Below are positions 1-40,651 of a stretch of DNA of 40,651 nt, in pieces (position 1 is the stretch's first letter; each line of letters begins with the position of its first letter). The notes under the pieces were generated by a model. That model was given only the letters and a program-made list of their open reading frames with translations. It searched no databases and was not told where the DNA came from. The translations under genes and the position numbers were made by a program. Source of the DNA: Patescibacteria group bacterium (GTDB taxonomy: Bacteria > Patescibacteriota > Gracilibacteria > UBA1369 > UBA12463); contig JBBTWG010000030.1 of assembly GCA_038062935.1 (NCBI GenBank), positions 1-40,651 of the forward strand, written 5' to 3'.

Positions 1-650
1 TCAGACCACAAATTGCCAACTGAAGCAACGTGTCTTATGTTTGGGGTACTTGCCAGTTCTTCGTATAAGCTCAACTGATAAATATTACAATCGGCAGTCG
101 TATTGTTTATTATTGGCATAAAACCGCCGACATGAAAGCTTAATGGATCACTGTTACTAATTCCAAATGACCCATTCCAGCAGGCGAGTGAAGCTTCGCG
201 ATCTGCATCCGAATCTCCTTCTTGATAGTGTGCCCACGAGCTATGTGCTGCAACTTTGTGCCGAAATTTATTAATTTTCCATGCCTTAGTCTTTCTTTTT
301 TCCTTTTCTGATCTTATCAGTAGCCGAATTTCTTCTGGCAATGGATTGAAGGCTTTTTCTAGCTCAGCGAGAGCTTTATTGAGGATCTTTTCAATATTCC
401 AAATATGAATAACATATGAAATGGTTCGTGACGTGTTTCGTAGTCGGAAATTTTCTAGGCCTTCGAAATCTAACGGTTGACCATTACTGTCAAAGAGGGG
501 GTGCTTGCAGTCGTTCAAGAATTCTTCGTAAATCCATTCTGCCATTTTAAAAATTTCGGAGGCTGCGTGAATGGGGTATGATGATGGAACTTCAAGAATT
601 CTTCCTTCTTTGTTTATCTCTACCGGGTCTTCAGAAATGTATTCAAACAT
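1..650 (-). CDS. Hypothetical protein, partial (C-terminus runs off the left edge), with a HEPN-like R-x5-H motif (FRHKVAAH)
   Basis: Absent from the supplied track because it has no stop in the window. I checked the minus frame triplet by triplet: ATG at 650 (MFEYISEDPVEINKEG...), open down to position 3, upstream in-frame stop at 669-671. The HEPN assignment rests only on the motif and the helical-looking sequence. Confidence 0.55.
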   Translation of the reverse strand, partial: MFEYISEDPVEINKEGRILEVPSSYPIHAASEIFKMAEWIYEEFLNDCKHPLFDSNGQPLDFEGLENFRLRNTSRTISYVIHIWNIEKILNKALAELEKAFNPLPEEIRLLIRSEKEKRKTKAWKINKFRHKVAAHSSWAHYQEGDSDADREASLACWNGSFGISNSDPLSFHVGGFMPIINNTTADCNIYQLSLYEELASTPNIRHVASVGNLWS

Positions 651-784
651 TGTAATGGGTGGTAATACCTAAAGAATTTTAGTATGGCGAGTTTGATCTG
701 GAATTCCATGTACTACAAGTATGCTTTTCTCTTAGAACGGAGCATGATAGGGTCTACTATATTTACTGTTTTAAGGAAATCAAA

Positions 785-1741
785 ATGGAAAATGCTCAAA
801 TTTTTTACGAAAATTTATTGAAGAATGGCCAGAGTGAAATAGATCGTCTTATTACTGAAAATGCTCATGAGCATTATTTCTTGGATTTTAAGGTAAAATC
901 AGATGATAGGGTTGAACCTGCTGATGATATTGATAAGAAGAATCTTGCAAAGGCCTTATCTGGATTTGCAAATTCTCAAGGAGGCCTATTGATTTGGGGC
1001 GTAGAGAAGAAAGATGGGAAGCCTATGAGATATAAACTTGTAAAGTCTCCTCATGCATTTATTGAATCGTTAAATAGGGCTGTTTCTCAGGTTGTGACCC
1101 CTTTCGTTGATGCAGCTGATAGCAAATTGGTATTTCAGAACAGTGATAGCGAAGGTGTTGTGGTCACATATATACCTCGGAGCGAGAAAACACCCCATAG
1201 ATCCCTTAAAGATAGATCATATTATATGAGGTCCGGGGACTCATTTTTATCGATGGAACATAGTCAGCTAGAAGATATGTTTGGTAGAAGGAATAGACCC
1301 AAATTGCATGTTATTGTTAAGGCGCATATGTATAGCGAATCTCGACCTGCTGCTACGTATTCACTTGATATAACACTAAAAAATGAAGGAAGGGCAATTA
1401 GTCAGCATTTTGGTTTTGATTTAGAGTTTCCAGCTAAAGTTTTGGATTATTCTGCTCCGTGGCATGATAGGCCAAGTTTTGTTGATCGATCGTCGGAGCT
1501 AGGCCCTATTCGATATAGAAACCATCATGATATGGAGAAAACCCCTATATATCCAGGCGAGACAATAAAGATCGCAACTAATAATTATCGCTTATCGTAT
1601 ATACATTTTCAGCTTACGAAGAATCAGTTTGAAGCCTGGAAAGATACTATCTTGCATTATAGCGTATATAGCGAAAATATGATGACACAGTCAGGCGAGA
1701 TGAGGTTTGGAGACTTGTTCTCTACTCCACCAACTTATTAG
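785..1741 (+). CDS. AlbA_2 / Schlafen-like (divergent AAA_4) domain protein with an unrecognised beta-rich C-terminal half
   Basis: The 318-aa ORF has EHYFLDFKVK ... LAKALSGFANSQGGLLIWGVEKKDGKP ... YYMRSGDSFLSMEHSQLEDMF, matching the E-x-LEFK / AFANT-GG-IGV / R-G-S pattern of Pfam AlbA_2. An AAGGA lies 9 nt before the ATG. Confidence 0.7.
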   Translation: MENAQIFYENLLKNGQSEIDRLITENAHEHYFLDFKVKSDDRVEPADDIDKKNLAKALSGFANSQGGLLIWGVEKKDGKPMRYKLVKSPHAFIESLNRAVSQVVTPFVDAADSKLVFQNSDSEGVVVTYIPRSEKTPHRSLKDRSYYMRSGDSFLSMEHSQLEDMFGRRNRPKLHVIVKAHMYSESRPAATYSLDITLKNEGRAISQHFGFDLEFPAKVLDYSAPWHDRPSFVDRSSELGPIRYRNHHDMEKTPIYPGETIKIATNNYRLSYIHFQLTKNQFEAWKDTILHYSVYSENMMTQSGEMRFGDLFSTPPTY

Positions 1742-1861
1742 AAATAAGCTATGGACGATTCTGAACAAGAGGAGGTTTTTGAGCAATCATAACCTTCTTT
1801 TATGTTTGAGTTGTAGGAACTTCCAAATGATTAAGCTCCTGAAAATTTATTCCAGACTTCT

Positions 1862-2644
1862 TCAGGAACGTATTTGAGTGCTGCTATGAATAACCTTTGG
1901 AGTTCTTCCTTCTCTTCTTTTTCCATGATCTGGATTGATTATGTTACCAGCTGAAATACATTTCAACAAAATACGCGTCTGGTATTCTTCAAGAGTGTCT
2001 TCTACTTCGGAAGTTGGATACTCTCCCTCATTGTCTTTCCATGATTTATCATTTTGTTCTTGATAGCCCAACAATGTAAGCAAGGCATCTCCCTCAACAA
2101 CAGCTTTGGAAAGACATGTTTTATAGTAGGGGGATGTTGCTACAGGATTCAGATTTTCTTTTTCGATATCTGAGCAATTATAAAATCCTTTGATTCTTGT
2201 ATTATAGTATTTCCCAAAAGAGTCGGCTTCCTCAAATTCTTTCCATGCTGATGTAGGGATGCCGCAGTATTCATAATTGTTTTTATTGAGTTTTATAATC
2301 ATGTGACCATTGCTTGAGTCATACCATGCTCCATTCACAAACGAACTCTTGGATGTATCGAGATATTCAAAATTTGAAAAATTTACTGAATCCTTCCGAT
2401 ATTTTACGTTTACAGATTTGCTCTTTTGAATAAGGAAAAATCCACTTATTATACAAAATATAGTCGTAGCGATAATGGCTATTCGTATTATCTTTTTTTT
2501 ATTCATAATCATGCTATTTTCTTTTATTTCCATCTCAACTTCTGCTCTTTCTTCTGGTGATAGATTCTCTTTTGCCTCTCTGAGCGCCTCGATAAACATC
2601 TGCTGTAATTTCTTTTTTTCCTCTGGATTTAAGATTGGCGTCAT
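1862..2644 (-). CDS. Membrane-anchored KTSC-domain protein
   Basis: The 260-aa ORF has one TM segment (IIRIAIIATTIFCIISGFFLI). It is followed by AWYDSSNGHMIIKLNKNNYEYCGIPTSAWKEFEEADSFGKYYNTRIKGFY, which fits the KTSC domain pattern. Confidence 0.6.
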   Translation of the reverse strand: MTPILNPEEKKKLQQMFIEALREAKENLSPEERAEVEMEIKENSMIMNKKKIIRIAIIATTIFCIISGFFLIQKSKSVNVKYRKDSVNFSNFEYLDTSKSSFVNGAWYDSSNGHMIIKLNKNNYEYCGIPTSAWKEFEEADSFGKYYNTRIKGFYNCSDIEKENLNPVATSPYYKTCLSKAVVEGDALLTLLGYQEQNDKSWKDNEGEYPTSEVEDTLEEYQTRILLKCISAGNIINPDHGKRREGRTPKVIHSSTQIRS

Positions 2645-2647
2645 AAT

Positions 2648-2866
2648 TTACTGTTTTTTGGAACCTTTTTTCCCGGTATATGGATTGTAATTTCCCTTTG
2701 AGGAATAGTTATCATACTTTTTTGAATTGGATGATGAGCGGTAGTGCGGTTGAATATATGTACCTTTCTTTGTAGTATAACCCTTTACGCGTGTGGCGGC
2801 ATATGCTGGAAGAGTGCTGGTAATGAGAGCTAAAGAAATAAGAATAGAAACGATCATTTTTCTCAT
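2648..2866 (-). CDS. Small secreted basic protein (signal peptide, GNYNPYTG motif)
   Basis: The 72-aa ORF has a signal peptide ending in AYA. The motif KKGTYIQPHYRSS..DNYS.KGN.NPYTGKKG recurs in small bacterial exported proteins. Its start lies 18 nt after the stop of the upstream ORF 2885..3430, and its stop 3 nt before the start of 1862..2644. Confidence 0.55.
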   Translation of the reverse strand: MRKMIVSILISLALITSTLPAYAATRVKGYTTKKGTYIQPHYRSSSNSKKYDNYSSKGNYNPYTGKKGSKKQ

Positions 2867-2884
2867 ATGAGAGATGTTAAAAAA

Positions 2885-3430
2885 TTATATGGATTCGAGA
2901 CATTGTTGGTAGCTGTATTGTTGTGAACGCTTAGTTATCTCTTCAAGCATATTTGTCCGCTGTTTTTCATATGCATCAATGTTTTGTTTTATGCTATTGA
3001 TTGGTATTTGACATAGCTCTCTACCTTGATCGTCTGTCTGTAATTTTATACATTCAAAAGTCATATTAAGCGCATCCTTCAAATCATTTTTCAATTTGTT
3101 TATTTGTGCCTGAAAATGAAAACCCTCTTCAATACTGGTTAGAGTTGTTTCAATATCTGGAAGACCTTCAATTAGTTTTATTTTGCATTTTTCTATTTCT
3201 AGATTTGTATCTTTAAATATCTTTGGCGCAATATATGGCTGACTATTTTTTTTGGTTGGTTTTGGTAACGGAGTTTCTGTTTTTTTCTTTTCGATTACAG
3301 CAGGTGCAGATTTCTGTATTTCTATCTTCGCCTGTTCATTTTTTGGTAGAAAAATTGAGTAATAATATGCCGAAGACGTGCTTGCAATCAAAATTCCACT
3401 CACTAGTGCTATTCGTAGATATTTATCCAT
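2885..3430 (-). CDS. Signal-anchored hypothetical protein
   Basis: The 181-aa ORF has an N-terminal hydrophobic segment (LRIALVSGILIASTSSAYYY), then a Lys/Pro-rich linker and a helical domain. It is first in a three-gene minus-strand string. Confidence 0.5.
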   Translation of the reverse strand: MDKYLRIALVSGILIASTSSAYYYSIFLPKNEQAKIEIQKSAPAVIEKKKTETPLPKPTKKNSQPYIAPKIFKDTNLEIEKCKIKLIEGLPDIETTLTSIEEGFHFQAQINKLKNDLKDALNMTFECIKLQTDDQGRELCQIPINSIKQNIDAYEKQRTNMLEEITKRSQQYSYQQCLESI

Positions 3431-3543
3431 TCCTGAGAAGTGTAAATGATGTCTATAAGTATCTTATTAAGACTACGTTAACACATGAAATGTGATACGC
3501 ATAGTCCGTCGCCTTATAATCATCAGAATTCTATGCTCAAGTC

Positions 3544-3765
3544 GTGAATAAAAGTAACGACATACTCAAGAAATTTGGCAGAAGAATTAAGGCACTCCGG
3601 CAGCAGAAGGGGATTACCTCTCAGATGAGTTTAGCTTTAAAAGCAGGCTTAGATAGAACGTATGTAGGAGGGATAGAAAGAGGTGAAAGGAATGTTGCTC
3701 TTAGAAATCTTGAAAAGTTAGCGAAGGCATTCGGAGTTAGCATTGAAGAACTGTTCAAATTTTGA
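3544..3765 (+). CDS. XRE-family helix-turn-helix transcriptional regulator
   Basis: The 73-aa ORF contains LRQQKGITSQMSLALKAGLDRTYVGGIERGERNVALRNLEKLAKAFGVSIEELF, a classical Cro/C1 HTH. It uses a GTG start. Confidence 0.8.
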   Translation: MNKSNDILKKFGRRIKALRQQKGITSQMSLALKAGLDRTYVGGIERGERNVALRNLEKLAKAFGVSIEELFKF

Positions 3766-4175
3766 TCCAGAGGTCGTACAATGGATTTATGTCCAAGAGA
3801 CTTACGATTAAGCAACGGAAATTTACCCAAGAATATCTGCGTTCTGGCAATGGAACAGGGGCTGTTTTAAAAACATACAATACAAAAAGTTCTGTAGTTG
3901 CAGCTTCAATTGCTCATGAGAACCTCAGAAAACCTCAGATTAAAGATCTTATTGATGAGCACGCTCTGGATGCTGCAAAGAGAATGGGTGAGCTTATTAG
4001 ACAAGATAAAAGTCTTAGCGTCGCATTCCAAGCTTCTAAGGATACACTTGATCGTGCTGGATATAAGTCGTCAACGGTACATCGAGATGACTCTAAAATT
4101 AGACAAATGACTGATCAGGAACTGGAAGAGGAAATAGCAAGTACTTTTACTCATATCTTGGCAAAAATTGGATGA
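3762..4175 (+). CDS. Phage terminase small subunit-like (Terminase_2 HTH) protein
   Basis: LTIKQRKFTQEYLRSGNGTGAVLKTY...AASIAHENLRKPQIKDLIDE matches the LT-KQ-F-EYL-GN-T-A ... ENL-KP-I pattern of TerS. The track start is a TTG at 3762 overlapping the XRE stop; the first ATG is at 3789. Confidence 0.7.
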   Translation: MIQRSYNGFMSKRLTIKQRKFTQEYLRSGNGTGAVLKTYNTKSSVVAASIAHENLRKPQIKDLIDEHALDAAKRMGELIRQDKSLSVAFQASKDTLDRAGYKSSTVHRDDSKIRQMTDQELEEEIASTFTHILAKIG

Positions 4176-4198
4176 GAGTTTTTGAATGTTCGAAAAAA

Positions 4199-4237
4199 TT
4201 GACTCAGATTGACTCAGATGTCGGTTTTTGGCATACT
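4199..4237 (+). promoter_or_regulatory. Tandem TTGACTCAGA x2, the second copy forming a -35 with a CATACT -10 (17-nt spacer)
   Basis: TTGACTCAGA occurs at 4199-4208 and 4209-4218. TTGACT (4209-4214), 17 nt, then CATACT (4232-4237). Confidence 0.35.
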
Positions 4238-4397
4238 TTGTATGATTTCTTGCAGATAGAGTAAGTTTCGCAAGAGCCTCTGTTCAATTCTACGCGTATG
4301 GGGCACGCAGCTCCAGATTGAAGAGGAAGTCTTCACTGGTTATATCCCGCTACTGATTACCGTTACTGACCTGCTACAGTAATTTAATCAGTTTTTT

Positions 4398-4616
4398 GTG
4401 GAGGCTCTAAAAAGGTTCAAAAAAATCAGTGGCAGAAGATTAGCGTCTGATGGAAGCGATATTCTTTGTGCTTCCCTTGAACCCTACAAAAGTAATGGTG
4501 ATTTTTTGAGCGATCTTGCTTCTGCTCTTGAGTCTGATTATGGCTTACAGCTATCAAACTCTGAACTTCGTAAGGCAGGTGAAAATATAGATTCTGTTCT
4601 TGGTTCTTTTCTTTGA
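4398..4616 (+). CDS. Small hypothetical protein (possible recombinase accessory factor, or simply leader sequence)
   Basis: The 72-aa ORF has a GTG start and no recognisable motif. It lies in the 478-bp gap upstream of the recombinase. Confidence 0.25.
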   Translation: MEALKRFKKISGRRLASDGSDILCASLEPYKSNGDFLSDLASALESDYGLQLSNSELRKAGENIDSVLGSFL

Positions 4617-4653
4617 TTTTTGCTATCATGAATTTAAATTTTCACCTGAACTT

Positions 4654-6489
4654 ATGGCTTTTCGAACTGTTATATATCTTCGTAAATCGTCAAAAGATAG
4701 AGAAGAGAAGCAGATTCATTCTATCGAGAGACAAAGAAAAGATATTGAGGAATATCTTGAGAAGCGTGCAAAAATAGAAGATGTTTTGAAGTCCGATTCT
4801 GATAATGATCTTTTTTATGAGGATGCCTCTGCGAAGTACGAAGGGAGGGTAGAGTTTAATCGTATGATTCAGGAGATAAAAAGAAATAAATATGATGTCT
4901 TGCTCTGTACTGATCTATCGCGTCTTTCTCGAAATGCCATTGATAATGGCATACTCGTTCAGCTCTTGGAGAAGGGGTATTTACAGGAGGTTCGTACTTT
5001 AGATAAGATTTTTACAACTTCACCCACTGACAAATTTACATTATCTCTCTTTTTGGCTGTTTCGAAGTACGAGAATGACCAGAGGGCTTTAAATACTGTC
5101 TCTGGTATGAGTAATATGCGTGCTCAGGGTGCTACTACCTTCAAGGCTCCTATGGGCTACATTAACTGTGGCGAAGAGAAGGGGAATAAATGGGTAGAAC
5201 AAGATGGCGAAAATTTTATCAAGATAAAGAGGTTATGGGCACTTTTTTTGAGTGATTCTTGGACAGTTAAGGCTCTTACTGAGGAGGCTCGTAATGTAGG
5301 AGTTACTGTTTTAGGCATTAAGGGGAGGAGATCATCTCCTGTTGAGAGTACTCTTCGTAGCATGTTTTTAAATCGCTATTACACTGGTTTTATCAAAAAT
5401 ACTGATAAAAGTGGTAATGAGACTTGGATTCAAGGACGTCATGATTCTATGGTTACGGAGGAGGAATTTCAGCAGGTGCAGCTCATTCTTCAAAAGAATG
5501 GTTACAAACATGTGAAAATGGATCGCGCTCCAGATCTTCCAGGTATTATAAAGGCTATTGCTGTCAGTGGAATCTATAAGATCAAAGATGATAATGGGAA
5601 ATTGAAGCCTGCTTCAATGATTTATGAAAAGAAGGTGCGTTATACCTGTGCCAATTGTTCTGATCGATACACTTCTAATCAGCCTAAGCCCTGTCCTGAA
5701 TGCGAAACTCCCATTAGTAAAGATACTCGAACATATGTTGATGAGCGCATGTCTCATTTTACTCAAGATCACAAGAAAAAGAACTCCATTATATTTGCTC
5801 TTGTTGAGAAATCTTTGAAGAAGGAGTTTGGGAAACTTGTTATTACAGAGGCTTTATTCAATGTTTTGAGGAGAAAGCTTTATACCATGTGGCTTGAGAA
5901 GCATAAGCTTGTTTCGATAAAGCGAAAGGATTTGAAAGTCCATATTGAGAAACTTGAAGAAGAGCGAGATGAACTTTATCGGAAGAAGTTTTTGGAGGTG
6001 AAAGATTCTGAGAAACTTATGTTTGCCACGGAGCGTGTTGAAAAAGAAATTGTGAATTATGAGCAGCAGTTAGCTGATTTAAAAGAGAGGCATGAAGAAG
6101 AATTTGAAATTGCTTGGCAAAAAATGCAGGTTTTGAGGGATGCCAAGGAGCTTTTGAGTCCAAAAATTGACTTCGAACCAAAAAAGAGGCTTATTCTATC
6201 TCTTGTTTCGAACCTTGTTTTTTACAAGGGAAAAATTGAGGTTGAATGGAAAGAACCCTTTGCTAGACTGGTAAAATCTGGTGTCGTCAAAAATATGACG
6301 TGTGCCATTTCTGGTGATTCTTTGAGTATAAAATCAACTGGCTCCCGGGGTCGGTTTCGAACCGACGACCCTCTCGTTACACTTGTCCTAAGATTTCTCA
6401 AAGGGGTGGACTATATCATCATCCCATTGGGATGCAGGGCGCTTCCGTCCCACTTTCGTGGGAAGTACTCCATAAAGGATAGTCTCTGA
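4654..6489 (+). CDS. Large serine recombinase (phage-integrase type)
   Basis: The N-terminal resolvase domain has VIYLRKSSKDREEKQIHSIERQ and DLSRLSRN. There is a recombinase domain, a zinc ribbon (CANCSDRY...CPECETP) and a long coiled coil. The track ORF starts at 4600; the first ATG is at 4654. The last ~50 codons (6339-6489) are antisense to tRNA-Asn exon 2 and the intron. Confidence 0.85.
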   Translation: MAFRTVIYLRKSSKDREEKQIHSIERQRKDIEEYLEKRAKIEDVLKSDSDNDLFYEDASAKYEGRVEFNRMIQEIKRNKYDVLLCTDLSRLSRNAIDNGILVQLLEKGYLQEVRTLDKIFTTSPTDKFTLSLFLAVSKYENDQRALNTVSGMSNMRAQGATTFKAPMGYINCGEEKGNKWVEQDGENFIKIKRLWALFLSDSWTVKALTEEARNVGVTVLGIKGRRSSPVESTLRSMFLNRYYTGFIKNTDKSGNETWIQGRHDSMVTEEEFQQVQLILQKNGYKHVKMDRAPDLPGIIKAIAVSGIYKIKDDNGKLKPASMIYEKKVRYTCANCSDRYTSNQPKPCPECETPISKDTRTYVDERMSHFTQDHKKKNSIIFALVEKSLKKEFGKLVITEALFNVLRRKLYTMWLEKHKLVSIKRKDLKVHIEKLEEERDELYRKKFLEVKDSEKLMFATERVEKEIVNYEQQLADLKERHEEEFEIAWQKMQVLRDAKELLSPKIDFEPKKRLILSLVSNLVFYKGKIEVEWKEPFARLVKSGVVKNMTCAISGDSLSIKSTGSRGRFRTDDPLVTLVLRFLKGVDYIIIPLGCRALPSHFRGKYSIKDSL

Positions 6490-6638
6490 ACCTTCCCCGC
6501 CTTGGCGGGGCTTGGCTGCGGATTGCCTTAGCTTTCGCTTTAGGTTTCCCGCAATTCACCCTGTTTTTCCAGTGTCATTACTGACAAAGGCTGCAATCTA
6601 ATTTACAGCGAGATGCTCTGCCCCTGAGCTACCCGGGA
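6339..6638 (-). tRNA. tRNA-Asn(GUU), split by a group I intron (exons 6638-6605 and 6379-6339)
   Basis: The joined exons give a 75-nt cloverleaf: acceptor UCCCGGG/CCCGGGA, D stem GCUC/GAGC, anticodon stem UCUCG/CGAGA, loop CUGUUAA. T arm GUCGG-UUCGAAA-CCGAC, discriminator G73, encoded CCA. U1-A72 and G73 match E. coli tRNA-Asn. Confidence 0.85.
6380..6604 (-). ncRNA. Group I (IC3-like) intron in the anticodon loop, between positions 35 and 36
   Basis: Conserved core strings GGGAAACCUAAA, AAGGCAAUCC, AGCCAAGCC, GAAGGUUCAGAGACUA and AUAGUCC are present. Exon GCUGU pairs with intron GCAGC (P1) with U.G at the splice site. The terminal G is at 6380. There is a GUAA-capped hairpin (UGUCAGUAAUGACA) and no internal ORF. 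Confidence 0.8.
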
Positions 6639-6748
6639 ACGTGTTGGCAATGAACAAGATGCCTTTGCAATAGAGGTCTTTTGCGCAAGGCGAACCAAAC
6701 TATAGCGAACTCTTCGTGTGATTTCAATTCAAAAGTTTTTTGCTGTTT

Positions 6749-7936
6749 TCAAGCCGGGTCCAGGACGAAGATTTCTCGGCCGACGTTCTGGTCTGGGCGG
6801 TCGTAGAGGAGTGTTTTGCGGGTTGGGTGATAGCCGGCTTTTGTGATTTCGGCTTCGCTTTTGGTTTTTTGGATTTCTGTGAGTGGGAGGAGCTCTCTCA
6901 TAATGAAGCCGTTTTTTTTGATTTCTTCGTGGATTCCTGGGATGAAGAAATCTTTTTGGATGGTTTTGTGGAAGGGGAGTGCGAAGACGATCGGGACGCC
7001 GAAATGGAAGAGTTTTTTCAGTGCGTCTTTGTAGAGCGGTTCGAGTTTTCTTTGTGTTTGGATGGCTTCCTGTTCGGTTGGTTTTTTGTCGAAGACGGGG
7101 CCGAGATAGGACTCTGCGACGATGAGATCTGGAGGCTGGGGGATATCCGATATTTCGATTTTTGTCGCATCTTTCAGGAAAATTTTGACGACTTGATCTG
7201 CAGCGCCTTCCATATTTTTGTTCGTGCCTTCGATGGCTTTGTCGCTGATGTCGGAACCGATGACTTTGTAGCCCATGTGGATGGCTTCGGTGAGCACTCC
7301 GCCGCTGCCGCAGAATGGGTCGTAGACAATACTTGTGTGCTCGTCGTCGCTTTTGTAGGCGCCTTTCGCAGGTACGCCTGCGAGGTTGACCATCATTTGT
7401 GCGAGTTTTGGTGGGAGCATGCCGGATCCGGAGTCTCTGAATGTTTTGCCGTAATCTCGTTCGCTGTAGGCTCGGAAATTTTGGACGGCTCTGATTTTTG
7501 TTAATTCAAAGCCATTTTTTGTATCTCCGATGACTTCGAAATGTTCGCCTTTTCCTCCGATGTATTTTTCTTGATAGCGGCTCTTGATTCCTTCCTCGTT
7601 TAAGTTTTTTTTAATTTTTTGTAATGTTTTTTTTATGTTTTGTTCATCTCGAGCTGCTAACGTTTCGGTAGTTACGGAGAAGAGCATCTTTTTTCCGTCA
7701 TTTACTTTCTTGATTTCTTCGATGATTTTTTCTTCTGAAAATTCACCCAGGCTCTCTGCGATTTTTCTTGTTCCGCCGAGGTTTTCCAGGATTTTTTCGA
7801 GATCCGGTTCTTTGGTGAATTTCACTTCTACTATTTTTTCACCCATTTTTTCTATGGATTTTTCTCCGAAAACTGCGACGAGTTCTGCGAGTGAGATGAG
7901 TTCTTTTCTGCCGAGAAAGAAGATGTATTTTTTCAT
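6749..7936 (-). CDS. SAM-dependent methyltransferase, UPF0020/Trm11-like putative RNA methylase
   Basis: The 395-aa ORF has LPPKLAQMMVNLAG and motif I VYDPFCGSGGVLTEA..IGSDIS. Motif IV is divergent (AESYLGP instead of DPPY). Confidence 0.65.
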   Translation of the reverse strand: MKKYIFFLGRKELISLAELVAVFGEKSIEKMGEKIVEVKFTKEPDLEKILENLGGTRKIAESLGEFSEEKIIEEIKKVNDGKKMLFSVTTETLAARDEQNIKKTLQKIKKNLNEEGIKSRYQEKYIGGKGEHFEVIGDTKNGFELTKIRAVQNFRAYSERDYGKTFRDSGSGMLPPKLAQMMVNLAGVPAKGAYKSDDEHTSIVYDPFCGSGGVLTEAIHMGYKVIGSDISDKAIEGTNKNMEGAADQVVKIFLKDATKIEISDIPQPPDLIVAESYLGPVFDKKPTEQEAIQTQRKLEPLYKDALKKLFHFGVPIVFALPFHKTIQKDFFIPGIHEEIKKNGFIMRELLPLTEIQKTKSEAEITKAGYHPTRKTLLYDRPDQNVGREIFVLDPA

Positions 7937-8127
7937 TCTGGGCGTCAGTATACTGGCAGTTTTCTTTTTCGGCTACTGTATCGGGCTGAATGGCTTTTTT
8001 GCCCGAAATCACTTCGATTTCCAGTTCACGCAAAAAGACATTAATGCAGACTTTCCTTAGATGAACGTCAATTGTTTTTTTCTCTTGAGTTTGCTACATT
8101 TTTTATACTCTTTAAACAACTTTTTTT

Positions 8128-8607
8128 ATGGCAATGTCTTTGAATCGAGTGCAGCTGATTGGTAATCTCACTCGTGATCCTGAGAGTCGACAGATTCCTG
8201 GAGGTCAGATGGTGGCGACTTTTTCGATTGCGACAAATTATACTTGGACCGATCCTGCTGGTCAGAAGAAGGAAAAGGCGGAATTTCATAATATCGTGGC
8301 ATGGAGGAAGCTCGCGGAAATTTGCACCCAATATCTCCGAAAAGGTGGAAAAGTGTTCGTGGAAGGTCGCATGCAGACTCGTGAGTGGGAAGGTGAGGAT
8401 GGTGTGAAGCGTTCGAAAGTGGAGATCGTGCTCGACAATATGATTATGCTCGATCGACGAGGAAATCCTGCGGAAGGTGGCTCGGCCTTTGGTGCGGCTG
8501 CTGAACCTCGACAACATCAGTCTGTTGATGAAAAGATGGATGCTCCGCAATATGCTTCTTCTGAGCCAATGGCGCAGGAGGTCGCGATCGACGATTTACC
8601 ATTCTGA
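8128..8607 (+). CDS. ssb: Single-stranded DNA-binding protein
   Basis: LNRVQLIGNLTRDPE...FHNIVAWRKLAE...GRMQTREWE OB fold, with an acidic C-terminal tip DDLPF. Confidence 0.92.
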   Translation: MAMSLNRVQLIGNLTRDPESRQIPGGQMVATFSIATNYTWTDPAGQKKEKAEFHNIVAWRKLAEICTQYLRKGGKVFVEGRMQTREWEGEDGVKRSKVEIVLDNMIMLDRRGNPAEGGSAFGAAAEPRQHQSVDEKMDAPQYASSEPMAQEVAIDDLPF

Positions 8608-8626
8608 AAAATCAACGCATAGGAAA

Positions 8627-8671
8627 GAAGGCATTTGTCACTCCTGTAGTATAGAATGAACAAATGCCTTC
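8627..8671 (+). terminator. 12-bp stem hairpin after ssb (no U tract)
   Basis: GAAGGCATTTGT (8627-8638) pairs with ACAAATGCCTTC (8660-8671), with a 21-nt loop. There is no downstream T run, so an intrinsic-terminator role is uncertain. Confidence 0.35.
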
Positions 8672-9157
8672 AAGACTGCGTTTCTTCGATGAGATTTCAT
8701 CTGACACTTTTTTTGCGAGTGCAGGAGATCATGCATCGAGTGCAGTAGGTGACGAGTAGCGACGATTTCCTCGAACCCCCGTGTTTGAACGGTGTTCCCC
8801 ACTGTTCTTTGGTGTCTTATTTTTTGACGTGAACACCTACGTCCTTTTGTTTTTGTTTTTTCGCCCTCTCGAAAGAGAAACGAATTTTTTTGTATTTTTG
8901 TTTTTGTAGGTGCAACCTTAGAAAAGTTGCGGCAGGCATTCGTCGTGCCTGTAATCGAAAAGTAGGGGGGAGGGTTGCCGAAGTTTTGTGATTTCTTGAG
9001 AAATCCACCTTCGTACTTTTTGTTTGCGTGTTGTGAAAGAACGTATTCTGGGTATTGTACCATTTTTTAGCTTTGGCTTCAAGACCTTCTATGCTATATT
9101 CTTCGAGCCTTTACGCGTCTTTTTGAAATCACATCATTGTACAATAATACTTCGACA

Positions 9158-9745
9158 ATGTCAAATACTCAGAAAGGACTTTTGGTACTCATTGTGGGAC
9201 CCTCTGGATCCGGGAAGGGAACGGTTGTTTCTGCCCTGAAAAAACGGCATCCAGACTACGTTTTTCCTGTTTCTGCTACCACGCGTGATCCACGCCCGAG
9301 CGAGGTGGATGGTCAGGTGTATCGTTTTATTTCCAAAGAAAATTTTGAGCAGGGGATCGACGCTGGTGATTTTTTGGAATGGGCTGAAGTCCATAAGAAT
9401 AATTACTATGGAACACCAAAACAGCCGATTCTTGACGCTTTGGATGCCGGGAAAGTCGTCGTGCGTGAAGTTGATATCCAGGGATTTTTGTCGATTCGAC
9501 AGGTTATTTTGAGGGAGGAACTTGTTTCAATTTTCCTGTTGGTGAAAGATTTGAACGAATTAAAATCTCGCATTCTGAGGCGCGGAAAGATGTCTGACGA
9601 AGAAATGGCTCGCCGCATGGTGAGTGCCGAGAAAGAAATTGCCGAAGCGTATAAATGTAATTATCGCGTTGAAAGTCCGCAGGGACAGATTCCGAGGATC
9701 GTGGAGGAGGTGGAGGGGATTATTGAGAAAAGTCGAAGAGTGTAG
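9158..9745 (+). CDS. gmk: Guanylate kinase
   Basis: GPSGSGKGT P-loop, SATTRDPRPSEVDGQVYRF and EWAEVHKNNYYGT. The track start is a TTG at 9137; the first ATG is at 9158. Confidence 0.9.
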   Translation: MSNTQKGLLVLIVGPSGSGKGTVVSALKKRHPDYVFPVSATTRDPRPSEVDGQVYRFISKENFEQGIDAGDFLEWAEVHKNNYYGTPKQPILDALDAGKVVVREVDIQGFLSIRQVILREELVSIFLLVKDLNELKSRILRRGKMSDEEMARRMVSAEKEIAEAYKCNYRVESPQGQIPRIVEEVEGIIEKSRRV

Positions 9746-9771
9746 ACACTTTTTCCTTTTCACTTTATAAT
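9743..9771 (+). promoter_or_regulatory. Sigma70-like promoter for tRNA-Gln (TAGACA-17-TATAAT)
   Basis: TAGACA at 9743-9748, TATAAT at 9766-9771, with the tRNA starting at 9802. Confidence 0.4.
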
Positions 9772-9801
9772 TTTGCCCGCAATTGGCTCTTTTTGATACG
9801 T

Positions 9802-9875
9802 TGGGGATTCGCCAAGTGGTAAGGCACCGCCCTCTGGAGGCGGCATCGGGGGTTCGAATCCCTCATCCCCAGCCA
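9802..9875 (+). tRNA. tRNA-Gln(CUG)
   Basis: The 74-nt cloverleaf has acceptor UGGGGAU/AUCCCCA, anticodon stem CCGCC/GGCGG and loop CUCUGGA. T arm GGGGG-UUCGAAU-CCCUC, G73, encoded CCA. It closely resembles E. coli tRNA-Gln. Confidence 0.9.
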
Positions 9876-9985
9876 TAGGATTGGCATCGAGCGAAGCTCG
9901 AGGATAATCCTATTGATTGGAAATGGAGGGTGAGAAGTTTATACCCCGCAGCGAAGCGAAGGGGTAAATCCCTCATCCCCAGCCA
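9857..9985 (+). repeat. 19-bp direct repeat of the tRNA-Gln 3' end (9857-9875 and 9967-9985) bracketing a 91-bp insert
   Basis: AATCCCTCATCCCCAGCCA occurs twice, exactly 110 bp apart. The insert has two GCGAAGC mini-hairpins and a TAGGATT...AATCCTA inverted repeat. Confidence 0.8.
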
Positions 9986-9997
9986 AAATTCAATATC

Positions 9998-11281
9998 ATG
10001 CTTTCCGTATCGACCATCCAATACCTCGAAACTCTCCCGCGCTTCGCCGCGAAGCCTGGTCTCGAAAGGATGCAGAAAATTTTGGAGTTTCTTGGCAATC
10101 CTCAGCAGGATTTGAAATATGTTCACGTGACTGGGACCAATGGAAAAGGTTCTACGAGCGCGACGATCGAGTCAATTCTGCGCCACGCTGGTTACAAAAC
10201 TGGGCTTTTTACTTCGCCTCATCTTTTTGTATATAACGAACGCATCAAAGTGAGTGCTCAGGATATTGCTGATGATGATTTTTCGAAAAATTTGGATCGT
10301 GTCAAAGTGGTTGTTGAGCGCATGGTTCGTGAAGATGAATCTATGAAACCTGCTTTATTTGAAGTTTTACTTGCAGTGGCTTTCTTGCATTTTCAGCAGC
10401 AGAAGGCTGATGTAGTGATTTTGGAAGTTGGAATTGGTGGTCTTTTGGATCCGACGAATGTTATTGATGGACTTGTGACGGTGATTACGAATGTTGATTT
10501 GGAGCATATGGAAATTCTTGGGGATACAAAAGAAAAAATTGCTGAGCAGAAGGCGGGTATTATTAAAAAAAGTGCGGTTGTTTTGACTGCTGATCAGGAT
10601 ACTCGCGTGATTGATATTATCGTTCGCACTGCACGGGAGCATGATGCTCAACTTTTTCTTCTCAAGCCGGAAGATGTTCACTTAACGCATCAGAGTCTCG
10701 AAGGTCAGGTTTTTGATTTTGGTTCTTATAAAGCACTCCACATTCCGTTCCTGGGAAATTACCAAATGTCGAATACAGCTCTGGCTGTTTTGGCTGCTGA
10801 GTCGCTCCGAAAATTTGGTTTTCAGATTGATGAACAGGCAATTCGTGATGGGCTTCGCAGTGTGCATTGGCCTTTGCGACTGGAAATGGTTCATCAGAAT
10901 CCTGCGATTCTCATAGATGGTGCTCATAACCTCCATGGAGTTCGAACTCTGCATCAGGTTCTCCATGATATTTTTCCAGAGCGTCGTAAAATCCTCGTTT
11001 TAGGAGTGTCTTCTGATAAACCATATCGCGAAATGGCTCGTCTTTTGGCAGAGGAGACTTCGGTTGTGATCGTTACTCAAGCTCAATATCGTGCAGCTCG
11101 CTGCGAAGATCTCGCAGAGAGTATTGCTGATTTGAAAAAGGAAATGTATCTCACTTCTGACGTGAAGGAGGCTTTATTGAAGGCGAAATTTTTGGCAAAG
11201 GAAGATGATTTGATTCTGGTGCTCGGCGGACTTTATCTTGCAGCCGAGGCTCGAAAAGCGGTTGATGAGATTTTTTCTTAG
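9998..11281 (+). CDS. folC: Folylpolyglutamate synthase/dihydrofolate synthase family (Mur ligase) protein
   Basis: GLERMQKILEFLGNP, VHVTGTNGKGSTSA and FTSPHL are present, over a 427-aa length. Confidence 0.85.
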   Translation: MLSVSTIQYLETLPRFAAKPGLERMQKILEFLGNPQQDLKYVHVTGTNGKGSTSATIESILRHAGYKTGLFTSPHLFVYNERIKVSAQDIADDDFSKNLDRVKVVVERMVREDESMKPALFEVLLAVAFLHFQQQKADVVILEVGIGGLLDPTNVIDGLVTVITNVDLEHMEILGDTKEKIAEQKAGIIKKSAVVLTADQDTRVIDIIVRTAREHDAQLFLLKPEDVHLTHQSLEGQVFDFGSYKALHIPFLGNYQMSNTALAVLAAESLRKFGFQIDEQAIRDGLRSVHWPLRLEMVHQNPAILIDGAHNLHGVRTLHQVLHDIFPERRKILVLGVSSDKPYREMARLLAEETSVVIVTQAQYRAARCEDLAESIADLKKEMYLTSDVKEALLKAKFLAKEDDLILVLGGLYLAAEARKAVDEIFS

Positions 11282-11320
11282 TTGTGTGCTGCGCCTCATT
11301 TCCTGTGATACTCTAGATTC

Positions 11321-11890
11321 ATGAATATTCAATCCGCAAAATTTCTGAAAAGTGTGGTTGGCCCCGACGTCCTTTTCGAGGATGGGAGGCCGCAGATTGC
11401 TTTTATTGGGCGGTCGAATTGTGGCAAATCGAGCACGATTAATGCTTTGACGAAGCAGGGTGGTTTGGCCAAGACGAGCGCTTTTCCTGGGCGAACGCAG
11501 CAGATGAACGTTTTTTTGGTCAATCAATCTTTGTATTTTGTGGATCTTCCTGGTTATGGTTTTACGAAAACTTCTGCAGAGGGTCGGGAAAAACTGCAAC
11601 AATTAATTCATTGGTATTTGTTGAATTCGCGATATGAGCAGAAAAAAGTTGTGCTGATCGTCGATGCCAACGTGGGTTTGACGCGCGAAGATTCACAGAT
11701 GCTCTATAGTCTCGAAGAAAAAGGAAAAGATATTATTATTGCGGCGAACAAGATTGATAAAATCAAGAAATCGGAATATGTGAAAAAGCTGCAGAAGATC
11801 CAAGACGAAGTTGGTGAACATGAGATTGTTCCCTATTCTGCCGAGAAAAATATTGGCGTGAAGGAGTTGGTGAATGCGATTCTTGCGTAG
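11321..11890 (+). CDS. engB: Ribosome biogenesis GTPase YsxC/EngB
   Basis: IAFIGRSNCGKSSTINALT, FPGRTQ, VDLPGYGF and NKIDK are present. Confidence 0.9.
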   Translation: MNIQSAKFLKSVVGPDVLFEDGRPQIAFIGRSNCGKSSTINALTKQGGLAKTSAFPGRTQQMNVFLVNQSLYFVDLPGYGFTKTSAEGREKLQQLIHWYLLNSRYEQKKVVLIVDANVGLTREDSQMLYSLEEKGKDIIIAANKIDKIKKSEYVKKLQKIQDEVGEHEIVPYSAEKNIGVKELVNAILA

Positions 11891-11894
11891 ATTT

Positions 11895-12296
11895 CTATAA
11901 ATTGACCGGTCTTCTCTGCTCTTTGATTTCGCCTCTATGCGCTTTGTCGTGTAGAATTTTTTCTTTGGCGCGTTTGGAACGTTTTTGTTTTTGCTTTTTA
12001 ATTTTGTAGATTTTTTGTGCCAGATCTGACTTTTTTCCTTCGATCCGTTCTTCGATTTTCAGAATAAGAAGTTTGTATGCGGAGATTCGGTTTTTACTTT
12101 GTTCTCGGTGTTTTTGGCATCTCACGATAATTCCGGTTGGGATGTGCTTGAGCATGACGCAGCTGGAAGTTTTGTTGATTTTTTGTCCGCCTTTTCCGCT
12201 GCCGGTGATGAACTGTTCCGTGATGTCGTGCTGAAAAACACCGAGTTTTTCGGCTTTTTCGAGGATGTGTGGTGGGAGTTCGATGAAGAAACTCAT
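11895..12296 (-). CDS. arfB: Peptidyl-tRNA hydrolase ArfB-type ribosome rescue factor (RF-1 domain, GGQ)
   Basis: The 133-aa ORF has GSGKGGQKINKTSSCV and a Lys/Arg-rich C-terminal tail. Confidence 0.8.
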   Translation of the reverse strand: MSFFIELPPHILEKAEKLGVFQHDITEQFITGSGKGGQKINKTSSCVMLKHIPTGIIVRCQKHREQSKNRISAYKLLILKIEERIEGKKSDLAQKIYKIKKQKQKRSKRAKEKILHDKAHRGEIKEQRRPVNL

Positions 12297-12316
12297 ATGG
12301 GTGGATTATATACCTC

Positions 12317-13024
12317 TTATTGTGAGATTTCTCCAAAAATCCAGAGTGCTCCTATGATGACAGGGATGTGTACCATGTATGTCATCAGTGAATGTTTCCC
12401 TAAAAATGTTATTGGTGTGAGGATTTTTGGCATTTTCATGTTTGTGGTTTTGAATTTTTCTTTCATGATATTTCCTAAAAACATTCCACTGAAAATAATG
12501 CTTATCCATGGGAAAATTGGAAAGTAGTCGAGTCCCGGGAGATGATAGGATTGAAAACCTATGATGTAGAGAAAAATGTTGGTTGTTGTGATTTGCCCCA
12601 TCCCTTCTCCTATGATGAACGCTCCGATTCCTAGAAAAAGGTTGATGTATTTTTTTTGTGAGAGTGGTGCGATCAGTATGATGCTGGTTCCTATGAAGTG
12701 AAGGATTCCAAATTTTACGAATGTTTTTGGATCGAAAATATAGGTGACGATGCTTATGATGGCTGCGAGGCCGAGAATTTTGAGGCCGCGAAAAATGTGT
12801 GTTTTGTATTTTTTTCTACTGAATGTAAGTGTAACTCCGATAAGTCCTATGAATGTAAATTGGATGAAACGTTCGAAAATGAGCCAGGAAAATCCTTCCA
12901 GTGGCCCGTACCCTACGGTGAAAAAATTGAATATGAAAAAAGTGTGAAACACAATCATCCCAATGACAGCGAATCCGCGCAAAAAATCAATTTGCCAGAG
13001 GCGAATTTGTTTTTCGTCATTCAT
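12317..13024 (-). CDS. DUF1624 / heparan-alpha-glucosaminide N-acetyltransferase-like membrane protein
   Basis: RLWQIDFLRGFAVIGMIVFH N-terminus, polytopic membrane profile. Confidence 0.65.
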   Translation of the reverse strand: MNDEKQIRLWQIDFLRGFAVIGMIVFHTFFIFNFFTVGYGPLEGFSWLIFERFIQFTFIGLIGVTLTFSRKKYKTHIFRGLKILGLAAIISIVTYIFDPKTFVKFGILHFIGTSIILIAPLSQKKYINLFLGIGAFIIGEGMGQITTTNIFLYIIGFQSYHLPGLDYFPIFPWISIIFSGMFLGNIMKEKFKTTNMKMPKILTPITFLGKHSLMTYMVHIPVIIGALWIFGEISQ

Positions 13025-13143
13025 ACTTTAGAGTATATCAGGAGTGTTGCTAGAATCTCTCCGAATTCAGCTTTATTTGTACACAAAACTTGTGTTATTT
13101 TTTCAATATGGTATCGTCTCTTTCTCTTAAAATAACTTTTATT

Positions 13144-13371
13144 ATGAATCAAGTAAATTCACAAGATCTTGTTAGCGTTGTTGATGCTTTGGCTCAGCGT
13201 GCTATTGCGGCTACATCCGATGAATTTGCAAGATTTGGAGTTGTTGAAATTCCTGATGCTCTTGCGAAGTTGCATGTTCCTTCTTCATATAATCTTTTAG
13301 TGCTGGTTCGTTCTGCACTTGCTGAATTGCGCTTGGGATCTACAGCTTCTCCAGATCAAGCGTCTCAGTAA
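13144..13371 (+). CDS. Small hypothetical protein
   Basis: ATG at 13144 (MNQVNSQDLVSVVDALAQRAIAA...); the track ORF begins at 13090. It overlaps the 3' end of the convergent ABC-F gene by 32 nt and has no motif. Confidence 0.3.
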   Translation: MNQVNSQDLVSVVDALAQRAIAATSDEFARFGVVEIPDALAKLHVPSSYNLLVLVRSALAELRLGSTASPDQASQ

Positions 13372-14833
13372 TCTCCACCTGTTCCACGAATTCTGGCATG
13401 TGTGAGACGAGGATGATGGCGCCTTCGAACTCGTCGATCGCTTTTGCGATGATTGGGAGATGTCGGAAATTGATGTGATTGGTTGGCTCATCGAGGATGA
13501 GAAGTCCTGGTTTTTGCAGTACGAAACGTGCGTAGCAGAGGAGGCCTTTTTGTCCTTCGGAGAGAAATCCGACTTTATTTTTCATGAGTTCGGAAGTGAG
13601 TAGGAAGTGTGCGCCGGTGGCGTAAATTTCTTTTGCTACTGGATAATCCATCATCTCTCCGAGTGAATCGAAGACGGTTTTTTCGAAATCGAGACCGGAG
13701 AAATCTTGCTGATAGTAGCCAACTTTCACACCTTCAGTGATGACTGCACCTTTGGACTCACTGAGTGCGAGGTCTTTGAGGAGTGTGCTTTTTCCGATGC
13801 CGTTTGGTCCGACGATTTGCAGGCGATTGCGACGCCAGAGTTTCAAATCACATTTTTTTTCGATACGTTTGTGATTTAGGATGACTCCTACGGAAGCAAT
13901 TTTCACAACTACGTCGGAACATGGTTGTGCGGGAATGATGAAGTTGCGAATAGTTTTGTCGTCGCGTCGGACGTCGACCATATTTTCTTCATCCTCAGCA
14001 ACTTCTTCGCGAAGTTTGCTCGCGAGTTTGCGCATTTTTCCTCCTTTGTGAGCGAAGAAATTGACTTTGTCTTTGCGATCCTGAATGTTTCTCTCGAGTT
14101 GTGCATTTTTTCTTTGTTCACGTTCGATCTGTGCCGCGATTTGTTCGACGACATCGAAATAGTTTCCCACGTATTGTTCGACTTTTTTGGTGTACACATC
14201 GAGGTTCAAAACTCCGTCAGTGAATGCATTCAGAAATCCTGCGTCGTGAGAAATGACGATGACGGTTTTTTCGTACGTCATCAGAAATCCGGTGAGATGA
14301 TCGATGCCATTGGTGTCGAGATTGTTGGTCGGCTCGTCGAGGAGGAGGATGTCTGGCTCCTGAATCAACGCATATGCAAGCAATAATCTTGCGAGCTGTC
14401 CTCCTGAAAAGTCTTTCACTTTTTTATCGAATGGTGCTGAGAGATGGACGACTTCGAGAACATCTTTGATGAGTTTTTCGATGTTATATTTTTTTTCTGA
14501 GAAAGCACTTTCGAAATATTCTTGGACAGTGTGTTCGAAGAATTTCTTTGGCATGACTTGGAGTGCGATGCCGATTGATGCACCATCACGGATATGTACA
14601 TTTCCGGATTTTGGCTGGAGAGTGGCATCTTCTGGCAGACCTTCTTCGTTTACCATATTCGAAGCTCCTAGGATGAGTTTGAAAATTGTGCTTTTCCCAG
14701 CACCGTTCTGTCCCATGATCGTGATCTTCGCATTTTCACGAACCGAAAAACTACTTTCGTCGAGAATTGGTTTTTCTTCCTCGTATGAAAACGAGACCTG
14801 ATCAAAGCGAATAATGACGTTTCCGTGATCCAT
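13340..14833 (-). CDS. ABC-F family ATPase (two nucleotide-binding domains, no transmembrane domain)
   Basis: Walker A GQNGAGKST and GPNGIGKST, signatures FSGGQ and LSEGQ, plus a charged linker between the NBDs. Confidence 0.9.
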   Translation of the reverse strand: MDHGNVIIRFDQVSFSYEEEKPILDESSFSVRENAKITIMGQNGAGKSTIFKLILGASNMVNEEGLPEDATLQPKSGNVHIRDGASIGIALQVMPKKFFEHTVQEYFESAFSEKKYNIEKLIKDVLEVVHLSAPFDKKVKDFSGGQLARLLLAYALIQEPDILLLDEPTNNLDTNGIDHLTGFLMTYEKTVIVISHDAGFLNAFTDGVLNLDVYTKKVEQYVGNYFDVVEQIAAQIEREQRKNAQLERNIQDRKDKVNFFAHKGGKMRKLASKLREEVAEDEENMVDVRRDDKTIRNFIIPAQPCSDVVVKIASVGVILNHKRIEKKCDLKLWRRNRLQIVGPNGIGKSTLLKDLALSESKGAVITEGVKVGYYQQDFSGLDFEKTVFDSLGEMMDYPVAKEIYATGAHFLLTSELMKNKVGFLSEGQKGLLCYARFVLQKPGLLILDEPTNHINFRHLPIIAKAIDEFEGAIILVSHMPEFVEQVEITETLDLEKL

Positions 14834-14895
14834 GGAGCAGCTTTGTTAAGATAATCGGCTTGCAGCCTACCGTAATCGTCTGATAATTTCAACGT

Positions 14896-16590
14896 ATGAT
14901 TTCTAGAAATTGTCAGCGCTGTACGGCTTCTTTTCAAATAACTGATGACGATCTCCGATTTTATGAGAAAGTTTCTCCGGTTTTTGGTGAGCAGGTCTAT
15001 TCCATTCCTGCGCCTTCGCATTGTCCGGATTGTCGACAGCAACGTCGTTTAGCGCTCTGCAATGAGCGTTTTTTCTATCCGGGAACATGTGGACTTTGTA
15101 AAAAATCGACACTTTCTGAACATCCGCTATTCCGCAATCAGCCGATTTATTGTCGTGAGTGTTGGCATAGTGATAAGTGGGATGCTCGAGATTTTGGAAA
15201 AGATTTTGATTTTACTCGACCATTTTTTGATCAAATTTTGGAATTGAAACGTGCCACCCCTTCTCCGGCGCTCAACATCCAGGGAACGAACGATAATTCT
15301 GAATTTATTCATTACGCTGGTTCGTGCAAGAATTGTTATTTGATTATGCACGCAGATTTTTGTGAAGATTGTTATTATGGCTATGGATTCAAGAAAAATA
15401 CGTCGTGTGTTGATGGATTTTATAATCTCCATTGTGAACTTTGCTACGATTGTGTTGACGTTCGACAATCGTATGACCTCAAAGGGTCGCAGGATTGCAT
15501 CAACTGTCACTCCAGCGCATTTTTGAGAGATTGTGTCGGATGCAAAAATTGTTTTCTGTGCGTGGGGCTTCGTGGGAAAGAATATTGCTTCGAAAATCAA
15601 CAACTTTCGAAAGAGGAATACTTGCAAAAAATGGCGCAGATTGACACTGGTTCCTATACTCAATATCAACAGCATAAAAAGCGCTTGAAAGAGCTGGAAA
15701 AACAGCATTCTTTCAAAGAATTTCAGGGAACGAATCTCGAAAATTCTTTTGGAAATAATCTCTATAATTGCAAAGATACGTGGTTTAGTTTTGATTGCGA
15801 GGACGTGGAAGGTGGGAAATTTTGTTATCAGGTGGTTCTGGGTGCGAAAGATGTTTACGATATTTATCAATACGGGACGAATTTGCAGCAATCGTATGAA
15901 TGTTCGATTTCTGGTGAGAATAGTTATCGACTTTTTTTCTGCGATAATTGCCATGTGAATTCTTCGGATCTGTTTTATTGCTGGTACATGGAGCGCTCAA
16001 AAAACTGTTTTGGATGTGTGAATATGCAGCAGGCGCAATATTGCATTTTGAATAAACAATATACGAAAGAGGAGTATGAAAAGCTTGTGCCACAAATTAT
16101 TGAGCACATGAAGAAGACAGGGGAATTTGGTGAATTTTTCCCAATGTCGCATTCGCCACATGGGTATAATCGGAGCTCTGCGCAGATGTATTATCCGCTC
16201 ACGAAAGAGCAAGTTTTGGCTCAGGGACTGACGTGGGATGATTATGATGCACCTCGTCCGCAAGTTCAGAAAGTTTTGGATGCTTCAAATATTTCTGACA
16301 ACATCAAAGATGTTTCTGATGACATTTTGACTGCTGCTGTTGAGTGCGAAGTGACGAAAAGATTATTTAAAATCACTCCGAAAGAATTGAAGTTTTATCG
16401 TCAGCAAAAAGTTCCGTTGCCTCGAAGATGTCCTGATCAGCGGCATCTGGATCGCTTCTCTTTGCGAAATCCTCGCAAATTTTGGAATCGCAGTTGTTCC
16501 CAGTGTCAGAAAAATTTCTGGACGACATATTCATCAGAAATCACCGAAAAAGTTCTTTGTGAACCATGTTATTTGGCGAGGGCGTATTGA
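14896..16590 (+). CDS. Cysteine-rich repeat protein with N- and C-terminal copies of a zinc-ribbon module
   Basis: The 564-aa ORF has an N-terminal module CQRC..FQITDDDLRFYEKVSP...CPDCRQQRR...C..C...IYCRECW. The C-terminal module is ECEVTKRLFKITPKELKFYRQQKVP..RRCPDQRHLDR...CSQC...VLCEPCY. The centre is full of C-x2-C pseudo-repeats. Confidence 0.7.
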   Translation: MISRNCQRCTASFQITDDDLRFYEKVSPVFGEQVYSIPAPSHCPDCRQQRRLALCNERFFYPGTCGLCKKSTLSEHPLFRNQPIYCRECWHSDKWDARDFGKDFDFTRPFFDQILELKRATPSPALNIQGTNDNSEFIHYAGSCKNCYLIMHADFCEDCYYGYGFKKNTSCVDGFYNLHCELCYDCVDVRQSYDLKGSQDCINCHSSAFLRDCVGCKNCFLCVGLRGKEYCFENQQLSKEEYLQKMAQIDTGSYTQYQQHKKRLKELEKQHSFKEFQGTNLENSFGNNLYNCKDTWFSFDCEDVEGGKFCYQVVLGAKDVYDIYQYGTNLQQSYECSISGENSYRLFFCDNCHVNSSDLFYCWYMERSKNCFGCVNMQQAQYCILNKQYTKEEYEKLVPQIIEHMKKTGEFGEFFPMSHSPHGYNRSSAQMYYPLTKEQVLAQGLTWDDYDAPRPQVQKVLDASNISDNIKDVSDDILTAAVECEVTKRLFKITPKELKFYRQQKVPLPRRCPDQRHLDRFSLRNPRKFWNRSCSQCQKNFWTTYSSEITEKVLCEPCYLARAY

Positions 16591-16608
16591 AAAATCTCTC
16601 GAAATATT

Positions 16609-17973
16609 TTACCATCCAAACATTTTCCCGACATCTTCTGCTGTTTCACGTTTTCGTGCGACTGTGGCGATGCCGTTTGGGAGGATTATTTTCATCGGAG
16701 ACGAGAGAAGACAGTGGTGTGCGGAGAGTGCGTCTTGGTATGCGCCGGTGTCAAAGACGGTCACGTATTGATCTTCTTGTGGAGAGAGATCTTCGAGGCG
16801 GGGGAGAAGGAGGTAGCCGTCACTGGATGCGTATTTATCGTCAGAATCACAGCTGAGACCTGCGAGCCATACGCGATGTTTTTTCTCGGCAGCCATGTTG
16901 TTGGCTGGGACGATATGCCATTTTTGGTGAATGGCCCATGTGTCGAGGAGATCGTTCATGAAACTTCCGTCGATGACATACCATTTTTTGGCGACTGATT
17001 TCGGAATATCTTTGTCGCTGAGGATTTTGAAAATAGTAATTTGTGCTGGCGCTGCGATATGGCGACCCCATTCGACGATGAGATTTGGATGTGGGATTCC
17101 TGCTGCTTCTGACATTTCTTTCAGCACTTTGAAGATTTTTTTGACGCAAGATTCTACACCGTACATTTTTTTCTTTTCGTAGGGGATTGCGAAACCACCG
17201 CCGATGTTGATTGTGTCGAGTGTTGGATTTCCTTCCCGAATTTTTTTGTAGGCTTCGAAAGCTTCTTTCACAGCGAGAATAATGTCAGCCTCTCGGAGAA
17301 TTTGTGAACCGATGTGATAATGAAGAATCTTGAGATTTCTGATTTTGCCGACTTCGAGAATTTCGTCCAGCATCAGGCCAAAACGATCGATTTTTTTGTC
17401 CCAGTGTGACTTCACTTTTGACTGGAGATTGATACGGATTCCGATGTCTCCTTTGAAATCTTTGAAAATTCGGAGTTCGTGGAGATCTTCGATGATAGGA
17501 ATAATTACAAGACCGTTTTCACGGAGATGTTTGATGGCCTGGACGTATGCCGTTGTCTTTGGTCCATTGCAGAGTACGCGGATTTTTGCGTTGAAACTTT
17601 CTCCTTCCCAGATTTTTTTGACGATTAGGAGATCATTGGTGGAAGTGACTTCCAAATGCGCTCCTTCTGAGACGAGCGGGAGAACGCATTCTTTGTTTTG
17701 ATTCACTTTCATCGGGAAGTGATAGGTAAATTTCCCTTTGTAGCCAATGCGTTTTATCTCATCGTTCGCAATTTCAAAAAGTGAATTGAGTCGTTGCTCT
17801 ATGATGAAAGGAAGGAAAATCTCGAGAGGGGATCCAAATTTTCTGACGATATCGTGAACGTTGTATTGGTAATTTCCCTCACGAATGATGAGCTCGTTAT
17901 CTTTGTTGATATCAAAGTATTCGGTGTTGAATTCTTTTTTTCCAATCTTCCAGAATTTTTTGTAGTTTTTCAC
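16609..17973 (-). CDS. speA: Arginine decarboxylase (PLP-dependent, Orn/DAP/Arg decarboxylase family 2)
   Basis: FPMKVNQ (PLP Lys), HYHIGSQ, INIGGGFAIPY and GLSCDSDD are present. It uses a GTG start and is last in the aguB-aguA-speA string. Confidence 0.8.
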   Translation of the reverse strand: MKNYKKFWKIGKKEFNTEYFDINKDNELIIREGNYQYNVHDIVRKFGSPLEIFLPFIIEQRLNSLFEIANDEIKRIGYKGKFTYHFPMKVNQNKECVLPLVSEGAHLEVTSTNDLLIVKKIWEGESFNAKIRVLCNGPKTTAYVQAIKHLRENGLVIIPIIEDLHELRIFKDFKGDIGIRINLQSKVKSHWDKKIDRFGLMLDEILEVGKIRNLKILHYHIGSQILREADIILAVKEAFEAYKKIREGNPTLDTINIGGGFAIPYEKKKMYGVESCVKKIFKVLKEMSEAAGIPHPNLIVEWGRHIAAPAQITIFKILSDKDIPKSVAKKWYVIDGSFMNDLLDTWAIHQKWHIVPANNMAAEKKHRVWLAGLSCDSDDKYASSDGYLLLPRLEDLSPQEDQYVTVFDTGAYQDALSAHHCLLSSPMKIILPNGIATVARKRETAEDVGKMFGW

Positions 17974-18066
17974 TTCGCGGAAAAAATAGTGAGGAAAATA
18001 CGATAGATCAATATATAGTCGCTTTTTTTCTCGAATGCAATAGAATTTTCGCTTGCTCCTGTTGAT

Positions 18067-19098
18067 TTATTCTTTTGGGTGCTGCTGTGTAGAACAGTGG
18101 AAAGCTCCATAGCCCCAGACGAGTTCTTTGCAATCTATTCCGACCATTTTTCTGGTGGGGAAAAATTTGGAAAGAATCTTTTTTACTTCTTGGTCTTGTT
18201 CGCATCCGAATGTTGGAATTAAAACGATGGTGTTTCCGATGTAAAAATTGGCGTAGTTAGCTGGGAGCTTTTGTCCCTTGAACATTACGGGTTTTGGCGT
18301 TGGAAGTGCAATTATTTTGAAAGGTTTTCCTTCCTGATCTATCATTTTTTTGAGTTCTTCAAAATTTTTCTTGAGTGTTTTATAATTAGCATCTTTCGGA
18401 TTTTTTTCTACGACACAAGCGATCGTTTTTGGATTGACGAATCGTGCGATGGCATCGATGTGTCCGTCAGTTTCATCTCCTGTAGCGCCTTTCCCGAGCC
18501 ACAATGTTTTTTCGATTCCGAGATATTTTTTGAAATATCCTTCGATTTGTTTGCGACTCAACTTTGGATTGCGAGCGAATATGCACTCTTCTGTTGTGAG
18601 CAAAACTCCTTTTCCATTCACTTCTATTGAGCCTCCTTCCAGGATAATTTCTGGTTTTACGACTTTGGTTTTGAATATTTTCCCTATTTTTTGTGGCACG
18701 ATATCGTCGCTTTCCCATGGTGGATATTTTTCTCCCCAGGCATTGAAAATCCAGTCCGTGATAACTAATTTTCCTTTTTCATCTCTCACAAAAATAGCTC
18801 CATAGTCGCGTGTCCATGTGGAATTCGTACGAATTTTGAAGAATTTGATATTTTTGAGCTGTTTCTTCGTTACTTTTTTTTCATGGAGTATTTTTTCTGC
18901 TTCTTTTTGTGCCTTTTTGTCGTTGATACAGATAAAAACTTTCTCACTTTCTGCTAAAGCTTTTACCATTTCGGCGTAGAGGCGGGGGATTGGCTCGAAA
19001 TTTCCTGGCCAGTGTCTTTTGTTGTGTGGCCACGCAATCCATGTGCCTTCGTGAGGTTCCCATTCGGCGGGCATTTTGTAACTTGTGACTTTTGACAT
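18067..19098 (-). CDS. aguA: Agmatine deiminase
   Basis: PAEWEPHEGTWIAWPHN, GGSIEVNGKGVLLTTEEC, DGHIDAIARF and catalytic GAFHCSTQQ are present. The first 8 codons (MSKVTSYK) are encoded by the GTGAC repeat, so the ATG at 19074 (MPAEWEPH) may be the true start. Confidence 0.85.
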   Translation of the reverse strand: MSKVTSYKMPAEWEPHEGTWIAWPHNKRHWPGNFEPIPRLYAEMVKALAESEKVFICINDKKAQKEAEKILHEKKVTKKQLKNIKFFKIRTNSTWTRDYGAIFVRDEKGKLVITDWIFNAWGEKYPPWESDDIVPQKIGKIFKTKVVKPEIILEGGSIEVNGKGVLLTTEECIFARNPKLSRKQIEGYFKKYLGIEKTLWLGKGATGDETDGHIDAIARFVNPKTIACVVEKNPKDANYKTLKKNFEELKKMIDQEGKPFKIIALPTPKPVMFKGQKLPANYANFYIGNTIVLIPTFGCEQDQEVKKILSKFFPTRKMVGIDCKELVWGYGAFHCSTQQHPKE

Positions 19099-19110
19099 GT
19101 GACGTGTGGC
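19081..19110. repeat. GTGAC-rich intergenic repeat, copy a
   Basis: ACTTGTGACTTTTGACATGTGACGTGTGGC lies between aguB and aguA, in inverted orientation relative to transcription. Confidence 0.6.
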
Positions 19111-19113
19111 CTT

Positions 19114-19977
19114 TTAGGATTCAAATTTTTCGCATTGGACTCTGCGTTCTTTGAGGAATGGCCATTCTCGGCGCATGACTTCTATTATGTCGAGATCGCA
19201 TTCGACAATAATATTTTCTTCTTTGTCGTTTGAGGCTTTTCCAAGAATTTCTCCGTAAGGATTGCTCACGAATGAGTTTCCCCAGAAATTGAGTCCTTCT
19301 TCTGTTCCTACGCGATTGATGCTCGCGACAAAAATATTGTTGGCGATGCTGTGTGATCTTTGGATCGTAATCCAAGCGTCGTTTTCTGCTTTATCAAGCC
19401 GTGCTTTCTCTGGACGATCAGCGAGTGGCCAGCCTATTGCAGTTGGATAGAAGAGGATTTCTGCGCCTTTTGTGGCGGCGATTCGTGCGCCTTCGGGAAA
19501 CCATTGGTCGTAGCAGATCATTGGTGCAACTTTCCCGAATTTTGTTTCGAAAACTTTGAAGCCCATGTCGCCCGGTGCGAAATAAAAATCTTCCATGTAG
19601 CCGTTGAGCTCGTCCGCAGGAATGTGCATTTTTCGGTATTTTCCGAGATATGTTCCATCCGCGTCGATGACGACTGCGGTGTTGTAGAGTTTTCCGTCAT
19701 CCGCTTTTTCGTAGATGGAAGTCACGATCGCTATGCCAAGTTCTCTTGCTTCTTTCTGGAGTATTTCTGTGATTGGTCCAGGAATTTTTTCTGCGAGATC
19801 GAAGATTTTTTTGTCTTTTGTTTGGCAGAAATATGGTCCCGCGAAGAGTTCGGAGAAAGCAACGATGTTTGCGCCTTTCTGTGCACATTCGCGCAGTCGC
19901 ACGATTCCTTTTTGGAGGTTTTCTTCTTTATTGGTACTGCAACTCATCTGTATGAGTCCCAGCGTAACTTTTCTCAT
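19114..19977 (-). CDS. aguB: N-carbamoylputrescine amidase (CN-hydrolase)
   Basis: The nitrilase-superfamily triad context is present (FSELF, YRKMHIP, MICYDQWFPE). ATG at 19977 (MRKVTLGLIQ); the track ORF begins at 20013. Confidence 0.85.
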   Translation of the reverse strand: MRKVTLGLIQMSCSTNKEENLQKGIVRLRECAQKGANIVAFSELFAGPYFCQTKDKKIFDLAEKIPGPITEILQKEARELGIAIVTSIYEKADDGKLYNTAVVIDADGTYLGKYRKMHIPADELNGYMEDFYFAPGDMGFKVFETKFGKVAPMICYDQWFPEGARIAATKGAEILFYPTAIGWPLADRPEKARLDKAENDAWITIQRSHSIANNIFVASINRVGTEEGLNFWGNSFVSNPYGEILGKASNDKEENIIVECDLDIIEVMRREWPFLKERRVQCEKFES

Positions 19978-20042
19978 GATTTCTTTTAAAGAATAACGCC
20001 CGCAGCGTAGCATAAAATTATTTTTTGTTGTAGAATTTTTGT

Positions 20043-20357
20043 GTGGTTGATTTCAAGAATAAAATTTTGGATAGCGTAAAGGGTGGTTTTCATCGTGTGA
20101 AACACGGTGGTCGATCGATCAAAAATGACGTTCGTGAAAAAACTGTTGGATACGTTTTGGCTGGTTTGGGAGTTGTCGCTGGTCTTGCCTGGAATGAGGC
20201 AATTAATGGGCTTATAGAATATCTTTTTCCTTTGAGTCGCAGTGGAGTTTTTGCAAAATTTCTCTATGCATTTCTGATGACTTTGATGCTTGTTTTAGTG
20301 ACTTCGTATCTGATGAGAATGATCCAGAAAGATCAGGATAACGAATTGAAGAAATAA
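20043..20357 (+). CDS. Small two-TM membrane protein (DUF5654-like)
   Basis: GTG start; VGYVLAGLGVVAGLAWNEAINGLIEYLFP then a second TM segment. The family assignment is from memory. Confidence 0.5.
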   Translation: MVDFKNKILDSVKGGFHRVKHGGRSIKNDVREKTVGYVLAGLGVVAGLAWNEAINGLIEYLFPLSRSGVFAKFLYAFLMTLMLVLVTSYLMRMIQKDQDNELKK

Positions 20358-20409
20358 TTTGTGTTTGCCATGAGAATTGCCGTGAAAGTGAAATTGCGAG
20401 CGAAAATTG

Positions 20410-20438
20410 TTGAGATTCTTTAGTTTTCTCTCTACAAT
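20410..20438 (+). promoter_or_regulatory. Sigma70-like promoter (TTGAGA-17-TACAAT) for the AI-2E transporter gene
   Basis: TTGAGA at 20410-20415, TACAAT at 20433-20438, ATG at 20448. Confidence 0.45.
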
Positions 20439-20447
20439 AGTCTTACG

Positions 20448-21551
20448 ATGCCGAAAAAACCTCACCTTTCAAATTCGCTCAAATTGCATCATGTCCCAGG
20501 ATTTTTTCTGATTTTTTGCGTTGTTGTTTCTTTGTATTTTCTTTTTCAACTTTTGACGCCGTTTGCTACGGCTCTTATTTTTGCCGTGATTCTCGCTGTT
20601 GCTTTTCGCCCTTTATATCTTTTTTTAAAAAGAATTTTTCGTGGACGCCAAGGGCTCGCTTCTTTTTGCACTTCTCTTGTCGTTGTTCTGCTTATTGTTA
20701 TTCCTTTCATTCTTTTACTCTCTCTCCTCGCTTCTGAAGTGATTAGTGCTTATGGTTTTATTGAAGCGAAGCTTCGTTCTGGTGCACTTGATCAATTTTT
20801 AAAGTGGGAAAATGGTGGTTTTTTCTATGATTTCCGTCAGAAATTTTTCCCGAATCTCTCTGATCCAGACCTCCAAAGTCAGATAGTTTCTACTGCTCAG
20901 GCGATTAGTAATTTTCTTGTTGCGCAGATTTCGGGCTTTTTGACTGGTATTACTTCACTTTTTCTCGATTTCATCGTATTTCTTTTGACTCTCTATTATC
21001 TCCTGAAAGATGGCGATATTCTTGTTCGGAAGATTTTAGAATTGAGTCCACTTCCTTCTCGATACGAAGGTTCTATTCTTGTGAAATTAAGAGAAATGTC
21101 GAATGCGATCATGTATGGATCTTTTTTGACGGCGATTGTTCAGGGAATTTTTGGCGGCATTGGATTTGCACTTGCGGGTATCGATCAGGCAGTTTTGTGG
21201 GGTACTGCGATGGGATTTTTCTCTTTCTTGCCGTACGCAGGAACTTCGATTATTTGGTTTCCTGCCTCCATCCTTCTCTTTTTGAATGGTCACAGCGGTT
21301 CTGCGCTTTTTCTTTTCCTTTGGGGGGTGACTGCGGTGAGTGCTTCTGATAACTTTTTGCGTCCATATTTCATTAGCTCGAAGACTGAGACATATCCGTT
21401 TCTTATGTTCCTTACCATTATGGGTGGACTCTTTGTCTTTGGTCTTTCTGGTGTCGTTTTTGGCCCAGTGATCTTGACCTTTGCTTTGACATTTCTCGAT
21501 ATTTATAAGAAAGAATATGGTGGAATGCTCAAAGAGTTGGATTACCATTAA
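20448..21551 (+). CDS. AI-2E family (PerM/UPF0118) transporter
   Basis: The 367-aa polytopic protein has an architecture and C-terminal half (LRPYFIS..., GGLFVFG..GVVFGPV) typical of the family. Confidence 0.85.
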   Translation: MPKKPHLSNSLKLHHVPGFFLIFCVVVSLYFLFQLLTPFATALIFAVILAVAFRPLYLFLKRIFRGRQGLASFCTSLVVVLLIVIPFILLLSLLASEVISAYGFIEAKLRSGALDQFLKWENGGFFYDFRQKFFPNLSDPDLQSQIVSTAQAISNFLVAQISGFLTGITSLFLDFIVFLLTLYYLLKDGDILVRKILELSPLPSRYEGSILVKLREMSNAIMYGSFLTAIVQGIFGGIGFALAGIDQAVLWGTAMGFFSFLPYAGTSIIWFPASILLFLNGHSGSALFLFLWGVTAVSASDNFLRPYFISSKTETYPFLMFLTIMGGLFVFGLSGVVFGPVILTFALTFLDIYKKEYGGMLKELDYH

Positions 21552-23004
21552 TCGATTTGAATTTGATCGATTTTCGAGACTTCAGTATTTGAAATCCAAT
21601 TCCTACTATGGCGATCAATGCGAGAATCCAGTAAGAATTCGATCTGCTTTTTTCATCGGCATTCTTTTTATCCGCCTTTTGTTGGATAACTTCGTATGAT
21701 TCGAGTTCATATTCGTTTTTCCCTTTCTTTATTCCTGTAATCTTTACCTTTGCTTGTTGTTGAACGGCGAGTGCTATGAGGTCTGGATTGATTTTTTGTT
21801 TTTCGAAGTTGACGAGTATTTTTTCTTTTCCGTTTTCGACAGAGAAATTTTGTAATCCTTTTCCACTTATTTTTCCTTCGAAGATAGCGTAGACTGGATT
21901 TGGCTTTCCTGGTGTTTTTGTCCCTGTCCAGAGCCATTTTGTTTCATCTGTTTCTGTGGAACTGTGTTCTTGTGCTGATGCGACAGGAATGAAATAATTT
22001 TCATTGCGTGGGCTCTGATTGTGGAAAATAATTTTTGCAAATGCAATATTTTCTGGTGCTTCATCGTAACTTATAGAGTCTATTTCATTTTGTTCTGGAT
22101 CGATGAGATAGATTTCGTTTGGGCCGTTTTTGAGCGTGAGTTTGATGTCGTCGAAATTGAGTAACATGTAGCCTCCTGGCTTGATGGTGAAATTGCTAGG
22201 AATTTTGAATTTTTTAGTAGTGCTATGAATTTCCCAGCTCCCGAGATTGACTGTGTCATCTCCCGTATTGTGGATTTCAAGCCATTCTTTTCCTTTGTCT
22301 GGACCTACTGGATTTGGAAATACTTCGGAAATTTCTATATCTTCACTGAGATCTCCGATGCTTGTTCCTACTGTTTTTTGGTCTGATACTTTCTCTGTTG
22401 AAGATATTTTGTCATTCGGAATATTTTCATTTTTTGGAATTACCTCATTTCGGATTTCTATTTTTGAAATATTTTCTGCTCCCGGAGTTGGATTTATTTC
22501 TTTGATCCATGTGTTTTCTGATGTTCGCGCGTAACTTTGTCCACTCTTTGTGTCGCTGTATGAAATCGTATCAATGAATTGTCCGTTTGGCGCCATGAGG
22601 CGAGCTTGATCGACGGTGTTATTGAGTGCGATCTTTGTTTCTTTGGACTTCACGACCAGAAATCCATGAGCAGCAATTATTTTGCCTTTCAGACTAAAAG
22701 ATTTACTTCCACCTTCGCTGTCGTCGACTTCCCAGCCGTCGAGATTTGCTTCTTGATCGGTAGGGTTTTTGATTTCGATCCATTCTTCATCAGTATCTGT
22801 TCCTTCTGGATCTGGCATAAATTCATTGATGATGAGTGGAAGGATTTGCGGAGTAGTGGTTTGTACCACTGTCGCGACCGTTTTTTCTGTCGCAGCTTTT
22901 ACGGCTGCATCAACTTCTGCTTTGCAGGAGTCTGTAGTTTGGGCATAAGCGTAGTTTGTTAAAAAATAAAAAAGAAACGAAGCAATAAAAAATTTGTTGG
23001 TCAT
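21529..23004 (-). CDS. Secreted, C-terminally anchored protein with two lamin-tail domains (LTD)
   Basis: INEFMPDPEGTDTDEEWIEIKNPTDQEANLDGWEV and ISEVFPNPVGPDKGKEWLEIHNTGDDTVNLGSWEI are present. There is a signal peptide from the ATG at 23004 and a C-terminal TM segment (YWILALIAIVGIGF). Confidence 0.75.
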   Translation of the reverse strand: MTNKFFIASFLFYFLTNYAYAQTTDSCKAEVDAAVKAATEKTVATVVQTTTPQILPLIINEFMPDPEGTDTDEEWIEIKNPTDQEANLDGWEVDDSEGGSKSFSLKGKIIAAHGFLVVKSKETKIALNNTVDQARLMAPNGQFIDTISYSDTKSGQSYARTSENTWIKEINPTPGAENISKIEIRNEVIPKNENIPNDKISSTEKVSDQKTVGTSIGDLSEDIEISEVFPNPVGPDKGKEWLEIHNTGDDTVNLGSWEIHSTTKKFKIPSNFTIKPGGYMLLNFDDIKLTLKNGPNEIYLIDPEQNEIDSISYDEAPENIAFAKIIFHNQSPRNENYFIPVASAQEHSSTETDETKWLWTGTKTPGKPNPVYAIFEGKISGKGLQNFSVENGKEKILVNFEKQKINPDLIALAVQQQAKVKITGIKKGKNEYELESYEVIQQKADKKNADEKSRSNSYWILALIAIVGIGFQILKSRKSIKFKSINGNPTL

Positions 23005-23098
23005 GCGCATAGAGTAGCAAGTCATTCTGAACAAAACTTAAATTTTTTTTCAAAAAAAGATGAACTGATTTAGCTTTGCGCGGATTTTTTAGCTTTCA

Positions 23099-23127
23099 TT
23101 GACTGTGTTTGAACACTCCTCTATACT
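23099..23127 (+). promoter_or_regulatory. Near-consensus sigma70 promoter (TTGACT-17-TATACT) 200 nt upstream of rny
   Basis: TTGACT at 23099-23104, TATACT at 23122-23127. Confidence 0.5.
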
Positions 23128-23328
23128 TGGAGCACGATTCGACGAGAATTGTACAAATCTTCAGAAACAGCTTTATTTACAGTAGGATTTATTTATTTCA
23201 TGATTCGACTTCGAAGCTTCATCATCAAGAGACTTACACCTCAACTTCTCCTCTTGGAGAAGCTGTAAAACTGTTTTTTTAGTTTTGTTTTTTTCGTCCG
23301 AATTTGTTTCTTATAAACAAATTTTTTT

Positions 23329-24858
23329 ATGGATCAGACATTTATTCTTCTCCTTTCTGTCGCCGGTTTTCTGGTCGGTGGAGGCATCGGTTTTGCGCTT
23401 CGCAGATCACTTTTGAACAAGCAGGAAAAAGAGATTCTCGAACGAAATGAACGCATAATGGAGGACGCGAAAAATAAATCTCGCGATCTTCTCCAGCAAG
23501 CAAAAAATGAATCTCACCAGCTTCATCAGGAGATGAAGAAGGAAGAAATGGCAAAGCGAGATCAGCTTGATAAATTGGAAGATCGTCTTGTGAAGAAAGA
23601 GGAAAGTATTGATAAGAAGTCCGATCAGCTGGATAAAATGAAGGAGGACCTTGAACAGAAGGTTCATTCTGCAAAAGCGATCAAAGAGGAAGTGGAAAAG
23701 ATGCATGCTTTCCAGGCCGAAAAGCTTCAAAAGATTGCCGCAATGTCGCAAGAAGAGGCTCGTCAGGTTTTGCTGAAGAAAGTTGAGGAAGAGGCAAAAG
23801 ATGACTTGCTCATTCAAATGCGCAAGGCTGAGCAAGAGTTGAAAGCAAATGCCCAAGAGAAGGCTCGTTATATGATTGCTGATGCGATTCAGCGTCTTGC
23901 TGCGGAAGTGACTGCAGAATCTACAACCACGATCGTGAATTTGCCGAGTGATGATTTGAAAGGTCGTATTATCGGTCGCGAAGGTCGTAACATTAATACG
24001 TTTGAACAAATCACAGGAATTGACGTGATTGTCGATGATACGCCGGGCTCGATTATTATTTCGGGTTTCGATATGATTCGTCGCTACATTGCGAAAATTA
24101 CACTGGAGCGCTTGATTACGGATGGTCGTATCCATCCTGCTCGAATCGAAGAAACGTACGACAAAGTTCGCGAAGAAGTAAATGGTTTGATTAAAGAATT
24201 GGGTGAAAAGGCTGTGTATGAAACGGGCGTGACAGGTTTGCATCCAAATTTGATCAAACTTCTCGGTCGTTTGAAATTCCGTATTAGTCATGGACAGAAC
24301 GTTCTCAAGCATTCTATTGAAGTTGCATTCCTCGCTGCTTCTCTCGCTTCTGAGCTCGGTGCGAATATCGAAGTGTGCCGAAAAGGTGGACTTCTTCACG
24401 ATATTGGGAAAGCAGTCGATCATGAAATTCAGGGTCATCATGCAAAAATTGGTGCTGAAATTGGGAGGAAGTTTGGTTTACAGCAAGATGTGATTCATTG
24501 TATTGAATCCCATGAAGGACAGATCGAACCTCAGTCTGTTGAAGCGATGATTATTGAGGCTGCGAACTTGATTTCGAATTTCCGTCCTGGCGCGAATCAG
24601 GAAAATTTAGATACTTTCATTCGTCGTATGCAGGAACTCGAGAATCTCTGTAATTCTTTCGAGGGTGTGAAGAAATCTTTTGCGGTTCAATCAGGAAATC
24701 AGGTGCGTATCTTCGTGAACTCTGATCTTGTGGATGACCTCGGTTCTGCACGTCTCGGTCACAATATTGCTCGCAAGATCGAAAAAGATTTTCAGCATCC
24801 GGCACCGATCAAGGTGAATATGATTCGTGAAGTGAGGAAGGAAGCTGTTGCGGATTGA
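23329..24858 (+). CDS. rny: Ribonuclease Y
   Basis: N-terminal TM segment, coiled coil, KH domain (GRIIGREGRNI) and HD domain (LLHDIGKA). Confidence 0.92.
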   Translation: MDQTFILLLSVAGFLVGGGIGFALRRSLLNKQEKEILERNERIMEDAKNKSRDLLQQAKNESHQLHQEMKKEEMAKRDQLDKLEDRLVKKEESIDKKSDQLDKMKEDLEQKVHSAKAIKEEVEKMHAFQAEKLQKIAAMSQEEARQVLLKKVEEEAKDDLLIQMRKAEQELKANAQEKARYMIADAIQRLAAEVTAESTTTIVNLPSDDLKGRIIGREGRNINTFEQITGIDVIVDDTPGSIIISGFDMIRRYIAKITLERLITDGRIHPARIEETYDKVREEVNGLIKELGEKAVYETGVTGLHPNLIKLLGRLKFRISHGQNVLKHSIEVAFLAASLASELGANIEVCRKGGLLHDIGKAVDHEIQGHHAKIGAEIGRKFGLQQDVIHCIESHEGQIEPQSVEAMIIEAANLISNFRPGANQENLDTFIRRMQELENLCNSFEGVKKSFAVQSGNQVRIFVNSDLVDDLGSARLGHNIARKIEKDFQHPAPIKVNMIREVRKEAVAD

Positions 24859-24890
24859 TACGGTCAGAGTTTTTCATTTTTTGAAATACA

Positions 24891-25320
24891 ATGTCTCTTA
24901 TACCTGCCACTTTTTCTTCAGATTCACATCTTCTTCATTCTCTTTCTGTCCCTAATCGACAGGATGAGGCTCCTTTTTTTCATTTGCAGGCTCTTTTTTT
25001 GCAGTCTCTTTCGAATACTTTTGCTTCTACTGCTCGAGCTTTTTCTCCAAATGAGGCTTTTTCTCTTTTTGTTGTTGAATATTTTCTTAGTGACGATTTT
25101 CGATGCTGGTTTGATGATCTTTGTGGGAAAGGGTGTTCCCCCCCAGAGCATTTTTGCTCGTTTTGCTACTGATCCACAAAGTATTTTTAACGCTATTGCT
25201 TCTCTTCATGCGAAATCTGCTGAGGAATTTTGGGTTGAGATATGCACTGCGTTTTTGGCTTTTCGATTGAAAATTGATAACACTCGTTCTTCAGTCGAGG
25301 AAGTTTATTCTTCTCCTTGA
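24891..25320 (+). pseudogene. Possible small ORF split by a +1 frameshift at a C7 tract
   Basis: ORF 24891..25172 and the downstream part of ORF 24964..25320 would fuse if the C7 run (~25135-25141) were C6. Both halves have only weak coding character. Confidence 0.2.
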
Positions 25321-25340
25321 TCCCTGTTCCCAAAATGCTC

Positions 25341-25369
25341 TTGCAAAATTTACTTAGCACTCTTAATAT
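25341..25369 (+). promoter_or_regulatory. groESL promoter (TTGCAA-17-TAATAT) overlapping CIRCE
   Basis: TTGCAA at 25341-25346, TAATAT at 25364-25369. Confidence 0.55.
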
Positions 25370-25380
25370 TTGAGCGCTAA
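25354..25380 (+). promoter_or_regulatory. CIRCE operator (HrcA binding site)
   Basis: TTAGCACTC-N9-GAGCGCTAA, one mismatch from the consensus TTAGCACTC-N9-GAGTGCTAA. Confidence 0.85.
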
Positions 25381-25426
25381 GTTTTTGTTCCCTCTGGGAA
25401 TTTCATATTTTTTAATTTTACCCACC

Positions 25427-27392
<1,966 letters not shown>

Positions 27393-27398
27393 AATCAA

Positions 27399-27420
27399 CC
27401 TGTGACTTTTGACTTGTGAC
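27399..27420. repeat. GTGAC-rich intergenic repeat, copy b
   Basis: CCTGTGACTTTTGACTTGTGAC follows the groEL stop. It is 19/20 identical to the core of copy a. Confidence 0.6.
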
Positions 27421-27424
27421 TCTC

Positions 27425-27455
27425 AAGGCCTGGGGCAACCCCAGGCCTTTTCCTT
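27425..27455 (+). terminator. Rho-independent terminator after groEL
   Basis: AAGGCCTGGGG-CAA-CCCCAGGCCTT followed by TTCCTT. Confidence 0.7.
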
Positions 27456-27490
27456 GATTTAATGCAATTTTATGTTATATTGACTTCAAT

Positions 27491-28012
27491 ATGCGTCTCG
27501 CCGAGTTGCTTCAAACTGTTCATATTGAAGATCCACATTTTGGTTCCTACCTCAGGCCTCCTACTTCAAAATTACCACCTTTGAAGGTTGATCAGTTATC
27601 TTTGGAAACTTTGATCGGAGATCAAAGAAAAGCTTTGGCAATTCCTACTGAGGGGACTGCTTCTCTGCATATTGGTTACAAGCGTAAAAATGGCGTTGTT
27701 TCTAGTGTTGATGAATCAGAAGATGGTGAACTTTGGAAGATTTGTCAGTTACAAGGTGCTCGAGGTGGTGCCGGTTATAGAATCGCTTCTGGTCTGGATT
27801 GGGCGCGTTTTTTGGCTCATCGAATTCGAAATTATGCTTTGCATTCTGATGCAAATGTTCGGCATTTGGCTATGCCTCGAACTCATCTAGTGACCAATAT
27901 AGATTATTCACGTGGCGAGAATTTTGAATCTACTTATGCAAGTGTGAGGAGAGAATTAGGTCTCATTTTTTCTCAGGAGCACAACTTGTTCATTTGTGAT
28001 GTGAAGCGTTAG
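27491..28012 (+). CDS. Hypothetical protein
   Basis: The 173-aa ORF has its own upstream TTGATT/TATATT promoter-like pair. No motif was recognised. Confidence 0.5.
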   Translation: MRLAELLQTVHIEDPHFGSYLRPPTSKLPPLKVDQLSLETLIGDQRKALAIPTEGTASLHIGYKRKNGVVSSVDESEDGELWKICQLQGARGGAGYRIASGLDWARFLAHRIRNYALHSDANVRHLAMPRTHLVTNIDYSRGENFESTYASVRRELGLIFSQEHNLFICDVKR

Positions 28013-28031
28013 ACGCTACAATGCAGCCAAT

Positions 28032-29543
28032 ATGAAACGTATCATTCCTGCCACGATGTCGACGCAGCACCCTGATAATGCCAGTGCTGCTTTTTGGTGC
28101 AATAAGAGTTTTATTAATACTGCTGATGAGATCGAAGAGGCTTATATTGCTTTTTCTGATTTGGGATGTGAAGAATATATGTGGGATTGGGAGGGGAAAT
28201 TTGTCGATGAAGCAGTGATTGATAAACTTTTTCGGAAATATACACAGTATTTTCAGAAGAATCCCTTGGGGCAGAAAAAATTTTTGACGTATCGTATCCC
28301 GAATATTTGGGAAGAGCATGGATATCGTCTGGCGCGAGCTTTCATGAACATCGTGACGTCTGCGGATTTGGCGAAAGAGGCTGGATTTCATACGCCGCCG
28401 ATTATGGAAGTGATCTTGCCGATGACGAAAAATGCGGATCAAATTTTCGAGACAGATAGTCTCTTTCGTAAAGTTGCGAAGTTGAAGTGTGAGATTTTTG
28501 ATAGCAAAAAACAGTGTGATTTTTCGCATATAGATGTGATTCCTCTTGTGGAGCAAGTGGCTGATTTGACGTCGGTGAATGTCCTTCTCGAAGAATATTT
28601 GAAGAAATATAAGAAAGCCTACAAAAAATATCCGACGTTGATGCGACCTTTTATTGCGAGATCAGATCCGGCGTTGAATGCGGGTATTGTGCCTTCGGTT
28701 TTGGCTTCCAAGGTTGCTATTTCACATTTCTATAATGTGCAGGAAAAATACGGTGTGCCGATGTATCCGATTATTGGGACAGGCTCCCTGCCTTTCCGTG
28801 GCGGCGTGAATCCGGAAAATATCGAAGAAGTGATTCAGGAATATCGTGGTATTCGCACGGTGACGGTGCAATCAGCGTTTAAATATGATTATCCTGAGGT
28901 TCAGGTTCGTGCTGCGCTCAAGTATATTCAGGATACGCTTCCGAAGATGAAGCCCGATTTTCTTTCTCCAAAAGAAGTAGCGGAGATTGTCAAAGTGAAT
29001 GCTTTTTTTGCGGAAATGTATCAGAAGACGGTGGAACCGCTTGCGCCTTTTATCAATAAAGTTGCGGCTTCCATCCCTCCGCGACGTGAGAGAATGCAAC
29101 ATATTGGTCTTTTCGGATATTCCCGTGGAATCGGAAAAGTGAGTTTGCCACGGGCGATTACTTTTACGGGATCGTTTTATTCCCTGGGTGTTCCGCCGGA
29201 ATTTATTGGCACTGGCCGCGCTCTGCGTCGTGCAAAAAAAGAAGGGTATTTGCCTCTCATCGAGCGTTTGTACATCAATCTTCGACGAGATTTGACGCAT
29301 GCTGGAAAATATCTGAATCGTGAAAATCTCGAATTTTTAGCCAAAAAACATCCGTCATTCAAAGAGATTGCGGAAGATGTCCGTGCTGTTGAAGAAGTTT
29401 TGGGAATTGCACTTGGTCCGATTCGCGACGCTCATTTCCTGCACCGAAATTTGGTTTCGAATATTTATCACAAAATGGAAATCGGTATGGACGCTGCTGA
29501 AGATGTCGTGCAGGCCGGGATTATCAGAAAAAGCTTGGGGTAA
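28032..29543 (+). CDS. ppcA: Archaeal-type phosphoenolpyruvate carboxylase (PEPcase_2)
   Basis: IPATMSTQHPDN N-terminal hallmark and ~500 aa length, versus ~900 aa for the bacterial type. Confidence 0.85.
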   Translation: MKRIIPATMSTQHPDNASAAFWCNKSFINTADEIEEAYIAFSDLGCEEYMWDWEGKFVDEAVIDKLFRKYTQYFQKNPLGQKKFLTYRIPNIWEEHGYRLARAFMNIVTSADLAKEAGFHTPPIMEVILPMTKNADQIFETDSLFRKVAKLKCEIFDSKKQCDFSHIDVIPLVEQVADLTSVNVLLEEYLKKYKKAYKKYPTLMRPFIARSDPALNAGIVPSVLASKVAISHFYNVQEKYGVPMYPIIGTGSLPFRGGVNPENIEEVIQEYRGIRTVTVQSAFKYDYPEVQVRAALKYIQDTLPKMKPDFLSPKEVAEIVKVNAFFAEMYQKTVEPLAPFINKVAASIPPRRERMQHIGLFGYSRGIGKVSLPRAITFTGSFYSLGVPPEFIGTGRALRRAKKEGYLPLIERLYINLRRDLTHAGKYLNRENLEFLAKKHPSFKEIAEDVRAVEEVLGIALGPIRDAHFLHRNLVSNIYHKMEIGMDAAEDVVQAGIIRKSLG

Positions 29544-29572
29544 CTTGTGACATTTGACGTGTGGCACGTGAC
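29543..29572. repeat. GTGAC-rich intergenic repeat, copy c
   Basis: ACTTGTGACATTTGACGTGTGGCACGTGAC matches copy a at 24 of 30 positions, including 15 of the first 16. Confidence 0.6.
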
Positions 29573-29578
29573 TTTTCT

Positions 29579-29609
29579 AAATCCTACATCCTAAATCCTA
29601 AATCCTCCC
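29579..29609 (+). repeat. AnATCCT heptamer array, copy 2 (ppcA|aminotransferase junction)
   Basis: AAATCCT-ACATCCT-AAATCCT-AAATCCT-CCC then ATG at 29610. Confidence 0.85.
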
Positions 29610-30932
29610 ATGCGCACCTCTGTCTTCAATCCTCAGACTTCGCTTCTCCGCTACAGTATCCGTGAAATTGTCGATGTTGCGCAAAAACTTAAAGAGCTTG
29701 ATCCAAGTTTTCAATTTGTTGGAGAAAATATCGGGGATCCTATTGCGAAAGGTTGGCCGGTTCCGGCTTTTTTGAAAGATATCTTGGTGGAAGAAGTGAA
29801 GAAGCCTGGCGACATGGTTTTCGGATATACGCACTCGCGTGGACGGATTGAGACGCGCAAATGGGTGGTGGAGTATGCGAAGCAATTTTCTCCGTCGTCG
29901 ACGCTGGATTATGAATTTGTGCTTTTCACGAGTGGTCTCGGTGCGGCGATCGCCGCGTTGTATCACATGCTTCCGAAAGGTTCGCGAATTTTGCAGCCGA
30001 CGCCTTCCTATCCGACGCATACTTCCATGGAATCTTTTGCGTCTGGAGCAGAGCCGATTGGATACAACCTCGATCCTGAGAACGGTTGGCAGCCAGATTT
30101 GGTTCACATGGAAGTGCAAATTAAAGCTCATCCGGAAGTTTCTGGAATTCTTGTCATCAATCCGAACAATCCGACGGGTGCGGTGTACAGCAAAGAAACG
30201 CTTGAAGCGATTGTGAATCTTGCAGAAAAATATCAGTTGATGATTTTGTCTGATGAAGTCTATTTCCGTATGACGTACAATGGATATCAGTTTCATCAGA
30301 TTACGGACATTGCCCAGAACCGTGTGCCGCTCATCGTGATGCGTGGTCTTTCGAAAGACATCCCGTGGCCGGGTGGTCGTTGTGGCTGGGCGGAATTTCA
30401 CAATGTGCATCTGGACAAAGATTTTGCGAATTATGTTGAATCGGTGAAAAAACGCGTGCTTATGGAGGTCTGCTCGGGGACGCTTCCGCAGACGATTTTG
30501 CCAAAAGTGTATGAGCATCCGGATTTCCCGGCATGGAATGAAGAATATAATCGTGAGCTCGAGAAAAATGGAAATTTCATCGCGGAGATTCTTGGCACCG
30601 TGAAAGGCATGAAAGTGAATCGTACGAATGGTGCTTTCTATATGATGCCGCTTTTTGAGAAGGGGATTTTGAATGATCGACAAACATTACCAATTGCCAG
30701 TGAATCGGCTCGGAAGTTCATTGAAGAACAGGTGAATGCGCCTGGTTTTCCTTTGGATAAGCGTTTCACGTATTATTTGCTCGCATCGACGGGGATTTGT
30801 GTGGTGCCCGCAAGCGGTTTTTATAGTCCGCATCATGGTTTTCGACTCACAACTTTGGATCGTGATGATGTGCGCAAGAAAGATACGTATTCGAGATTGG
30901 CGAAGGCGATCGATATGTATGTACAAAGCTGA
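29610..30932 (+). CDS. Class I/II PLP-dependent aminotransferase (alanine-aminotransferase-like)
   Basis: INPNNPTGAVYS, LSDEVY and GLSKDIPWPGGRCGW (PLP Lys) are present. Confidence 0.85.
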   Translation: MRTSVFNPQTSLLRYSIREIVDVAQKLKELDPSFQFVGENIGDPIAKGWPVPAFLKDILVEEVKKPGDMVFGYTHSRGRIETRKWVVEYAKQFSPSSTLDYEFVLFTSGLGAAIAALYHMLPKGSRILQPTPSYPTHTSMESFASGAEPIGYNLDPENGWQPDLVHMEVQIKAHPEVSGILVINPNNPTGAVYSKETLEAIVNLAEKYQLMILSDEVYFRMTYNGYQFHQITDIAQNRVPLIVMRGLSKDIPWPGGRCGWAEFHNVHLDKDFANYVESVKKRVLMEVCSGTLPQTILPKVYEHPDFPAWNEEYNRELEKNGNFIAEILGTVKGMKVNRTNGAFYMMPLFEKGILNDRQTLPIASESARKFIEEQVNAPGFPLDKRFTYYLLASTGICVVPASGFYSPHHGFRLTTLDRDDVRKKDTYSRLAKAIDMYVQS

Positions 30933-30944
30933 AAAAGTAAATAT

Positions 30945-30973
30945 TTGACATAGTTATATTTTTATATTATGAT
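30945..30973 (+). promoter_or_regulatory. Sigma70-like promoter (TTGACA-17-TATGAT)
   Basis: TTGACA at 30945-30950, TATGAT at 30968-30973, ATG at 30997. Confidence 0.5.
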
Positions 30974-30996
30974 GTCATCCTTTACTATTTTGCTGT

Positions 30997-31974
30997 ATGT
31001 CACTGGATCATCGTTCTAGCTCATTTGATGCATTTGCTGATTTGAAACCCCACCACGTTGCGGATAGCAGCGACGATTCTGTCGCCTTGTATCTTATTCC
31101 TGATGGAAAAGAGCCCACAGGAAAGAGATGTTTTTTTCGTCATCTTGATGGTCCGATGGTGAAATCTTTCGATAAAGTTCCTTATTTCGATAAATCTTTT
31201 CAGGTTTTTGTGCTTCATTTTATTGATGGGACATGTCAGAAATATTTTATTAATCTGCGTGCTCGACCTGTTCAATTTCTTGCTGAAAGTGACTTTCGTG
31301 CTCTTCATGAAGATCAATCTTCCGTAGCTCAAGATTCTGAATCTGGACCAGGATATCTTTCTGCTACCCTTGCTTCTCTTCAGAGTATCCATACTTCTTT
31401 CAATAATATTCTTCGAGATTCCCGTGGTGGTCTTGTTTATTTTCTTGTTGCGGCCGGCTTAATTGCTGCTGGAGCTCACCATCTCCTCTCTTCTTCGGAA
31501 GATTCCGATGTTTCCCGTGTTCCTCATTCGAGAAAATATCATCCACCTCAACCACTTCCACTTGCTGACGATTTTGCTTTTGACTCCAAGGAGGATCCTG
31601 AAAAAATGCTTCTTTTGCAGCTTTTTCATTCTCTCCAATTTGATCCTTTGAAAGGGATGCCTACATCCGCGTCCCTGGAAGGAATGCTCTCAACTCTTTC
31701 TTCTCTTCAGGATTCCGCATTGCCTCCACTTCGACTTGTTCTGGGCCCCAAGGGTGATAGTGTTGCTTCTCAATCTGTCTTTATTCTTCGTGGTTCGGAT
31801 CCTGTTATTTCTTTTTCTTCTCCCGGAACTGGATATTGCAAAATGACTTCTTCATTTTTTGGTGGCGATGTAGAAGTTCTTCATTATCGAGTCCTTTCCG
31901 ATGGTTCTGGTTTTTTGATGGACTCTTCTTCTTCGAAAGATGATCTTCATGATCCTGACAGTAGGATTTATTGA
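30997..31974 (+). CDS. Ser-rich hypothetical protein with one central TM segment
   Basis: The 325-aa ORF has a TM segment GGLVYFLVAAGLIAAGAHHLL and no recognisable domain. Confidence 0.5.
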   Translation: MSLDHRSSSFDAFADLKPHHVADSSDDSVALYLIPDGKEPTGKRCFFRHLDGPMVKSFDKVPYFDKSFQVFVLHFIDGTCQKYFINLRARPVQFLAESDFRALHEDQSSVAQDSESGPGYLSATLASLQSIHTSFNNILRDSRGGLVYFLVAAGLIAAGAHHLLSSSEDSDVSRVPHSRKYHPPQPLPLADDFAFDSKEDPEKMLLLQLFHSLQFDPLKGMPTSASLEGMLSTLSSLQDSALPPLRLVLGPKGDSVASQSVFILRGSDPVISFSSPGTGYCKMTSSFFGGDVEVLHYRVLSDGSGFLMDSSSSKDDLHDPDSRIY

Positions 31975-31979
31975 GGAGC

Positions 31980-32429
31980 TTACTTCAACATTTCCTGCAC
32001 AATTTTGTTTACCAATGTGCCGTCTGCTTTGCCTTTTACGTGCGGCATGAGAACTCCCATGACTTTGCCAAGTTCGGTTTTTGAGGTGGCGCCGGTTTGT
32101 GCGAGAACTTTCGTGACGGTTGCTCGGATTTCTTCTTCACTCATTTGTTGTGGGAGATATTTTTCGATGATTTTGATTTCTGCTGCTTCTTTTGCGGCGA
32201 GTTCTGGACGATTTCCTGCGGTGAATTGTTCGAAAGAGTCTTTTCGAGATTTGATTTCTTTGCCAACGATTTGGATGACTTCTTCTTCGGTAGCGTCCTT
32301 TTTCTCTTTTCCGGAGACTTCGAATTTCATGACGGCGGCTTTCAACATGCGGAGCGTGTCCGTGACTTCCTGATTTCTGGCTTTCATGGCTTCCATGAGG
32401 TCTTTTTGGATCTGTTCTTTGGTATTCAT
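31980..32429 (-). CDS. yqeY: GatB/YqeY domain protein
   Basis: The 149-aa ORF has DLMEAMKARNQ...LRMLKAAV...LAAKEAAEIKIIEKYLP. Confidence 0.85.
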   Translation of the reverse strand: MNTKEQIQKDLMEAMKARNQEVTDTLRMLKAAVMKFEVSGKEKKDATEEEVIQIVGKEIKSRKDSFEQFTAGNRPELAAKEAAEIKIIEKYLPQQMSEEEIRATVTKVLAQTGATSKTELGKVMGVLMPHVKGKADGTLVNKIVQEMLK

Positions 32430-32505
32430 GGTTCATAACGTATCAGATTTTTTTCTGTGCCGCAAAATTTTCTTTTTTTTCGTGTCTTGTGATATATTTT
32501 TCTGG

Positions 32506-32889
32506 ATGAAAGAAATTCGCATTGTTGACCGGCCGAAGGGAAAATCGAACGATATGCGGGACGTGGCTCCAGATCATTCTTTTGAAGTACGTCCGTTGGA
32601 TTCGTCGGAGGAGGGGAGTTCTGCTCCTGTTTCTGCTGAAGATCGACCTCCAACCGAAAAAGTGAAAGTGCGTTTCGATAAATTTGTACAGCTTGTAGCG
32701 ACTCATAATTTCGATGAAGTGCTGGAGCAAAATGCAGGTGAAGAGATCGTTTTGAGTTCGAATCTGCTTATGGATTTGGCGAATGCGCATGAAGATAAAT
32801 CTGATCCGAGTCGCAAGACCCAAATGATCTTCATTGTGGGCATGGTGCTTGGAATTGGTGCCGCATATCTTATTTTTAAGTTTCTTTAA
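32506..32889 (+). CDS. Tail-anchored hypothetical membrane protein
   Basis: ATG at 32506 (MKEIRIVDRP...), C-terminal TM segment MIFIVGMVLGIGAAYLIF. It stops 2 nt before the pyrH ATG. Confidence 0.45.
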   Translation: MKEIRIVDRPKGKSNDMRDVAPDHSFEVRPLDSSEEGSSAPVSAEDRPPTEKVKVRFDKFVQLVATHNFDEVLEQNAGEEIVLSSNLLMDLANAHEDKSDPSRKTQMIFIVGMVLGIGAAYLIFKFL

Positions 32890-32891
32890 AA

Positions 32892-33605
32892 ATGGCTTCT
32901 CGTTCACTCTATCGCAGAGTAGTTCTGAAACTTTCTGGAGAAATTTTGCAGGGAGATCAAGAATCGGGTATTTCTCCGACGGCTCTTCGTGGTTTCTGTG
33001 GTGAAATTGCTGAGCTCGCCAAGTCGACACAGTTTGTGATCGTCGTAGGCGGTGGAAACTTTTGGAGGTTTCGGGATCATGAAGATGTCGCTCTTGACCG
33101 TACTGTTTCTGACAACATGGGAATGCTCGCGACGGTGATGAATGCGACGGCTCTCGAGAGTACTTTTGCTTCTCTCGGAGTTCCTGCTGTTTGTTTTTCT
33201 GCGATTTCTATGCCGAAGGTTCTCGATGATTATACGGCTCGTGCTGCGATCTCTGCACTGGAAGATGGAAAAATCGTCATCAGTGCTGGAGGAACGGGGA
33301 ATCCTTTTTTCTCGACGGATTCTGCCGCGGCACTGCGGGGTTTGGAATTGCATGCAAATGTTGTTTTGAAGGCGACGAATGTGGATGGAGTTTATGATTC
33401 CGACCCTCATAAAAATAAGAATGCCAAACGTTTCCCAAAAGTATCTTTCAAGGAAGTTCTCGAAAAACAACTTCACGTCATGGATCTCACAGCGATTTCG
33501 CTCTGCCAAGAAGGAAAACTTCCGATTTATGTCTTCGATATGCAAAAAAAAGGTAATTTGAAAAAAGTTCTATCAGGAGAAAACCTCGGAACTCTCATCT
33601 CCTAA
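32892..33605 (+). CDS. pyrH: UMP kinase
   Basis: RVVLKLSGE, VVGGGNFWRF and AGGTGNPFFSTDSAAALR are present. Confidence 0.92.
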   Translation: MASRSLYRRVVLKLSGEILQGDQESGISPTALRGFCGEIAELAKSTQFVIVVGGGNFWRFRDHEDVALDRTVSDNMGMLATVMNATALESTFASLGVPAVCFSAISMPKVLDDYTARAAISALEDGKIVISAGGTGNPFFSTDSAAALRGLELHANVVLKATNVDGVYDSDPHKNKNAKRFPKVSFKEVLEKQLHVMDLTAISLCQEGKLPIYVFDMQKKGNLKKVLSGENLGTLIS

Positions 33606-33637
33606 ATCCTTAATCCTACATCCTAAATCCTAGTTCT
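33604..33637 (+). repeat. AnATCCT heptamer array, copy 3 (pyrH|frr junction)
   Basis: AAATCCT-TAATCCT-ACATCCT-AAATCCT-AGTTCT then ATG at 33638. It overlaps the pyrH stop TAA (33603-33605). Confidence 0.85.
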
Positions 33638-34192
33638 ATGTCCGATATTCTTCCCCAGGCTGAAAAAGGTTTCGAAAAAGCACTCGAACATCTCCGCTCC
33701 GAATTTGCTCGTCTGCAGATTGGTCGTGCAAGTGCGGCGCTTGTGGAGGGGATTAATGTTGAAGCGTATGGCAGTTCTCAGCCTTTGAAAGCGCTTGCGA
33801 GCGTTTCTGTCCCTGATTCTCGCACGCTTCAGATTCAGTGTTGGGACAAATCGGTGATGAAAGATGTCGAGAAGGCGATTCAAATTTCTGGATTGGGAAT
33901 TAATCCTGTGAATGACGGAATTTATATTCGTTTGAATTTTCCTCAGCTCACCGAGGAGCGACGAAAAGAGCTTGCCAAAGTCGTATATCGCTATAGTGAG
34001 GAAGCGAAAATTGCGGTGCGTAATGAACGGCAACAGGCGATGGGAAAATTTGACGGTTTGAAAAAAAGCAAAGAAATGGCAGAAGATGAATATCATGGAT
34101 GGGTGAAGCTCTTGCAAGACAGAGTTGATCAATTCAATAAACTTATCGATGAAGCGGCGCGTAAAAAAGAGGCTGATGTTCTCACGATTTAG
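33638..34192 (+). CDS. frr: Ribosome recycling factor
   Basis: The 184-aa ORF has LRSEFARLQIGRAS, NPVNDG and LTEERRKEL. Confidence 0.92.
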   Translation: MSDILPQAEKGFEKALEHLRSEFARLQIGRASAALVEGINVEAYGSSQPLKALASVSVPDSRTLQIQCWDKSVMKDVEKAIQISGLGINPVNDGIYIRLNFPQLTEERRKELAKVVYRYSEEAKIAVRNERQQAMGKFDGLKKSKEMAEDEYHGWVKLLQDRVDQFNKLIDEAARKKEADVLTI

Positions 34193-34214
34193 TCCTCCGG
34201 GAATTTTTACTTTC

Positions 34215-34232
34215 TCACTCACCTCACTCACC
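34215..34232 (+). repeat. Tandem TCACTCACC x2 ending 2 nt upstream of the rseP ATG
   Basis: TCACTCACC at 34215-34223 and 34224-34232. The last 31 nt before the ATG at 34235 contain no G. Confidence 0.6.
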
Positions 34233-34234
34233 TC

Positions 34235-35848
34235 ATGTCACTTTTCCTCACGATCCTGGTCTTTATTTTGATTTTCTCTCTTCTGGTTTTGATTCATGAA
34301 CTTGGCCATTTTTGGGCTGCAAAGAGAGCCGGAATTCGTGTCGAAGAATTTGGTTTTGGACTTCCTCCGAGAGTGTACGGGAAGCGATTTGGTGAAACTC
34401 TGTATTCTATTAATTTTTTTCCTTTCGGGGGTTTTGTGCGTCTGTATGGTGAAGATGCGCATACGGCTGCGGCTCTGAAAGACAAGCGAAGTTTTGCCGG
34501 AAAACCTCTTCGTCAGAGAATCCTCGTGGTGATCGCTGGAGTTCTCATGAATTTTCTCCTCGCAATTTTGCTCCTGACGTTCGGTTTTTCTTTTGGAATT
34601 CAGTCGCTTCTCATCGGTCCCGATGATGTTTTTCAGGCTATTGATAGCGGAAATTTGCAAATTCAATCTGGTCTCGTCGTGAAAGATGTCGAGGGTGGTT
34701 CTGATGCACAAAAAGTTGGTTTTCAGAAAGGGGATACGATTGTTTCTCTCAACCACGATGCGGCCTTTGATTCTTCTCTTTTCCAGAAACTTATGCGGAG
34801 TGATTCAGAAAAGTTTTTTACTGCTGGAGTACTTCGTGGAAAAAGTTTTTTTGATTTCAAGATTGAACCTTCCGGTCGTGATTTTGGTCTTCAGTTTTAT
34901 GAACATTTTGTCCTTCCTCGTCTTGTTTTTTCTCGGCTTCAGGTGGATTCTCCTTTTGCTCATGCCGGTGTTCAGCCCAACGATGTTCTCCTCAAAGTAA
35001 ATGGTCGAAACATTTTTTCTCTTGATGAATATCACCGTTCTACTCAAGGTCAAAAGCACTTCTCTATCACTGTTTCTCGAAACCTTTCTGAGATGACTTT
35101 TGATGTTTTTTCTACTGATATTGGTTCAATTCTTGTTTCTGAAGTTGCTTCTGACAGCCCTGCACAGAAAGCGGGATTGATCCAGAATGATCTCGTAGTT
35201 CAGGTGGAACGACAAGATGTTCCTTCCGCACAAGAGGCAACTCGATTGATCATGGAAAATCGTGAGAAACCAGTTCAATTTCTCGTTGATCGCAACGGTC
35301 AGCTTCTCACTTTTTATGTTCAACCAAATGAAGATGGGAAAATTGGTGTCGTTCTTTCTCCGCTCCTGCGCGGTTCTCTTCAGAATGATTTTTATTCCAC
35401 GGGTCTTCTGACCTCTGTGACTTTTGTGAAGAATGTTCAATATCCTTTCCCGCAATCTTTTCTTCATGCTTTCAAAGAAACGTATCGTCTCGGTATCTCG
35501 ACTGTCGTTATGTTTGGAAATTTGGTGGGGCAGCTCGTTACTGATTTCTCTGTTCCAGAAGGCGTTTCTGGTCCGGTTGGGATTGCCCAAATGACAGGAG
35601 TTTTTGTTCACGAAGGATTCTTTTCACTCGTTCGTTTCACTGCACTTTTGTCCTTGAGTCTTGCGGTCATGAATTTGTTGCCATTTCCGGGATTGGATGG
35701 CGGAAGACTTCTTTTTCTCGTGATTGAGTCAGTGCGTGGAAGGAGGCTTTCGGCGCATATTGAACAGCTCATTCATACTATTGGATTTGTGCTTTTGATG
35801 GTGATGATTTTTGTGGTGACGTGGAAAGATGTGATGCGGTTGTTTTAA
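34235..35848 (+). CDS. rseP: RIP metalloprotease RseP (M50 site-2 protease with PDZ domains)
   Basis: HELGHFWAAK zinc motif, internal PDZ-like segments, and C-terminal NLLPFPGLDGG. Confidence 0.88.
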   Translation: MSLFLTILVFILIFSLLVLIHELGHFWAAKRAGIRVEEFGFGLPPRVYGKRFGETLYSINFFPFGGFVRLYGEDAHTAAALKDKRSFAGKPLRQRILVVIAGVLMNFLLAILLLTFGFSFGIQSLLIGPDDVFQAIDSGNLQIQSGLVVKDVEGGSDAQKVGFQKGDTIVSLNHDAAFDSSLFQKLMRSDSEKFFTAGVLRGKSFFDFKIEPSGRDFGLQFYEHFVLPRLVFSRLQVDSPFAHAGVQPNDVLLKVNGRNIFSLDEYHRSTQGQKHFSITVSRNLSEMTFDVFSTDIGSILVSEVASDSPAQKAGLIQNDLVVQVERQDVPSAQEATRLIMENREKPVQFLVDRNGQLLTFYVQPNEDGKIGVVLSPLLRGSLQNDFYSTGLLTSVTFVKNVQYPFPQSFLHAFKETYRLGISTVVMFGNLVGQLVTDFSVPEGVSGPVGIAQMTGVFVHEGFFSLVRFTALLSLSLAVMNLLPFPGLDGGRLLFLVIESVRGRRLSAHIEQLIHTIGFVLLMVMIFVVTWKDVMRLF

Positions 35849-36038
35849 AAACTTTGAGAGCTCCAAATCCATTTTTGCGAAAAAGTGCTCGGTCTGCGAC
35901 CAAAATAAGAGTATTTTGGCTAAAAATCGAATAGCAAGCTATCCGATTTTTTTTACGCCAAAAACTCTTGTTTTGGATCCCGCATCCCTTCGCAATTTTT
36001 TCCCAAAAATGGATTTGGAGCTCTCAAAGTTTTTAAAA
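35843..36038. mobile_element. 196-bp MITE-like palindromic element with perfect 35-bp terminal inverted repeats
   Basis: TTTTAAAAACTTTGAGAGCTCCAAATCCATTTTTG (35843-35877) is the exact reverse complement of 36004-36038. The 126-bp interior is an imperfect palindrome. The outer TTTTAAAA is self-complementary and could be an 8-bp target duplication. Confidence 0.6.
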
Positions 36039-36127
36039 CAGCTTTTTCTTAACATTTGTATACCGTTTTCGGCATGTCTTATGTTTTGGGTACTTGCCAA
36101 TATTAGATTTATAAGTGATCTATTTTC

Positions 36128-36136
36128 TGGTATAAT
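36128..36136 (+). promoter_or_regulatory. Extended -10 (TGgTATAAT) placed 7 nt before an ATG, predicting a leaderless mRNA
   Basis: TGG at 36128-36130, TATAAT at 36131-36136, ATG at 36143. Confidence 0.4.
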
Positions 36137-36142
36137 CATCTG

Positions 36143-36730
36143 ATGACTGAAGTAAAAAATACAAATCGTGAAAAGCCCTCCCCCTCCTTTAGGGGTGCAG
36201 AAGTGCAAAATGTGCATGAATGGAAACATGAGGTAGATGAAATTGCAAGCACAATCGCTGCGAAAAATTTGCCTCAAGTTTTGGAGCTCATGAAAAAAGA
36301 TGACCGATTGATTGGAGATGCCAAGAGAGTGGAAAAACTGATTTCCGAGGAAGTTTTAGATGATACTGATACAAAACTTTTAGCTATTGGTTTATTTGTA
36401 TTGCGTGAAAAATCTCCTTGGCATCCGATAAAATCAGGCTTGAAGGTTTTAAAAGGAGGGAGACAACGAATGGAAAGTGCCTTTGAACCAAGTGGCTGGG
36501 CAAATTGCTATGACATAGCAGCGATTGTGCGCGAATTAGCAAAAATGTATGGAATTGAAGGCAAGCTTCATGGAAAAGGTTTGTCGCATGCGCATTTTGA
36601 AACAGAAGACGGTAAAGTTTCAGATCCTATGTATGGGTGGATGAGGGGAGGGCTTTTTCAAACCAAAGAAAAATTTGAGGCTCATAAGAAAGAAATGGGC
36701 TTACTTAAAAGGATGGGCATAAAAAAATAA
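36143..36730 (+). CDS. Hypothetical protein with a transglutaminase-like Cys-His-Asp core
   Basis: GWANCYDIAAIVRELAKMYGIEGKLH...SHAHFETEDGKVSDP fits the G-x-C..A....a...Gi ... H-a-w ... D-P pattern of transglutaminase-like cysteine peptidases. This was recognised by eye only. Confidence 0.5.
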   Translation: MTEVKNTNREKPSPSFRGAEVQNVHEWKHEVDEIASTIAAKNLPQVLELMKKDDRLIGDAKRVEKLISEEVLDDTDTKLLAIGLFVLREKSPWHPIKSGLKVLKGGRQRMESAFEPSGWANCYDIAAIVRELAKMYGIEGKLHGKGLSHAHFETEDGKVSDPMYGWMRGGLFQTKEKFEAHKKEMGLLKRMGIKK

Positions 36731-36858
36731 TTGCCTTTTTGTTTTGCTCGGCAGGAGCAAGGAAAACGACGCTTGCTACGGCACTAAAAAATCACTTGAA
36801 TCTCATCCTCCATACTCGCTAGTATGAACCCTGCGTTTCCCGCTCTATTTTTTTATTT

Positions 36859-38286
36859 ATGACTGATCAGAAAGATCTTTGGCGAGCTATTCTGCAGAAG
36901 CTTGAGGTTACGGTTCCCCGAAACCATTTCGTGACTTGGTTTCAGAATACGGGGATTGTGAATTTTGAGGCTGATGTGCTTGTGATTGGATTTCCGAATG
37001 CTTTTGCGAAAGAGTGGGTGGAACGTCATTATGGTGCGAAAATTACGACTTTGGTGAAAGATTTGATTCCGACGCTTTCTCGTGTTGTTTTTGAGATTGC
37101 GGCGTCTTTTGCGAATGGCGATGATACGAAAACGGTACCATTAGAAGGTGTTTTGCCTGCTGAGAAAAGTATTCGAAAATTGCCGAATTCTCGGGAACTG
37201 AAAATTGATGGGAATCTCCGGAGCCGAATGCTCAATAATCGCTATACACTTGATACTTTTGTTGCGGGAAGAAACAACCGGTTGCCACACGCGGCTTGTA
37301 CTGCTGTAGGGCACCAGCCGAGCGGCATTTACAACCCACTTTTTCTCTATGGAGATGTTGGGCTTGGGAAGACTCATCTTCTTCAGGCGACGGGGAATGA
37401 AATTCTTCGAAATTATCCGAAACATCTCATTGTGTACATCACTTCTGAGCATTTTGTGAATGAAGTGATTCAGGCGATTCGGACGAGGAACGTGAAAGAA
37501 TTCAAGGATCGATATCGAAAAGTGGATTGTCTGATGGTGGATGATGTTCAATTTTTTTGTGAGAAGTCTTCGAGTCAGGAAGAATTTTTTCATACGTTTA
37601 ATGATCTGTATGACGCGAATAAACAGATTATTCTCACGAGTGATCGTGCTCCGAAAGATCTCGAGGGACTGGATGATCGTCTCAAAAGTCGCTTTGGGAT
37701 GGGTATGGTGACGGAAGTGATTCCGCCGGAATATGAGACGCGTATCGCGATTTTGCAGAATATGTGTCAGGAAAATGCTTTGATTATTGATCAGGAAATT
37801 CTTTCGTGTATTGCCTATCATGTCGAGAAGAGTGTTCGTGATCTAGAAGGGGTTTTTAAAAGTCTCATGGCTATTGTCCAGCTGCAGAAAACTGTTCCAA
37901 CTTTGAATGATGCGCTTGATTTGGTGCGTCAATTGCATGGTGCAAAAGAGACTTCTCCTGATCATCTCTACCGTTCGCCAAATCCGAGTCGTCGTTTTGT
38001 TCGTGACAGTGGAGAAATTTTGTCGGTGGTGGCGAAATATTTCAGGCTTTCGAAAGAGGACATTATGAGCGATGATCGTCGCAAAGAGATTCTGATCCCG
38101 CGCCAAATTTGTATGTATTTGATCCGTCAGGAGCTCAATGAGGCGTATGAGAAGATTGGTGTTGAATTTGGTGGGAAAAATCATGCGACAGTGCTGCATG
38201 CTTGTAATAAAATTGTGGAAATGCTGAAGCAGGATCAACGTTTGGTTCGAGATGTGCATGAGATCAAGAAAGAGCTCGGTCTTTAA
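36859..38286 (+). CDS. dnaA: Chromosomal replication initiator DnaA
   Basis: NPLFLYGDVGLGKTHLLQA, the domain III AAA+ module, and the domain IV DNA-binding region ending ...ATVLHACNKI are present. Confidence 0.96.
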   Translation: MTDQKDLWRAILQKLEVTVPRNHFVTWFQNTGIVNFEADVLVIGFPNAFAKEWVERHYGAKITTLVKDLIPTLSRVVFEIAASFANGDDTKTVPLEGVLPAEKSIRKLPNSRELKIDGNLRSRMLNNRYTLDTFVAGRNNRLPHAACTAVGHQPSGIYNPLFLYGDVGLGKTHLLQATGNEILRNYPKHLIVYITSEHFVNEVIQAIRTRNVKEFKDRYRKVDCLMVDDVQFFCEKSSSQEEFFHTFNDLYDANKQIILTSDRAPKDLEGLDDRLKSRFGMGMVTEVIPPEYETRIAILQNMCQENALIIDQEILSCIAYHVEKSVRDLEGVFKSLMAIVQLQKTVPTLNDALDLVRQLHGAKETSPDHLYRSPNPSRRFVRDSGEILSVVAKYFRLSKEDIMSDDRRKEILIPRQICMYLIRQELNEAYEKIGVEFGGKNHATVLHACNKIVEMLKQDQRLVRDVHEIKKELGL

Positions 38287-38344
38287 TTTGTCGTAGAATT
38301 CTGGAAGATAAAGCTGTTTGAAGCTGGATTCTTCTCTCTTTTTG

Positions 38345-38353
38345 TGGTATAAT
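38345..38353 (+). promoter_or_regulatory. Extended -10 promoter (TGgTATAAT) for the large downstream ORF
   Basis: TGGTATAAT at 38345-38353, ATG at 38376. Confidence 0.4.
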
Positions 38354-38375
38354 GTGAAGATTTCTATTTTTCTCT

Positions 38376-40651
38376 ATGTCTCCTCCAAATAAAATCATTA
38401 CTCCCACTCTCGACCTCTTTGAAGGCAAAGCGCCTGAGATTTCTTCCGTTCTGGACTTGCGTTTTACGAATGATGTTGGGGCAAAGGGTGGTTCTATGGA
38501 TGTATTCACCTGGAATATCTACCAACTTTTCACTCATGCTAATCTGAAAATTGGTCTCAAGGGTGAGAGTGCCTGGAGAAAAGCGAGCAAAGACGCTCAA
38601 GAATTTTCTCGTCAACTTTCTGTTCTTTCTGCTGTGGATGCTTCTGGACAGAGTGCCGGTGTGACTGTTTTTCAATCTCTTTCTGCTCTTGTGAGAGCGA
38701 AGAAAATTACTGGTATGCGGCTTGGTCAGAATTGGAATTTAGATTTTTTGGGGCGCGGTGGAGTGACTTTGGATTCAGTCAATGTTCTCGATGTTGCTCG
38801 AAAGATGATTGTGAATACCACTATTCAAGAGAAAAATGCTTTGCGTGACGAGCTTCCGGCCCTTCCAGAGACGAGTCCTGCGACTGATTCTCAGGCTGTC
38901 CCTGTTCCAGAAATTCAGCCAGGAGCTCTGGCTACTCCACCTGAAAATCATGCTGTTATTCCTCAGATTCCTCCTTTCAAAAATTTTGAGAGTGAAAAAG
39001 CTGCTCTTTTCGAACCTCTTTCTGCTCCTGCTTTTTCTGATGTTCGACAGGAGAGAAGTCTTTCTGCGGTGGATGCTCTTCGCCTGACCCGTACTGCACC
39101 TCGGATTATTGAAGATCGTTTTCGTCATCTGAACGTTTGCAGTACTTATGCTATTCGCATCATGCAACAGGCGTATGGTAGACAGGCTCTTGTGGATGCT
39201 GGATTTGCTTCTGATCGTGGACTTGCCAATGCTTGGGATTTGAAAATGATCGGTTTGAAGAAGGAAACGGTGAATATTGTCGCAACGACTGATGGCCTCC
39301 TGCGCCAATCCAGAAGAAAAGATGGTGCTCCGACGTTGGTGGTGAAAAATCCTGCTCAATATGTAGAGCGTGTTGGAGATTTTTTCCGTGCTGCTGATGG
39401 TGGAAATTATCCTGCATTTCTCACGCTCTTGAACCGTGGAACGGCTTTTGGAAAGAAAGTTTGGGATGCGAATAAAAATCGTCCAGATCATTTGAAAAGT
39501 TTTAATTCTCATGTTGTGACTGTCCTGGGAAGAGAAGAAACGCGTGAAAGATGGGTCAAGAGTTCTTCTTCGCTGGGTGATCTTTTGCAAAAAGAAGCAG
39601 GAGTTTCTTCCTCGTTTCAGACGTATCTCAAAGTCCAGGTTCGCAAAAGAAATGGTGATCTTTTGCAGATTTCTGATAATGGAAAGAGTGTTGTGCACAT
39701 CAAGAAAGATGGAACAGAATCTTCTTCTGCGCCTTTCAATTTTCGTTCTTTTCGGCTCGAACGTGGAGATACGGTTGTTTGGCAGGACTTGCTCATCACT
39801 GATTTTCAGCATGGAGCCGAGAAAGTTCGTCGTTTTGGTGAAGTTCTTAGTGCTGGGAAATTTATTCCTGTAGATTATATTGCCTTGAAAGATGCGAAGT
39901 CTCGTGTTCATCCGGAGTATAAACCTGTTGGATTCTTCCAGATCGATCCGATTACAAAAGAATCTGGCTCTATCGATGTGCAGATCAAAACGAAACTTTC
40001 TTTGACTGATGAAGATTTTACCTATTATCTTACCGCTTTTGCTGATACTGGTATTGATTTGCGCTCCATACGTCCGAATGATCTACTTCCTCGTTTTGAT
40101 ATCGTCGAACTTCGAAAAATTATTGATGCAAAAGGTGGTCCAAAAGCTCTTCGTCAATCTATTCTGAGTCAGAATATACAGCATTATATTGCCGAGAATC
40201 CTGATACAATTCTCATTCCTATCGAGGCTGGCAAAAGTCCTTGGGGTCATATTTCGAATTTTTTTGAACAGCATTTTTCTGGAAAAAATGTTTTGACGCA
40301 GACTGATAAGAATTTTATTTTGGAGGCTGTGGATTCCATGAATTCCAGTATTCATCTTCAGGTAGATCCTTTGAATCCGAAATCTTTCCGATTTTTTGCT
40401 GGTGAGCATATCTATCTCACTCCTGATCGCATCACTCGACTCATTCGCTATGTTCAGGAGAAGCATGCTGAGCAATTTTCTCCTGATGATTATGTGGCTT
40501 TTATTCAACAGGGTGATACTCCGGATGTTCATTTCAAGCAGGCGATTCTTTCATTTTTCCCGAAATTTCCTTTTGACACTCTGGATCCGCTCGAGAAGTC
40601 GTATCTTTACAAGGCGTTTCAGGCGTCAAATGCGAAAAATCCTGATGTTGA
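38376..40651 (+). CDS. Large hypothetical protein, partial (>758 aa, runs off the right edge), with a possible CHAP/NlpC-like Cys...His pair
   Basis: Absent from the track because it has no stop. I translated every codon from the ATG at 38376 to 40649 and found no stop. NVCSTYAIRIMQQAYG ... FNSHVVTVLG resembles a papain-fold amidase Cys/His pair. The listed minus-strand ORF 38775..39911 is its antisense shadow. Confidence 0.7.
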   Translation, partial: MSPPNKIITPTLDLFEGKAPEISSVLDLRFTNDVGAKGGSMDVFTWNIYQLFTHANLKIGLKGESAWRKASKDAQEFSRQLSVLSAVDASGQSAGVTVFQSLSALVRAKKITGMRLGQNWNLDFLGRGGVTLDSVNVLDVARKMIVNTTIQEKNALRDELPALPETSPATDSQAVPVPEIQPGALATPPENHAVIPQIPPFKNFESEKAALFEPLSAPAFSDVRQERSLSAVDALRLTRTAPRIIEDRFRHLNVCSTYAIRIMQQAYGRQALVDAGFASDRGLANAWDLKMIGLKKETVNIVATTDGLLRQSRRKDGAPTLVVKNPAQYVERVGDFFRAADGGNYPAFLTLLNRGTAFGKKVWDANKNRPDHLKSFNSHVVTVLGREETRERWVKSSSSLGDLLQKEAGVSSSFQTYLKVQVRKRNGDLLQISDNGKSVVHIKKDGTESSSAPFNFRSFRLERGDTVVWQDLLITDFQHGAEKVRRFGEVLSAGKFIPVDYIALKDAKSRVHPEYKPVGFFQIDPITKESGSIDVQIKTKLSLTDEDFTYYLTAFADTGIDLRSIRPNDLLPRFDIVELRKIIDAKGGPKALRQSILSQNIQHYIAENPDTILIPIEAGKSPWGHISNFFEQHFSGKNVLTQTDKNFILEAVDSMNSSIHLQVDPLNPKSFRFFAGEHIYLTPDRITRLIRYVQEKHAEQFSPDDYVAFIQQGDTPDVHFKQAILSFFPKFPFDTLDPLEKSYLYKAFQASNAKNPDV

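Follow-up and report, generated by a model that had tools for sequence, protein, structure and literature searches.

[quoted passage not shown] That this gene (6339-6638, minus strand) is split by a group I intron is confirmed as real, far beyond chance. Exon 1 (6605-6638, minus strand; TCCCGGGTAGCTCAGGGGCAGAGCATCTCGCTGT) supplies nucleotides 1-35, namely the 5' strand of the acceptor stem, the D arm, the 5' strand of the anticodon stem and C32, U33, G34 and U35, while exon 2 (6339-6379, minus strand; TAACGAGAGGGTCGTCGGTTCGAAACCGACCCCGGGAGCCA) runs from U36, A37 and A38 to the encoded CCA, and the 225-nt intron fills 6604-6380 between the two halves. Joined, the exons give a clean 75-nt tRNA-Asn cloverleaf in ARAGORN, with anticodon GUU, U1-A72, G73 and CCA; the GUU anticodon, a U1-A72 pair and G73 are the identity elements of bacterial tRNA-Asn. 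When introns were allowed, a check proposed by an earlier sequence-only reading of this DNA, ARAGORN returned tRNA-Asn(gtt) i(35,225), and at default settings the gene was missed. Default ARAGORN found no second tRNA-Asn gene within the 40.6-kb window. Upstream of the tRNA lies a promoter-like site, TTGAAA-17-TATAGT (6699-6727, minus strand), a candidate by consensus match only (10 of 12 positions).

Both splice junctions are confirmed by a natural intron-less allele, because locus L244, from a near-identical strain in a different sample, carries at 3126-3200 a 75-nt tRNA gene that is exactly exon 1 (3126-3159) followed by exon 2 (3160-3200). This copy scores 64.6 bits on RF00005, the TATAGT of the promoter-like site is present there as well, and exon 2 is also identical in L249 and L250. 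Uninterrupted tRNA-Asn DNA contains ...GCTGTTAACG.... The exon boundaries proposed from sequence inspection prove right to the base by the sequence, ARAGORN and the intron-less allele, and the predicted 75-nt cloverleaf agrees with both ARAGORN and the RF00005 score of the L244 copy. This presence/absence pair within a species provides exact confirmation of the junctions without experiment.

The intron (6380-6604, minus strand, as for all elements that follow) starts with AAAUUAG, ends with AAGUG and contains no ORF within its 225 nt. A covariance-model search, also among the checks suggested earlier, matched Rfam Intron_gpI (RF00028) at 6614-6387 with 103.9 bits (E 4.4e-26) over the full model (positions 1-253), where the gathering score is 50. 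P1 (6590-6610) is formed by exon GCUGU (6609-6605) and intron A1 pairing with the internal guide UGCAGC (6595-6590), and places U35 (6605) in a wobble with G at the 5' splice site; P1 had been foreseen as exon GCUGU on intron GCAGC with this U.G pair, and all six pairs, U.G included, occur in 15 of 15 aligned introns, so that the helix is conserved and, being invariant, has no covariation support. The P2 hairpin (6573-6586, minimum free energy (MFE) fold) shows compensatory changes in 7/7 pairs. The P3 strands CAGGGUG (6557-6563) and CGCCCUG (6435-6441) pair in the alignment of 15 Asn introns, with covariation in the two outer pairs. Between them come the P4-P5-P4' domain (6517-6553), in which UGCGGG and UCCGCA enclose P5/P5a in both the MFE fold and the alignment, and P6/P6a (6490-6516, MFE fold), where P6a covaries in 7/7 pairs. 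In the same alignment, P7 joins G-A(bulge)-GACUA (6480-6486) to UAGUCC (6408-6413), and its six pairs are all present in 15/15 sequences with none variable, which again means conservation without covariation support; by analogy with general group I architecture, the guanosine-binding G-C pair would lie in P7 beside the bulged A.

Between P7 and the P3 3' strand, the window intron exceeds the Rfam consensus by a 36-nt insert, which forms two extra hairpins in the MFE fold (6449-6479), one P7.1-like (UCC/GGA) and one P7.2-like (CCCAC-GAAA-GUGGG). The P8 hairpin (6420-6434) covaries in 5 of 6 pairs and P9 (6387-6404, MFE fold), which has a GAAA loop, in 6 of 7; pairing of P9 is found in only 80% of alignment cells, for which the alignment is partly responsible, and in the window copy a 2x2 U.U internal loop interrupts this helix (MFE fold). 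The terminal G predicted from the sequence is the omega G at 6380, preceding a 3' splice site whose junction is fixed by the intron-less L244 allele. No convincing P10 pairing was seen on inspection by eye. Across the alignment of 15 related Asn introns, covariation supports P2-P6, P7.1, P8 and P9. Over 63 pairs, 95.6% of cells pair compared with about 40% when partners are slid, and changes on both sides occur in 37 of the 63, values that were reached by none of 500 shuffles. The proposed P1-P9 core fold can be drawn, with the P3/P7 pseudoknot and the P3-P8 and P4-P6 domains all forming. The window intron also keeps all 79 columns that reach at least 95% conservation across a further 81 short Asn introns.

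Anatomy, conservation and junctions are observed directly, and from these we infer catalysis. Gene and intron would be transcribed as a single precursor of roughly 300 nt, in which the intron would fold as P1-P9 and form its two additional hairpins in the P7-P3' interval. Free guanosine, docked at the G-C pair of P7, would attack after U35, held in the P1 U.G wobble; the terminal G would next take the same site while exon 1 attacks the 3' splice site, and the product would be a 75-nt tRNA identical to that encoded directly by the intron-less sister strain. Self-splicing of classical IC3 tRNA introns has been shown experimentally. The Azoarcus intron is one for which such an experiment is reported (PMC13168695). 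Literature searches found no splicing experiment on an Asn intron, and those for tRNA-Asn group I introns returned mitochondrial and plastid papers; a cyanobacterial tRNA paper describing 22-49-nt 'introns' was set aside as not relevant.

Were the intron instead decayed and non-splicing, the tRNA gene at this locus would be dead, its function supplied by a second tRNA-Asn of the genome. The existence of an intron-less allele in the population, which implies that the lineage can do without the intron, favours such decay; however, all positions conserved in the family are intact, all helices form, the exons are 100% identical to a functional-looking intron-less allele, the promoter-like site is kept upstream, and an intron at the same site is retained at orthologous loci in at least four other species, which together make a dead gene very unlikely. 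A functional, spliced gene is thus the preferred reading. If it is the sole tRNA-Asn gene, as is plausible for a small CPR genome, all asparagine codons would depend on ribozyme activity.

The sequence-only reading regarded an Asn(GUU) host with an insertion at 35/36 as unusual. This view does not stand, since 'Pam37.Asn.4Ug' appears as a seed sequence in the Williams 2020 preprint (bioRxiv 10.1101/2020.01.27.920355), and a genome scan for ...CUGU|intron...G|UAA... in a tRNA-Asn body found at least 110 species representatives, in phyla that include Patescibacteria, Cyanobacteria and Chloroflexi, among others. By its characters (tRNA-Asn(GUU) host, insertion between anticodon-loop nucleotides 4 and 5, U-1 and terminal G), the window intron is assignable to the Asn.4Ug class known since 2020 and is no new kind of element; the principles of group I introns are unchanged by the tRNA-Asn(GUU) case. 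Pam37.Asn.4Ug, which matches at 71% of window positions, shares the tRNA host, the insertion point (CUGU|UAA), the U at -1, the terminal G, the core strings GGGUGAAUU..GGAAACC, AGAGACUA, AGCGCCC, AUGAxAUAGUCCACCCC and ..AAGUG, and an extra hairpin region between P7 and P3'. It differs in length (about 273 nt vs 225 in the window, where the P1 loop and P2 are short), in the layout of the P7-P3' insert, which in the window consists of two small hairpins, an arrangement shared with L251, L223 and L224, and in source, the window copy being from a CPR bacterium and the seed apparently cyanobacterial; the start of the seed matches the Floridaenema locus L149.

The relationship to the IC3 introns of Anabaena and Azoarcus, proposed earlier from five core strings, holds only as far as the shared core. 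All five strings are present, and classical IC3 introns, hosted by tRNA-Leu(UAA) of cyanobacteria and plastids, tRNA-Ile(CAU) of Azoarcus, tRNA-Arg(CCU) and tRNA-fMet, are likewise small, mostly ORF-less group I introns of bacterial tRNA anticodon loops; they share the core of P3-P8 and P4-P6 domains and also have a U.G pair where the 5' splice site lies. They differ from the window intron in host, loop position and the lack of helices between P7 and P3'. The IC3 subgroup is formally defined by a short P7-P3' junction without added helices. The four classical seed classes have only GA-C at this junction, whereas the window intron has added helices there. A classical IC3 intron, close to that of Anabaena tRNA-Leu or Azoarcus tRNA-Ile, that was transposed to a new tRNA would account for the common core strings, and every bacterial tRNA intron listed in the intron database cited by Williams 2020 is IC3. 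Such an origin is nevertheless unlikely, given the 36-nt two-hairpin insert that classical seeds lack and a similarity of 61-62% of positions matched to those seeds, compared with 71-73% to the P7.1-bearing seeds Asn.4Ug, Lys.2Ug and Leu.1Ug; judged by these matches, the window intron is nearer to the newer P7.1-bearing classes than to classical IC3 introns. A further argument against a classical origin is the abundance of the window intron's core motif in phage contigs. The generic motif gave at least 120 matches in viral contigs, where it is too broad to be useful; these include split phage tRNA genes labelled Thr, Tyr, Lys and Gln by ARAGORN (labels unchecked by eye), and no Asn-labelled split tRNA occurs among them.

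Relatives of the Asn.4Ug intron in the window vary in their coding content. An HNH-like ORF lies within the intron at about 28 of 110 loci among the matches listed, about a quarter, and its Pfam HNH match falls under the cut-off (E 0.0015). L251 (GCA_900089805.1) and L253 (GCA_020851415.1, Candidatus Peregrinibacteria) have the same tRNA and the same splice junctions as the window; unlike the window copy, both hold an HNH-like ORF of about 105-115 aa within the P1 loop. The L251 core, with 81-87% identity to the window intron, shares its P7.1/P7.2 layout but has a large P5 insert, whereas L253 has a core of another lineage that lacks P7.1/P7.2 (48 bits on RF00028). The earlier observation that the window intron lacks an ORF and thus a homing endonuclease is upheld by the absence of any sense ORF in its 225 nt and by a tblastn search of HNH-like proteins of relatives against the window, which gave no significant match. 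In this family, whose longer introns have an HNH-like ORF in the P1 loop, the window intron appears to be a minimal form that lacks the endonuclease.

The window strain and the L244 strain encode gmk, orf141, SSB and MTase proteins with 100% identity, and L244 differs from window 6800-9390 by only 2 mismatches in about 2,600 bases, while divergence (3 SNPs plus leader indels) sets in no farther than about 185 nt from the insertion site, a pattern that resembles a co-conversion or recombination tract. It is possible, and we suggest it tentatively, that the intron is moving or being lost now within one groundwater CPR species. Because the window copy is without an endonuclease, its movement would need an HNH enzyme acting in trans from ORF-bearing sister introns, reverse splicing, or allele exchange by homologous recombination, the last of which might go together with the adjoining serine-recombinase island. 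The intron-plus/minus pair represents a natural system for intron gain and loss in an uncultured lineage.

The tRNA-Asn gene is chromosomal, since loci of Peribacteria and Peregrinibacteria preserve the tRNA-Asn/MTase/SSB/gmk synteny whether they have the intron (L135, L141, L145, L188) or lack it (L244, L250). From this synteny and the best similarities, the host is probably a Peregrinibacteria-like CPR/Patescibacteria groundwater bacterium. A different origin, in which the tRNA-Asn or its intron would be cargo of a serine-recombinase island or prophage, or delivered at island integration, and not the host's own, is suggested by several features of the locus: a large serine recombinase ORF (4654-6489, plus strand) extends across exon 2 and half the intron, a small terminase subunit is encoded nearby, GC content falls to 35-40% left of about 6000-6500, the sole intron-less strain of the pair (L244) is also without the island, and the upstream leader is rearranged between the two strains. 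Against this, the synteny is conserved in relatives without an adjoining recombinase (L145, L141), similarity to the island-free L244 stops exactly after CCA, and the recombinase sequence from about residue 557 to 611 is simply tRNA and intron translated in antisense. Introns also exist without islands and islands without introns: recombinase tails read into intron-less tRNA-Asn genes in at least 12 of 47 closer homologs, one of which (L252) was checked on DNA. The synteny speaks against the tRNA as phage cargo and the homologous recombinases at intron-less genes speak against the island as bringer of the intron; an origin from the island is very unlikely. The recombinase island adjoins the 3' end of the host's own tRNA-Asn gene, apparently independently of the intron. 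A megablast of window 1-9000 against a phage collection gave no match, and relatives of the recombinase in viral contigs amounted to a single distant match. None of the loci compared has a counterpart of the native flank downstream of the tRNA in L244, so that the comparison does not locate the far end of the island.

Intron-bearing tRNA-Asn genes are also prone to misannotation. Among the matches listed, intron-aware ARAGORN called 57 of 110 relatives tRNA-Thr(UGU) or tRNA-His where the true identity is Asn, because GU is repeated at the two junctions and leaves the splice position ambiguous. With default finders missing the gene and intron-aware calls in error, routinely annotated CPR genomes will thus seem to be without tRNA-Asn or to have a wrong isoacceptor.

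The split tRNA-Asn(GUU) gene that a sequence-only reading had placed on the minus strand at 6339-6638 is real and was correctly read, and its group I intron is a further member of the already catalogued Asn.4Ug class, itself widespread. Scripted extraction returned exactly the minus-strand sequence claimed, with a 34-nt exon 1 (6638-6605), a 225-nt intron (6604-6380) and a 41-nt exon 2 (6379-6339), and the joined exons give the clean 75-nt cloverleaf described, with loop CUGUUAA, U1-A72, G73 and an encoded CCA. The Rfam group I model (RF00028; gathering score 50) matched over its full length at 6614-6387(-), with 103.9 bits and an E value of 4.4e-26. ARAGORN reported tRNA-Asn(gtt) i(35,225) when introns were allowed; in default mode it called only tRNA-Gln at 9802-9875 in the window and missed the tRNA-Asn. 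The locus also offers a natural intron-less allele, endonuclease-bearing relatives and an annotation pitfall.

The intron-less allele lies on L244, a 3,385-bp contig from a different sequencing run (Logan SRR21802938) that was retrieved via the exact methyltransferase protein sequence. The window's gmk, orf141, SSB and methyltransferase proteins all recur on L244 at 100% identity, and the DNA of the two differs by only 2 bases across window positions 6800 to 9390. The tRNA-Asn of L244 (3126-3200; 64.6 bits as tRNA) is uninterrupted and equals window exon 1 plus exon 2 at every base; a sister strain thus carries the predicted ligated product as a gene. With this allele both junctions are fixed: the 5' one follows U35 (6605), and the 3' one follows the G at 6380, the terminal G previously claimed. 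Alternative junctions (CU/…G/UGUAA), which would yield a Thr-like anticodon, are ruled out by the same allele.

Minimum free energy folding of the intron alone recovered P2, P3, P4, P5, P6/P6a, two small hairpins, P8 and P9, with a z-score of -3.5 against shuffles; no convincing P10 pairing was seen in the window intron. For an alignment of 15 diverse Asn introns, RNAalifold predicted 50 pairs, 31 of which show compensatory changes. With P7 (a pseudoknot) and P9 added, the resulting 63-pair structure has standard pairs in 95.6% of cells, versus 36-43% after sliding the partners by 1-3 columns, and both-side changes in 37 pairs, values reached by 0/500 shuffles. The claimed P1 with U.G at the splice site and P7, including the G-C pair beside the bulged A, are each paired in 15/15 sequences and, being invariant, provide no covariation evidence. 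Aligning 82 short Asn introns gave 79 columns with conservation of 95% or more, and all 79 are matched in the window copy. Because these columns are matched and the helices pair or covary, the window copy has the intact anatomy expected of an active group I intron, from which we infer that it would be catalytic.

The proposed kinship with the classical IC3 introns of Anabaena tRNA-Leu and Azoarcus tRNA-Ile held in part: the strings on which it was based are common to both, but as core motifs only. Compared with the Rfam consensus, it carries an insert of 36 nt after the P7 5' strand and before the P3 3' strand, and this folds as two hairpins (UCC/GGA and CCCAC-GAAA-GUGGG); in the classical Leu, Arg, fMet and Ile2 seeds, the stretch between P7 and P3' is just GA-C. 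Helices in this region are a hallmark of subgroup IA, not IC3. By pairwise alignment, the Asn.4Ug, Lys.2Ug and Leu.1Ug seeds match 71-73% of window intron positions, and the Azoarcus, Synechococcus-Leu and Arg seeds 61-62%. In the seed alignment of Williams, the P7-P3' region is filled only in Asn.4Ug, Lys.2Ug, Phe.2Ug, Leu.1Ug and tmRNA seeds (Williams, 2020; bioRxiv 10.1101/2020.01.27.920355). Set apart by this insert and by pairwise similarity, the window intron is judged not to be classical IC3. The core motif is common in viral contigs (at least 120 matches), some of which hold split tRNA genes labelled Thr, Tyr, Lys or Gln by ARAGORN, these being automatic labels alone.

The Asn host, suspected to be unusual, is not. 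Intron-bearing tRNA types were raised from four classical ones to 21 by Williams (2020), whose seed alignment includes 'Pam37.Asn.4Ug' (bioRxiv 10.1101/2020.01.27.920355), which has the same host, loop position, U at -1 and terminal G as the window intron. A survey of one genome per GTDB species, using the P3'-P8-P7' core plus the 3' junction as the pattern, matched at least 119 loci, and inspection found an Asn body (UCC… start, …CUGU/intron…G/UAA…, G73) in all 110 that ARAGORN called Asn, Thr or His. Among these, intron-aware ARAGORN labelled 53 as Asn and 57 (within L123-L241, the loci of this survey) as tRNA-Thr(UGU) or tRNA-His. The mislabelling arises with introns whose first base is not A, because the GU repeat at both junctions permits two 7-nt loops; the Thr label of Williams' 'Thr.2Ug' seed (Pgr210, P1 CUGUC/GGCAG) may merit the same check. 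Hosts among the matches listed include many Patescibacteria (Saccharibacteria, Peribacteria, Peregrinibacteria, Uhr-, Adler-, Magasanik- and Buchananbacteria), cyanobacteria (Microcoleus, Tychonema, Phormidium, Floridaenema, Hormoscilla), Chloroflexi, Acidobacteriota, Binatia, Omnitrophota and delta-/gammaproteobacterial MAGs. Their introns span 214 to 898 nt, with the window's 225 nt among the shortest.

As previously stated, the window intron has no ORF. Among the matches listed, 29/111 Asn introns reach 450 nt or more, and about 28 loci of L123-L241 contain a conserved intronic HNH-like ORF of ~105-115 aa. It occupies the P1 loop, downstream of the 5' splice site and ahead of the internal guide, whose sequence the 3' end of the ORF overlaps (…ITQLP = AUUACGCAGCUUCC). 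The protein shows the CxxCG…HH…CxxCH pattern of HNH endonucleases and scores under the curated cut-off of Pfam HNH (E 0.0015); it may represent a poorly modelled homing-endonuclease family. L251, the closest relative of the window intron among the Asn introns compared, has a core 81-87% identical and the same two-hairpin layout, but unlike the window intron it carries the ORF (8039-8368(-), P1 loop) and a large P5 insert. L253, a syntenic Peregrinibacteria genome, holds another intron lineage at the same tRNA-Asn 35/36 site (11746-11999(-); RF00028 score 48 bits), with the ORF in the P1 loop (11890-12234(-)) and no P7-P3' hairpins; in its core it is similar to the Tyr.4Ug and Thr.2Ug seeds of Williams. 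Since this structurally different lineage occupies the identical site, the site was colonised more than once.

At the orthologous locus (tRNA-Asn, methyltransferase, SSB, gmk), the window, L135, L141, L145, L188 and L253 each carry an intron, whereas L244 and L250 have none. This patchy presence, together with within-species polymorphism, is consistent with a cycle of invasion, endonuclease loss and intron loss, and both a gain in the window strain and a loss in the L244 strain are compatible with it. Divergence from L244 clusters in the ~185 nt just upstream of the insertion site (3 SNPs at 6761-6788, plus two leader indels), a pattern compatible with a recombination tract. In the leader (window 6643-6733 versus L244 3099-3121), the shared TATAGT box is separated from the start of the tRNA by about 60 nt in the window and by 17 nt in L244, and the window has in addition a 25-nt insertion upstream of the box; these differences could mark a recombination tract tied to intron gain or loss. 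Farther off, gmk (9391-9685) has 31 mismatches to L244 within 300 bp, all silent (the proteins are identical), and the next 2.6 kb has 2 differences, a mosaic that suggests frequent homologous recombination in this CPR population.

The window covers positions 1-40651 of a 71-kb groundwater metagenome contig (ENA ERZ1292633, Hain_H41_02um), and synteny and best similarities point to Peregrinibacteria or Peribacteria as the probable source lineage. The region to the left of the tRNA is an island or prophage remnant (GC 35-40% versus 42-49% on the right) encoding a Schlafen/AlbA_2-domain protein (785-1741), a KTSC-domain protein (1862-2644), a small terminase subunit (3789-4175) and a 611-aa large serine recombinase (4654-6489(+)). 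The island, with cargo at 1-4400, extends past the contig start; in one NCBI MAG the contig is broken at window position 4377.

The recombinase ORF is convergent with the tRNA-Asn 3' end (junction between 6338 and 6339) and runs antisense across exon 2 and into the intron for 110 nt. This overlap is read-through, because the phage integrase profile spans residues 4-536 only, residues ~557 to 597 match other loci solely as antisense translation of the conserved tRNA/intron, and similarity to the island-free strain stops exactly after CCA. Among the 47 closer homologs of the recombinase (37-100% identical), tails again translate antisense tRNA-Asn(GUU): 12 continue across an intron-less gene in one frame (…RTxDxxVNSxLLYH), 13 use another frame (W-L-P-x-L-D-S-N-Q…, back-translated by hand to the tRNA-Asn 3' half), three, the window's protein included, run into an intron, and four are cut at the tRNA end. 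The island family thus targets the tRNA-Asn 3' end regardless of the intron, and in L252 DNA a homolog overlaps an intron-less tRNA-Asn; intron and island look mutually independent. The annotated C-termini of these recombinases are partly artefactual: the ORFs lack their own stop codon ahead of the tRNA, and the last 20-50 residues are antisense tRNA (…GSRGRIRTDDQLVNSQLLYH, or WLPRLDSNQ…) or, in the window, antisense exon 2 plus intron. Specificity for a tRNA 3' end seems uncommon among serine recombinases. Recombinases convergent against tRNA-Asn(GUU) 3' ends were seen in many CPR and other genomes, including L252 (6001-7797), L253 (10001-11761), L251 (6001-7785), L147, L175, L201, L230 and L233.
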